Part shown: positions 1 to 64,000 of the stretch, in pieces
Numbering within the stretch: position 1 is the first letter of the stretch
Layout of the letters: each line of letters begins with the position of its first letter
Assembly (NCBI GenBank): GCA_013416795.1
Contig: RQSC01000031.1
Coordinates: 343,984-407,983, forward strand
DNA length: 64,000 nucleotides
Source: Prasinococcaceae sp. CCMP 1430
Lineage: Eukaryota > Plantae > Prasinodermophyta
Reading direction: 5' to 3'
Program-made: the position numbers and the translations under genes
The notes under the pieces: model-generated
Databases searched by the model: none
What the model was told of the DNA's origin: nothing
Seen by the model: only the letters and a program-made list of their open reading frames with translations

Positions 1-445
1 ACGGCCGCGGCGCGAGCGGCGACGTGCGCGAGCGGGGGGGCTTCATCGGCGGCGGCGGCGGCGGCGGCGCGTGCGCGCGGGCGCTGCGCTGCATCGTGTG
101 CGCAGCGGCAACTGTGTTCGTGCTGGCCGCCGCGGGCATTGCGCTCAGGCACTACAGCGACAGGTAGCGACGCGGCCCGGCAGGTGCGCGCGCTCCCCTG
201 CGGGCGCCCGCGCGCCCGCCCGCCCGGCAGGCAGCAGGGAGGGTGCCCCCGCCATCCCCCCCGGGTGGATAAAACGCGATCCGCAGATGCGGCATCGGCC
301 AAATTCGGAAGCGCCCAACTCCAAAGTTGCAGGTAGTCTACAGTGCAGTGCAGTAGTACTAAAAATTAGACTACACCATCTGATGGTGGTTTTCAACGCT
401 CGACGGGTCGATACACAACAGCAACAGGGTACCATCAGTTTGGCT

Positions 446-464
446 TTTAGGGTTGAGGGTTTAG
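446..464. promoter_or_regulatory. Telo-box-like (TTTAGGG/TAGGGTT) cluster in an AT-richer intergenic stretch
   Basis: TTTAGGGTTGAGGGTTTAG; the same core recurs in many other intergenic regions of the window. Confidence 0.55.
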
Positions 465-1001
465 AATTTTGCTCTCGGCTCTCTGCGCCGCTGCGCTTTC
501 GCTGTCGCTGCCGCCGCGCCCCGGCGCCGCTGCTGCGTCCCCCCCGCCGCGCGGCGCAGCGCCGCGCCCTTTCTGCGGCAGCGGTGCTGTGCCAGCGCGC
601 GTGGAAGAATCCGGAGATCTTCCCGTTTGCGCGCGGGCTCGCGGCGAGGCCCGCCCCCTCGCGCCGAGGCCGCGGCTCTGCCGCAGCAGCTGCCGCGGGG
701 GCCCCACGCGCCCGTACCCACACCAGTACATGAGGTTCCAGACAACGAGGGTCTCATGCGTCGAGCGACGCGGTGCGTTTTGATGGGACCGTCCCGGCGC
801 GGCGCGCGGCGGGCGTCGCCCGCACGCCGCCGCCGCCCGACGCCGCCCGAAAAAGCGCGCGGAGAGAGGATCAGAGCACCCACGGGCGAGCTTTTCATCG
901 AAGGTCAAAATGAAAGGCGGCGAGGAGCGGCGAAGCGAGCCGAAAAGATAAAAAGAAAAAGGCGCGCGCGCGCGCGCGCGCGGAGGCACTCCGCGCGCGC
1001 G

Positions 1002-1482
1002 NNNNNNNNNNNNNNNNNNNNNNNNNNNNNNNNNNNNNNNNNNNNNNNNNNNNNNNNNNNNNNNNNNNNNNNNNNNNNNNNNNNNNNNNNNNNNNNNNNN
1101 NNNNNNNNNNNNNNNNNNNNNNNNNNNNNNNNNNNNNNNNNNNNNNNNNNNNNNNNNNNNNNNNNNNNNNNNNNNNNNNNNNNNNNNNNNNNNNNNNNNN
1201 NNNNNNNNNNNNNNNNNNNNNNNNNNNNNNNNNNNNNNNNNNNNNNNNNNNNNNNNNNNNNNNNNNNNNNNNNNNNNNNNNNNNNNNNNNNNNNNNNNNN
1301 NNNNNNNNNNNNNNNNNNNNNNNNNNNNNNNNNNNNNNNNNNNNNNNNNNNNNNNNNNNNNNNNNNNNNNNNNNNNNNNNNNNNNNNNNNNNNNNNNNNN
1401 NNNNNNNNNNNNNNNNNNNNNNNNNNNNNNNNNNNNNNNNNNNNNNNNNNNNNNNNNNNNNNNNNNNNNNNNNNNNNNNNNN
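1002..1482. other. Assembly gap (N run) preceded by (GC)n tracts
   Basis: N run; gcgcgc... tract at 962-981. Confidence 0.99.
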
Positions 1483-1500
1483 CGGTGTGATCTTCTACAG

Positions 1501-2070
1501 CGCGTCGGCCGCCATACGGGCCGCCGCGGCGGCGGCGTGGACGCGCAGGAGGGCGAGCGCTTGCGGAGGCAAGGGGTCCCCCCGCTGGCTGACGTCTCCG
1601 CACCGGCGTCGCCCCCACCCGCGACGCGCGGGCTGCCGCGCGCCAGGGGGACTGCGCGGCGGCTGTTCGGACCGCCGCCTTCATCGCACGAGCTCGCGGC
1701 CTTCTTTGCCAGCTCGGAAGAGGACGAGCGCCGACAAGCGGCGGAGGCGTCCGCTCGGTACAACTTCGACTTCGAGGCCTTCAAGCCGCTGCCGCCTGGC
1801 GAGTGGGAGTGGGAGCGCCAAGGCGCTCCGGCCGGCCATGGCGCGCTTGGAGACGTGTCGGGTGAGGCGCCGCGCGGCGGGCCCTCGTCCGACGCACCCG
1901 AGCACGAGGGTGTCGGGATGGGCCAAGAGCTGTCGCAGGCGCAGGCGCACGCAGGCGGCCAAGCGCAGCCGGCGTCAAGGACCACCCGCAGGCGAGAGCG
2001 TGACCGCAGCCAGGCGCGTGGGGCACCAGCGGCGCCCGCAGATGAGCCCACCCACAGCACTGAGCGGTGA
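1501..2070 (+). CDS. KRP: Cyclin-dependent kinase inhibitor (KRP/ICK, Cip/Kip CDI domain), last exon; 5' part in the gap
   Basis: RRLFGPPPSSHELAAFFASSEEDERRQ...RYNFDFEAFKPLPPGEWEWER matches the CDI consensus; candidate acceptor ttctacAG at 1500 is in frame. Confidence 0.85.
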   Translation, partial: RVGRHTGRRGGGVDAQEGERLRRQGVPPLADVSAPASPPPATRGLPRARGTARRLFGPPPSSHELAAFFASSEEDERRQAAEASARYNFDFEAFKPLPPGEWEWERQGAPAGHGALGDVSGEAPRGGPSSDAPEHEGVGMGQELSQAQAHAGGQAQPASRTTRRRERDRSQARGAPAAPADEPTHSTER

Positions 2071-2270
2071 GACGCGCGCGCGCGTCCTTGGTTCTGGCCA
2101 TCGTGCCGCGAATCTGGCGACGGCGGTGGGGGTGCTTGCTGGTGCCCGCGCTCTCCGCCTCGCTCCGTTCCTCGCTGCCGCGCTGATTGCGGCTCTCGTG
2201 GCGGCTCTCGCTGCCACCTCCGCGTGCTTCTCGCCCTGTCCGTTGCGGCGTGTACACACACTTGTATTTA

Positions 2271-3392
2271 TTACGGTACAACTCCTCCTGGCGCGTCCAC
2301 CACATGCTTCCGCCTGCGCCGCCTGCGCCGGGTGCTGCGCGTCTCATCCTCCTCCTCCTCCTCCTCTTCGTCGTCGTCGTCGACGCCGTCTTCGTTATTC
2401 CGATGCTCGGTGCCCTCTGATACCTGTGTGAGCATGGAGGCGAGCGCTGCCTGCACCTCGCTCCACTTTTCCGCCTTCGTGGCTTCCTCTTCTGCGGAGA
2501 ATGCGTCGCCTGTGCTGTCCGCGCCCAGCGTGAACACCCGCGAGCCCAATTCAGCGAGCTCTGTCTCCTCGGCGCTCTCCGCGCGCCCTCCCTCGCGCCA
2601 TTCCCTCACACCTCGCACCGCCTCACGCTCCGCCCGGTCGCGCTTGGCGCGCACGTGGGCCGAGTAGTCATCCTCGCCGCCAACGTCGCCGCTCTCCTCA
2701 TCAGCGTCGGAGCCGAGCGCGAGCAGCGAATCCTCGTCGATGACGGGCGCGGTCGGGCGCGCCCCGTCGCCTGCGCCGCTCGAAGGACCACTGAGCCTAC
2801 GCATCATGTCAAAGAAGCCAACCGCCCCCGCGTTGCCCAGCGTGCCCGCCGCGAGTCCGAAGACACCGCTAGTGCCAGCGGCGTGCTGCGTCTTCGCGTT
2901 GGCGCGGTGTGCGCGCTCGTCTTGGGACCGCGCACGGAATGACGCACTGCCGAGACACCCTGGACCAGCGAGCGACGTGCAAGGTGCGTCGCCCGCGCTT
3001 CGCATGCCTCCGCTCCTGGTGTGACGCACACGCGACAGGCGTCAGCACGGGGGTTCAGGACAGCGCTCGCGCAGAGGACGCTCCAGGGGACCCGCATCCG
3101 CGGCGTGCAATCTCTCTCTCTCTCTCTCTCCCTCGATCGCACGGCGCGCACGGCGGTGCACGCACCTCGAGTCGTGCACCCCTGCCCTGTACGCGTACAT
3201 GAGCGGCCCGGCATCGAGCGCGGCCGCCGCGTGCGCCGCGAGCCTCGCCGCGGGCAGCTCGACGTGCGCGCGTGCCCACGCCGCCGCGGGCGGCGCCGCA
3301 GCAGCAGCGGCTTCGGCGACGGCCGTGGGCGGAGCACTCGAGCGCGCGAGGAGCCCGAACAGCATCAAAAGGAGCGCTCGTGCCGCGCGCAT
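2271..3392 (-). CDS. Hypothetical protein with N-terminal signal peptide and acidic then basic C-terminus; 2 exons (3392-3199, 3015-2271)
   Basis: MRAARALLLMLFGLLARS; phase-2 intron GTACGC...GCTGAC...ACCAG joins the two frames. Confidence 0.6.
3111..3130. repeat. (TC)n microsatellite inside the predicted intron
   Basis: tctctctctctctctctctc. Confidence 0.9.
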
Positions 3393-3653
3393 CTCGCGCC
3401 GCCCTCTCTTCGGGCCGATGGTAGGTGCGGCGCCCCGCACGCGCCATGTGGCGCGCCGCGCGCGTAAGCACCACATCGCGTGCGCTGCGCGCTGCGGCGC
3501 AGCACGCGGCGTGCGCCAGCGGCGATGACCATCCAGGGGTTCTCGGTACGCCGCGCCTGCGCCGGCGCTTGCGAGTCGGCGCGGCGGCCGTGCGGCGCCC
3601 TCCGCGCCCCCTGCCTCATCCGCCCTCGCCGCTGACCCCTCGCGCCTGGGCTC

Positions 3654-4685
3654 ATGAAGAACATCAAGTACGGCCTGACGGTGCCCGCAAAGAGAGGCGA
3701 GGCGGCGGCGCGAGGCGGCGCCGGCGGCGGTGGCACGCGCCCGGGTCAGCTCGCGGTTTTCGCCGCAGCGGAGGCCGAGGAAGAGGAGAGCGTGGACGCG
3801 CAGGTCGCGCGCGCGGCGGCGAGGCGCGCCGCCGCGGCTGCGGCCGCCGAGGCTGCCACTGAGGCCGCACTTGCAGGCGCATATGACTACGACGGCACGT
3901 ACGACGCGGACGCTCGCGCGGCGGCTGGCGCGCGCGCGGCGCGCACGTCGAATAGGAGCAGCAAATACATCGCCGACCTCAAGGAGAAGGCCGCGCAGCG
4001 CGCGCGCGAGGAGGAGATCGCGCGCGAGCGCCGCATCGCGCGCCGCCACGAGGCTGACGACGAGCAGTTCGCCGACAAGGAGAAGTTCGTCACCGCCGCG
4101 TACAAGGAGGAGCTTCAGAGGCGCGAGCTCTGGGAGGCGGAGGAGAACAAGAAAGAGCAGGCAGACGCCGCGCGTGGCTACAACGCGGGCGCGTTCTTGC
4201 GCAACCTCACAGGTGCAGGCGGCGCGCCGAGGACGGCGGGAGGGGCGGGTGCCGGGGCGGATGCCGGGCGCGCGCCAACGGCGGCGGACCAAGCAGCGGA
4301 GGGCGGCCGTGCCGACCCCGGGGCGGGGCGACAAAAGCGACGGTGGGAGCCCGTGGGCGATGGGCCTAACGCGAGTGCAGGCGCCGGCGCTGGGGCCGCT
4401 GATGGTGGGAGCCGCACAAAAAAGCAGCGCTGGGGGCCGCCGGCCGCGACGGGCGGGGAAGCAGCTGCCGCCTCGGCAGCAGCGGCTCACTATATGCAGC
4501 AGCAGAAGGGGCAGCAGCAACGGCAGGGGCAGGGCGCCCCGGCTATGCCTGAGGATGCGGCCACCGAACCTGTCGGTCCCACGGAGGAAGAGCGCGCACG
4601 CGCGCTTGAGGAGAAGCTCGCGTCCGCGCGCGAACGCTACCACACGAGAGCAGCAGCGCGCGCTGCCGCGGGTGAGGCCTTCTGA
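3654..4685 (+). CDS. NSRP1: Nuclear speckle splicing regulatory protein 1 / CCDC55 homologue
   Basis: KYGL N-terminus, YDYDGTYD, SKYIADL...EQFADKEKFVTAAYKEEL, C-terminal SARERY. Confidence 0.85.
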   Translation: MKNIKYGLTVPAKRGEAAARGGAGGGGTRPGQLAVFAAAEAEEEESVDAQVARAAARRAAAAAAAEAATEAALAGAYDYDGTYDADARAAAGARAARTSNRSSKYIADLKEKAAQRAREEEIARERRIARRHEADDEQFADKEKFVTAAYKEELQRRELWEAEENKKEQADAARGYNAGAFLRNLTGAGGAPRTAGGAGAGADAGRAPTAADQAAEGGRADPGAGRQKRRWEPVGDGPNASAGAGAGAADGGSRTKKQRWGPPAATGGEAAAASAAAAHYMQQQKGQQQRQGQGAPAMPEDAATEPVGPTEEERARALEEKLASARERYHTRAAARAAAGEAF

Positions 4686-5344
4686 GCGCCGGCTCTCGCG
4701 CGGCGGGCGTCGGTGACGGGCGACGTCTCGAATTGGCGGCGCGGAGGCGAGGCGCGCGGCGAAGCTCGCGCCTGCAGGCCACAGCCGCCCTCGCAGACGC
4801 CTGGAGCTCCCTGCCCGCGCAGTGTACACATGTGCTATAGACTCGCACAGGCGCCCACCGCGCCGCGAGCTCCGTGCGCGCGCCCGCCTCCGCGCCGTCG
4901 TCCATCGGCGCATGGCTCGGCGGCAGCCCTCGGGTGCGAGCTTTGTTCACTCTAACCCTAATCCTGCACCGTACCCTAATCCCACGTCAGCGAGCTCGGG
5001 CGGCGCGCTCGGTCGGTCAGCCTCAGTCGCGGGCCGCTCCCCGAAATCCGGATCAAATCCTGGCCACGTCCGAGCTCCCCCCGCCGCAACCCCAAACCCT
5101 CGCTCCTCTCTCGCCCGCTTTTTGATCGGCCGCCTCGGCCGGGGCGCCCGCGCGGGCCCCGGGGGGCGGTTCGGGTTCGAATTGCGGCCGGCCGGGTGGC
5201 GGGGCCCAGGCGGGTGCGTTTTGATGGCGTTTTGTTAGCGTGCGCGCCCTTGTTAGCCGCCGGGGTGGGTTGGTGGGTGGGTGTGCGAGGGGGGGGGGGA
5301 AGTGGGGTGGCAGCGGGGAGAAGGCCGCGCGCGCGGCGAAGTGA

Positions 5345-7069
5345 GCGCCGAAAGCGAGCAAGCGCAGTGTACGGCGGTGGGATGACGCGGAAACCGCCGA
5401 CAGCGGCGTCAGCGCCGGCGGCAGCGGCGGCGTCAGCGCCGGCAGCGGCGTCAGCGCCGGCAGCGCCGGCGCGTCCACAGCCGATTTTGCCGACGCTGCT
5501 GGCGCGGATGAGGGCATCACCATCCGCATACCTAGCCCCGCGCAGGTGGCGCGCGCCGCGCAGCGGAAGGCAAGCGAACTGCAGGAGAAGGTCACGTCGC
5601 AGCTCGGCGGCGGCGAGCGCTCTGACGCGCAGGAGCAGAAAAAGCGGGCGAAGAAAGCGGCCGAGTCAGCGAAGAAGGCCGAGGCGGCCAAGAAGGCTGC
5701 GAAGGCCAAGAAAATAGGTCCGACGCGCTGCACTTCGGCGCCGCACGCGCTCGTGGTATGCACACGCCGGGCACTCCCTGACGACCGCGCCCCCTCATGC
5801 ACTTGTCGCGCGCCCCCACGCCGCCCGAAACTCGCCGGCGCTTGCCCAGGCGTCCCGCGCTCGGCGCTCCCCCCTGGTAGCGTGGTGCGACGGGTTGCAG
5901 GCAGCACCGGCGGCCAAGCCCAGTACGTCGCCACGCTGCCCAACGGCAAGCTGGTGCGCGTCCAGCCGCCAGGGCTCGTCGACTCCGCCGCTCCGTGGCT
6001 AGCACTTGGCGTGCTGGGCTTCGGGGTGTACAAGCTTATCCAATTCGTCAACGACGGCAGTGCGCGCGGTGTGTTCGCGCGGCAGACCCGCGGCCAGCGC
6101 GTGGTGTACGATCGCACGCTGGGCGGGCGCGCCATCACCCTCAAGGGCGAGGCCGCGCGCCCGCGCAGACGCACGAGCGTATGGTCGGACGCGGCAACTG
6201 CGTCCGAGCGCGGCAAGTCGGAGGCGGAGGTGCTCTCCGATATGGCCGCCGTGCCGTCGTCGCTTTCTGGGAGTGGCGGCAGCGTGCTACCCACGTGGTG
6301 GCCCGAGCCTGTCCAGCGCACCAAGGTGCAGTCTGACTTTGGCGCGGAGGCCGCGCAGACGGTGTGGAGGGGCATTTCATCCGCGAGGCTGTCGGGGCGA
6401 GACCCGTCGTTGCTCGACCTGCAAAAGCTCAGGCAGGTGTGCGACGACTTCGGGGTGGGCGTCAGCGTGCCTTCGGGCACCGAGCGCGACGCGGTGATGC
6501 GATCCGGCGTCAAAGCGGCGGTAGACGCGGTGGAGAGCGGCAGTGGTGGGACGCTGACGAGCGTATCGTCCGCTCGCAGCTTCGTTTCGGGGCTAGCGCT
6601 CGACCTGGGCGTAGAGCCGGAGCGCGCGGCAACCATGCTTGCAGCAGCTGTCGCGGCCAAGTGCCGCGGCTCCATTCTAGGGGCCACCGCGCGCTTGCGC
6701 GCGCAGGATGACCTGGGTGCCATTCGCGCGCTCAAGGGCATGTCCAGACTGCTGGCAGCGTTGCCACCCGCGGAGGGATCCGCCGAGCTCGGCCTCGTTG
6801 CGGACACGCTTGGGCCCAGGTGCGCGCGCGCCTTCGCAGTCGCGCTGCCGCGTGCGCGTGGGTATGCCAGGGCGCGTTGGGATGCATTCTCGAGCGCCGT
6901 TTGCTGACGCGCGCGCGTGCGCGCGCACTGCCTCGCGGGATCGTGCCCGTTCACTTTGTGCAGGGTGAAGCTGAGCGAGCGCGAAGCGCTGCTCGAACTC
7001 TACGCGACTGCCGACGTCGGCGAAACGAGAGCGACCGCTTCGGAGGCACTCGGACTTCGCTCTAGCTAG
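5345..7069 (+). CDS. Conserved green-lineage single-pass membrane protein of unknown function; start unresolved; introns 5718-5900 and 6820-6963
   Basis: TM segment PWLALGVLGFGVYKLI followed by VVYDRTLGGR, LPTWWP, FVSGLALDLG, AAAVAAKCR and ASEALGL, resembling an uncharacterised land-plant family; intron phases are consistent. Confidence 0.65.
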
Positions 7070-7292
7070 CGGTGGCACTGCCACTATAGTAGCGACAGCC
7101 TTTGAATCATACTTCGTAGCTTGATGGTAGCACACGCGACTGCGCGCCAGGGCGTGCCGGCGCGCGCGTGGCTCCCTCGATTTGCGCAGTGCCAGGCGAA
7201 TAGGCGATACCCTCAGCCTTTGGCCGTTCACGTGCGCGCACGGTCGAGGTTGTCTCACGTGTCGTCTTACGCGAGATCGAGGCGCCGCGCCT

Positions 7293-8360
7293 CTAACCTC
7301 GTTGCTGCTGTGTCGCGTCGCCAACCGCTGGAAGCTTGACCTTCGCGCTGTGAGTCAGGCTGGTGTCAGGCGCTGCCATAGCCGAGTTAGCAATCGCGAA
7401 TGCCTCCTTGTCCTTCGCACCCATGAGGAGGCCCGAGTTGGTCGAAAGCGCCTCGATGAATTCGCCAACGTCGATCAAATTGTTACCATCCTTGTCCATG
7501 ATGCCCATAAACACCGCGATGTCCTCGTCTGAAAGGGGCTCTCCGCCAAGCTCGGTCATCACCACACGGAACTCGTCGGCGCTCATGTTGCCGTCTCCGT
7601 CCCGGTCGAAATACTTGAAGGCGGCCTTGAGGAGTTCGAGCTCGTCCGTGGACGAGTCAATTACGTAAAACCACAGATGTAGCGCCTCGGCCCAGGTCAC
7701 GCGGAGCAGCCGCTCGGCGCTCACTTCCTCTTCACTGTACACGCGTGGCAGCGAGCTCGCGGCGGCGCCAGGCAACGCGCGCCCGCCCGCGTGCGAGCCC
7801 TGGCGCGCAACCTCACCGCCCCCCGCGGACGGCCTTGCGCTGGCCTCGTTGACCGCGGCGGCGGCCGCCGCCTCGTGCGCCTCCGAGTTGAGCTGGTTGA
7901 TTGCCTGCATGTTCTCGATAGCCATTTCCGCCCCACCCTCCTCCACATCGTAGTCGACCCCCGGCAGCAGACGCGGGCCGTCGGCGCCCGCGCGCAGGCG
8001 GTCCTCGTTGATCACCGCCCACTCCTCAACCGTCCCCGCGCGTGGGTTGGCGCCGACCATGCGCAAGAAGGTATTCACTTCGTACCAGTAGATGGTGTCG
8101 CGAGTTTTGAGAGCTGCGGCCTTGGGCAGGGGCTTGCCCCCAGCCACCGCCCTGGCGTTGTCGAGATCGGTGGCCTTGGCCGTGCTCTCGAAGAGGCTCC
8201 GCGCGCGCGCGAGCATGGCCGGAGACAGCCGCCCCTCCGCGCTCTTGTCGTTAAAGGGCACGGGGCCTTTCGACTCATCGGCCTTATTAATCTTGCCAAA
8301 GAATGATGACGCACGAGCTTTCACCACCGCACGACCCAGCTGCGGCGGGCTCTGAAGCAT
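7293..8360 (-). CDS. Calmodulin-like protein with a C-terminal EF-hand pair
   Basis: AFKYFDRDGDGNMSADEF and MDKDGNNLIDVGEF EF-hand loops. Confidence 0.8.
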   Translation of the reverse strand: MLQSPPQLGRAVVKARASSFFGKINKADESKGPVPFNDKSAEGRLSPAMLARARSLFESTAKATDLDNARAVAGGKPLPKAAALKTRDTIYWYEVNTFLRMVGANPRAGTVEEWAVINEDRLRAGADGPRLLPGVDYDVEEGGAEMAIENMQAINQLNSEAHEAAAAAAVNEASARPSAGGGEVARQGSHAGGRALPGAAASSLPRVYSEEEVSAERLLRVTWAEALHLWFYVIDSSTDELELLKAAFKYFDRDGDGNMSADEFRVVMTELGGEPLSDEDIAVFMGIMDKDGNNLIDVGEFIEALSTNSGLLMGAKDKEAFAIANSAMAAPDTSLTHSAKVKLPAVGDATQQQRG

Positions 8361-9133
8361 CGTCGGTGCCGCGCCGAGAGTGGCCGCCCCCCTGCGCGCT
8401 TCAGCAGGGCCGGCAGTCTCGCCCACACCGCGTTTAGCGACTGCCGCGCTCAAATCCACCCGCGCAACGACCGCGCTCGCGACGCACGCGCGATCCCACA
8501 CGCCCCGCCTCCCTCACCCGCCGCCCAGAGCTTCCGCGCGCACTCAAACGTCGGCTGCGCAACGTATGCTCCCCTCTCCCCTCCCCCCCAACGACCTCTC
8601 TCTTCCCTCCTCCCTTCCCTCCGCCGCGCCTCGCTCCCCCGCTCCGCGGCGCGCCGCGAGCGCGCACTCGCTCCGCGCGGCCCCGCGCGCGCGCGCACGC
8701 GTTCCCCGACCGACGGGCGGAGCCCGGTTGAGTGAGGAACTCGCTCGGATCGGCCGCCAGCGCTGCATTACGGTATGGACATTAAAGGGTTTGCGAAAGG
8801 CGAACCACACCGAGGAAGGCGGGCCGGGAGCGGAGCGCTGCAGGCCGCTGCGCGCGGGGAGAGGGGGGGTGAAGGGGAGGGGAAGGGGGCGCTGCGGCGC
8901 CGGCACACACCACCGCGGCCGCCGGCGAGCGAGCAGGTGAGCGAGCGAGGCGAGGGGTCCCGCCGACGTCCGCTTCGGGGCCCCATCCCCCGAAGGCGAG
9001 AGTCGCCGAGGGTTGAGCAGGGGCGGGAGAATCTGCCAGGTGCAGCGACCAGGAGCGCCCGCCGAGGGCGCTGGCGGCGCCGTTTGTGAGCAGGTGCGGG
9101 AGGGGGGGGGGTCGACGAGGCGCGGGGACCGTA

Positions 9134-11244
9134 ATGGCGGCGCGGCCGCCGCCGCCCAGCGCTATGGGCGGCGGTGATCGCGACGCTAAGCGTGCCAGGC
9201 ACCACGGCGGTGCCGGCGCGCAGCCGCCACTCCCGCCGCGAGGCGGTGATGGCGCGTACCCGATGGGCGGCGGGGGCGGGAGGGACGGACCGGGCCCAGA
9301 GTGCGTCCTGGACGTGCACGTGCTCAAGTCGCTCTGTGGCAAGGTGCGTTCGCCGAGTGCTCGCCAGAGCGCGCGGGGCCAGCCGCGCGGGCACCTGCGA
9401 GCGAGCGAGCGATCGAGCGAGCGCCGCGGTCCGCGTTTCCTTTAGGGTTGATCTGTTGTGCTCCGCGCTGCCGATCTCCGAGCGGGCGAGCCAACGTCCT
9501 GACGGCGCTGCCACGTCCCTCCCCGACCCTCTCTGCTTGCGTCGGCCACCCGTCGCCTGCGACCTGCACGCAGATCCTGGGCTACGGCGGCAACATGATA
9601 CGCGAGATGGAAGCATGCACAGGCGCGCGCGTGTCAATCTCCCCCGTCGGAATGCGCGACGCTGCTGAGGGCTGCCGCGTCGTGACGCTCAGCGGCACGC
9701 CAGTGCAAGTGGCGCAGTGTCGCTGGGAGGTCATTCGCGCCGTTGGGGAGACGGGTGTCGTTCAGGAGCGCAGTCGAGGCGCAGCGGCGCCCGCGGACCT
9801 CGCGTCGCGTGGTGGAGGCGGCGGGGGTGGGGGCAGGGGCGGCGGTGCACCTCGCGGTCCGCCCGGCGGAGGCAGCGGCATGCGCGAGCAGTACACCGTC
9901 GAGTACCCCGTGCGTGACCCGGCCGTCATCGGCCGCATCATCGGGCGCGGCGGAGAAACAATCAGGAAGCTACAGGTGGAATCAGGCGCGCGTATGGAGG
10001 TCGATCGCGCGACGGACCGCGTGACCATCAAAGGCAATGACGAAACCATCAACCACGCGCGCAGGCTGCTGGACGACCTCCTCGGCACTTCGAGGGAGTA
10101 CGGTGGTCGAGGCGGAGAGCGGGGCGCCACAGGGCTTGGGGGGCAAATGGGCGGCGGCCCGATGGGCGGCGGTCCGATGGGCGGCGGTCCGATGGGCGGT
10201 CCGATGGGCGGCGGTCCGATGCGCGGCGGTCCGATGCGCGGCGGTCCGCTGGGCGGCGGCCCGATGGGCGGCGGCCCGATGGGCGGCGGCCCGATGAGTG
10301 GCGGCCCGATGAGTGGCGGCCCGATGAGTGGCGGCCCGGTGAGTGGCGACCAAGCGATGGGTGTGGTGCTACCGGGGGGCAACCCATCGTTCGTGACGTT
10401 GCACGCGCCCGGGCAGCTCGGCCGTGTGATTGGCCGCCGCGGCGAGATGGCTCGCCGCATCGAAGAGGAGACGGGCACGACCATCGAGATACGCAAGGAC
10501 GTGGGCAACGTTGAGATACGCGGCGCACCCAGCGGCGTTTCGCGTGCTCTGCAGCGCGTGCAGGACATCGTGCGCGATGGCTACGCTCGCGGACCGCCCA
10601 CGACAGACAAGGGGAGGCCCATAAAGGGCGACCACGGTGGCGGTGACGGAATCGGCAAGCGCAAGCGCCACGACGACCTTGGCGGGGGTGCGATGGCGCT
10701 CTCGGCCGGCGTCGGTGGTGTCGGCGCGCAGAACACGGAGCAGGGCCTTCCGGGTCTCGGAGCGTTGCAGATGGGTCGGCGTGGCACAGCGGCCGCAGGC
10801 ATGGGCGGCGGCGCGGCGATGGGCATGGGCATGGGCACGGGCACAGGCATGGGCATGGGCATGGGCGCCGGCATGGGCATGGGCACCGGCATGAGCATGG
10901 GCAACGCCGGTGGGGGCGGGGAGCAACAGCTCGAATTGGAGGGCTGGTCGCCGCCGCGCCAACCCGTGGCACTGCAGCAGCCACAGCAGCAGGTTGGTCT
11001 GCCTGGCCTGCAGCAGGTGCAACAGCAGCCGCCGATGGGGCAGATGCTACAGCAGCAGCCATCGCAGCAACAGCAGCCGCTGCCACAGCAGCAGCAGTTC
11101 AGCGCCGCGATGGGACAGATGCCCCCGCAGGGCGGCGCCGGCAGCGCCGGCGCCTGGAAAGAGATGCGGACGGATAGTGGCGAGCTGTACTACTGGAATG
11201 TGACCACCAACACGACGTCGTGGGACCGGCCGCCCGGGCTCTGA
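9134..11244 (+). CDS. Three-KH-domain RNA-binding protein with a C-terminal WW domain (FUBP/KSRP-like); intron 9344-9573
   Basis: GKILGYGG, GRIIGRGG and GRVIGRRG KH loops; WKEMRTDSGELYYWNVTTNTTSWDRP WW domain. Confidence 0.88.
10147..10347 (+). repeat. Coding 15-bp tandem repeat encoding (GGGPM)n
   Basis: About 13 imperfect ATGGGCGGCGG(C/T)CCG units. Confidence 0.9.
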
Positions 11245-11872
11245 GGTCTGAGGGAGGGGAGAACGCGCACTGTGCGGCCCCTCGCCGCCCGCGGTGCCAG
11301 GTCCGGCAGCCCTCCCAGCGCTGGCGCGAACCCGCAGGGTGGGGCGAATCGAATCCGCCGCGCGGCCTCGCATACATGTATGCACTGTGAGCAGACAATA
11401 AATTCACACCTTGGATACAATTACCCACGGGCGACTCAATATTCTGGCCTGGCGCGCATACGCGCACACGCCGCGTGGCGAACTGCCGGCCACGAGTTTC
11501 GCCGCTAGTTAGGGTCGATCATTGGTAGGGTATATGATCGGCGCATGATATATCAGAATGAATGAGGAATACGGTGGGTGAGGTTCAGGTTACGACGCAG
11601 ATCGGCGGATAACGCGAACGCGTGGCCGGCGCATGCCGCGCTGCCAGTGTGCGGGCGCACGGCGGTGGTCCTGCGGAGGGCGTAGGGGGGAGGCAGAGAG
11701 CTGCTGCCGTGGGCCACACGCACCGACGCGGCGACACACCGCACCATAACCGTAACCTAAACAAATTAGAAATGACGTACTGTATCGCAGACGAATTGAC
11801 GCGACATTAAGGTAAGACCCTAGATGTATATCAAAACGAACGAGTCGGTTTTTTTCATGGGCAGAGGGATGA

Positions 11873-13633
11873 ATGAGTTGGCTGGCCAGGTACCTGTACC
11901 ATCCGGATGGTATTGGTACAGTTCCAGCTCGTGTGTGCTGTACAGGCCAGGTCGGGAAGCAATTGGTATCGCGGGAGGGTCGGCGGGCGGTAGCTGAGGC
12001 AACGAGAGCCGGGGGCGCCTCCGAGTGCCCGCACTTTCGTCGCGGATGCCCAGGGTGTGCGAGCGCCACCTCGGCAAGCGACGGCGAGTACGTGCCCCCT
12101 TCGTTCGCGGCTGCTCGCGAGTTCGTGGACGCACGCCTGCCGCGCGGGGTGCGCGGATTCGAGCTGGACCAGTCGACGCCGGCGGTGGGCTCGAGGCGGC
12201 GAGCGAGGCTTGCGGTGCGGCCTGGGCCAGGGGGAGAGGTCGCAATCGGAATTCTTTGAGCGTGGCACCCACGACGTGGTCGACATCGTCGGCGGTTGGA
12301 GCGCCGCGGACGAGGCCGGCTGCGCGGTGCACCACGACGCTGTGAATGTGGCCGCGCGGCTCGTGCGGCGAGCGTGCGAGGAGTGCGGGGTGCGGGCGTA
12401 CGCGGAGGGCGAGCGCAGCGGTGCGGAGGGAGCGCTGCGGTACATACAGCTGAGCGTCGTCGAGGGGAGGGATGTGTTTGAGGGCGGCGGCGAGCCGGCG
12501 GCGGCCACGCCGACGGAGCGCGTGCAACTCGCGCTTGTGTGGGACGGACCGCCCGCCGAGCACGCCAAGCTCGACGCTTTGGCGCGCTGGCTGTGGGAGC
12601 GCGGGGGTGACGACCTGTTTCACTCGGTATGGGCCAATTACAACGACAGCCGCGGCAACTCGATTGTCGCGCACGGGGAAGACAGGTGGAGGCAGCTGTA
12701 CCCGGCGGCCGTGGGCTCGGGCGCGTTCGAAGACTACGGGTGGGTCGCGTTCAGCGATCGCGATGACTGCGACGACGGGAGTCGAGCGCGCGTGGCTTTC
12801 CATCCGGGAAGCTTTATGCAATCGAATCACCGATCGTTCCAAGCCCTCCTACGCGAGGTGCGTGCGCCACGCGCCACGCGCGTCAGTGCGCGCTGCATGC
12901 TCTGGCGGGAGCCCCCGCCCACTCAAGCGAGGGGGCGCCGGGTGTTGGGGCGCACGCACTTTGGCACATGCTCGCGGCGTTTTTTGTGAGCGCACATAGC
13001 TGCTGACACAGGCAGGGATGGTGTCCATGCTGCGCAGCTCTCGACGCACGTCGAGCCAGGAATGCGACTGTTGGACCTGTACGCGGGCACGGGCTCCATT
13101 TCGTTGTATTTGGCACACGTCCGCGCGCCGCTCGCCGACGTGCTGGCGGTTGAGAGCGTCCGCGCGGCCGCCGCGCCCTTCGCCGCAGGGGTGCGCGCGC
13201 TGGCGCCCTTGGCTCAGGAGGGAATGCCCCGCATGGAGGTGCGCACCCTGGCCGAGGGCGTGGACGCACAGACTCTCACACAATGCGACGTGATCGTCGT
13301 GGATCCGCCTCGCCGAGGCCTGGACGAGGCCACGCTGCGTTGCCTGACGTCCACGCCGCCCCGGTCTTGAGTCATATACGTGAGCTGCGGCTTCAAGGTG
13401 CGTGCACACGGCAATCCCAGCCACCCTGTCGTCTCCTGCGCTCTCGAGACGCTGACACACCGATCTCTCGCGATTGCGGGCACTTGCGCACGCAGAGCTT
13501 CAAAAGGGACTGCGAGGCGCTTGTGGGCAGTGGGCGGTACACGCTGGCGTTCGCGCGCGGCTATCCCTTCTTCGCTGGCACGGATTCGTTCGAGACGCTG
13601 GCCGTGTTCGAGGTACTCGGCGCGAATACCTGA
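11873..13633 (+). pseudogene. TrmA/RlmD-family RNA m5U methyltransferase, disrupted by a +1 frameshift at ~12254-12259 and an in-frame TGA at 13368-13370; introns 12858-13037 and 13398-13495
   Basis: CPHFRRGCPGC Fe-S-like motif, RARLAVR, FHPGSFMQSN, LLDLYAGTG, VVDPPRRGL, *VIYVSCGF, FFAGTDSFETLAVF. Confidence 0.8.
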
Positions 13634-13990
13634 AGGCTGTGGCGTCTGTGCATGCCCGACGCGGCGTCGACAAATCACCTCGCTGCTACGCGTTTATATG
13701 TACTGTACACACCTCCCATCGACTCGATACTGCTCGCGCACGCGCGGCGTCTCCCCCGTGCGCTGGCGCGCCCTTGGACGTTTTGCGCGTGTGCGGGCGG
13801 GTGTGCAATCGGACGAGCTTGGAGCGGCCGCCGGAGCTCCAGGTCCGCGCCATTCGCACCCCTGCGACTCTTCGTGGCGAGCGCTTGCGTCTCCGCGCCC
13901 GCGAGCGTTTGGCAGTACAAGTAGCGGAGCGGCAAGGTGCGACGGTCCGCAGGGAGGGCAGCGCGCCGCCACGACACAGTGGATCACCCG

Positions 13991-15573
13991 TCACCAGTCC
14001 TCGTCTTGCGGACGCTCACGCATCCACGTCGTGGCGCTGATGTCGCCGAAGGTGCGTCTCTTCGTTGCGACTGCGTCCAGCGTGAAGATTGCGATAGCGA
14101 GCGCGAAGTAGACTCCCATCATCGCCAAGAATGCCACGCCCCACGCCAGCGAGCCCCCGCCGAGGAAGCCATCCGAAGAGAGGCGCACCGACTTTTGCCC
14201 CTGGAAGGCGTACGTGTTGAAGAGGTTCGTGACGTTCAGCAACAAGGTGTCCCCCTCCTGTATTGTCGCATCGTCGATGGTCCCCCACAGCTTCGTGAAT
14301 GTTGAGAGGCGCGCGGGTTTCATCCACACGATGAAGCGCTGGTCGCCTTCCAACGGCCCCGAGACGTCCTCGGACGCCGCAGAGTTCGTGTCGCTCTCGT
14401 TGACGGCGCTCTCGTTGAAGGGTAGGATCGTGCGTCCGGTGGCGACTGCCGGCACCGTGTTGAAGTTGTCACTCTGGGGTGTGGCGCCGTACATCGTCTC
14501 GATGTCGGTCGCCCACGCGATGGTGTCGTTGGCCACGTCAAACGTCTCCGCGTTAGTCGCGCTGCCGGTGGCACGCCCGAGCGTGTACGAGTCATTGAAG
14601 AGGCTGAGCGCGCGGAGACCGCAGGGCACCACCCTCTCCTCCGATCCGTCCGTCGGGGACTCGCTCGTCTCGCGCGGGTCGCACGGGCCCGTGTCCTCGC
14701 TTAGCGCGTCCTGCAGCGTGTCCTTGCGCAGCTGCTGCACGGCGACGCTCTTCGCATAACGCCTGTGGTTCTGCCAGAAGCGGGTGAGTCTGTACTGCAC
14801 GTTGATCGGGAAGCGTGACAGCGTCGCCGGCGCGGTGAACGCTATTTGGCACACGAATTCCGTGCCCGGCACGGCGGCGGCTGGGGTGGTCAAGGGGCCA
14901 GTCGAGTCCTCGACGAGCTGTATGGTCGCATTCGGAATGCTCTGGAGCTTCACTATGAGCGATCTCTCCGCATCGCCAAGCACTTGGATGGGCACAGCAA
15001 CAGATGGCCCCTCACCGCCATTCGTCGGGAGCGACAGATTGTACACGTTACCCACCGGCAGGCACGCGTCGTCGTAGCGGACGTCGAATGCCTGCGCCTG
15101 ATTGTTGTTAATGAGCGCGATGATGCCCGCGGGCAAGCACAGCATGCCAAGCACGGTGAAGAGCAGGACGACCTGCAGCGATGGGGGATGAGCAATTGTT
15201 TGGGCGTTTCAGAGGCGGTCACCAAAATGATGGGCGTCGTCGGCCCGTCTGTCAGCAGGCGCGCGCGGGGCACACAAATCCGAGGCGGGCACAGGGGCGG
15301 CCGCCAGTGCGCTCCACAACCCCCGCGGCGCGGCCGCGGCTCGCCACTCCTCACCTTGAGCGGTGTGAGTACCGGTCTCCACACGGGTATTTCTTGCCTG
15401 GTGAAGAGCAGGTCTCGGGGGCGCTTGGAGCGCGCCACGGGGCCGCCGGCCCCGCGCCGCGCGCAGCAGCAGCATAGCCAGCGGCGCAGGCGCCCGGCGC
15501 ACGACGTGTCCACAGGCGCATCGCCCGCCGCCTCCTCCCTGGAGGCCTCCGCGCACGACATGCATATGCCCAT
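13991..15573 (-). CDS. CDC50: CDC50/LEM3/ALIS P4-ATPase beta subunit; intron 15173-15354
   Basis: FTRQEIPVWRPVLTP, YRLTRFWQNHRRYAKS, PCGLRALSLFNDSY, RFIVWMKPARLSTFTKLWG; two TM segments. Confidence 0.92.
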
Positions 15574-16349
15574 GGCGGCAGGGGCGCGCCCGCGGCGGGC
15601 GGCCGGCGAGGCGCAAAAAAGGGGCGCCTCGGCACAATGCCAGGCAAGGATCGCTCCCTCCCGCCGACAACCGGCCAACGCGCGTCGGCTGACGCAAGCG
15701 CGCACGTCCCACCGTCCACCACCGACGATCGACCGGCCCACCCGCCCCTCCTCCCCTCCTCCGCTCCCCTCCCCTTCCCTTCCGGCCGGGGGCGCCGGCG
15801 CGCTGTTTGCGCGCACGCGCGCGCAGACTGTGGCCGGCCGGCGGCGCCGCCGCGGTGTGTGTGCCACGACCGAGCGCAAAATTGAGATGGTTTGCCGCGG
15901 TGGTGAGATCTGCCATCGATGATGGTACAGTATGTGGGTTATGTCCCCCGCAACGCCCCGCTTCGCGCTTCGCGCCCCCCCCCCCACCCGCCGCCGCAGT
16001 ATCGCTGCGGCCGGCGCGGCGTGGCGGTGGGCGCACGGCGGGGGCCCGCGACCAATCAGATCCTGGATGGGCGGGCGCCCTCGTTGCGGTGCAATGCGGC
16101 GCGTGCCGGGCGCGCTCGTGGCCCGGTGGGGGCGGATCCTCGCTCGGGTCGGGCGGGCGCGCGCGCGGGCGCGCGGTGCTGAATTGAAGGTCGGCGCTGT
16201 TTCCGCCGAGCGACCGGAGCCGCAAATGGTTTCGGTTGCGCGCGGCGATCGCAGCAGGAACGCGCGCCCCGCGAAGGCACACGCACCATCGCGAGCGGCC
16301 GCGACCCCGCCTTCCCCCCCCCCCTCAGGCCTCCGTCGTCGCGAACGCG

Positions 16350-17358
16350 ATGCTCTCGCTCACCGCCGTCCCGACGGCTGCGCGCGCCCCCGCGCGGCCC
16401 GCGCAGTCGAGGCGCGCGGCGCGCGGAATGAAGTTCATGTGCGTGGTGCGCGGCGCGCTCCACGCGCGCACGCCACGCGCGGCGCGCTGCGAGCGCCCCA
16501 TCTGACGCCGCCGCGGCTTGCGCGCAGGAAAAAGCTCGGCCTGCAGAAGCCCGACTGGCTCCCCGACTTCGGCAAGCCCAAGGTGCGTGCTCTGGGGCGC
16601 CGCGCCGGGCATGCCCAGCACGCGGCGAGCACCTCCGCTGACCCCGCCGCGGCGCCGACGCTCGCAGGAGTTTACCGGTCAGAGCAAGCAGGTGCGTCGA
16701 GCGCGCTGGTGGCGCGCGCACGACTGCCACGAGCGGCTGCATCGCGCCGCCGCCATCTCCGTGCACTGGCTGACGCACGCGCGCGCACGCTGCTGCGCGT
16801 CGCACACCAGGTGGCCGAGTTGAAGTTCAGCGACATCTCCGCCGACAAGATGTGGGCAACGATCTCGCCGTTTGCAGGTGCGTCACGCGCCACGAGACTC
16901 GTGACCAGCGCCACCAAAGCTATCGCGCGCATCCCTCGAATTCGTGCGCAGCGCTGACTGGACTGGCCGCGCCGCTCGCCTCGGCGCGAGCTGAAATAGC
17001 GCCCTACGTCGAGAAGGCTGGCGTCGTCGCGGCGTCGGAAGCAACCGGGGACACCGTCGGGAGCACGCGCACCATCAGCGTGATCGGCACCGACGCGAGC
17101 TTCGAGGAGGTGCTGGTGCTCGCCGACGCGGAGAAGAAGGCGTTCGCGTACTCGATCACCGACTGCGCCAAGACGCCCTTCCCGCTCACCACGTACGGTT
17201 CCAAGTGCTACGTCATGGAGGACGGCGAGGGCTGCTCAGTCACCTGGACGGGTTGGTACGACATCGTCGAAGGCACCAAGGACGAGGAGGTGCCTGACTT
17301 CGTCGGGCTCTACACCGGCTTCATCAACGCCGCTGCCGAGGACGCGAGGTCGGCGTAA
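16350..17358 (+). CDS. Plastid-targeted SRPBCC / polyketide-cyclase-2 (Bet v1-like) protein; exons 16350-16438, 16528-16582, 16668-16691, 16811-16877, 16991-17358
   Basis: Transit-peptide-like N-terminus; SADKMWATI, VGSTRTI, FEEVL, FAYSI, SVTWTG; all four intron phases are consistent. Confidence 0.75.
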
Positions 17359-17558
17359 TCATGTGTCGTCGCCGGTGGCCTCCCGACGCATGGCGATGAC
17401 CTGCTCGCGTCGCACGCACTAGGCGCCACATGACAGTACGGCCGTGGCGAGAGCAGCGCCCAGCACTCGTCGGATGTGATACGACGGGCCGTAGCCCTAC
17501 CACCGAGACACGCACAGAGACAGACGCAGCCTTAGACCCCTATGACGCTGCCGCTTCC

Positions 17559-20500
17559 TTACCGCGAACGCGAACGCGAGGGCGAGCGCGACCGTAATTC
17601 GCGCACCTCGGATGCTTCCGGAGTGGCCGCACCGCGCCACGGCAGCACCTGGCCGCGTCCGCCGCCCGCCCGCACGGCGCGCCCCACGTGCTCGGCGTTC
17701 GCTGCCTCGCTCTGGTCAAGCGCAGCGAGCGCCTCCGCGAGGCGCGCCGTCAGCGCTGCGTTCTGCAAGCGCGCGTCCTCCAACTGGCGTCGCGTCTTGG
17801 CGCCCGAGTCGAGCGCCGTGCGCAGCCGCCGCCTCTGCTCCTCGCTCGCCGCCCGGGTGGCCTCCCAGCGACGCTCGCGCCGGCGCAGCGCGGCGTTCTC
17901 GTCTCGCAGAGAGGCGGACTCAGCCAGCAGGCGACGAAGGCTGCGCGGAGCGAGCAGCGGCGAGGTGGAAGAGCTGCCACGACCGGATGCGCTCCCATCG
18001 CCGCCAGCCGACCCGTTGGCGGGCACCCGATGGAGGTGGCTGTCCAGAGCAGCGCCCGGACCCTCGCCTGAGGAGTCTCTGCCGCCACCTACCTGCACCA
18101 TTGCGAGCTTCAGTGAAGTCGCCGCCGCCTCGGCGCGCGCCTGCGCCGCGTCCTTCGACAGCCGGCACACCTCATCCTCGTACATGTCAAACAGCGAGGC
18201 ATGTGACGAGGCCGCTTCGAAGCGGCGCAAGCGCGCTCGCAGCTTGGATACGCTGAGCCGCTCGTCGGCCAGATGGGCTTCGGCGGCAGCGCGTACCTCC
18301 TCGAGCTCGAGCTCAGCTTCCTCAGCACGCGCCTCCGCCGCCTCGCGACGAGCGCGCTCGTCGCGGGCGACCGCGAGCACCGCCGCGTTGCTGCGGAGAA
18401 GAGCACTGGCCTCGACTTTTGGCACACCACTTGGCGCCTCAATATCCGTGGTAGAGCCAACCGCACCTGAAGCGGTTGGTGCGTATGCGCGCGCGCTCGT
18501 CGGAGGCGGCACTTTCGAATGGCCCGGCGAATGCGCAGGTTCCGTTGCAGGCACAGGTGCAGGCGCGGGGTCCGTCGCAGGTTCCGTCGCAGGAGTTTGG
18601 TCTCGGCAAGGCGGCAGCATCTTTGCGTGTGCTTGTCGCAGCGTTTGCGCCGTGATAGTCGGCGTGCTTGCTGTCGCTCGCGTCGGCGCAGGCGCATCTG
18701 TACGCGGCGCCTCTGGAGGTACGCCCTCCTCTTGCATGTCTCGCTGCTCTCCTTCTTGTGAATACTCGTGGGGCGACAGCAGCGCCTGCTGCTGTGCCTT
18801 TAACACTTTTTTCCCACCATCACTGTAGAGATCACGAAACTCGCCCTTCAGTCTGACCAACTCCATCTCGAGAGCCTCACGGGTGCTTGCACCGCCAGAC
18901 TCCTGCGCGACGCCTACTTTGCAATCGTCCTCCCTCCGAGCTCCGGGGGATCGAGCCCCACGCCGCGGCTGGAGCATGCGCAGAACGTCCTCGGGAAGCT
19001 CCCCTGGCGTGGCCTTCGACGATTCCACTGCGCTCGCTGTCTTCGCAAGAGGTCCACTCTTGCTGCCGAGGCTGGCCCACATGGCCTCCAGCTCGCCGTC
19101 AAGCGCATCGACCGAGCTGCTTGAGCCTCTCTGTCGCCGCCGCCGCCGCTGCCGCTGCTGCTGCTGCCGCCGCTGCTGCTGGCCCGATTGAATCGTTGGC
19201 GAATCTCGCTCCAGCTCAACATCAGCCTCGCCCTGCTCAACTTGCCCCGGCGAGGTCTCGCCTGCTGAGACAGGGACGGGCGGGTCTGGCGCCGGAGCAG
19301 CCTCCATGCGCGCGTGCTCGTGTCCGGGGGAAGCGCCAACGTCGTCGGGTCTCGCAGCTGCCACAACGGCAGCTCCGCCTTGATTGAGGGGTACCTCGCT
19401 GCGAGCTCCCCTCTCAGGGATGACACCAGCTCGCTCGGCCGCACGCACGTCGAGCACGCTGGTCACGTCCTCCATGAGCGTACGCTGCACATCGCCCGCA
19501 ACGCGCATGCATGCCGATCGCACCGCGCGCGCGCGCGCGGCGACGCGCAGCGTCGAGACCGTGCCGAGGTAGTCTTCTGGCGCGTCGCTCACGCAGGCCA
19601 GCAGGTAGGACTTGCAGTTTCCCGCAAGCAGCGGTGTAACCATCTCTGTGAGGACGGCGTCACGCGCGGCGTGCAGAGGACCCGAGTCTCTCGCGCCTTT
19701 GCGGCGCGAGCAGTGTCGTGCGCGGCTGCATCGCACCGACAGCTCAGAGACGACCCTGCCCAGCGCGAGGAGGTCCGAGGCAACGGTGCGCCGCGCGCGC
19801 TCCACTGCTGCTCGTGCTTCCGATGGCTCGCCCGCCCCATGCGCATCGTTTGCTCGCAGGCGCAGCGGCCGCGAGCCCACGGTGTCCACGACGTGCATGA
19901 CTGCCACCAGCCCAGTACCATCGCCCGCCGTCGCGCCACACACGGTCACGCGGACGAAGACGTGCCGGGGCACGTCTGATGCGCGGACACGCTCCTGCAC
20001 GAGAGCGACGAGCTCCTCTGCCTCGGTCAGTGAGCGCGCGCGCACGGCCCGGAACCGCCGCCGCCCCCCACACACGCCGGCCCCTCCACCCCCGCTCGCG
20101 CTGCTACCAGGGCTATCAACCGCGGGAGTGAGTAGCAGGTCGCAGACCTCGTTACCCAGCACGCTCCACGCCGAGAGCGCTACCTCCGCATCTCCGTTTA
20201 CGAGCATCGCTGGCGGTATCTGGTCTTGCTCGCCCGCGTCTGTCCCGCCGCCAGCCTCGCCGCGTTTGACGGCGGGGCGCCCCTCCACGCGAACGAAGAG
20301 CTCACGCAAGGCGCTGTGTAGTACCGAGTCGCGCCCATCGAGGAGTGCGCGCGTTTTGCCGGTTCCGCTCTCACCCTGTGCGAGAATTGCGACGCTGAAG
20401 CCATCCAGCAGCCAGCGCACGGCGGGTAACGCCACGGCGCGCTGCAGCGCCGCGGCGTTGGCACGCACATCCGCGCAGAGCGCAGTCGCATCGACCCCAA

Positions 20501-20813
20501 AGACGCGCCGCGCCTCTGCAACGGGCGTGCCTTCGCGGACGCGGGGATCGTACACGGCGACGGATGTCCCCTCCAGGTCGCCACCGTCGCCCTCGTGGAC
20601 GATGCCATCGTAGCTCCCTCCTCCTTTTGCGCAACGCAGGCAGACCGCCGCCACCTCGAGCCGCGCCACGGCCACTGGAGCGGCCTGGCCGCCGCCGCTG
20701 CCGCCACCGCCACCGCTGCCGCGCGTCGCGACACCCCCGCCTAGCGACTCAAGCTCCGCGCCGAGCTCGGCGAGCTCGGCGCTCACGAGTGTGTGGTGGT
20801 GCGGAGGCAGCAT
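17559..20813 (-). CDS. Divergent kinesin-like protein with C-terminal coiled coil
   Basis: LLDGFSVAILAQGESGTGKT P-loop, NEVCDLL, HVVDTVGS, LLALGRVVSEL, RDAVLTEMVTPLLAGNCKSYLLACVS. Confidence 0.8.
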   Translation of the reverse strand: MLPPHHHTLVSAELAELGAELESLGGGVATRGSGGGGGSGGGQAAPVAVARLEVAAVCLRCAKGGGSYDGIVHEGDGGDLEGTSVAVYDPRVREGTPVAEARRVFGVDATALCADVRANAAALQRAVALPAVRWLLDGFSVAILAQGESGTGKTRALLDGRDSVLHSALRELFVRVEGRPAVKRGEAGGGTDAGEQDQIPPAMLVNGDAEVALSAWSVLGNEVCDLLLTPAVDSPGSSASGGGGAGVCGGRRRFRAVRARSLTEAEELVALVQERVRASDVPRHVFVRVTVCGATAGDGTGLVAVMHVVDTVGSRPLRLRANDAHGAGEPSEARAAVERARRTVASDLLALGRVVSELSVRCSRARHCSRRKGARDSGPLHAARDAVLTEMVTPLLAGNCKSYLLACVSDAPEDYLGTVSTLRVAARARAVRSACMRVAGDVQRTLMEDVTSVLDVRAAERAGVIPERGARSEVPLNQGGAAVVAAARPDDVGASPGHEHARMEAAPAPDPPVPVSAGETSPGQVEQGEADVELERDSPTIQSGQQQRRQQQQRQRRRRRQRGSSSSVDALDGELEAMWASLGSKSGPLAKTASAVESSKATPGELPEDVLRMLQPRRGARSPGARREDDCKVGVAQESGGASTREALEMELVRLKGEFRDLYSDGGKKVLKAQQQALLSPHEYSQEGEQRDMQEEGVPPEAPRTDAPAPTRATASTPTITAQTLRQAHAKMLPPCRDQTPATEPATDPAPAPVPATEPAHSPGHSKVPPPTSARAYAPTASGAVGSTTDIEAPSGVPKVEASALLRSNAAVLAVARDERARREAAEARAEEAELELEEVRAAAEAHLADERLSVSKLRARLRRFEAASSHASLFDMYEDEVCRLSKDAAQARAEAAATSLKLAMVQVGGGRDSSGEGPGAALDSHLHRVPANGSAGGDGSASGRGSSSTSPLLAPRSLRRLLAESASLRDENAALRRRERRWEATRAASEEQRRRLRTALDSGAKTRRQLEDARLQNAALTARLAEALAALDQSEAANAEHVGRAVRAGGGRGQVLPWRGAATPEASEVRELRSRSPSRSRSR

Positions 20814-21287
20814 GAGCTCGCGTCCCCCACACGGTGCCCCCCACCCCACCCCACCCCCCCCGCGGCTTGCTCTCGCGCGCTCTATGGTCGTTGAAAATTT
20901 TCTCCCGCCGCCGCGCATGCCTCCGCCGCGCAAAAACTCGGCCGGGCGCCTTGGTGCGGCGTTTGGCGACTTGCGCGTTTGGCGCGCTTCGAGTTTTTGA
21001 GTGCCTGCCAGACCGCACAAACGCGCCGCGTCGCGCGTGGGGTGCCCTGTGCCGGGGAGGCAGGCGGGGGGGGCGGGCAGGCAGCCCCCGCCTTTGCCCC
21101 TCTGCCCCGCGCCCCCTCGTATGGGTGCGTGCCTGCCACCTTCTGCTCCGATACCGCCGCCACCGCAGCAACCGGCAACTGCCGCCGTCGCTGCCGCTGC
21201 GCGCGCTTGCACGTGCCGAACGCCCCAGAGCTGCACAACGAGGCAACGGGCGCAGTCGGTGACCCAGCAGCCTCCGCCCAGGCCGAA

Positions 21288-24200
21288 ATGGAGGCGCAGC
21301 AGCGCGTTCGGGAGCTCCTGAAAGCGGAGGCGCAAGAGGGAGACGAGGAGAGCGACGAGGTGATCTCCGACGACTTCTTTTCGAGCCAAACCTTGCGCAA
21401 GAGGCCGTGGCGTCGCTTGCTCCTGGTGTCCAACCGCACCAAGGCACACGAGGTCTTGTGCGACGCCTCCAGGAGCGACGTCGGCGTGGTGCCCTTTGAC
21501 TTCGAAACGATGTCCCTGGACGACGTGCTTTGGCTGGCTACGAGCAAGATGCAGGGTTTCAGAGCGGATTCGATCGCCTTGATCGCACCGAGCAAGCCAG
21601 GAGCCATCGGTACAGTGAAGGGCTCGCGCACCACCTTTCGAAGCCTTCGGCGCGCGGAGACAGTCGATTTCTGGACCGGCATTGCTCATCTCTTACAAGA
21701 GGCAACCAACGGGGAACAGGCTGCGCAGGAATTCCGAGCCGTGCACCTCCTCACGACAGATGTTGCTGGATCTGCGGACGGGCAGCGCCTCATTGCCTCT
21801 CTTGAGGCGTTGGTGCAGGTGCCCATTCTCGCCACAGATGACATCTTGAACGCGAGAAGGCTCGCGATCGACACCGAGGGCGCGCGCGTTGCGAGGCTGT
21901 ACTTCAATTTCACAAAGCTTCTCCAGTGGACGCTGCTTCCCGATCTGTCGAAGCTCGCGCGTGGCGACCATGCGACGGGCGAGTCCGTGAAGACGATGGG
22001 ACGCGCGTACGTAATGTATCAGCGCAGACGGCAGCAGCAGGTTCTGAAAGAGGAGCAACGCGTGAGGGACGGGCCTGGATCACCCCGAGCGGGCGCTGCA
22101 TCCTCGGAGGGCAAGCCAAAGTCACAGCGATCCATGAAAGAGATCGAGTCAAAGGCCGCCGAGGCTCTCGGCCTGTCTCACAGCCCGTTGTCTGCAGGGT
22201 CGGCGCAGTCCACAGTGCGCGCAACGCCAAAGGCGCGCGCACAGGGACCAGGTTCTGCAGCTGGAGCTGGCGCGGGTACTGAGGATGCGCGCCCAGAGCG
22301 CGCAGCTCGCGCACCCGGTACGCCCCCCTCGGGCCGGTCGGTAGATCTAGACGCGGCTCCTTCCGGTGGCGACGCCGATGTTAACCGCAATGCCGGCAGT
22401 GCGCCTTTGGCGCAGAGCCTGACGGAGCGGTTCGCACACCTTCGTGTGCGTGTGGGGCGATCCGCTAGTGGCTCGGCAACGCAAGATTCGACGACACCAC
22501 GAAGTGTTGGCACCGACACGCTCGCTGTTGAGTCGAAGGGCCCCATCCACAGTGCCAAGCTGAAGGAGAGCCTCGGCCGCCTCCGCGAAAGCAGGCAGCT
22601 TATTCTCGGCTTGGGCGGCGGCGCAGGCCGCGGCCAGGTGGCCAAGGCGCGCTACGGCAGCCTGACACTGGGCCTGGACATGCCCATGGACGCATTTGCT
22701 TCCGGCATTACGCAGGACTACTTCCTATCGGAAATTGCAGCGGAGATCGAGTGTCGCAGAGAGCGCCTCCGAGTTGCCAAAGTCACCGAAGGACTCAAGG
22801 TGAAGGTGCGCATCATGGACGCTCCAGGCGACACACCGATCGGTTTGCTTGTGAAGCGGTTCGTGGACAAGTTGGATACCAACACCCTGCTCATTGATGC
22901 CGAGTTTGGCGAGTTGCTGCTGTTCAAGCACAAGGTCCCACCCGATGCGAACGCGTCACCAGGGAAGTCGCCCACGGAGGTGCACGCACCAGCTCTGCTC
23001 GGCACGAGCATGCTTACGTCCGCAGATCAAGCCCAGGGGCCGGCGGGCTCCGCGTTAATTACACGACTGCTGCTCCTCAGCGACCGCAGAGTGAATGCCG
23101 ACCAGCTTGCCGACGCCACACAGAGCGATGTGGCAGTGGTGCGCTTCAGCTGGCGTGACTCGCACCTCGAAGGACTCTTGTACGATATCCGCAACCAACT
23201 TTCCGGCTGTTTGGTGCAGTCCATTGGGTTGGTGTCGCACTGGAAGCCCGGTGCGGTCGGCCTCATCAAGGGCAACCGCTTCGTGTTGAAGAATCTCGCC
23301 AAGGCAGAGCTTCGCTTTTTCCTCAGCGAGCTAGCGCAGTCGCTTTTACCTGGTGGCTGCATTGACATGTTCTGCGTGCCCCCGAAACACATGGACAGGG
23401 CCACCGACGACGTATGCCGTGCGCTCGAGGACATCATGCACACGGATTGCAACCGCACCAACGCGCTCTCCGCGCCTGCCCCCGGGAGCGAGCTCGAGTG
23501 GGCTGCGTGGGCCTCGACTCTCCCCAAGCAGGCTAGTATGATGTTGAGTTTCTACTTTGAGGAGCAGAGCCTGGTCGAATGGAAGATGGCAACACCTGAG
23601 GCCTTCGAACAGAAGGTCGGCGGCGGTCGTGGCCTGTCCCCCGGGCTCGGTATGCCCGACATGCTGCAAGCGGCCAGAGCGGCAATGCGGGCGCAGTGCA
23701 TCGGCGCGGAAAGGGACGAAGAAAAGGCAGAGAATGCGACCGCTGGGACTGCTGACAGGACTGGGTTCGGGCCCGGCGGAGCTCGGGTGAGAGGCAGCTT
23801 CGAGAAGGTGCACATTCCTCGCATCGCCATCCCGCGCGCTGCTGCGGGTGGGCTTCACCGCGCGCGCGTTGAGCGCTCGACGCTGAGGGCTAACGGCGAC
23901 ACTGATGACGATGACGATCCGACTGAACTCATTGTGCCGAGGTTATGCCTTCCCAAGCAAGAGGAGGATGAGTGGACGCCGCTGCGGGCCCCGCGTGAGA
24001 TGGGGCGTGATCTTGGGGTACGTCCTGGCGCACTCTCTCTCTCCTTTGAATGTATTGGAGCGCGCGCGCGCGCGCGCGCGCGTGGCGCTTTTGACTGCCG
24101 CGCTGACCCCCACGTCCCTCGCCGTCCATCCCCACTGACCCACCTTTGCCCCCATCTCTTCGTCTACATGCACTTTTCGCGCCGCGCAGGTCGTCGACAC

Positions 24201-24342
24201 TTCGGAGGGCGATGGCGACGAGGCACCGCCCAATCGCGAGGAGACCCTCAAGGAGGGCATGGGCGCGGCCGGGCAGCACGGCTGGGACATGGACGCAAAT
24301 CTGAGGCGACTCTCGCTCGAATCAACCGGGCTAGGCATGTGA
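21288..24342 (+). CDS. Protein with two repeats of an ECT2L/NSMF (DUF4347-like) domain; intron 24018-24189
   Basis: Internal duplication: LLLVSNR...DVGVVPFDF...ADSIALIAPSKPGAIG versus LLLLSDR...DVAVVRFSW...VQSIGLVSHWKPGAVG. Confidence 0.6.
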
Positions 24343-24753
24343 CGACGAAGCGCTGTGTGTGATATTACTGTACTGTACAATGTGTAAACTCACTGTTTGA
24401 ATGACTCACAAGCTGGCGCAGCACCAATCGCTGGGCGGGTTGTCGCGTAGCACTCTGCTTGCAACGTGCACAATGGAGCTCTCACCGACCAGCCCCTGGA
24501 GCTGCGCTCTTTCTTCCACCGCCCAGATGAGATCAAGCCCCCCCTGCTGTTTCTCAACGTTGATGCCAACAGCACTCCCTGGTCAGGCATGTGCACGCGG
24601 CGCGGCGTGCGGTGACGGGCGCGCCGCTGCTTTGCCGCTGCGAGCGGCCGGCCAGTCGACGTACACGCGTGCGGGCTCGAAACGCATGCGCCGATCCGAC
24701 TGCACGCACAAGTCATAAGACGCCCTGCCGCGATTGAATTTCGCGCTCGAGCG

Positions 24754-25542
24754 TCAGGCGAGGGCAGCCGCGACCGCGAGCTCAACCGCGAGCTCGTGCT
24801 GTAGCGCCAGCCACTCCGCCCACACTGAGTCCGCGAAAGCGGCGAAGCTTTCGTCCGCGAGGGCGGCCACGATGGCAGCGCGCAGCGGTGGCGTGCGCGC
24901 AGCGGGCGGCTCCGGCGGCAGCGGCGCACGATGGGAAGGCGGCGCTCGTGCGCGCGCGAGACGCGCGAAGAGCGCGGCCTGTTCGGCACACAGAAACTTG
25001 AGGGCGAAGCGGCGGCTCGTTGGTTCGTTGCACGCGGGCACGGCGCCGACATCGATGACCATGGCCGCGCCTGAGACGATAGTGACCTCGACGCCACGGC
25101 AGTCGTGCGCCTCGACCAGCGCAGCGGTCCCGTGGCCCTCGCACGCGAGGATCTGCTCCGCGCTCATGCTCTCACCAATCCCTCGGCAGCCCGTGGACTG
25201 CGCAACCTTGAGAGCCGACGCGGTCGCAGCAGCGCGTGCCTTGCCAGTGCCGGCGCGCTTCGACAGCCCCTTCACAGTCCCGAGGGCAGCCGTGATCACA
25301 ACTGAGCGCCTCCCCGTCGCACGGTCCTGCAGCACGCGCACGCGCACCGGCTGGCGAGCCTTGAGCCACCCGCGTCGAGCGCCCAAAGTACCCCCCGTGC
25401 ATTCGTGCTCGCCAGCGGCCTGCTCGGCCGGAGCGCAGGGTGCGCGGCCGAACGCCGATGCATACTCGACCCCCGCCGCCGAGAAAACAATCTCGTGCGA
25501 CGGGGCGTCTGGCACGAGTGCCCTGCCCGCTGCGTCCGCCAT
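24754..25542 (-). CDS. REC114: Probable REC114/PHS1 meiotic double-strand-break factor
   Basis: N-terminal VEYAS, SRRFALKF strand ending a PH-like domain, and C-terminal LRAAIVAALADESFAAFADSV helix resembling the REC114 C-terminal motif. Confidence 0.6.
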   Translation of the reverse strand: MADAAGRALVPDAPSHEIVFSAAGVEYASAFGRAPCAPAEQAAGEHECTGGTLGARRGWLKARQPVRVRVLQDRATGRRSVVITAALGTVKGLSKRAGTGKARAAATASALKVAQSTGCRGIGESMSAEQILACEGHGTAALVEAHDCRGVEVTIVSGAAMVIDVGAVPACNEPTSRRFALKFLCAEQAALFARLARARAPPSHRAPLPPEPPAARTPPLRAAIVAALADESFAAFADSVWAEWLALQHELAVELAVAAALA

Positions 25543-25835
25543 CTGTGTGGATCCCCGCCCCTGCCACCTGCCGTGCGTGCCGTGCCCGAGCGAGGAGAGG
25601 CCGCCTGAGGGAGCGCCCCTCCCCGTGCCCACGGCGCGGCCGAGCGCCGCCCCCGTCCCTTTTCTCCTCCTTCCCTCCCTCTCCTCCCCCCTCTCCTTCC
25701 CTTCACTCGGTTCTGTTGAACTTCCCACCCCGCGCGCTCGCACTTCGCGTCCGCGCCCGACGCCCCGCGCGCGGTGTGGCGCGTCCGCGCACTGCTCCTG
25801 CTTCGCCGCTGGCGCGGCGGCCGCGCCACAAATAA

Positions 25836-28800
25836 ATGTCGCGTCTGCCGTGCTGCTGCAGCGGCCAACTTCGGAATTTCCGGCAATTCGAATCCGCGCA
25901 GGGAGGCGGTCGTTGGGCCGCGCTCCCGTTCCCCGGGTCATCACCGCCTGCCTGTGCTCCCGCGCGCGCGGCGGCAGGTGCGCCAGGGGCGGGCCGGCCG
26001 GGGCACGCGGGCAGGGCAGGGCCGGGGAAGCGAAGAGAGGGGAGGCACACGTGCGCCGCGCGCCGCGCGCCGCACGCCGCGGGGTGGGCGACGCCAGCGG
26101 CGCGGCCGCGGGGGGTGCAGGCAGCGGCCGCAGCGGCGCATACCGCCACGGCAGCGCGCTCCGCCATGTCGATGATGAGGGGGAGGGCGAAGAGAGACGG
26201 GACTACTCGGGCTACGTCTACCAGTATGCCGACAAGGACGACGCGGGCGCCTCGGCACTCACGGACGATCCCGGGCCGCGCCCGTCGTCCTCGCGCGGTA
26301 GGTCCAGCAGGGGAAGCGTGACGAGAGGAATCGCCGGCGCCGCGCCAATCGCGATGGCGACCGCAAGCCTTGCTGGCAGCTTTCCACCCACCAAACGCGC
26401 CAACGTGGGCAAGGTCGCCTCGGTGCTGGAGCCTGTTGCGCAGCGCAGTCTCGGCGAAGCCGGTGCCGGCGTGGCTGTCGGCAGCCGCGAGTGGCGGTCC
26501 CTTCGCGGCATTATCGGCTCGAGCGACAGCGATGGCGAGGCGGCGCGTGCCGAGGCGCGCCCGCGCTCGGCGCTGAGGCCGTCGCCGCACTCGGCTTCGC
26601 CTCGGCTCTCGACGCCCTCGTCAACCGTGGAGGGCAGGGCCCCGCCTCAGGCTCCGAGGAATGAGCCGCGTCTGCCGCCCTCGCTCGCGGCGCTCCCAGC
26701 TGGGTCGGTTGCGCGCGAGGCAGCGCTCGTCGCTCTGATCGACGAGTACGAGTCCGCCGTCGAGGGGCTGGCGGCTGACCGCGAGCTGCTGAAGAGCGAG
26801 GTCGCGCGCGTGCTCGCCCTCGAGCGCGAGCGCTGCATACAGCTAAAGTCGGAGCGCGCGGAGAGGGAGGGCTTAGCCGAGCAGATGCGCGAGCTCAAGC
26901 GCGCTGTGCTGCAGGGCACCGGCGCGGAGTCTGTGGTCGACCAGCTGCGCTCCGAGAACGGCGTGCTCAAGCAACGGCTGCAGGAACAAATAGAAGACGA
27001 CGCCGGCGCGCGCCAGCGAAGCACCATCGCCGCCGCGCGCCGCGATGTTGAGAGAGGCGACGCGGGCATGGCGGACGGCGGCGAGGACACCCGTGCAGCG
27101 CTCCAGGACGCGCGACGGCGCAACCAGGAGCTGCAAAAGGAGAACGCCATGCTGCAAGAGCGCGCGCTGAAGCTCCGCAGGCAGCAGCTGGTGCAAGATC
27201 AGGCCGTCGCTGCGAATGCCGCTGCAGTGCGTCGCGCTGAGGATGCGGAGGCGCGCGCGAGCGCGGCGGAGGCGTCTGCGAAGGCCGCGAACGAGGAGGC
27301 AAAGGCGGCGCTCGCTCACAGCGCGGACCACACGTCGTCGGTAGCCCGCGAGCGAGAGGACGACAAGGCGCAGCTCTGCTCTCTCGAGGCTAAGCTTGCG
27401 GCTGCGCTGTCGGACCTCCAGGCCGCGCAGGCAGACAGCATCGCCTTGCGCGAGCGCGCTGAAGCGGACGTCGGTGCGCGGAAGGAGCTCGAGGAGATCA
27501 ACGAGCGCCTCGTGGAGGAGGCGCTCGCTTGCACAAACCTGGAGAGAGACATGCAGCGAGAGGCTCAGGCGCTTCGGGAGCAGCTGCAGGCCGCTGAGTG
27601 CGCTCGTGATCAGGCGTTAGAGGCGCGCGCCGAGTGTGATGCGAGATGCTGCGCCGCCGAGCGGGAGATCGACGGCATGCGCGAGAGGCTCGTCTGCGCG
27701 GAGAGAGACTCAGCGCAGACGGCTGAGACGCGCGTGAAGCTCGCTGAGGCAGACGCGGCGGTGACCGCGGCGAAACGAGAGCAATGGAATCTTCAGCTCA
27801 AGCTCGAATCCGTCGCTCCCGAGCTCGCCAGGCTGGAAGAGGTCGCCCGGGAGGGGAGGATTGCCGCAGAGCGCGCAGAGCGCGATGCGGAAGACGCACG
27901 CGCAGAGTTGGCATCGGAGTTTCGAGAGCGGTTGCGCAAATTGCACTCCGACTCCGACGCGATGCGGGACGAGCTGAACGCCCTGAGCGCCGGCGCGACC
28001 AGGCAGGCCGCCGCGGCGCGTGCGCAGGCCGCAGAGGTGGCCCGGCGCGCAGCTACCGACGCAAGGCGCGCCGACGTCGCCGAGCAGCGGTGCATTGATG
28101 CGAGCGCCAAGCTCCAGCAGCAGGCTAGTACACTTCAGGAGACGATCGACACCCTCACGAGGGAGAAGGATTCTCTCGTCCGTGAGGTCAATGTGCGCTC
28201 GCAGGAGCTCGTGGACGAGCGCGGCGAGGGCGAGGCAAAGCGTCGCACGCTCACCAAGCGCGTCGAAGAGCTGGAGCGTCTCCTCTACAACGCTACCAAG
28301 GAGAAAGAGGAGCTGATGGGCACTTTTCGCACCGAACGCAACGCTTGGAGTGATAGGCTGCGCGAGAGCAAGCTCAAGGTCGCACGGGAGGAAGCTGACC
28401 GCAAGAGCGCCGTAGCAGATATCGAGAAACAGCGCGACAGATCGAGCGAGAGAGCCGCCGAATTCGAGCGCGCTCTGCACGCGCAGCAGGCTGATTACTC
28501 TCGGCTCAAGGCTGAGCTGGACACGCTGGACCGGCAGCTCAAGGACGCGACCAGGGAGGCTGCGGACGCCAGGCGCGAGGCCACCCGAGCCAAGGCGGAC
28601 GCGGACGCAGCGAGAGCAGAGAGGGCAAGCGCCGTCGCGATCGCAACGCAGCCGAAAGAGCGCTCCACTTCGAGCTCGGGCGCAGCTCGCGGCGACGCGC
28701 TCTCGCCGCGTGCGTCGCGTGGCAGCCAAGCGCCCATTGAGTCCGACCGCACGAGCGGCGGTCTCGCCGACGCGTACGCGGTGCCGGCCCGTCACGAGGA

Positions 28801-29467
28801 CCGCGCGTACGTGCCGTCCGGGCCCCTCAACCCGACACATCAGGCTGCGTTGGCGTCCGACCGCTCGCAGACGAGTGCAGACGGCCCGGGCGCGCACTTC
28901 TCCTCCGAGCACGCTGCACCGTACGCACCTGCCTACGGGCAGGTGCACTCCCCCCACCACACCAATGCGCCCGCCCGCCCCTCGCTGAGCGTCACGCCGC
29001 ACGGTCCGACCGCCCACGTTCCCCAGTACGCCCCTCCGACGCCCTCCGTGGCCGCCTCCGTGAGAGGTCATGCCGGCACGCCTGGATACGTGCCTTCGGG
29101 GGCATCGCAGTACGCGCCACCCCCACCCTTCGTGCCCACAGGTTCGGGCTCTGCAGCCGCAGTTGCGCACGCGATGGCGAGCGCGCGGAGCGTGGGCTCA
29201 TCCGCGCCTAGCAGCGCCCGGCTCGGCAGCTACGCGCCGCCGCCGAGCGCCGCGCAAGTCGCGCCCAGCATGGGCCCGTACGCGCCCGCTTCGGAGTCCT
29301 GGGGAGCGCCCGGTCAGTTTGCTCACCGGCCCGCGGCTGCGCAGTTCTCCGCCAGGAGCGTCGGGAGCGCCGGCGGATACGAGCCCCCGGGTGGCGCCTC
29401 GTTCGCGCCGCCTCCGCATGCCTCCACGCCTCCGCACGGCATCGCGCCGCTCAACCTGATTGGATGA
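25836..29467 (+). CDS. Large coiled-coil protein with Pro/Ala/Tyr-rich tail; start uncertain (25836-26353)
   Basis: About 650 aa of E/R/A/L heptads in a long ORF with coding-like codon pattern. Confidence 0.7.
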
Positions 29468-29500
29468 GGCGCGCAGGGTGTGCAAACATTTATAAAGAAA

Positions 29501-30505
29501 TTATCGCTCCAGGCGCGGCGGCAGCACGGGCAGCGCGATCTCCGCGGCGCGCTCCGAGAAGCACAGCGCACTGGCGTCGACGAGAAGCTTGGACACGTCG
29601 ATCGATCCAGCTATGCCCTGCACGAGCTTGAGCATTTCATCGAAGTCCAGACCGTTGCTGATGATGTCGCGCTTGTGCCACCTCAGCACGGCGACGCAGC
29701 AGAACAGGACGAAGTCGTCGCGCGGCCCGCTCCAGAGCGCGTCCCAAAACCGCAGGACGTCGCCATAGCGCAGCTCGCGCTTGAACAGGCACAGCACCCA
29801 CCGGAAGGCGAAGAAAAAGTTCAGGCAGTCCGCGTTCGCCAGGTGGTCGTGCAGCGCCGGGTCGAGCACCTGCAGCATGTTGCTCAGGTGGCGCAACTTC
29901 ACGTGCATGCCGGTCTGGTCCGCGTCGAAGTTGCTGCCAACGATTTGCATCAGGCGATCGAAGCACCAGAACGTCTCGCTCTCGATGTCGTCGGTGCCCT
30001 CGTCGCCCTCGCCCACCAGGCACTCGGATCCGGCGAGCACCACGATCAGTGGCGACAGCAGATCGGACATGCCCTGGCAGTAACCGAGATCGAAGTTGTA
30101 CATCAGGTACGACATCAGAATCCTCTTCATCATCTTTGAGTACTCCGAGTTGTCCGCCTTGAAGAGCGGGTGGCGACGATCGGTGCGAGGGACGTCCTTG
30201 TCGATGCGATGTTTCATGTCGCGGAAGCCGGACCAGCGCGACTCCTGCGCTGGGGAGACGGACTGCCACTGGCCGCGCAGCGCGAGGTACTCGCGCCTGC
30301 GGCCGGCGCGGGCGGCGTGGAGCTCCTCCGCCGTGTCGTCCGGCGAGTGGAGCCCCAACAGGAGCGGCCACGCCATGGCGCGCACCTCCGCAGCGATGCC
30401 ACCCTTGAACGCGCGGTCTCGCAGCGCGTCGATGTCAGTGAGCCTCCCGCTCGGGTCCAGCATCGCCTCCCACTCGCTCAGGCCGAGCGGCGGGGGCGGG
30501 GGCGG
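29501..30505 (-). CDS. TBC1D15/GYP7-like Rab GTPase-activating protein; N-terminal half absent
   Basis: IDKDVPRTDR, GYCQGMSDLLSP, FFFAFRWVLCLFKREL; homology extends upstream of the Met as PPLGLSEWEAMLD. Confidence 0.88.
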   Translation of the reverse strand, partial: PPPPPPLGLSEWEAMLDPSGRLTDIDALRDRAFKGGIAAEVRAMAWPLLLGLHSPDDTAEELHAARAGRRREYLALRGQWQSVSPAQESRWSGFRDMKHRIDKDVPRTDRRHPLFKADNSEYSKMMKRILMSYLMYNFDLGYCQGMSDLLSPLIVVLAGSECLVGEGDEGTDDIESETFWCFDRLMQIVGSNFDADQTGMHVKLRHLSNMLQVLDPALHDHLANADCLNFFFAFRWVLCLFKRELRYGDVLRFWDALWSGPRDDFVLFCCVAVLRWHKRDIISNGLDFDEMLKLVQGIAGSIDVSKLLVDASALCFSERAAEIALPVLPPRLER

Positions 30506-30510
30506 CGAGG

Positions 30511-32000
30511 ATGGTCGCCGGCGCCGCCGCGCAGGCGTTCGAGTGGACGACGGTGGCGCTGATCGCCGCCTGTCTCTCGTTCCTGCTGGGCGTGGCGCTG
30601 GTGTCGGCGCGCGCGCACGTGTCCATCCGCCGCTCGAGCCCCGAGCTCATGGACTTCGACGCGCTGTGGTGGGCGCGCTGCGCGCTGCAGCTGGCGGCGC
30701 TCGCGTGGGCCGCCGCGCAGCTGCTGCCGCTGCAGGTGCTGTGGGGCACGCCGGGCCTCTTCTCCAGCCTGACGCCCGCGTGGCAGTCCAACCTGTGCCG
30801 CGTCTATCTCATCCTGTCCTTCGGCGTCGCCGAGCCGCTGTTCATCACGCTGGCGCTGCTCGTCACGCGGCGCGCCGTCGCGCTCTCGCCGGCGGTGGCG
30901 CAGCGCTCGGCGGCGCGCCTGGTGTACGTCTCGCTCCTGTACGCGCTGCCCATCTGCGTGGTGCAGACGGCCATCGCGCTGTACGACCTCGGCGACAACC
31001 CGGTCGAGGGGCCCATCGACGACAATCTCAGCGACGACTTCGTGCACAGCTTCCAGTACGGTGCGGTCTCGCGCCCTCCCCACCTTCCCCCCCACCCACA
31101 CTCGACACCCGCTGGCCTCGCCGTTCCCGACCCCCGCCTCGCCGACCCCTCCGCCCCACCGCCTCGCGCCTCGCTGACCCCCACTACACCTCGCTGCCCC
31201 ACGCCACCACCAACAACAACAACGACAACGACCGACACGACCACACACACCCCCCAAAAAAAACGCACGCACGCACGCACGCGCGCGGAATGCGCAGGCT
31301 TCTGCTCCGGCGCGGAGGGCACGGACCAGTGCGCCGCGCCGCCCTCCCCCCCCACCCAAGCAGGCCAGAAGCTGTTTACCCCTCCCCTCCAGGGCACCTC
31401 CTCCCATCTGTCGCGCCAGCAGGCGGGCGACGGCGACTGCCCCGAGGGCGGCAGCGGCTGCTGCTGCGCGTTTTGCACGGTGCCGCTCTTCTCGACCATC
31501 GCCAGCGCGGTGCACGTCCTGCTGTGGCTGGTGGGGCTGACGCTGGTCTCCATGCAGCTCGCGCGGCTCGTGGTCAACCGCGCGCTGCTCAAGCGGCTGC
31601 GCACGCTGCAAATTCTGCTGAGCGTGTCCCTGGTGGCGGGGCTCTGCGTGCGGCTGGGGCGCGCGTTCACCACGCCGGGCTCGGCGGGGTCCACCACGCT
31701 CGGGCTGGTGTACGCCGGCTGCGTGATCGTCGCGACGGTGGGCGGCGTGGTCATCCTGGCGCTGCGGCCGGTGATGGACGCCACCGCGCTGGTCGGCGTG
31801 CTCCGCCGCGAGGACGCCGAGCAGCGCCTGCTCTCGGGGTCGGGCTTCGTCGGCGAGACCCCCCTGCGAGGGCCCGACTGGCTCGCGCTGGCCGACCCGG
31901 ACAGCGCGCCCGCGAGCGCCAGGGTGCAGCCGCGGGGCGCCGACGGCGACGCGGAGAAGGCGGCGGGCGAGGGCGCGGCGCGGCAGGAGGCGCGAGTGGC
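30511..32000 (+). CDS. Multi-pass (~7 TM) membrane protein of a plant-conserved uncharacterised family; intron 31061-31297; no stop codon before the LRR gene
   Basis: WQSNLCRVYLILSFGVAEP, CTVPLFSTI, RLVVNRALLKRL, RPVMDATAL; several hydrophobic helices. Confidence 0.7.
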
Positions 32001-32079
32001 GCGGCGCCCGCGGGGGGGCCGAGACCCTCGCCGCGCCGGAAAGAAAGCGCCGCGCGCCGCTCGCCCCGGCGGCGCGACC

Positions 32080-34053
32080 ATGGGCTTGGTGTGCTCTCGA
32101 GGGCGCCCGAACGACGTGCTGCCCGACGGCAATGGCGCGTCGACGTCCGGTGCGGGCGGCCGGCGCAGGACGTGGGGCGACGCCGACGGCGCTGTGCAGC
32201 AGCTGCAGCAGCTGCAGCAGCAGCTGCCTGCGCCCGCCGAGCAGTGCGTGCACTCGCTCGTGTTGCGACGGCGCTCGCTGAGCGCCGAGGGCGCCCAGGG
32301 CGCGCGCAAGGCGAGCATGGCGGGGGTGGTGGCGGCCGGCGCACGCGCCGAGCCCGACGGCCACGGCGGCGACGAAGGGGGCGGCGGGATTCCGACGCTC
32401 CTCGCTCTCGCCGTGCGCTCGATAGCATCCACGCTCGAGTCCGGCGGGGCCGACATGTCGAGCCTGGATTGCAACTGCCAGCAGAGCGTCTTCGACGAGC
32501 TCGCGGCGCGCGAAGGGGGCGTCACCCCGAGGACGTTGGCTGCGTTCTCGGCGCACGCGCTCGAGGAAGTGGCCCTGATGCCGGGCCCAGAGGCGCTGGC
32601 GAGCGGCGGTGCCGACCACTGGGGATACGACGCGGCGCTGTGCCGACAGACGCGCGTGCTGCGAATGCGCGCCGCCGCGTGCGGCGCGCTGGACGGCTTC
32701 CGCTTCCTCTCGTGCATGCCGCATCTGCAGGAGCTCGACCTGTCGTACACGCGCGTCGGCGACGCGGACATCGCCGGCCTGCGCGGCGCGCGCGCGCTCC
32801 AGCGCCTGGCGCTGCGAGGCTGCGGCGAGCTGACGGGGACTTTCGTTGAGGCGCTGCCGGGTGACGCGCTTCGGGAGCTCGACCTGCAGGAGTGTGCGAA
32901 CTTCAGTGCGTCGCTTCACGGCCTCGCGCGGCTCCAGCAGCTCGCCGTGCTGAACCTAGGGTGGTGCCGGGGGGTGGGCGTGGAGGCCATGTGGGCCGTA
33001 GGCCAGCTGCGGCAGCTTCGCGCGCTGCAGCTGAGCGGCACGGACTGCACGGACGCCGGCCTGGCGCACCTCGTGTCGTCGCTGGGCGAGGGAGAGGTCA
33101 GCTCGCTCGAGCAGCTTTCGCTCGCCAGATGCAAGGAGCTCAGCGACGACTCGATGAAGGACACAGTGTCAAAGCTGCTGCGCCTGCGTCTGCTGGACGT
33201 GCGCTGGTGCACCGGTATCGCGGACGACGGATTCGAGGCGCTCGCGTCCCTTGACGCGCTGGAGTCGCTCAACTGCGGCGGCTCCTCGATCGACGATAGG
33301 GGGCTGGCCGCGCTCGCGTCGGTGCACAGCCTGCGTGCACTGTCTGTGGACACCTGCCGACTCTGCGACAAGGGCTTCACCGCCCTGCATGGCATGCCGA
33401 ACCTCGAGCTGCTGTCGGCGGCGGACACGTTCATCGGCGATGCCGGCCTCGCGGCACTCTCGCGCTGCCCGCGGCTCACGTCGCTGAACGTGAGCCACAG
33501 CTCACAGGTGACCGACATCGGCATTATTCATTTAGCGGAACGAGCGACCCAGCTGAGGTGCTTGGAGGCCGACACGCGTCACATCAGCAATGACGGATTG
33601 GAGGCCATTGGCAAGCTGAGCGAGCTTACCGAGCTTGGCCTCTTCGGCGCGCAAGTGACTGATGCGGGTGCCATGCATCTTTCCAAGCTCTCCAAGCTGC
33701 GCCGCCTGGAGCTGTGCGGCGGGGGGCTGTCCAATACCACGTGTGCTGTCATCGGGCGCTGCCTGCGGCAGCTCGAGAGCCTGAACCTGTCCAACAACGA
33801 CCGTGTGAATGACTCTGGCGTGAGCCTGCTCGTCAATCTGACGAGGCTACGCGTCCTCAACCTGACACATTCGCGAATTTCAGCTGCTGGCGTCGAGCAC
33901 CTCGCGAAGATGCCATCGCTCGAGATGCTCGTGCTGTATGAGTGCCCGATGCTGGGGAAGCGGGTCGTGAGCAAGCTCGTGAAGCAGGCCATGAAGGCTA
34001 CAGACACGCCGGCGAGGCGACGAGAGCTCTTCGTCAAGATCGAAGACGCTTGA
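32080..34053 (+). CDS. RNI-like LRR protein (FBXL14/AMN1-like, plant MGGACS-type)
   Basis: MGLVCS acylation-type start, IPTLLALAV, QQSVFDEL, many LxxLxLxx repeats. Confidence 0.85.
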   Translation: MGLVCSRGRPNDVLPDGNGASTSGAGGRRRTWGDADGAVQQLQQLQQQLPAPAEQCVHSLVLRRRSLSAEGAQGARKASMAGVVAAGARAEPDGHGGDEGGGGIPTLLALAVRSIASTLESGGADMSSLDCNCQQSVFDELAAREGGVTPRTLAAFSAHALEEVALMPGPEALASGGADHWGYDAALCRQTRVLRMRAAACGALDGFRFLSCMPHLQELDLSYTRVGDADIAGLRGARALQRLALRGCGELTGTFVEALPGDALRELDLQECANFSASLHGLARLQQLAVLNLGWCRGVGVEAMWAVGQLRQLRALQLSGTDCTDAGLAHLVSSLGEGEVSSLEQLSLARCKELSDDSMKDTVSKLLRLRLLDVRWCTGIADDGFEALASLDALESLNCGGSSIDDRGLAALASVHSLRALSVDTCRLCDKGFTALHGMPNLELLSAADTFIGDAGLAALSRCPRLTSLNVSHSSQVTDIGIIHLAERATQLRCLEADTRHISNDGLEAIGKLSELTELGLFGAQVTDAGAMHLSKLSKLRRLELCGGGLSNTTCAVIGRCLRQLESLNLSNNDRVNDSGVSLLVNLTRLRVLNLTHSRISAAGVEHLAKMPSLEMLVLYECPMLGKRVVSKLVKQAMKATDTPARRRELFVKIEDA

Positions 34054-34354
34054 TGAAGGAGCCGTGCACCACCACTTTTGTAACGAAGGACCGCCCCAGT
34101 GTGGGCTAGAGTACGCCTGTCCAACGCCGCGAGCAACCCACACATCCAAAGAACACGCCATTTTTTGTTTCTCCGCCTTTTCCCTTTTCCTTTCTTGTTG
34201 ACGATTTTTTTTTTTGGAGTTTTCCTCTCCCTGCCGCGGCCTCGGTTCCCCCGAGGGCCCGGACGGCAAGCGGCGCGTTGGGTGGGTGGGCCGGCTGAAG
34301 TGGCACGGTGCGCGAGTGTGCTGCGGTGATGGTGTCGGAGGTGTGTGGAGGGGT

Positions 34355-35617
34355 ATGGCAGAGTGCGCGGCGCTGGAGCGCGCGCGTGGCGAGCCGGCGC
34401 GAGGCATGGAAGCGGACGATGGGCCTGTAATCGACGACATCGACGAGGACGAGCGGCCGCCGCCGCCGCTGCGCGAGCGGCCTCCACTGTGGGAGCTCTG
34501 CACGGGCGGCTCGCGCGAGGTGGCTGTGCGCGCGCACGCCGCTGTCGCTGCCGCAGACGAAATGCTCGCGCTGGCGCCTGAGCACGAGGCGGCGATGCTG
34601 CAGCGCGCGGAGGGCATGCTGGGGCTCGGGCGCGCGGAGGAGGCCCTCGCCATCACCACGGACGCGCCGCCCTCGCACGAGTCGCTCTACCTGCGCGCCG
34701 AGGCGCTGTGCGCGCTGTGTGACCTGCCGCGCGCTGCAAAAATGCTGCAGAGCGCGCTACGGCTGGAACCGCGGAGCGCGAAGGTCGTAGCAGCTGCCGA
34801 GCGAGTCGGGTGGATGCTCGAGGACGACTGGGCCACCAAGGAGCAGGTGGAGGCGGAAAATTGGCGGCTGGTTGTCGAGCTCACCACAGTTGGCCTCGGC
34901 CGACCGAGGTGCGAGCCGCATGGCACGCACCACGCGATGCTGCGAGAGCGGCGAGCGGTGGCACGCATGCACCTCTCGCAGCCAAACGCGGCCATGGAGG
35001 ATGTGGACGCGGCGGTGGCGCTCGCACCCCGGTTCGTTGCCGCAAGGATGCTTCGCGCCAAGCTGCTCACGGCTATCGGGCGCAACGAGGCAGCGTTCCT
35101 GGACTATCGAGCGGTGCACGCTGCCGCACCACACACTGATAATATCATAGGCCTCATGTGCGACGCAGCAAAGGGCACGCTGCGAGACGAGGCTGGTCTG
35201 AAGGTGAGGGACGTGCGCACGAGCCCGGGTGCTTGCGCTGCGCCGACCTCGCTCGCGGCAACGGCGTGCGGTGCTCGCTCAGGCGCTCCCTCGAGCTCAC
35301 CGCAGCAAAAACCGCGTCGCTGCCTCCCTCTCGTGCGCGCGCGTCTCATGCGCGGCCGGTGCTCGTAGCGACGGACGAGGCAGGACGTGAGTGCCGGCGA
35401 CTACTATGACCTGCTGGGCGTGTCTGCTGATACGAGCATCGACTCGATCAAGAAGGCGTACCGCAGGCTCGTGATGAAGCTGCACCCGGACAAGACGGCA
35501 CGCCTGCCGGAGGACAAGCGCGCTGAAGCGGAGGCTATGTTCAAGCGCGTCAGCAAGGCATACGACGTGCTGGTCGATCCCGATGAGCGCGCCGCGTACG
35601 ACCGCTCGGTGGCGTGA
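34355..35617 (+). CDS. TPR plus C-terminal J-domain co-chaperone (DNAJC7-like); intron ~35213-35368
   Basis: TPR-like helices; DYYDLLGV...[13 protein letters not shown]...[11 protein letters not shown]. Confidence 0.88.
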
Positions 35618-35705
35618 GGAGTAGCTTCTCCTCTGCGGCGGGCATCAAGTATGTTGTACATGACATGTATTAGTACAGTACAAATATTACGCCCGCGTCC
35701 GCGTA

Positions 35706-36544
35706 TCAGCGGACGGTGCTGTACGGCGTCTCAAAGGACATCACGTGGCCGAGAGCGCGCGTGAGTGGCTGCCGCGGGCCGTACACCTTCACTTGTCGCA
35801 TGTGTGTGTCGCGCCCGTTCTGGTGGTTGGACAGAATTGCCAGCTGCAGGAAGTAGGCGCGTAGGCACTCGTTGGTGTCGTCCGTGCACAGGCTCGTGGT
35901 CACCCATCCAACAGGCTCCTCCAGCTCGATGACTTTGACCTCGCGCAGGTCTGCGAACGAGTTGCCCGCCCGAACCGAGATCTTGTTGGGCGTATAGCTC
36001 TCGTCGTGCTTGTAGTCCGCGTAGATGCTCAGCCCCGCCATGCGCACCTGTACGTCCGATCAGACGGCGTTCGCATCGGCGCGCCTCGCGGTCAGCGCAG
36101 GCCGAGCCGAGACTCTAGGCGCGGCGCGGCAGCCGCGCGCATGTCGGCGCGCGTGCGCGCGAGCGTGTCTGCTGTGTGTGTGAGTGTGTGAGAGTGTGTG
36201 TGTAGGGGGCGGAGCTCGCAGCGGCAGCGGCCCCCGCCGCGCATCGCCCCGGCCCCCGACTTTCCCCCGACGATCGGACGCACTTTTCTCTGGAACTGTA
36301 TGTTGACGAGGTGTGGCTGCGCGCCGTCGGATTGCCAGTACGTGTCGAGGTTGTCGTCGCGCAGCAGCTCGACGCCGTTGCCCGGCTTGGCGCTCGTGAC
36401 GGACCACACCGCGAGCGCACCGATCTCGCGCCGCACGCGTGTGTCCTCTTCGAGCGTGGGCGTGACGCGCACGTTCGCAGGCGCCGGCGTCGCGCCGCCA
36501 CCTGCCGCCGCCACGCCACCCTCTGCCGCACCCTCCTCCTCCAT
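35706..36544 (-). CDS. APC10: Anaphase-promoting complex subunit 10; intron 36048-36283
   Basis: [63 protein letters not shown]. Confidence 0.96.
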
Positions 36545-36840
36545 GGCGCTGCGGCGCGCCCCCCCCCCTCCCCCCGCGCGGCCGCCTCGCTCGCGCTGTG
36601 GCGCCCGCGTTCGAACCGCGCTGGGCTGCGAACACGGCCCTGCGCGCGGAGCACCGGAACGGCTCAAGGTTGGATGCGAGGTTTTGAGAAAGAAAGTGAA
36701 CCACAAAACGATGAAACCCAAAGGCTGCTCGAGCTTGATGCTTTCTGGTGTGCCACTATGGAACCGCGATCCAAACCGCAACCCCTCGTTGACATCTGAT
36801 GTTCTCATCAGGCGCCGCGACGGCGGGCGGGGTGGGCCCG

Positions 36841-36851
36841 TTTTAGGGTTA
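36841..36851. promoter_or_regulatory. Telo-box in the APC10/SmD2 divergent promoter
   Basis: TTTTAGGGTTA about 35 nt upstream of the SmD2 ATG. Confidence 0.55.
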
Positions 36852-36885
36852 CTTCGGAGGCGGCGGCCGCTCCGGGGAGGGCGCG

Positions 36886-37200
36886 ATGGCTGACGCGGTG
36901 GCCGCCGAGCCGGCGGCGGACGACTACTCGACCGGCCCGCTCTCGGTGCTCACCTCGGCGGTGCGCTCCAACACGCAGGTGCTGATCAACTGCCGCAACA
37001 ACCGCAAGCTGCTCGCCCGCGTAAAGGCCTTCGACAGGCACATGAACATGATTCTCGAAAATGTCAAAGAGATGTGGACCGAGGCTGGCGAGCGCGGCAA
37101 AGGTGCCAAGAAGGGAACGGCGGTGGCCAAGGATCGCTTCATCCCGAAGCTCTTCCTGCGTGGCGACTCCGTCATTCTGGTGCTCAAGAACCCCGTGTGA
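36886..37200 (+). CDS. SmD2: Small nuclear ribonucleoprotein Sm D2
   Basis: TGPLSVL...[38 protein letters not shown]...[15 protein letters not shown]. Confidence 0.97.
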
Positions 37201-37808
37201 ACTGCGCGGCAATTCTCGAAGGCAGGGGGCGCGAGCATGTCTGCGGGGCGAGCATGATGCGGCAGCTGGCATGCAGCAGCAATCCTGGGGAGCGATAATA
37301 AGGTACGCTGGGACGGGCCTCTCTGGACCTGGGGTGGCTGCATGCGCCTTGCCGCTGGGCTGTGCGGGCGTGACGATAAACCGTTTGCATAGAGCACTGG
37401 GATCTTAGGCGGGATAGAATCCGTCCGGTGAAGATTTGCAACGCTGCGTTCTTGCTGACCCACCAGCCACGGTGGCCGAGGCGTGAATCGCGCGTGTCCT
37501 CGCGTCCCCAAATCGCTGACGACGATCGCGTGCCGCCACGCCCCTGCACGCGCCTCCTCGTACTCGACGCACGGCACGATTGCGACAGCCATCACGCTGG
37601 CGGCGTGCACAGATGGCACGGCGTGTGCATTGGTGTGCACGAGGGCGCTGCAATGCCGCATCTTCGTAACGACAAACTGTGACATATTACTTCGAAACAC
37701 ATGGTCTCACGTGCGCGCTGGTGTCTCTTCCATCCGACAGCAGAGCGAACGAGGTCTCAGGCTTTTCTGCTCTGCACTGGCCGCTGGTGCGCCAGCCAAG
37801 TGCCCAGC

Positions 37809-38861
37809 TCATGTACTCTCCGCCGCGTCCTCGCTGGCGTCCACGAAGGTCATGAGCTTCTTGTACAGCTCCTCGCGCTTTCCGGGCGAGTACCGTGTTC
37901 CACTGAGCAAGAGGTGCTTCTTGGCGACCTTTCTGTCCAGATAGAACGCGCCCGACTGCAGCTTGGCAGCGTCAACCGCCGCGAGCCACACGATGGTGTC
38001 GGCGCCCATCTCGGGTGTGCGCATCTTGTCATCCATCCTCTCCGAAAATCCAGGAAGGGCACTCTGGATACCGGGGGTGTCTGCCCAGCCAGGATGCATG
38101 CTCACGAACGTCACGCCGGTGTCAGCGTACTTCTGAGCCCACGACTCCGTCATCGCCACCTGCCGCCGCTTGTCGAGCGCATAGGCTTTGACGCCGTTCC
38201 AATGCTTCGCCATTCGGGCGTTTTGCAGGTCGTCCGTTTCGAGCCCCTCAGAGTACATGCCGCCGCTCGAAATGGTCACGACGCGCGGCATGAAGCAGCC
38301 TTCAGAGTCCTTTTCGCTGTCCGCGCTCTCAGCGTCGGCGGCCGCGCGCAGCGCAGGCATAGCCAACTCAGTGAGAGCGAATCCCCCCAGCGTGTTTGTC
38401 GCGAAGGAGCTGTCGAGGCCCTCGGCCGAGCGTGCGGGCTTGTCAAGCAGCACACCCGCGTTGTTCACGAGCACATGCACAGGCCCCTCTTCAACCAGGC
38501 TGCTCGCCAGCTGGCGCACCGCGGACAGCGAGCTCACATCGCAAACGCGGAGGTGAACATCGTCGTTGCCCGTCTCTGCACGGATCTTGTCCACCGCTGC
38601 CATGCCACGCTCCTTGTTGCGGCATACGCAGAGCGTGCGCATGCCCATCCCTGCTAACGCCGTCGCCGTCGCCAATCCGAGACCAGCGTTGGCGCCCGTC
38701 ACAACGGCGGTTTTGCCGTGGCGAGCGGCGGCGGCTGCCGCTGGTGCGGTGCCTGCCGGCGGCGGCAGGTCGCTCGCATCGAAGCTACGCGCCGAGCGCT
38801 CGTAGCCACCACGCGTGAACTCGCGCAGCCCCTTGATCACGAATGCCGCCGAGCGGAGCAT
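37809..38861 (-). CDS. DHRS12: Short-chain dehydrogenase/reductase, DHRS12-like
   Basis: KGLREFTRGGY, TGANAGLG, NNAG, SSGGMY, YALDKRRQV, MHPGWADTPG. Confidence 0.9.
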   Translation of the reverse strand: MLRSAAFVIKGLREFTRGGYERSARSFDASDLPPPAGTAPAAAAAARHGKTAVVTGANAGLGLATATALAGMGMRTLCVCRNKERGMAAVDKIRAETGNDDVHLRVCDVSSLSAVRQLASSLVEEGPVHVLVNNAGVLLDKPARSAEGLDSSFATNTLGGFALTELAMPALRAAADAESADSEKDSEGCFMPRVVTISSGGMYSEGLETDDLQNARMAKHWNGVKAYALDKRRQVAMTESWAQKYADTGVTFVSMHPGWADTPGIQSALPGFSERMDDKMRTPEMGADTIVWLAAVDAAKLQSGAFYLDRKVAKKHLLLSGTRYSPGKREELYKKLMTFVDASEDAAEST

Positions 38862-39582
38862 TCTGGCACGGAGGAGAACAAGGGCGGCCCTACTGGACCG
38901 ACCCGCCCTCACGCTCTTGCCTGGGCGCTGCTGCAGTCGCACGCACCCCGTGCGCTGCTGCGTGCCGAGCAGGATGTGCCCCTCGGAACACCTCTCGCTC
39001 CCTCGTTCCCTCGCGAGCGCGCTCGCGCGAGCTCAAGCGCCGCGCTGCGCCCGTCGGCGACAAAGTGCGACCTGGGCCGCGCTCGCGAGGCAAAGGTGGC
39101 CCGCGGGGGCGCTGGTGCTCCGCGGCGGGTGCGCTGCGTGTGGCGCGCCGCACAGCGCGTGCTGGGACCGCAGCGCACCGCGTCGCTCCCTCGGAAGCGC
39201 CGCACGCGCGCTAGGGATTCCGTGAGGTCTTTCGCTCCTCCATGGAATCCACATGTGCTCTCAAGACCTATAATGACTCAATCTCGAGATCGAATGGAAT
39301 CCATATCCAACGAGAGGAGATGAGTGCGCGGAACCCTTCCTTATCCGTCCGCGCGCACGCGAACTGCCTGGCAGCAACCGGGCGGGGCGAGGCGAAGCGC
39401 AGCGGCCGCTGTCGCTGTGGCGCGACAGGGGCGGCCACCACCGCCGCCCCGCCACTGCCCCGCCACTGCCACGCTCACGTGCGAGCCGCCGCGCACGCGC
39501 GCGCGAGAGAGGGAGGGAGAGCGACGGCTAGGCCAGCAGCCACGGGTGGAGGAGAGTGTGCGTGTGTGTGTACGTGAATGTT

Positions 39583-42477
39583 TTACAGGGCGTCAGCTGC
39601 TACGTCGAACGAGCCGTAGTTCACACCGACACCGGGCCTCTTGCGCTTCTTCTTGGCTGCCTTGCGCCGCCGCCCGGCACCAACGGCGTCCTTGGCGAGC
39701 GGGTCAACGCCCTTGACAACGTTGCCTTTGGCGTCGAAGACGATGACGCCATCGTCGCCGCCGAGGTCCTCGTCGTTGTTGAGCTCGCCCGCATCCACCT
39801 GGCCCAGTCGTTTGAGCGTGTAGTCGATCAAGTGAGAGCGCTGCACGAGCAACCCCACCCGCTTCATGTGACGCTCAGTGTACGATGCGATGGCCGCCAG
39901 GAGGTCAGCAGCTCCGGGCACCGACGCGATTTCTGCCGGGGGGCGCGAGGCGAGCAGCGCCCGCAGCGTCGCCTGCGCCACGTGGCAGAAGCGCGCGTTG
40001 GTGTTCCAATCGCGGCAGTACGAAAGCAGCGTGGCCAGCCTCTTCGGGTCGGAGATGCCCCGGACAACGGTCTCGAGCTGTGCCTCACCCTTGCCGCCTG
40101 GCTTGGAGAGCAGGTCCTGGAGCAGCTCTCGCAGCTTACCTGGCCGCTCCAGCTTGAGCGCCAGCTCCACGGCGGTCGCGAAGTCATTGGCGTACGCCGC
40201 ATTGGACATTTGCTGCTCAGCCAGCATGGCCTCGCGCTCTTTGTTTGCCTCCTCCTCCGCATGCGCTGCCGTGTGGTCCTGCCACAGCGCCAGCGTGCCG
40301 TCACCTGCACCCGTCACAGCGTAGCCGCCGTCGGTGTCCCCGTTTGGTGTGGCCAGCGCCCATGCCTTATCGTCATGTGCTTCGTGAGTGGCCGCGCATT
40401 CGCCGCTCGCCACGTCCCAGAGCTTCAGCAAGCCGTCGCTGCCGGTCGAAAGCAGCTGCGCGCCCGACGTCACGAACGTCGCGCGCAGTACACTGGCAGT
40501 GTGGCCGTCGAGCGTGCGAATGCACACGCAGTCCGCGATGGTCCACAGGCGCACCGTCTTGTCACCGCTGGCGGTGGCCACGACGCGGTCGGTGGGCGAA
40601 AATTCAACTGACCACACGCCACGACGGTGGCCGCGCAGCGTTCCTGCGGGCACCAGCGCTGGCAGGCGCCACAGGCGCACCGTGCGGTCTTGCGACGCCG
40701 ATGCCACCATCGAGTCGTTGGGCGCCACCGCGACAGCGTTGACGTCCTTGTCGTGCGCCGCGACAACCGCGGATGACTTCAGCGTCACCGGCTCGATCTG
40801 TGCACTGCCATCCTGCTCCAGCTCCTCCAGCACTTTGCGCACAGGCTTGAGGTCCCACACCTTCAGCGTGCGGTCGGCTGACCCGGACACCAAGAAGGCC
40901 GCGGGGGCGCGCCGCGAGAACGCAAGCGCGGATACGGCACCGGAGTGCGCCGCCTCTGCGATGCCCGCGCACTGCATGCCACCGCTACCACCACTAACGC
41001 CGATTCCAGGACTGCCGGTGCTGCAGCCGCCAACCCACACGCGCATCGCTCCCTCCTTATCACCCGATGCCAGCGCTTGCGTAGAGGACGCAAGTGAGAG
41101 CACTGTTTCTTCGTGACCTGCGAGCGCGCCCACCGCGCGCATGTACGAGGAGGGTCGCGTCTGCTCATCCGCCGTCGACGCTGCCGCCGCGCCCCCCTCC
41201 GTGTCCCCGGTGGCGGCGGCCGCCTCCGCCGTCTCCGCTGCCGCCTCGCAGCCCTCGTTCTTCTTGATCAGGTCGTACAACCACACTATGGCGCTATTGG
41301 TGGCAACCGCCACACGCAGGCCATCGCCGCCGCCATCACCACCACCACCTCCGCCCCCGCCCCCGACAAAAGTCGCGTCTATCACCTCCCCAGCATCGCC
41401 CAGCAGCTGTCCAGTGAGGTGCATCGTCTCACCCTCGCCCGGTGAGGCCGAGGCCTCGTACGTGAGGAGGCGCGAGTCCGCAGTGGCGGCCAGCAGCGCG
41501 CCGGGGCGCGGGTGGTGAAGCGCTACAATGCCACCCTCTGAGCCGCCCATGTCTGCCCGCTGCTCAAAGACCTTGCGGCAGGTAGCCACGTTCCACGCCC
41601 GCAGGTAGCCGTCCTCGCCCACGGACACCACCACGGAGGGAGCGGAGTCGGCACCCTGCTGCGCCGTTGTCGCCGCCGCCTTTGTCCTCTTCGAGCGCTT
41701 CGTCGACGAAGCAGGCGCAGCCCCAGCGGCTGGCGCGCCGGCTGCCCTGCCGAGTGCTGTCGTGCCGTCGAGCATCTGCACGCCCTCGATGGCCTCATCG
41801 GTGGCGATGGTCGCCTTCAACTGCAGACTTTTGGTGTCCCACACTGCCACCACCTTGTCTCTGCCGCCGGAGGCAAGCAGCGCCCCACCGGCACCGAGGG
41901 CAAGGCACGTCGCCGCCGACAGGTGCGTGCGCATCACGCCGCGGCACTCGCGCTTGCGCAGGTCCCATGCGCGCACCTCGCCCGCCTCATCACACGTGTA
42001 TAAGGTCGTGGCGGCATCATCGAAGAGCGCGCACAGCACCGTGCCACCGTGGCCGTGGAACGCGTGCGTGCAATGGCCCGTGGCTGCGTCCCACACTCGC
42101 ACCGAGCGGTCGACGGAGCACGTCGCAAGGTGCGCGCCGCTCCTGTCGGTGCACATGTACGCCACAGGCTGCGGATGTGGCTTCCAAGACCGCACGAGCA
42201 CCGCTCCGTCGCGCTTAGCCGCCGCTTGAGCGGCCGCGCTGACGTTGTTGCTCGCGGCCGCGGCCTCAGCGGCGGGTGTGCCGTTGAGCGCATACTGCTT
42301 GACCGTGAGCGCCCGGCTGGTCACGAAGGCGACATCACCCGCAGGCACGAGCGCGACAGCTGTGACGAGCTCCTCGTCACCGCGCAGGTGAGCGACGACC
42401 TCCCCCGTCTCGAGGTCCACCACGCGCGCCTCGTCGCCGCACGCCGCGGCGACGCGCCGCCCGTGCGCCGCAGCCAC
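39583..42477 (-). CDS. UTP13: U3 snoRNP WD40 protein UTP13/TBL3; extreme N-terminus missing
   Basis: Multiple WD40 repeats (AHDKDVN, GHRRGVW) plus the Utp13 domain RDWNTNARFCHVAQ...YTERH...IDYTL. Confidence 0.93.
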   Translation of the reverse strand: MAAAHGRRVAAACGDEARVVDLETGEVVAHLRGDEELVTAVALVPAGDVAFVTSRALTVKQYALNGTPAAEAAAASNNVSAAAQAAAKRDGAVLVRSWKPHPQPVAYMCTDRSGAHLATCSVDRSVRVWDAATGHCTHAFHGHGGTVLCALFDDAATTLYTCDEAGEVRAWDLRKRECRGVMRTHLSAATCLALGAGGALLASGGRDKVVAVWDTKSLQLKATIATDEAIEGVQMLDGTTALGRAAGAPAAGAAPASSTKRSKRTKAAATTAQQGADSAPSVVVSVGEDGYLRAWNVATCRKVFEQRADMGGSEGGIVALHHPRPGALLAATADSRLLTYEASASPGEGETMHLTGQLLGDAGEVIDATFVGGGGGGGGGDGGGDGLRVAVATNSAIVWLYDLIKKNEGCEAAAETAEAAAATGDTEGGAAAASTADEQTRPSSYMRAVGALAGHEETVLSLASSTQALASGDKEGAMRVWVGGCSTGSPGIGVSGGSGGMQCAGIAEAAHSGAVSALAFSRRAPAAFLVSGSADRTLKVWDLKPVRKVLEELEQDGSAQIEPVTLKSSAVVAAHDKDVNAVAVAPNDSMVASASQDRTVRLWRLPALVPAGTLRGHRRGVWSVEFSPTDRVVATASGDKTVRLWTIADCVCIRTLDGHTASVLRATFVTSGAQLLSTGSDGLLKLWDVASGECAATHEAHDDKAWALATPNGDTDGGYAVTGAGDGTLALWQDHTAAHAEEEANKEREAMLAEQQMSNAAYANDFATAVELALKLERPGKLRELLQDLLSKPGGKGEAQLETVVRGISDPKRLATLLSYCRDWNTNARFCHVAQATLRALLASRPPAEIASVPGAADLLAAIASYTERHMKRVGLLVQRSHLIDYTLKRLGQVDAGELNNDEDLGGDDGVIVFDAKGNVVKGVDPLAKDAVGAGRRRKAAKKKRKRPGVGVNYGSFDVAADAL

Positions 42478-42983
42478 TGACGATGCCCCCGGCCCCCCTC
42501 CCGCGCGCCGCGGCGGCTGGCCGACCGCCGCGGCGGCTGCCGGAAAACCCGCCGCGAACCCGCCGCGAAATAATCAACCGCGATTTCGACTCCCATGCCA
42601 TTTGTTCAAGGCATCGAGGTTTGGGTTACTGCAGCTACTTTATTTCATTTTGATAGAATTCCTTGCGCTGGCACGGTATTAGGGTTTAATTTGTAGGGTG
42701 TGTGAAATGTTGCGTTGATGGCGTTTCGATTTCGCTTGCTTTTGATGGGGCGTGCGGTCGACGCACCACTGCCGCGCCGAGCTCTTTAGGGCGCGCACGC
42801 GCAGCTGCGTGTGAATACGTGTGGTGGCGGGGGTGGGCGGGGGACCCGCGCGCCCGCGCGCTGCCGCCCCCGAACGCGCGGCGGAGCGGCGAGGGGGGGG
42901 GGGCGAGGAGGCGAGTCGTCGCTACCGGCTACGGCGACGCTGCTGCTGCTGCCGCTAGCGCTCTCGAGGCGTTGGGGACGGGC

Positions 42984-44642
42984 ATGAGGCGTGCGGTTGC
43001 CGCGGCAGCAGCTGCGGCGAGGAGGAGCGCCGTGAGCGCTGCGGATGTTCGTGGCTTCGCGGCGGATGCGCGCAGCGGTGGCGGGCGCGGCGGGGGGCGT
43101 GGCGGACGGGGGGGCGGGCGCGGCGCTGGTGCGCGCAGGGAGGACGTGGTGCGCAAGACGACAGGTCTCGTGCGCGCCGTCACCCAACCGGGCGATTTGA
43201 CGGACGACATGCTGCTGGACGCGCTGCGCTCTGCCGTCACCAAGCCCACGCACTTCCAGGACCAGCTGCGCGCTGCGGGCGACACGTCAATCGACGAGAT
43301 GGACTTGTCCGCGCTCGACCGCCAGCTTCCCGGCGTGAACGATGCGGAGAAGGCGCGGCTACGCGAGGTGATGGCGTACCTGCGCGTGAAACGCAAACCC
43401 GAAGAGACCACGCGTGCCGCGCAAGCTGCGCGCGAGTTCGCACGCAGCCGTGCGCTCTGGGAGCGCCTGCGCGACCGCCGCGGAGGCAAGGGCTTCCTCG
43501 CCAGCATGGGCGTATACAGGCTTGGCTGGCGCTCGATCGAGAACGCAAAGAAGTGGCGCCGCCCGAAGCTCAGCGACGGTGAGCTGGAGCGCCTCTTCCA
43601 GGGCACCAAGCTCGCCTGCCCTAAGGCCAGTGAGGGCGGCGATGACGGCGTCGCGCTCATAGACGGCGCCGAGGTCGACAGGCTAATCGCCGCCTACCAG
43701 GAGTGGGACGACTCTGAGGTACACACCGACCGCTGGGAACATCCCGCTGTGAGCGAGTGGAAGGACATGCACCGCGACGGCGTGGATCTCACGCATGGCC
43801 GCGTGGCCTTCTCCGCTGCGATGCAGTCCGCGCACCTCGCGCAGTTCGTCAAGGACGAGATCGCCGACCGCGCGCTCGACGAGGGTGAGTCGCCCGCGGA
43901 CCTCGCCCGGGAGTACAAGATCCGCGAGGAGCGCGCGCGCGCCATCATCAACCATCGCCGCCTTGAGCGCGCGTATACGGAGCATGGGATGGCCGACTGC
44001 GTGAACAACGAGATGGCCGTCGAGTTCGAGGAGTGGATCAACTTCGGGCAGGGCACTTACCGCGGGGGCAACGACCATCACGTGGCCGCGACGCGCGACC
44101 CGACCTATATCCTCGCGCCCGAGGACGTGGCGGCGTATCCGGAGCGCGCTTCGTTGCTCGGCGCATCCATGCCCGACGTGGTGCCTGGCATGGAGCCTGC
44201 TGGCGCGGAGACAATCAGCGTCGACGACGAGCAATCGGCGTACGAGGCCGCCATGAGTGTGGCCGAGTTCATCGAGGATTCGGAGATGAATATTGACTCG
44301 GTGGTCGAATTCATCCAGGGGGAGGCGCAGCAACGCCGCGCAAAGGCCGAGAGGGAGAAGGCCAAGATGCTTGCTGCGGAGGCGGCCGACGGTGACGAAG
44401 GCGAGGCATCTACGGATGCGACCGCGGCAGAGGGCGAGGGCAACGACGGGGAGACCCCGGCTGCGCCGCGCAAACGCAAGCCTGGCAAGAGCATCATCGC
44501 GACGCTCATCGGCGAGAACGCTGACGACGTCAGAGTGGTCGTTGCGGAGCCGAACGGCTTCACGCGCGAGCCAACTGTCAAGGAGGCGGCGCGCGAGCGG
44601 CGGCGGCGCGTCAACAGGCCGCGCCGACGGCAGATGCTTTGA
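42984..44642 (+). CDS. Mitochondrial ribosomal protein mS45-like (GCD1/Bot1 family)
   Basis: Mitochondrial-type presequence [15 protein letters not shown]...RGFAA; SPADLAREYKIREERARAII motif. Confidence 0.65.
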   Translation: MRRAVAAAAAAARRSAVSAADVRGFAADARSGGGRGGGRGGRGGGRGAGARREDVVRKTTGLVRAVTQPGDLTDDMLLDALRSAVTKPTHFQDQLRAAGDTSIDEMDLSALDRQLPGVNDAEKARLREVMAYLRVKRKPEETTRAAQAAREFARSRALWERLRDRRGGKGFLASMGVYRLGWRSIENAKKWRRPKLSDGELERLFQGTKLACPKASEGGDDGVALIDGAEVDRLIAAYQEWDDSEVHTDRWEHPAVSEWKDMHRDGVDLTHGRVAFSAAMQSAHLAQFVKDEIADRALDEGESPADLAREYKIREERARAIINHRRLERAYTEHGMADCVNNEMAVEFEEWINFGQGTYRGGNDHHVAATRDPTYILAPEDVAAYPERASLLGASMPDVVPGMEPAGAETISVDDEQSAYEAAMSVAEFIEDSEMNIDSVVEFIQGEAQQRRAKAEREKAKMLAAEAADGDEGEASTDATAAEGEGNDGETPAAPRKRKPGKSIIATLIGENADDVRVVVAEPNGFTREPTVKEAARERRRRVNRPRRRQML

Positions 44643-44929
44643 GCGCTGCCTCACGCGACTTTCTTATTTAATTTTTTGCCGGCCTGAGATAAGGCTTTCC
44701 CAACACACAGCATTGAGCAGCGCCTCTTGCGTGCTACCGGCCGCACTCTAGAGTGTGCGACACAACAGTGTGTACAAACATGGTATTGTTAGGATTCACA
44801 ACAAACGCCCCCTATGATACATGAGAGTCGAGCAGTGTGCGAGCCTTCAGCGGCGCGTGACTATGGTCCGGGCTATCCTTTGTACGTGCGCCAGAGCGCC
44901 ATCACGGGCGAGCGCGTGGCCGCGCTGAG

Positions 44930-45273
44930 TCAGCATGGCGTGCTCCGCTCGGCGCGAAGCAGCGCCCGGCGAGCAAGTGCTTCCGCCGGAGCCTCATAGT
45001 GGAGTGATTTGATTTGTCTTTTGCATAGTGTTTTCAGCATGCGGTGACGCCTGCCACCCTGCAGATATTGTGTATAATCTCTGGACCCAGCGCTGCGCAG
45101 GGCACGGGGCACGGACACATCCTGGCGGGGCGAGCGCACCACGCACCTGCGATACAGACACCGGACACTTGGCAGGTTTTGGTCGTATGGTTGAGCACGG
45201 ACTGCACCGTCTGTGAGAGATACAACGGCCGGTTGTGGGTTATCACCACGACGGCCGCAACTGCGATTTGCAA
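44930..45273 (-). pseudogene. Possible decayed GnT-I (GT13)-like glycosyltransferase fragment
   Basis: VAAVVVITHNRPLYLSQTVQSVL resembles the GnT-I catalytic-domain start; lower GC and broken frames. Confidence 0.3.
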
Positions 45274-46079
45274 GTCGATCGAGCCGGCCTTTGGGGGGAC
45301 GGGCGGATGGCGCGTGTCAGAGTTGCTGCCAACACCGTGCCATGCGGGTAGGACACGGACAAGAGAGCACAGGCCTCAGCAAAGATTAAGAAGTCAACAG
45401 ACTAGATTCAGTTATATGCTTGTCATTTGGTTATCGTCCCGGGCCGCGAGGGTCAGGCGCCGCGGCGGTGCTCACGACAAAGCAACACGCACCTCATCGA
45501 TGTTCCACTGACAGGATTAAAAGATGGACATCGCCCCGACGTACGCCTTTGCATAGCTCTTCACGTTGGGGTCGATGGGGCCGCTCTTGCCACCGCCTCG
45601 CGCTGCAACGCGTCCACGACCGTGGGCCACACAGGGCGCCCCGCCCCGCCAGGTCCCCGTGCAACCCTAAAGAGGACGCGGGCACCTCCGCCGCGGGCCG
45701 CGGGCCGCCCCACGCGCGCGCCACCGCCCGGACAGATGCGCGGTCACCCGTGCATCCGCACGCGCGCGGCGAAGTTGTAGGTGGGAAGAAAAGGCAGGGG
45801 GAGGGGGGGTTACTGCCGCCGCCCCGCGCCCCGCCCCGCTGCGTGCGCTGTGGCGCGCCCGCGGCGGCCGCCACATGTGCGAATTCAAAAAAAAAGTGGG
45901 CCATTTGCGCGCAAGAAAAAAAAAGTGTGCCGTACAGTCCTACACTATGTCGTTTCGCACGCCTCCGAATCGCATGCATTTCGACGTATGGATCGGAGCA
46001 CACGCACGCAGGTGGGATACGGACACACGTCCGCAGCAGATTTTCCCGCGCGCGTGGAGCAGGGGCGTGCGCGGTGGAG

Positions 46080-46806
46080 ATGCGAGAGGGGGGCGGGGCG
46101 GCACAGGCGGCGCGCGCGCAGGGGCGGACCCCGCGGGCGCGCGCATCGGCCCGGACGGCCGACGATCGGTCGTGGCGCGCGGCGCAGCGGCGCGCAGCAC
46201 CGCGCGCGTTCGAGCTCGGCGACGCGGTGTGGCTGGCCATCCCGGGCGGGTTCGGGGCGCTCGCCGGGTTCTCGAACCTCCGCATTTTGAAGCGCGAGGC
46301 CGAAGCGCGCGCGAAACTCGACGCGGTCGATCCTGCCCTTGCTGCTGATGTCAACGAGGAGAACTTCGCGGTGCCATCGTACAGGTATGGCCTGTTGTCG
46401 AAGCGAGCTGCGGCGCTGCAGTCGGGCGGGCCGGCCGCCGTAGAGGCGGAGATCGAGGCGCAGGCAGCGAAGGACAAGCGCGTGCGCTTTGCGCGCGCTG
46501 GGCCCGAGGGCAGCCCCGAGCGCGAGGCTGAACAGCTCCGATACATGGCTGAGGTGCGGCGGCAGCAAGCAGGCGCGAGGAGAGCGCGCACCCGCGGCGC
46601 CCCACCACTTTCTGTGTTTCGCATGGCACGCCGCTGACAGACTCGCCCCAACGCTCGCGTAGTGGTCGGCCAGCAGGGAGCAGAAAATTGGCGACGGCAC
46701 GCTGATGGGACGAACGGCGGCTGAGTGGGCCAAATTTGCTGAGGACAAGCAGGATACCAACGCAGATGATGAGGGTGCCGACGTAGGAGGCGGACGCTTT
46801 GAGTGA
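46080..46806 (+). CDS. Hypothetical single-TM protein; intron 46554-46662; start uncertain
   Basis: AVWLAIPGGFGALAGF; GTGCGG...GCTGAC...TAG intron gives a clean last exon ending GGGRFE*. Confidence 0.55.
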
Positions 46807-46881
46807 GACGCGTACCGCCGTCCTGTTATTATCAGCGACGCTCGCACGCATCGCGCAAGCGCTGCGCGTGCCGCGTGCCGT

Positions 46882-48783
46882 CTACGCGCGGCCAGCGTCT
46901 CGCCGCCCTTGATCATACGCCTCACCCATGCGAGCCTCGAAGTGTGCCCGTTCGCCGTCCTCGAGCATGAGCTGGGAGAGGACCTTCCAGCCAGGCTCCT
47001 GGGTGACCAATAGGTAGTCGTTTTTCGGGTCGAGAGAGTGCGAGTACGCCCCCATGACGACAGAGCACGCCAGTCGCGCGCGCACCAGCGTTGGTAAGAC
47101 GCGCATCTCGACCTCGTCCAGCCCCGCCGCCGTCATTGCATATCCTCTCATCATCGCTGCACACGCCTCCACTGGGTCCACCTTGTTGAGCGCCTGGTAC
47201 GCGAGGGCGATGGCGATCTCTGCCACGCGCCAGCTGTACACAGCATCGCCGAAGTCGACCACGCCAGCGGCCGCCCCATCGGCGACGAGGATGTTCTGCT
47301 CGTTGAGGTCGTTGTGCAGCGCCTGCTTCGGCAGCCTCTCGGACACAGGCGACACGACTTCCGCAAACTCGCGCAGAGCGCGCGCGGCCAGCGCCGATCT
47401 GGACTCATCGGCAATGCACCCCACGAAGCCCCCCACGGCTGCAAAGCGAGCGAGGTCCCACAAGTGCTCGCGGCGAAGCGCTGGCGGGATAGGCTCCATC
47501 TCGCCCAGCGCACGCGCCACCGTGCCGATGAGCCTGCCACAGTCGACCCAGAGCGCCTCCGTCTGCTCGAGGTCCTCGACCAGCGTCTTGCCCTCAACCC
47601 AACGTAGCAAGCGCACTGCGTGGCGCCCACCGATGTGACCGCTTCCGCCACCACTGCCCCCGCCCTCGCTTTCGCCCTCTCCCCCCGCCCCGCCTATGGA
47701 TACGCCGAGCGCGGTGAACGCCCCCGCGTGCTCACCGCCGGTGCACACGACAGGCGTGGGGCATGGCACGCCCGCGCCCGCCACCGCGAGCATCATAGAG
47801 TTCATCGCCTCGAGTAGCGGTGCGTTGTCGCTCTCGACGCCGTTGTGCACTTTGAGCACGTACCGCGCGCCGCCAGAGGCGTCGCGCACGGCGTAGTTGC
47901 GGTCATCGTACGACACGAGCTCGCGCAGCACCTCAGGAGAGGATACGCCCCAGCGCTCTTCCAGGAGCGACCGCGCGGCCGCGGCTGGCAGCTCAAGCGG
48001 CTTGCGTAGCTTGCGCCTCTCCTCCTCCTCCGCGCAGCGCCGAATGGCGTCGTCGCCCTCGGCCTCGGCATCCGCATGGGCTTCGGCGCCGTCATTCGCA
48101 CCGTCCGGGCCATCCAGCGTGCCGCCCTCGACGAGGTCCCTCCGCTTGAGCTCCACGAGGCAAATCTTGCGGACTCCGCGCGTGATCTTCGACACGGCGT
48201 GCTCGGTGCGCGGCGTCGAGTAGATGACGGCGTCTCCCCTGTCCAGCGAGAGCGGCGTCGGCTCGTCGTTGGGCCCCATCGACAGCACGCCGCCGTCGAA
48301 GTCCTCGCCGTGCTGCGCGCACATGACGATGGTGTTAAAGGAGCTCGTCGGATTGTCGAGGTGCCACGGGCACTCATGGCCGTCCGAGTACGTGATGTGT
48401 CGCACGTCTTGTGCGTGCGTCACCAGCTCCAGCTCCTCGGCGTCAACGCCGATGGCGCCGCCGAAGCCGTCCTTGAGCGACTGGACGCGCTCGAGCAGCC
48501 ATGGGAAGCGCTTCGCCAGCGGCGCGGGTTTAGAGAAGAGCTGGGCGACCGCTGGCTGCCCGGGATCGTACTCGTCGCCCGGCTGGAGCTCCTCGCCGTC
48601 GAACGTGGTGCGGCTCACGCCAGCGCTGCCGCCGCCGCCGCCATCCGCGAACCACGCGTTGAGCTGGTCAACCTCCTCGCGCGAGCAGAAGCCGCGTGCG
48701 ACGGCGTACGCCGCGGGCAGGTGGTCCTGCGCGGCCGCTCCGAAGAGCGCGCGCGACGTCGACGGCCGCGCGTTGCGCAGCAC
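46882..48783 (-). CDS. Fusion of a 2OG-Fe(II) oxygenase and a hydroxylysine kinase (HYKK/AGPHD1-like phosphotransferase); ATG not found
   Basis: WHLD...DFDGG...EHAVSKITRGVR (HxD..H..R), then SYDDRNY, YVLKVHN, HLWDL, HNDLNEQNILV, VDFGD. Confidence 0.85.
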   Translation of the reverse strand: MLRNARPSTSRALFGAAAQDHLPAAYAVARGFCSREEVDQLNAWFADGGGGGSAGVSRTTFDGEELQPGDEYDPGQPAVAQLFSKPAPLAKRFPWLLERVQSLKDGFGGAIGVDAEELELVTHAQDVRHITYSDGHECPWHLDNPTSSFNTIVMCAQHGEDFDGGVLSMGPNDEPTPLSLDRGDAVIYSTPRTEHAVSKITRGVRKICLVELKRRDLVEGGTLDGPDGANDGAEAHADAEAEGDDAIRRCAEEEERRKLRKPLELPAAAARSLLEERWGVSSPEVLRELVSYDDRNYAVRDASGGARYVLKVHNGVESDNAPLLEAMNSMMLAVAGAGVPCPTPVVCTGGEHAGAFTALGVSIGGAGGEGESEGGGSGGGSGHIGGRHAVRLLRWVEGKTLVEDLEQTEALWVDCGRLIGTVARALGEMEPIPPALRREHLWDLARFAAVGGFVGCIADESRSALAARALREFAEVVSPVSERLPKQALHNDLNEQNILVADGAAAGVVDFGDAVYSWRVAEIAIALAYQALNKVDPVEACAAMMRGYAMTAAGLDEVEMRVLPTLVRARLACSVVMGAYSHSLDPKNDYLLVTQEPGWKVLSQLMLEDGERAHFEARMGEAYDQGRRDAGRA

Positions 48784-48906
48784 GCGCGCCTCGCACTCGC
48801 GCTCGCGCTCGCCCCCCGCGCACCCCCCCCCGCGAGGCGAGCGGCGTCCCCGCCGGCCGCGCCGGGACGCACGCGGCCGCCGCCGGGGGGGTCGTCGGCT
48901 TGTTGA

Positions 48907-48929
48907 GGTTAGGGTTGAGGGTTAAGGGT
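48907..48929. promoter_or_regulatory. Degenerate telomere-repeat/telo-box array in a divergent promoter
   Basis: GGTTAGGGTTGAGGGTTAAGGGT. Confidence 0.55.
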
Positions 48930-49874
48930 CGCACTTGTGGACCCTACAAGCGAAGCCGACCCGCTCCCATTCCCATGTGCCAGGCAGGGCCCGCAGCAGT
49001 GAAGGTCAAAACGCGTGCTGCACAGCAGTCACTCTCGACACACACGCACACACAGAGACCGCATGGGCGCCGGATTCGTCGCGAGCGATACGGAATCCAC
49101 CCCGCGCAATGAGGTTCAAAATGACCACGCAAATGGATTCAAAATGGTCCAAAGTTTCGTCAAAACGTGGTGGATTCCCAGCCGCCGCGCAGCCGCCGCG
49201 CAGCGGCAGCGGCAGCGCCGCGGGGGCGCGGCCGCCCGCGCCGCGTAAGCATCGCCTCGGCGCCTCGCCCCCATTTCGGTCAGGACGAAATAGGGTTCGC
49301 AATGCGTCGCTTTTCGAGTGCGATGTGACCGAGGTCTCTCGCGGAGGTCGCGTTGAGGTTTCGCGCCCGCGCGAAAAGAAATCCGCGCGCGCGCCACGCG
49401 CGCTCGAAAGGCGCCACGCGCGCGCGCGCGCGCGCGCGCGAAACCCGAACCGCGCCCCGCGCGAGAGCACGCGTCAAATCGAACGCGACGCGCGACGCAC
49501 TTGAAACCCTATATGATCCTGACCGGAATGACCCGTTCGTAAACCCGCGCGCGCGCGCGGGTTTTGCGCGCGCGGGGCCGGGGCAGGGCGGCCTGGGGCG
49601 GGCCACACTCGCGACGCGGCGGCAGCCGGGGAGGCGGAGGCCGGCGGGGGGAGTTGCGGGAGCGGAGGGAGGGAGGGAGAGCGGGACGGCTGCTCGCTGA
49701 GGCGCGCGGCGGTGGCGCACGGCGCAGCACGCGGCGGCCTTCGTGGGGGCGGCGGGCGGGCGCAAGGACGGGCTTGGGCCACGGCGCTTCCGCCTCTCGC
49801 TTCTCGCTCAGGGGGTGAGGGGTGGGTGGGTGGGTGGAGGGCGCGTGCGTGCGTTGTGCTGGAGTGAGGCAGCA

Positions 49875-51025
49875 ATGGCGGCAGTGGCGATGGCGGGCGG
49901 TGCCGCGCGCTGCGCGGCGTGCACGGGCGCGCGCGCCGCGGCTCCGCGCCGCACCGCGGCCAAGGTGCAGCACCGCGCAGTGCGCGCCCATGCAGGCGCG
50001 GCTGTTGAGGAGGCCGCCGACGACGCGGAGACGGCCGACCTGCCGACACCGGTCGTGATTATCGACAACACGTCAGACCCTGCTGCCACCATCGTCAAGG
50101 TGAGAGCGCGTGAGCTTGCGGACCCCGTGGCCCTGCGCGAGCAGCGCGCATCGCCTGCGCACCCGCGCAACCTCGGCCCGGAGTGGTGGTGCTCTCCGCC
50201 CCATGAGCATCTTTGCGCGCCGCCCACTCGTCGCGACGCTCTTGCGTCTGGGACAAGGGAGCGCACGCGGGCGCTCCGTGCGACCTTGTCAGAGGCGCTC
50301 TGTCCGCCGGCGCTTGCTCGCCGTGCCAGCATGGGAACGCGAGGCGGCGCCGCGCGCCCCCGCTGTCATTGTTTCAGTGCCTCCCTGGAGCGAGTATCTG
50401 ACCAGTCACGCGCCCGTACCGACACGCCCGTCGCCTCGTCCGCCGCGTGTGCGCGCCCGCGCAGGTGCAATTCGGTGACCGCCTGGGCCTGCTGCTCGAC
50501 ACCATCGAGGCGCTCCGCGACCACGACCTCGACATCGTGCGCGGGCTTTGCGAGACCGAGGATGAGCAAGCGACCAACAGCTTCTACGTGACGGGCATCG
50601 ATGGCGAGAAGGTGACGGACCCGCAGCGCATCGAGGACATGCGCCTGACGATTATCAGCAACATGGTTGAGTACCACCCCGAGGCGGGCGCCAAGTTCAA
50701 CGAAGGCCCGTCCCACCCCAAGTCCCAGGAACCCACCAAGATCAGGGTGCGCGACTCGGAGGACGGCAAGTGCAGCTTGGTAGACATCAGCACCCCCGAC
50801 CGCGCGGGCCTCCTCATCGACATCGTCAAGACCTTCAAGGACATCAACGTGAGCGTCTTCTCGGCGGAGATCGACACCGAGGGCCTCGTTGCGAAGGACA
50901 CCTTCCGCGTGACCTATCACGGCCTGCCGCTGGACAAGAACATGTCGACGCTCGTGAAGAACGCGCTAATCTACTACCTCGCCAACCGCGGCAAGGGGAC
51001 CGACCTGAACGAGGACAGCTACTGA
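49875..51025 (+). CDS. Plastid ACT-domain protein ACR11/ACR12-like; intron 50100-50464
   Basis: PTPVVIIDNTSDPAATIV, FGDRLGLLLDT, RLTIISNMVEYHPE, DRAGLLIDIVK, AEIDTEGLVAKDTFRVTY. Confidence 0.9.
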
Positions 51026-51381
51026 GCTGTGCGCTCTGCCGTAGCGGCCGCTGGTCCCGCGTGTAGCGCTGCCGTGGCGGCCTGCGCCCCGTCGGGCTTC
51101 ACGCCGAGGGCGCAGCCCTGCCGAGGGTAACGTGAGGGCTGCACTCAGATTGAGTGGCCGCCAATTTGACCTCTGCGCCACGGCTCACCTGTCAGCGCGG
51201 TTGAGCGCGGCGGCCATCCGCGTCACGCGCTGGGCGCAACGCGCGCGGCCAACCGCAGACCACGTGCATTTACTGTCTGCCGGGGGGGAGGGGATGGGGG
51301 GGGGCGCTCTCTGCGCGGTGCTTGGCGGCCCTGCGGCTAGCCAGCCGACGCGCAGCGCGGCGCCTTCGTTCCTGGCGGCGC

Positions 51382-53030
51382 CTACTCCACGACAGCGTTC
51401 TCACGCAGGTACGCGAGCACCTGCTCCGCCTGCAGCAGCTCGAGAGCCTGCTCCCTCACGCGCTCCGGGTCGTACTCCTGCCCGAAGCGCCTGAACTCGT
51501 CCTCCGCGTTGTCGCACTCCTGCTGCAGGCGCGCCTCGTCGAAGGTGAGGCCTTCACGCTCGAAGATGTCCGCGACCGCCAGCGCCTGCTTCACCTTCGC
51601 TGTGATCTCCTCGCGCTTGCCCGCGATGTAGTTGTTGACAAGCGCGGGGTCGCTCAGCTGCACGAGCGCCTCCGGCCCGACTGTGCCCGCCGCCTGCATC
51701 TCGAGCAGCCGCCCCGCGTACTGCTCGCGCCCCTGCTGCTCCACCAGCGTGCGCGGCACGCCCGACACAACCATGGGTGCCAGCGCATCGAGCAGCTGCC
51801 CCTGAAGGTCGAGCTCGTCGCGCTCAGCCGCCTCGAGCGTCTTGGCCTCGAGCAGCGCCGCACGGCAGCCAGCGAGGTCGGTGAAGCCCTGGCCAGGGAA
51901 CATGCGCCCAACAAGGTCGTCGTCGAGTTCGGGCAGCTCGCGCTCGAAGATTTCGGTCATCTTCGCCTTGACGGTCGCGTTCTTGCCGCGCAGGTTCGCC
52001 TGGCCCCAGTCCTCGGGGAAGGTGATGTCATACTCGATCGTCTCGCCCACAGACTTGCCCAGCAGTCCCTCGACGAAGCCCGGTAGCAGCGTGTTCGCCT
52101 GATCTGTTTCGATGTTGTACGCCTTGCCCTGCACTGCCATGATGGCGTCGCCCAGGGTGCCATCGTCCATCTTGTGGAAGGTTTGGAAGTCAGTGATGGC
52201 CATGTCGCCCTGCTCGAGCACTCCCTCGCCCTTCACGCGGAGGGTGCCCAGCTCGCGGCGCTTCGCGGCAATGTCCGCCTCGGCGCCCTCAACGAGCTCG
52301 GCCTCGGTCAAAGGGGTGGGAGTCTTCACCCTGATGGCCTGCACGTACGCGAGCGCGAACGAGGGCGAGCGGAGGCGCGCGCGCGCGTCAGCGGCGGCAA
52401 GCGCGGCGGCGAGAGAGCAGCACGCCACGCAGAGGGCGCGCGCTGCTGGTGCTGACGGTACGGGCGCCGCTCGCGGTCGTACCTTGTAGCAGTCCTCTGA
52501 CTTCCACTCGAGCACCGGGTTGACGTCGCATGTCACGACGTACTTGAAGTCGCCCTCGCCGTCCGCCTGCTCGATGAGCTCCTCCTTGGGTGTCATGATG
52601 GCCTCCGAGTCCTGGATGGCGTCCGAGGCGACGGCGCCCATCGCTGTCGCGATGGTATGGCGCAGCACGGCCTCGACGACGCGGTCGCGGACCTCCTCCT
52701 CGCCGACCTCGCCGATGATCATCGAGCGGGGCGGAGCCTTGCCCTTCCTGAAGCCGTCGATCTTGATGGAGCGCCCGAGCTCCTTCATGATGCCCTCGAA
52801 CAGGTACGCGTGCATCTCGGCAGGCACGCAGACGTCGAGCTCCACGCGGCAGTTCTCTTTGGAGGTCTTGATGACCTTAACGCCCTCGAGCGAGGGCGCC
52901 TCGTCAACCACCTCCTTGGTCTTGCCGAAGCCCGCCTGCGCGGCCGCGCGCGCGCGCCGCGGCGCGCGAGCGACGACGCGGTGTACCTCGACCCGGCGCC
53001 CGCCCGCGGCCCCGCCGCCAGCGCCCGCGC
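51382..53030 (-). CDS. TIG: Chloroplast trigger factor; intron 52339-52482; start unresolved
   Basis: IDGFRKGK ribosome-binding signature; LLPGFVEGLLG...ITFPEDW FKBP-like domain. Confidence 0.9.
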
Positions 53031-53819
53031 ACCTCTGCTGCGGGCCGCCGCCCTCCAAAACCCCCAAACAAACACAAAAAAACATCACGCGCCTCAAAAC
53101 ACCTCAATCCCCGCTTTTTAAATAGTCGCTTCACACTCGCTTGTTTCGATTCGACGGAATTATACATGAGATATCGCCGCACGCGGACCCCCCGCGGCGC
53201 CCGCCTGGCGGCGGGCGCCCTCCGCGGCGCGCGCCCTTCGGGTTTTGTTTGGGGTCGGTGGTGCGGTGTTAGGGTTCGTGACCGCGCCTCGGATCGGCGC
53301 GATCCCGGTCAGTTCATTAGTCCTGGGTACGCCGGCGCATCCGTACTCGAGACCTGGTACCGACGCGCGTCCTGCAGCATTCCGGACCCGGGTCCGATTC
53401 GGCATCTCCCATCTGTCCGTCTGCAGGCCGGTACTGGGCGCGCGCGCCGCGTCTCTGATCGGCGGCGGGCTCCGCGCGGTGCAATTGTTGTAGGGTTCGC
53501 GCGCGCACGCGCCCCCGGCGGGAATCTCTTGCGCGTCATGGGGACGTTCGCCGGTCGTCCCCGCCGGCGCGCGCGCCTCCGAGGAATTGAACCCTAACCC
53601 GATCCGGAACGACGCGCGGGCGCACCGCGGCGGCGCGGCGGCGCGGGCGCCCGGCAATGGAGGGGTGGGGGATAGCATGTGCTCCAGGTCGTTGGCGCTG
53701 CCTCTGCTCGCCAGTGCGCATGGCGCTCATTGAGAAGGAGAAGGTGAGCGAGTGGGGTTGAAGGGGCGGGCGGGGCGGCGATCGGCCGGGCGAGGGCGCC
53801 AGGGGGTGGTGCAGAGGCG

Positions 53820-55214
53820 GTGGTGGCCCAGAGTGCGCGCGCCAGAGTGCGCGCTGCAGCGGTCACCACCGTCAGCGCGCCCGATGAGGGAGAGGCGGGT
53901 TCGGCAGGGCAAGATCCGGCAGCCGATACCGTCGATGCTGCAGTCGACGGCGATGAGCACGTCGCGGCAAAGATGGAGGCTCTGAAGAAGACGCTGCTGC
54001 TGGGCGTGCTCTTCGGTATGTGGTACCTCTTCAACATATACTTTAACATCTACAACAAGCAGGTGCTCGGGGCGACGGCGACACCGTTCCTGAACACGGC
54101 CCTGCAATTCGCCATCGGGGTCGTGTTCGCGGCGATAATGTGGGCGACAGGCTTGCACAAGGTGCCCACGGTAACGAGGAAGCAGCTGGTGACGATCCTC
54201 CCGCTGGCGCTCGTGCACACATTCGGCAACTTGCTCACCAACGTGTCGCTGGGCAAGGTGGCCGTGAGCTTCACGCACACTATCAAGGCGCTGGAGCCAT
54301 TCTTCTCTGTGGCGCTCTCCTCGATCTTTCTCGGCGCGCCAGTCACCTTGCCGGTGGTCCTGTCGCTCACGCCTATCGTGGCGGGCGTCGCGCTGGCGAG
54401 CGCCACGGAGGCCTCCTTCAACTGGGCTGGCTTCGGCGCAGCGATGGGCTCGAACCTCACCTTCCAGAGCCGCAATGTGCTCAGCAAGAAGGTGCGCGGC
54501 GCGGATCGGGTCGGAGCGATGCAGTTCCAGGCGTCTGCGCGGGCGCGTTTGCGCCAGTGAGACGCGCGGCAACGCGTTGGCTGCAATCGGGGCGCTGCTG
54601 TCGTCCTCGCGCGCGATGCGATTCGCGTCCTCTCTTCCAGCCCTCCACCCTCCTTCCTGCTCCCCCGACGGGGGCGCGCCCGCGCTTTCGCGTGTGCTGA
54701 CGTGTCCGCTGCGCCCGCGCGCCCCGTCGCTCCTTGTGCGTGCTCCTTCGCTGCGGCCGCCGTCCATTCACGCGCGTGGCGCGCTCATGAACAGGTGATG
54801 ACCGGTGACTTCAAGAAGGGCCTTGACAACATCAATCTGTTCTCAATTATCACCATCATGTCGTTCTTCATCATGACGCCCATTGCGCTCGCAGTTGAGG
54901 GCATGAAGCTCGCGCCGTCTAATCTCGCCACCATGGGACTCGATCCGGCCGCAATCCTGTACAAGGCCGTCTGCGCTGGGCTGCTTTTCCATGCCTACCA
55001 GCAGGTGAGCTTCATGATCCTCGAGCGGGTAAACCCTGTCACGCACTCCGTCGGCAACTGCGTGAAGCGTGTGGTCGTCATCGCCTCGAGCATCATCTTC
55101 TTCCAGACGCCGGTGTCGACGCTCAACATCGTTGGCACCATCATCGCACTGTCGGGTGTCTTCCTGTACGCACGTGTGAAGTCGTCGGAGCCGGCAGCAA
55201 AGAAGACTGCATAG
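53820..55214 (+). CDS. PPT: Plastid phosphoenolpyruvate/phosphate translocator; intron 54492-54794; 5' end unresolved
   Basis: [63 protein letters not shown]. Confidence 0.92.
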
Positions 55215-55630
55215 GGCCCGCACCCCGGCGTTGTGCTCATCGCGCTCGCGCGGACAACCGGTCGCGTGGATTAATAGGATTATGTCAGCGCCGGCCAGCG
55301 CACTCCCGCGTGCAATGCCACGCATCTAATACATTCATTAATTGGTGTCAAGAACCCGCAGCAGGCCGCGCCGGTGCGCTAGCACAGCCGTGCGCGCGCA
55401 CAGCCGGCAGAGTGGGCGTGGGTGTCCGAGGCGTGGCGAGGAAAGAGCATCCGCGCACCATGGCGCTTGTGCTGGCTAGGCTAGCGCTGGCACTCTTGAG
55501 GAACGCAGCTTCGGTCTCCTTACATGCAGCAGCACCGCACAATGTCGCGGCGCGACGCGCAGCCGCTCGGTCACGAAGCCGACGCATTAATTCTCAGGGG
55601 TGGGCGCACCGCGAGTAGCACACGGAGAAT

Positions 55631-56963
55631 CTACTCCTTCTGCTTCATGCTCTGGATGGCCTCCTCGTCCATGGCGCTCACGACGATCACGTACACGTCG
55701 TTGCCGGCCTCGAAGGACTCCGTGATCTGCTTGGCGAGATCCGCGTCGTTGGGCATCTTGAGGTCGTCCTTGGTGTCGCCATCCTCGGTCATGAGGGACA
55801 CCTGAGGTTTCGCGTCCGCCAGAGCAGGTCGAGGACAGATGGGTGGACGCGCACACAGTCAGCATCGAGGGGAGAAAGACGCATGGAACGGACGGGGGCG
55901 CCGCCCAGGGTGGCGCACGGCGCGAGGGGGCGAGGGGGAAACAGAAGGCGCAACGACGACACCCGTAGTCGCGCCTCGCGTGTGCACCACCCACGCAACC
56001 GCAGGGAGAGCGCAACCGCGCGCGCGCGCGCACGCGCAGCGCACGCGCTGCGCACGCCCAGGACAGACGCCGCAATGGTCACGGCTGGGTCGCGCGCCCC
56101 CGACTGCAAACGCCATTGCCCCCCGCAGCGCGCGCACATCGGTCACACAGCACGCAGCGCGCGGCGCGCAGTCGCCGCGCCGCGGCGCGCATCGCAGTCG
56201 TGTCCCTCGAGGGGCCGGACCAGCCGCGCGCGCGCGCGCGGGGGGGGGACATGCGCGCGGCGCCCGCTCGCTCCGCGCGCCACGTACGAAGCCGTCCTCC
56301 TCGTCGATGTCGAGCAGCTGGTACTCGGTGCGCTTGACGTGGGGCACCTGTGCGCGCGGGGTGCGGAAGGGAGGGCGGCGGGTGCGGGGAGGGCGCGGGG
56401 GCAGCGCAGCGCGCGCGCGCGAGGGGTGGGCGGGTGGCGAAACCACGGTGGCGGGGGCGGGTGCCATCGATATCGAACGCTCTCCTTCGTCAGCATAACC
56501 CACGGGCGACTCCAATGCGCGCGGCGCGCCGGCCCGCGCGGCGCGCGCCCGAAAAAGGGACAGAAAATCGAAGCAGAAAAAAAAGCCGCGGTTCGCGCGC
56601 GGCGACGGCGTCAGCGCCAAGTTCCACGTGCCCGTGCCGCAGAAGGCCACCGAGCTCTACGAGCTGCAGCGGCGGCGGCGGCGCTGCGTGGACNCGCCCG
56701 CGGGGGCGGCGATCCCAGCTCTCCCGAGCGCAGAGCAGCCGCATCGCGGCGCCCCGGCCGCGCACACGCGCGTGCGCGTGCGCCTCCGGGACGCGTGCGT
56801 GCGCGTGCGGGAAGGGGGGAGCGTCCGCGGCGCCGCGCACCTTGCACGGGCGGTTCTTGATCACGATGTGGCCGTTCTTGCGGATGTTGCCCGCCTGCAT
56901 CGGGAAGGTGGTGGAGGCGCCGGCATCGGCGGACTCGAACTGGAGGTCGGCCTCGTCCGCCAT
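55631..56963 (-). CDS. eIF5A: Translation factor eIF5A; exons 56963-56841, 56347-56288, 55801-55631; middle exon missing from the assembly
   Basis: FESADAGASTTFPMQAGNIRKNGHIVIKNRPCK; VPHVKRTEYQLLDIDEEDGF; VSLMTEDGDTKDDLKMP. Confidence 0.93.
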
Positions 56964-57636
56964 GGCGGCTGTCAGGGGGTTGGCGCTCCGGGTTCGGAGT
57001 GTGGCGCACCGCCCGCGCCCGCGGCCGCCCACAGGTCCACGCGCGCACTTGCGCACGCGTGCAGCATTTTTTTTTCTCCTTATTTTCTTTCTTCCCCAGG
57101 GGGCCGCCCCGCGCGTTCGCCGGCCCGAAATGCGCGACGTTCCGCGCTTTTACCCCCCTTCCCCAGCAGCGGCGCCGACCACGGAGCGCACCTCGGCGCG
57201 TTCCGTCCTGCCAAACCCGAACGCGCGCCCGCGCCCGAAAAAGCGGGATAATAATCGCGGTCTCGCGGCTGCGGGGCGGCGGCTGAAAACCGCGCCGGAG
57301 GGACCCCTTCATCAAATCAAATTGAATCGTATCAAAATGCATGCTGTTTGTGCTGTGGTTGGCACATGTGTTGGGGTCGCGTGGGATTTGACGTCGTGTT
57401 CTTCTCCTTCTCGCAAAAAAAAACATACATCAAAACCCATCGCGCGTGCTGGTAGCCCCGCACGGCCTTTTTTGGTGCTGTCACCACCCTCATGAAAAAG
57501 ATCGTCTACCCTTTTTTTACGGGCGCGTAATTTCGACGTGGAGTAAACGACGGAAAACATCCGCGAGGAAGAACGCGCCCTGGAAGCTTCGCTTTGGCCT
57601 TCGGAGGCTGCCTCGTTGGCTGGTGCGCCCGTCTAG

Positions 57637-58224
57637 CTAGGGGCGCATGGCGCTGCCGGCGTGGCCGCCCGCGTACATGAACTGCGTGTTGTCGCCCTTG
57701 CCAGCGTCGTGCGCCGACTTAAAGCCCGTGGCCACCGCGGCGAAGATGCTGAGGATGAGGAAGCCGGCAAGCGCACCGCCGGCGATCACTGCCACGCGCA
57801 GGTTGTTCACGACGAAGTCTTCGATGTCCGACTGGTCGACCTGACCTTCGTCGGTCATGCAGTTTTCCGGATCCTCCGCGCACCATTCGGCGACGTACTG
57901 CGAGACGGCACTCAGGTTGAATGCGCAGCCCGTGGCGGTGACGATCAGCGCGGTGTAGAGGCACAGCAGCAGCAGGATGTACAGCATGATCGACATGCGG
58001 CTCTTCGAGGCCGCGAAGCAACCCAGCAGGGCCACGACAAGAATGCCTGCGCCGAGCACGACGAGCGAGGGGCCCGCCCACTCGACGAGCTCGGGCACTT
58101 CTGGGAGGTCCTCGTGGTGCGAGCTGGCATCGGAGATGATGTACCCTCCCGCGCCCAAGATCGCCACGGCCACGACCAAGAGGATGCCGTTGGTGATGCG
58201 CAGGAAGCCCGTTACGAGAGCCAT
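57637..58224 (-). CDS. Tetraspanin-like 4-TM protein
   Basis: Four hydrophobic helices, ALLGCFAA after TM2, short Cys-containing second loop. Confidence 0.7.
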   Translation of the reverse strand: MALVTGFLRITNGILLVVAVAILGAGGYIISDASSHHEDLPEVPELVEWAGPSLVVLGAGILVVALLGCFAASKSRMSIMLYILLLLCLYTALIVTATGCAFNLSAVSQYVAEWCAEDPENCMTDEGQVDQSDIEDFVVNNLRVAVIAGGALAGFLILSIFAAVATGFKSAHDAGKGDNTQFMYAGGHAGSAMRP

Positions 58225-59186
58225 GTCGACGGGAGCGCGTGCGTACGTGTGCCTGCGTGTGCCCATCCGCACGCGCGCACGGCAGGGAGATATCACGCGC
58301 ATGTCAGAGGGTCAGCCGTCTGCATGCGGACTCGAGGGCGCGCGCGCGGCGTGCGCACGTTCGGCAGAGTTCTGGGTGGAGAGAGGAGAGGTAGGGACGG
58401 GGGAGGGGAAGGGGCAGCGGGCCGCACGCGCGCGCCCCGCCCGGCCCGGATGAAACAAAGCTTCGCCGCCCACGCCTCGCCGCGCCTCACCTCGCACGTT
58501 GTGGCGCGCGCGCGCTTGCCCGTCCCCTTCTCCTTCTTTCCCCCCCCCCCCCCCTCCTCCCGCAGGCCGCCAGGCCGCGCCCGCGGCCGGCGCTGCCCTC
58601 GCGATCGGGCAGCGCCCGCTCCGCGGCGGCCACCTGTTCGTCCTCGTTCCTCCGCCCTCCGCGCCTGCGCGCGGCGCTTCCGCGCGCGCGCCAGCGCGCG
58701 AAGGGGAACGGGGTTCCAAATTCTCCTTCCAATCCGGAATCCCATGGACTCCACCAGGTCAATCAACGTCACAAACCTGGGCTCGGTCGCACGGCGGACG
58801 CAATGCTCTCCCCGGGATTCCCTGTTCCTCGAGCGGCGGTTGGTTTCGAGTGGTTGGGGCGACGCAAGCGCCAACGGGAGTCACGCGGATCGCGCGCGCG
58901 GGACGCCATCAAATGCCATCAAAACGCACGCGCCAGCCATCACACGCACACGTGAACGTTCCATCAAAACGAACGCGCGCGGCGGGGCGCACGCGCAGGT
59001 GCCAGTTGGCGCCGGCCGCGCGTCGCCGCGGGCGGGCACGCCCATTTTTTATTTCACTGCATTCCTCTCTTCGGAGCGCTTCCGGCCTGCGCGCGGCCTT
59101 CGCGCGGCCTCCCCCCCCGCGGTGGTGCCGCATCGCGTCGGATCGAGTGCTGGGTCCGCGCCGTCTCGGCTCGACGTCGATGCGGC

Positions 59187-59187
<1 letters not shown>

Positions 59188-59218
<31 letters not shown>
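59188..59218. repeat. Poly(T) tract in a divergent promoter
   Basis: About 31 consecutive T. Confidence 0.9.
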
Positions 59219-59221
<3 letters not shown>

Positions 59222-59291
59222 CGCGCGGGCGCGCGCGCGGGCGTGCGTGTTGTGTGTCCGCTCGCGCGCGCGCGCGCGCGCTGCGGGGGCG

Positions 59292-60299
59292 ATGGCGGCC
59301 TCCGGGACGCGGCAGCGCGTGGACGTGTTTTACGACGTGGGCTCGCCGTACTCGTGGCTCGCGCTGGAGACGCTCTGGGCGTACCGCGGGGCGTGGGCGC
59401 TCGACCTGCGCCTGCGGCCTGCGCTGCTCGGCGGCGTCTTCAAGGCGTGCGGCAACATGCCGCCCGCGCTGGCGGCACCGTTCAAGGCGCCACAGATGAT
59501 GAAGGACATGTCTCGCGCCGCCGCACAATGGTGGGGCGCGCGCGCGCGCTGCCGACGCGGCTGGGTGTGCTGCGTGGGCGCGTCTCGCCGCTGGCGCGCG
59601 CGCAGGCCGAGGAGGGGAGGAGGAGCTGCAGGCTTTTTGGACCTCGGGCACTGACGGCGCTGTGTGCGCTCGCAGGGGCGTGCCGGTGGTGGGCGCGCCG
59701 GGAAACTTCGTGACTGGCTTCAGTACCACGAAAGGCATGAGGTTCTTGGCGGCCGCGGCGAAGAAGTACGGCGAGACGGACCCGCGGCTGATGGCGCTCA
59801 CGCGCGGCGTCTACGCCCACACATGGGGGGAGGCGGGCGCTGGAAAGGACGTCACCCTCGCGCCGGAAGCGCTGAGAGACGCAGCGCGGCGTGCGGGGCT
59901 CCTTGAAGACGCCGACGAGCTCATCGCGGCGTCAGCTTCGGACGACGGCAAGGTACGCTGCGCTGTGCAGCACACACAACCTCTGACGTGCCCGACTGAG
60001 CGCTGACATCACTGCGTTGATGTGCGCCCCCTTGTGCACATCGCGCGAACCCCCATCCGTGCAAAAAGGCGGCCCTACGCGAGGCCACTGCGGCTGCGGT
60101 GGAGGACGGCGCCTTCGGGTTTCCATGGATCGTCGTGCGCGCGCCTTTCGTGCATCCACTGCCAAAGCTCGGACCCGCCGCCAAGCCGCCCGCTGAGGGC
60201 GAACCGCTGTGCTTCTTTGGTTCGGACAGGTTCGAGCAAATGGCCTATTTGCTGGGCAAGCCGTGGGCCGGGCCGAGGGGCCCGCAGGCGAAGCTATGA
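59292..60299 (+). CDS. GSTK1: Glutathione S-transferase kappa (DsbA-like) with PTS1; introns ~59530-59675 and 59953-60068
   Basis: FYDVGSPYSWL, LLGGVFKACGNMPP, GAFGFPW, FFGSDRFEQMAYLLG; C-terminal AKL. Confidence 0.9.
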
Positions 60300-60366
60300 G
60301 CAAGGCGCCAGCGAACGCACGCGTCGCCCAGCGAGCGAGAGATGTATCACACCCCATGGTATTTTA

Positions 60367-61670
60367 TTACATCCCAGCGAGTTCGGCCCATTGCGCGAGC
60401 AGTTCCCTCGTGACGATGGCTCCGCCGCAGCATACGACTACCACAGGCCCCTCCCTACCTTGGACGGCCGCGCGCAGCTCCTCAGCGGCGCCGTAGGCAG
60501 CTGCGAGGGCGGCACCGCACGCGGGCTCCACCAGGACGCGCTGATCTTCGGAGAGCCGCACCGCCGCGCCTGCAGCATCCTCGTCTGTGCACGTCCACGT
60601 CGACACCAAGCCTGTGTGCGAGCGCGCCGCGCACACGCGCGCGGTTGCAGAGAGGCCCCGCCGCAATCACGCACGCGCGGGCATGCGGGGTGTCAGTTTC
60701 AATAACGCGTGGCGCACGTCGCGCGGCAAGGACCCGCCCTTGTGCTCTCCCTGCGCGTGAGCACGACAGCCCAACGCACCCTTCGCTGCCCGCTTCGTGC
60801 ATTCGTCAAATACAGTTGGCGACGCTCTGTCCGCGCCGAGAGACTTGGCGATCGACGTGATACCCGGCAGAGTGACGAGCTCGCCAGCGTCCAACGCCGC
60901 CGCGAGACAGTTGGCGCCGTGTGTCTCGCACGCAACGACACGCACGCTTTCGCCCCAGCCGTTGCGGTCGACGCCGCGCAGCACGCCCATGAGCAGGCCT
61001 CCGCCACCCACCGAAGCGACGATGGCCGCGGGCTCGGCGCCCTGCAGGTGTCGCGTGGCGAGGCCACGGCGCGTGGCCAACGCACAGGGAAGGCGCACTG
61101 GTCAGCTGGAAGCGCTCGTCTTGTTCCTCGGACACGACACGCGCGCGAGTCGCGCGCGACTTCGCGCCGCGCTGCCCATCTGCGCGCACTCACACCAAGC
61201 TGCTCCTTGATCTCGTCGACGAGGCTCGCGTTGCCGTCCCACGTGGCCTCGCCTTCGAACGGATGCACCATGGCGCCGTTGCGCTCGGCGCAGACCTTCT
61301 CGGCGAACGCGTTCGCCTCGGCCCACTGCGAGCCGTGCACGGTGACCTTGGCGCCGTACGACTCGAGGCGGGCGCGCACGAATTCGGGCGTGGACGATGG
61401 CACGCACACCTCGCATGGCAGGCCGAGCGCCCGCGCGGCGTACGCGGCGGCGAGCCCCGCGTTGCCGCCGGAGCTGGATACGATCTCGCTCGCGCCAGCA
61501 GCCTTGGCAGCCGCACACGTCGCCCCGATGCCGCGTAGCTTAAACGATCCCGAGGGCTGTGCGTTCTCCAGCTTGAGCATCACCTCGCGCCCCATCGCCG
61601 CGCTCAGCGCCTCGGAGCGCACGAGCGGCGTCTCGACGTGCAGCCGCTCGGGCGCGGCCGCGCGCGCCAT
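60367..61670 (-). CDS. L-serine/threonine dehydratase (SDS/SDSL-like, PLP-dependent); introns 61042-61193 and 60612-60779
   Basis: LKLENAQPSGSFKLRGIG, SSGGNAG, SVGGGGL, ITSIAKSLG, LVEPACGAALAA. Confidence 0.92.
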
Positions 61671-61674
61671 CGCG

Positions 61675-61738
61675 NNNNNNNNNNNNNNNNNNNNNNNNNN
61701 NNNNNNNNNNNNNNNNNNNNNNNNNNNNNNNNNNNNNN
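61675..61738. other. Assembly gap covering the divergent promoter of the dehydratase and CDC123
   Basis: N run. Confidence 0.99.
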
Positions 61739-62978
61739 GCGCTGCGCCGGGCGGACGTGGACGCGTGCGCCGCGCACCGCTGGCGGAGCACCTTCGGAGC
61801 GCTCGCGCTGCCCGGCGCGCGAGAGCTCGGCCCGCTGCCGCGCGACTTCGTGCGGTGGCTCGTGGCAGACGGCGTCTTCGCGGGCGACGACTCCAGGGCG
61901 GTGCCGGCGCGTGCTGACGAGCTCGACAGGGCAGCGGCATTCTCAGGTGAGCACCCGCGGCGCATGCGCTCCCATTGCCGGTCCCGCGCTGCTGCTGTCC
62001 ACTGGCGCTCGCGAGGAGCCGCCGGCAGCCAGCGCGCACGCTGATGAGCACGCGCCTCTGCGCTACGCAGAGTCCGATTCCGAATCGGAGAGCGACGGCG
62101 ACAGCGACTCGGTCGAAGAGCCTGCCTTTCCCAAGCTCTCTGTTGAGATCGACGCGGCAATTGCGGCTCTTGGCGGCGCGGTGCTGCCCAAACTCAACTG
62201 GTCGGCACCCAAGGACGCCGTGTGGCTTTCCCCGACGGGCTCAGCCAAGTGCACAAACGCGGAGGAGGTGCTCCTGCTGCTCAAGGCATCCGACTCGATC
62301 GCGCACGACGTGTGCGATGCATACCACTGCTGTATCGACAACGACCGCGGCGCGGAGCGCCCTGAGAGCGCGGACGGGCCGCACGGCGGAGATATGTTCC
62401 TGACGCTCCGCAGGTGGCACGAGCTGCGGCCGGCGATGCTGTTCCGCTGCTTCGTGCGCTCGCGCCGGCTCGTGGGCGCGTGCCAGCGAGACCCATCGCA
62501 GTTCTTTCCCTTCCTGAGGGACGAGCGCAGTCGCCTCGTGCACGCCATTGGCGCGTTCGTGCGCGAGCGCATCGCGCCGCGCTTCGAGAGGGAGCACGTC
62601 GTCGTCGACGTGTACGTGCAACAGAGCGGCGATCAGATGAAGGTCCACCTCGTCGACTTCAACCCCGCTGGCGGCAGCACGCTACCGCTCATGTTCGAGT
62701 GGGAGGAGCTCGGGTACGATTGCTCCGAGGGTGGAGGCGTCGCGGGCGGGCAAAGCGGTGGCGAGGCTGGCGGCGCGGGGGGGGAGGATTGTGCTGGCCA
62801 CGACGACGATGGTGGTGCTTTCGAGCTGCGCATCGTCGAGGAGGAGCAGATGGTGCGACCTGGACTGCGCCTCGGCGTGCCGCTCGACATGGTTGACACC
62901 TCTGCGGGTGGTGCCATCGATCAGGCGATGAAGAATTTTGAGCTTCAGCGGCGGCAGCGGCAGGAGGAGCGACAATAG
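61739..62978 (+). CDS. CDC123: Cell division cycle protein 123 (D123); start in the gap; intron 61947-62071
   Basis: LGGAVLPKLNWSAPKDAVW, LLLKASDSIAHD, FRCFVR, LVDFNP...TLPLMFEWEEL. Confidence 0.93.
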
Positions 62979-63277
62979 AGCGGCACTGCGTCCTTGCGCA
63001 CCTCCGGCGCTCGCACAATTCGGCCTCGCCGAAGCTGCCGGTGGTGGGGTGTACTGCAATCGCACCATCTACAGAGATTATTAAAAACCACAACGTGCCA
63101 CAGCCATGCCTACCCCGAGCGGAGTGTGGTGCCCGGGCGCCCGCTGGTGAGCACTGGCTGCTGGTGCGCGCTGCTGGACGAAGCGGGGCGGGGCGGCTAC
63201 AGGAGGCCAGCCGCGGGAACCCCTGCCCGCCTGCGCTGCGCAGTGCGCGCGAGTTCGACCGGCACAACTCTCAACCC

Positions 63278-63550
63278 TCAATCGCTCGGCGGCGGGCCGA
63301 CCACGAAGACGTAGACGAACAGCAGCGCGAGGCACACGCCGATGCCGCCCTTGGCGAACGCCTCCGAATTCCACCCGCGGAGCGCGCGGTCCTCAGTGCG
63401 CCGGATGTCGTCGTACGCAAAGTTCCCGGTGCCCTTGGAGGACGACTCGCGCGGCCTCTCCATGACGTCGACGTAGTCGGACATGTCGGATATCTTGAGC
63501 TGCTTGCGCATGTTCGTGAGAAACTCCTCGCGGCGGCGCTGCTCGCGCTG
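63278..63550 (-). CDS. C-terminal part of a hypothetical protein with a C-terminal TM helix; 5' part absent
   Basis: Coding-like frame ending GGIGVCLALLFVYVFVVGPPPSD*. Confidence 0.55.
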   Translation of the reverse strand, partial: QREQRRREEFLTNMRKQLKISDMSDYVDVMERPRESSSKGTGNFAYDDIRRTEDRALRGWNSEAFAKGGIGVCLALLFVYVFVVGPPPSD

Positions 63551-64000
63551 CTCGCTCTCGCAGCGGCGCCTGCGGCTGTGGCGGCGGGTCTGAAGGATGA
63601 TGACGAGCTGGTTGAGGAGTCGCCGGTGCAGGAGAAGCGCGCGAAGGTGGCGGCCGGCGCGGGCGCTCTGCGCGTGAAGAAGGGCGGCAAGGGCAACAGC
63701 GAGGCCGCCTCGCTCCGCGCCATCGAGCTGCCCATCGCGCACAACCTCGGCGCGTCCGGGGCCTTCGTGCCCGCGGGTGCCTTTACCGCCAAGGCCGGCT
63801 TTGCGATGGTGAAGGGCTCGCAATCGCTGCACGTCAAGGCGCTGCGCCTCAAGCGCACACAGCTGTCCGCCGACGAGCAGGACGCCCTCTCAGCGCTGGT
63901 CGCGGCCGACGCGTACTACACGCTCGCTGTGCCGGCCGGCCTATTCGCGGCCGAGGGTGACGGCGGGGAGGCTGCTGCCGCCGAGGCCGCTGCGGGCGAG
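63530..64000 (+). CDS. EMC10: ER membrane complex subunit 10-like, partial (no ATG; runs off the window)
   Basis: Signal peptide AALLALLALAAAPAAVAA; IAHNLGASGAFVPAG...LKRTQLSADEQDALSALVAADAYYTLAVP. Confidence 0.65.

Follow-up and report, generated by a model that had tools for sequence, protein, structure and literature searches.

A fused 2-oxoglutarate oxygenase and hydroxylysine kinase-like protein in Prasinoderma: a candidate enzyme for hydroxylation followed by phosphorylation

The kinase HYKK (AGPHD1) was reportedly described together with PHYKPL (AGXT2L2) by Veiga-da-Cunha et al. in 2012. In humans, HYKK is GTP dependent (PMC9961460) and feeds PHYKPL (PMC5200902). A related logic is found in collagen, where lysine is hydroxylated and then glycosylated by LH3 (PLOD3) with COLGALT1, whose EDD-bearing domain galactosylates the hydroxylysine (PMC12003778). 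In the breakdown of aminophosphonates, the oxygenase of the PhnY* and PbfA pair yields a vicinal amino alcohol, from which the class III PLP enzyme PbfA can eliminate ammonia (PMC8154272). Here, we describe a gene in which an oxygenase and an HYKK-like kinase are part of the same protein. The preliminary description of this DNA did not recognize the architecture from characterized proteins, and our search of the open-access literature found no published description of it or of the oxygenase family involved, which appears to be undescribed.

A single gene in two Prasinoderma species

The window (the whole stretch of 64,000 nucleotides that was analyzed) has a GC content of ~68% and contains genes of eukaryotic algal type, among them those for a plastid-type trigger factor, an ACR-like ACT protein and Utp13. 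On its minus strand, an open reading frame at positions 46882-48783 runs for 633 codons with no internal stops and joins an oxygenase, a linker and a kinase, as had been proposed from the letters alone. The features of the gene are the following, with residues numbered as in the full-length protein, P0010:

46798..46881, minus strand: 3' flank, candidate 3' UTR, within a probable RNA contig and overlapping the 3' end of the convergent gene
46882..48819, minus strand: coding portion of the fusion gene within the window, about aa 22-668 of 668; single exon, stop TAG at 46884-46882
46906..48033, minus strand: HYKK-like APH-fold kinase, aa 286-661 (Pfam, alignment and AlphaFold)
47031-47011, minus strand: kinase C-terminal DPxNxYL motif (alignment)
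47256-47245, minus strand: kinase DFGD (motif map)
47316-47293, minus strand: kinase HNDLNEQN (motif map)
47862-47842, minus strand: kinase YVLKVHN, with the catalytic Lys at 47853-47851
47913-47896, minus strand: kinase SYDDRN motif (alignment)
48034..48132, minus strand: acidic linker, aa 253-285 (contig X1-4, Tara contigs and species comparison)
48139..48729, minus strand: 2OG-Fe(II) oxygenase core, aa 54-250, from the QDHLP motif through the last strand
48151..48171, minus strand: last strand of the oxygenase, with the 2OG-binding Arg240 (48171-48169) and, six residues on, the conserved Glu246, a candidate substrate contact
48199..48201, minus strand: distal iron ligand His230 (family alignment)
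48355..48363, minus strand: iron ligands His176-x-Asp178 (HLD), invariant in the core family
48388..48408, minus strand: strand with Asp161, Arg163 and Tyr167, which do not vary among core members; candidate residues of the substrate pocket
48811..48830, minus strand: G-run junction where 210-211 bp are absent; wild contigs carry the 5' leader, the ATG and ~22 codons there

The start that had been assigned at 48783 had to be abandoned, since comparison with two wild Tara metagenome contigs of the same species (L003 and L004) indicated that the GTG found there is not the start codon of the gene. The window's copy contains no in-frame ATG upstream of Met188. Between 48870 and 48790 the window is shorter than L003 and L004 by 211 and 210 bp, respectively, and the ATG and about 22 codons are inside this absent segment. 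The interval around the junction is 81-85% GC, and the loss is probably an assembly collapse, which we prefer as its cause over a strain-specific deletion. The complete protein has 668 aa; sequence analysis found no hydrophobic signal peptide or membrane segment in it, and the enzyme is apparently cytosolic. Two other ways of completing the 5' end were discarded, namely, an intron with a CAG acceptor at ~48728 (the probable RNA contig and the wild contigs are continuous there) and an upstream exon with the true N terminus elsewhere in the window (tblastn found none). The public models that we saw are shortened, so the oxygenase-kinase architecture is hidden in those annotations: the EukProt model P0005 (480 aa) begins at Met188, past the iron ligands His176-Asp178, and UniRef A0A7S3B7E3 (291 aa) covers only part of the kinase.

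On both sides of the gene there are other elements worth recording. Upstream, at 48903-48925, we found telomere-like or telo-box-like repeats (TTAGGG variants) that are also present in the Tara contigs. Downstream is a convergent neighbor (46235-46841, plus strand) that matches no NCBIfam model and has a GT-AG intron at ~46552-46660 (run X6). The 3' ends of this gene and of the fusion transcript share ~44 nt, and the neighbor adjoins the fusion in the sister species as well (53% identity). On the 5' side of this neighbor, at 46108-46144, a second assembly collapse leaves the window 85 bp shorter than both Tara contigs.

Two genes falsely joined by assembly or gene calling could produce the same frame. 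In favor of such an artifact, assembly collapses adjoin the gene at its 5' end (211 bp) and near 46108-46144 (85 bp), the identification of run X1 as RNA is a guess (its long contigs fall on genes and leave out the intergenic 48843-49800), and no single RNA contig spans the entire gene, with a 3-nt break at 47676-47678 between contig X1-4 (47679-48805) and a second X1 contig (46798-47675). However, X1-4 covers the oxygenase and the linker and reaches into the kinase N-lobe with 0 differences, and the independent Tara contigs L003 and L004 agree with the linker region of the window (47851-48250) with one mismatch in 400 and no gaps. The stretch 48000-48150, where reads had been proposed as a check, is therefore crossed unbroken, and the mis-join at the linker that might have overturned the preliminary description was not found. 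Its statement that the linker has no GC-run junction was correct; the G-run junction that does affect the gene is at the 5' end, at 48811-48830.

The same continuous frame is also found in other sequences. The cluster of the same species has 16 members, of which at least nine are full length (666-670 aa) and have this frame. The sister species (a cluster that includes a UniRef entry from Prasinoderma singulare) carries the same intronless fusion (P0002, 649 aa, 62% identity), which is an orthologue, since the convergent downstream gene and two further neighbors are common to both loci. An artifact is thus largely refuted, and we regard it as very improbable; the oxygenase-kinase fusion is a real, single gene in two Prasinoderma species. 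Near the fusion, the locus of the sister species (L001) also has, at 6842-8905 on the minus strand, a fused alpha-beta E1 subunit of a 2-oxoacid dehydrogenase that is absent from the window.

Between the two species, the oxygenase has 72% identity (dN/dS of 0.35), the kinase lobes have 62-64% (0.51 and 0.31), and the linker has 32% (0.74); these ratios are Nei-Gojobori counts in which the high GC3 probably depresses dS. Judging from these values, both enzyme domains are maintained by purifying selection, which, acting on each domain by itself, does not demonstrate that the two activities are coupled.

The oxygenase and its family

The best Pfam family for all 14 oxygenase members is 2OG-FeII_Oxy_3 (PF13640). 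Scores of 24.5-26.3 bits were obtained, just below the gathering score of 27 (at aa 131-208 of the 633-codon frame, E value of 5e-5, 24.5 bits). The iron ligands H176, D178 and H230, the 2OG-binding R240, and Asp161, Arg163, Tyr167 and Glu246 are invariant in the core members of the family alignment. The two domains of the protein were folded separately; a combined alignment (A5) had put kinase N-lobes on the oxygenase. The AlphaFold model of the oxygenase (pLDDT of 86.8) has a double-stranded beta-helix fold and matches 2OG oxygenases, in agreement with the complete set of HLD, distal His and Arg that had been read from the sequence. Its best match is a transmembrane prolyl 4-hydroxylase (P4H; Z of 15.9, rmsd of 3.9 over 195 aa). 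P4Hs (Z of 15-16) rank above the mimivirus lysyl hydroxylase (13.9), followed by PolD, OGFOD1, PHDs and LH3 (13.0); with both lysyl hydroxylase folds below the P4Hs, the domain does not classify as a PLOD/LH enzyme, and free-amino-acid oxygenases rank lower than the peptidyl hydroxylases. All these matches have 11-20% identity and differ by about 2 Z at most, so the fold does not specify the substrate. A profile search of PDB recovered only PKHD-type enzymes, a search with the single protein gave nothing useful, and 5 of the 14 members had a weak match to HalD (best E value of 0.013). By comparison with PHD2 and BesD, the positions of Arg163, Asp161 and Glu246 presumably line the substrate pocket. 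By strand position, all three belong to strands of the active site and would fit a substrate that resembles an amino acid.

A search with only the oxygenase found stand-alone proteins, mostly of 220-250 aa and with 45-51% identity, in Hanusia, Vermistella, Creolimax, Sphaeroforma, Salpingoeca, Emiliania and marine metagenomes. The family is small: its profile had only 20 matches at an E value of ≤1e-30 and 41 at ≤1e-10 among 1.84 billion representatives. Pattern scans of genome and viral contigs found no bacterial or viral members within the reach of the pattern used. A sub-branch of divergent oxygenases (P0107, P0117, P0103, P0104 and P0098) may comprise noncatalytic paralogues; in several of them the iron ligands are changed and there is a long extension at the N terminus.

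Among the 1.84 billion representatives and the members fetched, the kinase fusion was found only in the two Prasinoderma clusters. Only four other clusters, among the fetched members, carry a recognizable second domain, and it is always a glycosyltransferase of family GT25; one of these clusters includes a protein from Haptolina brevifila. In the tree, the oxygenase-GT25 clusters and an Emiliania protein form a well-supported clade separate from the Prasinoderma pair, and the AU test rejects a single clade of all fused oxygenases (p of 1.2e-4). The best solved relative of the fused GT25 is COLGALT1 (E value of 2e-8 versus 7e-4 for a bacterial-type GT25). Nevertheless, COLGALT1 is only the best among the few GT25s with solved structures and the Atlas neighbors are generic GT25s, which makes the connection with lysine a lead and not a proof.

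The oxygenase-GT25 fusions (L009, L010 and L019) look reciprocally degenerate, with P0102, P0240-P0242 and P0129 on one side and P0094, P0096, P0238 and P0239 on the other. P0102 and P0242 have kept the EDD motif of GT25 and lost the iron ligands, whereas P0094 and P0096 have kept the iron ligands and their GT25 has decayed. This haptophyte-like set may be a split bifunctional system, without signal peptides, that would hydroxylate and then glycosylate.

We also examined the genes that surround members of both families. Beside stand-alone oxygenases (L007, L008 and L011-L018, several of these loci being short) there was no kinase, GT25 or class III aminotransferase, and at two loci of stand-alone kinases there was no oxygenase. 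A PHYKPL/AGXT2L2-type lyase had been suggested as a partner to look for, and neither the window nor any fetched locus contained a class III aminotransferase. Neither an aldehyde dehydrogenase next to L010 nor an acyl-CoA dehydrogenase next to L007 could be tied to lysine catabolism.

The kinase domain

The C-terminal domain matches Pfam APH at aa 291-529 of the 633-codon frame (E value of 6.6e-25), and its YVLKVHN, HNDLNEQN and DFGD motifs are where they had been reported, so that the description of a complete APH-fold kinase stands. Its AlphaFold model (pLDDT of 89.8) is closest to the N-acetylhexosamine kinase NahK (Z of 28.7), type II homoserine kinase (28.2) and aminopropanol kinase (23.8), all acting on hydroxyls of small molecules (amino sugars, homoserine and aminopropanol). 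The domain aligns over its full length with stand-alone protist kinases and with an insect (Plodia) protein named HYKK (P0080; 33% identity, E value of 2e-38), with which it has in common the motifs YDDxN, HxDxNxxN, DFGD and the C-terminal GAY...DPxNxY (alignment A3). In UniRef, a fragment from the sister species is named "Hydroxylysine kinase." Among NCBIfam models, PRK06148 scores best through its kinase part (E value of 4e-54), with 184 bits against a cutoff of 1128; this part alone matches, and the M23 and class III aminotransferase domains are absent. By motifs and alignment the domain is HYKK-like, but the kinase tree places the two fused kinases together on a separate long branch, with weak deep nodes (78/88) and no supported grouping with animal HYKK. 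Some stand-alone HYKK-like kinases (P0081, P0083 and P0087) have an N-terminal extension; P0087 matches the Dpy-30 motif (PF05186), and the other two contain a stretch of similar appearance.

Possible functions and comparison with known systems

The reading that we tentatively prefer, while holding it to fall short of probable, is that of a cytosolic bifunctional enzyme that couples the hydroxylation of a small free amine to its phosphorylation, with lysine or a lysine-like amine as the lead candidate. The N-terminal oxygenase would hydroxylate the amine-bearing molecule, most likely on the carbon adjoining the amine carbon, to give a vicinal amino alcohol; the kinase would phosphorylate the new hydroxyl with GTP or ATP; and a PLP phospho-lyase encoded elsewhere would remove phosphate and ammonia, leaving an aldehyde. 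In favor of coupling, the catalytic residues of both domains are intact and agree with the family consensus, and the kinase is nearest to the kinase part of PRK06148 and, by fold, to kinases for hydroxyls of amino sugars, homoserine and aminopropanol, with an insect HYKK as its named relative. The low dN/dS of both domains, the invariant Asp161, Arg163 and Glu246 and the weak HalD matches were counted on the same side, as was KYU-HAAO, a fusion published for P. coloniale that joins two enzymes of the kynurenine pathway (PMC7455551). Support also comes from the oxygenase family itself: its two unrelated partners, the kinase and GT25, both tag hydroxyl groups, which is a firmer point than the connection with lysine. 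The idea of hydroxylation followed by phosphorylation in the preliminary description thus gains from the haptophyte GT25 fusions as far as coupling is concerned, with lysine remaining a lead only. Against a free amine, the top folds are peptidyl prolyl 4-hydroxylases, with the enzymes of free amino acids lower. Moreover, a path from free lysine to aminoadipate semialdehyde by way of hydroxylation consumes O2, 2OG and GTP, and there are less costly ones. That no class III aminotransferase was found in the window or the fetched loci also speaks against the proposed pathway.

It is also possible, in our opinion, that two unrelated neighboring genes merged by chance in an ancestor of Prasinoderma and that each domain kept its own job, which would be the salvage of hydroxylysine or some other amino alcohol for the kinase, and for the oxygenase the conversion of the substrate of its family. 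The restriction of the fusion to one genus, which counts against coupling, would fit this origin, as would the two families not being neighbors at any other locus examined, the stand-alone nature of most oxygenase members and the poorly conserved linker, and purifying selection on each domain is equally expected from it. On the other hand, the only other partner found for the oxygenase family also tags hydroxyls, and the fusion has been retained across about 36% protein divergence. An unlikely alternative is that the oxygenase hydroxylates peptidyl lysine or proline in the cytosol, the fused GT25 glycosylating the hydroxyl in haptophytes, whereas in Prasinoderma the kinase would phosphorylate the protein-bound hydroxyl or salvage the free hydroxy-amino acid after proteolysis, as animal HYKK does. 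The fold ranking (prolyl 4-hydroxylases, PHD-type enzymes, the mimivirus lysyl hydroxylase and LH3), the resemblance of GT25 to COLGALT1, which is active on peptidyl hydroxylysine, and the apparent reciprocal degeneration of the haptophyte paralogues (P0094 and P0096 versus P0102 and P0242) point in this direction. Nonetheless, fold matches of such low identity and narrow Z spread do not specify a substrate, the closest kinase folds act on small molecules, and no target protein is known.

To our knowledge, many protists without a known source of hydroxylysine have HYKK-like kinases. The fusion gene links one of these kinases to a specific oxygenase family, on which the GT25 fusions of haptophytes provide a second handle. 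A broader proposal, which we consider improbable, is that the family represents a novel hydroxylase of lysine or lysyl residues with no sequence relation to PLOD, whose product would be phosphorylated in Prasinoderma and glycosylated in haptophytes; if true, there would be an unrecognized hydroxylysine chemistry in marine algae and unicellular relatives of animals. If coupling fails, the Prasinoderma gene becomes one more lineage-specific fusion, of modest interest.

Compared with the known systems, the novelty is in the oxygenase-kinase architecture, found in no other lineage searched and in no open-access paper that we found, while both domain superfamilies and the logic of hydroxylating and then tagging (LH3 and COLGALT1) were already known. 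The Prasinoderma kinase shares with HYKK the APH fold, the same set of motifs (33% identity to the insect protein) and, by sequence, a cytosolic location, but it carries an N-terminal oxygenase and does not group with animal HYKK with support; animal HYKK, in contrast, salvages hydroxylysine made by separate collagen lysyl hydroxylases. The bacterial PRK06148/PRK06149 proteins are also fusions (kinase-M23-class III aminotransferase), and their N-terminal kinase domain is the best match to ours; nevertheless, the partner in Prasinoderma is a putative upstream enzyme, the N-terminal oxygenase, instead of the downstream lyase, and there is no M23 or PLP domain.

The P4H, PHD/EGLN, PLOD/LH3 and mimivirus lysyl hydroxylase enzymes (the PF13640 clade) have in common with the Prasinoderma oxygenase the fold (Z of 13-16), the HxD...H triad and the 2OG-binding Arg, although the latter is <20% identical to them, has its own motifs (QDHLP, QDxRxxTY and RxIxLVE), lacks a signal peptide and is fused to a kinase. 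With LH3 and COLGALT1 the resemblance is in making a hydroxyl and then tagging it, and the haptophyte members carry a GT25 related to the catalytic domain of COLGALT1; however, the tag in Prasinoderma would be a phosphate, the enzymes are apparently cytosolic, and these algae have no known collagen substrate. The pair of PhnY* and PbfA differs in being bacterial, in lacking a kinase step and in being two enzymes from separate gene clusters; the similarity is that an oxygenase generates a vicinal amino alcohol, from which a class III PLP enzyme can eliminate ammonia.
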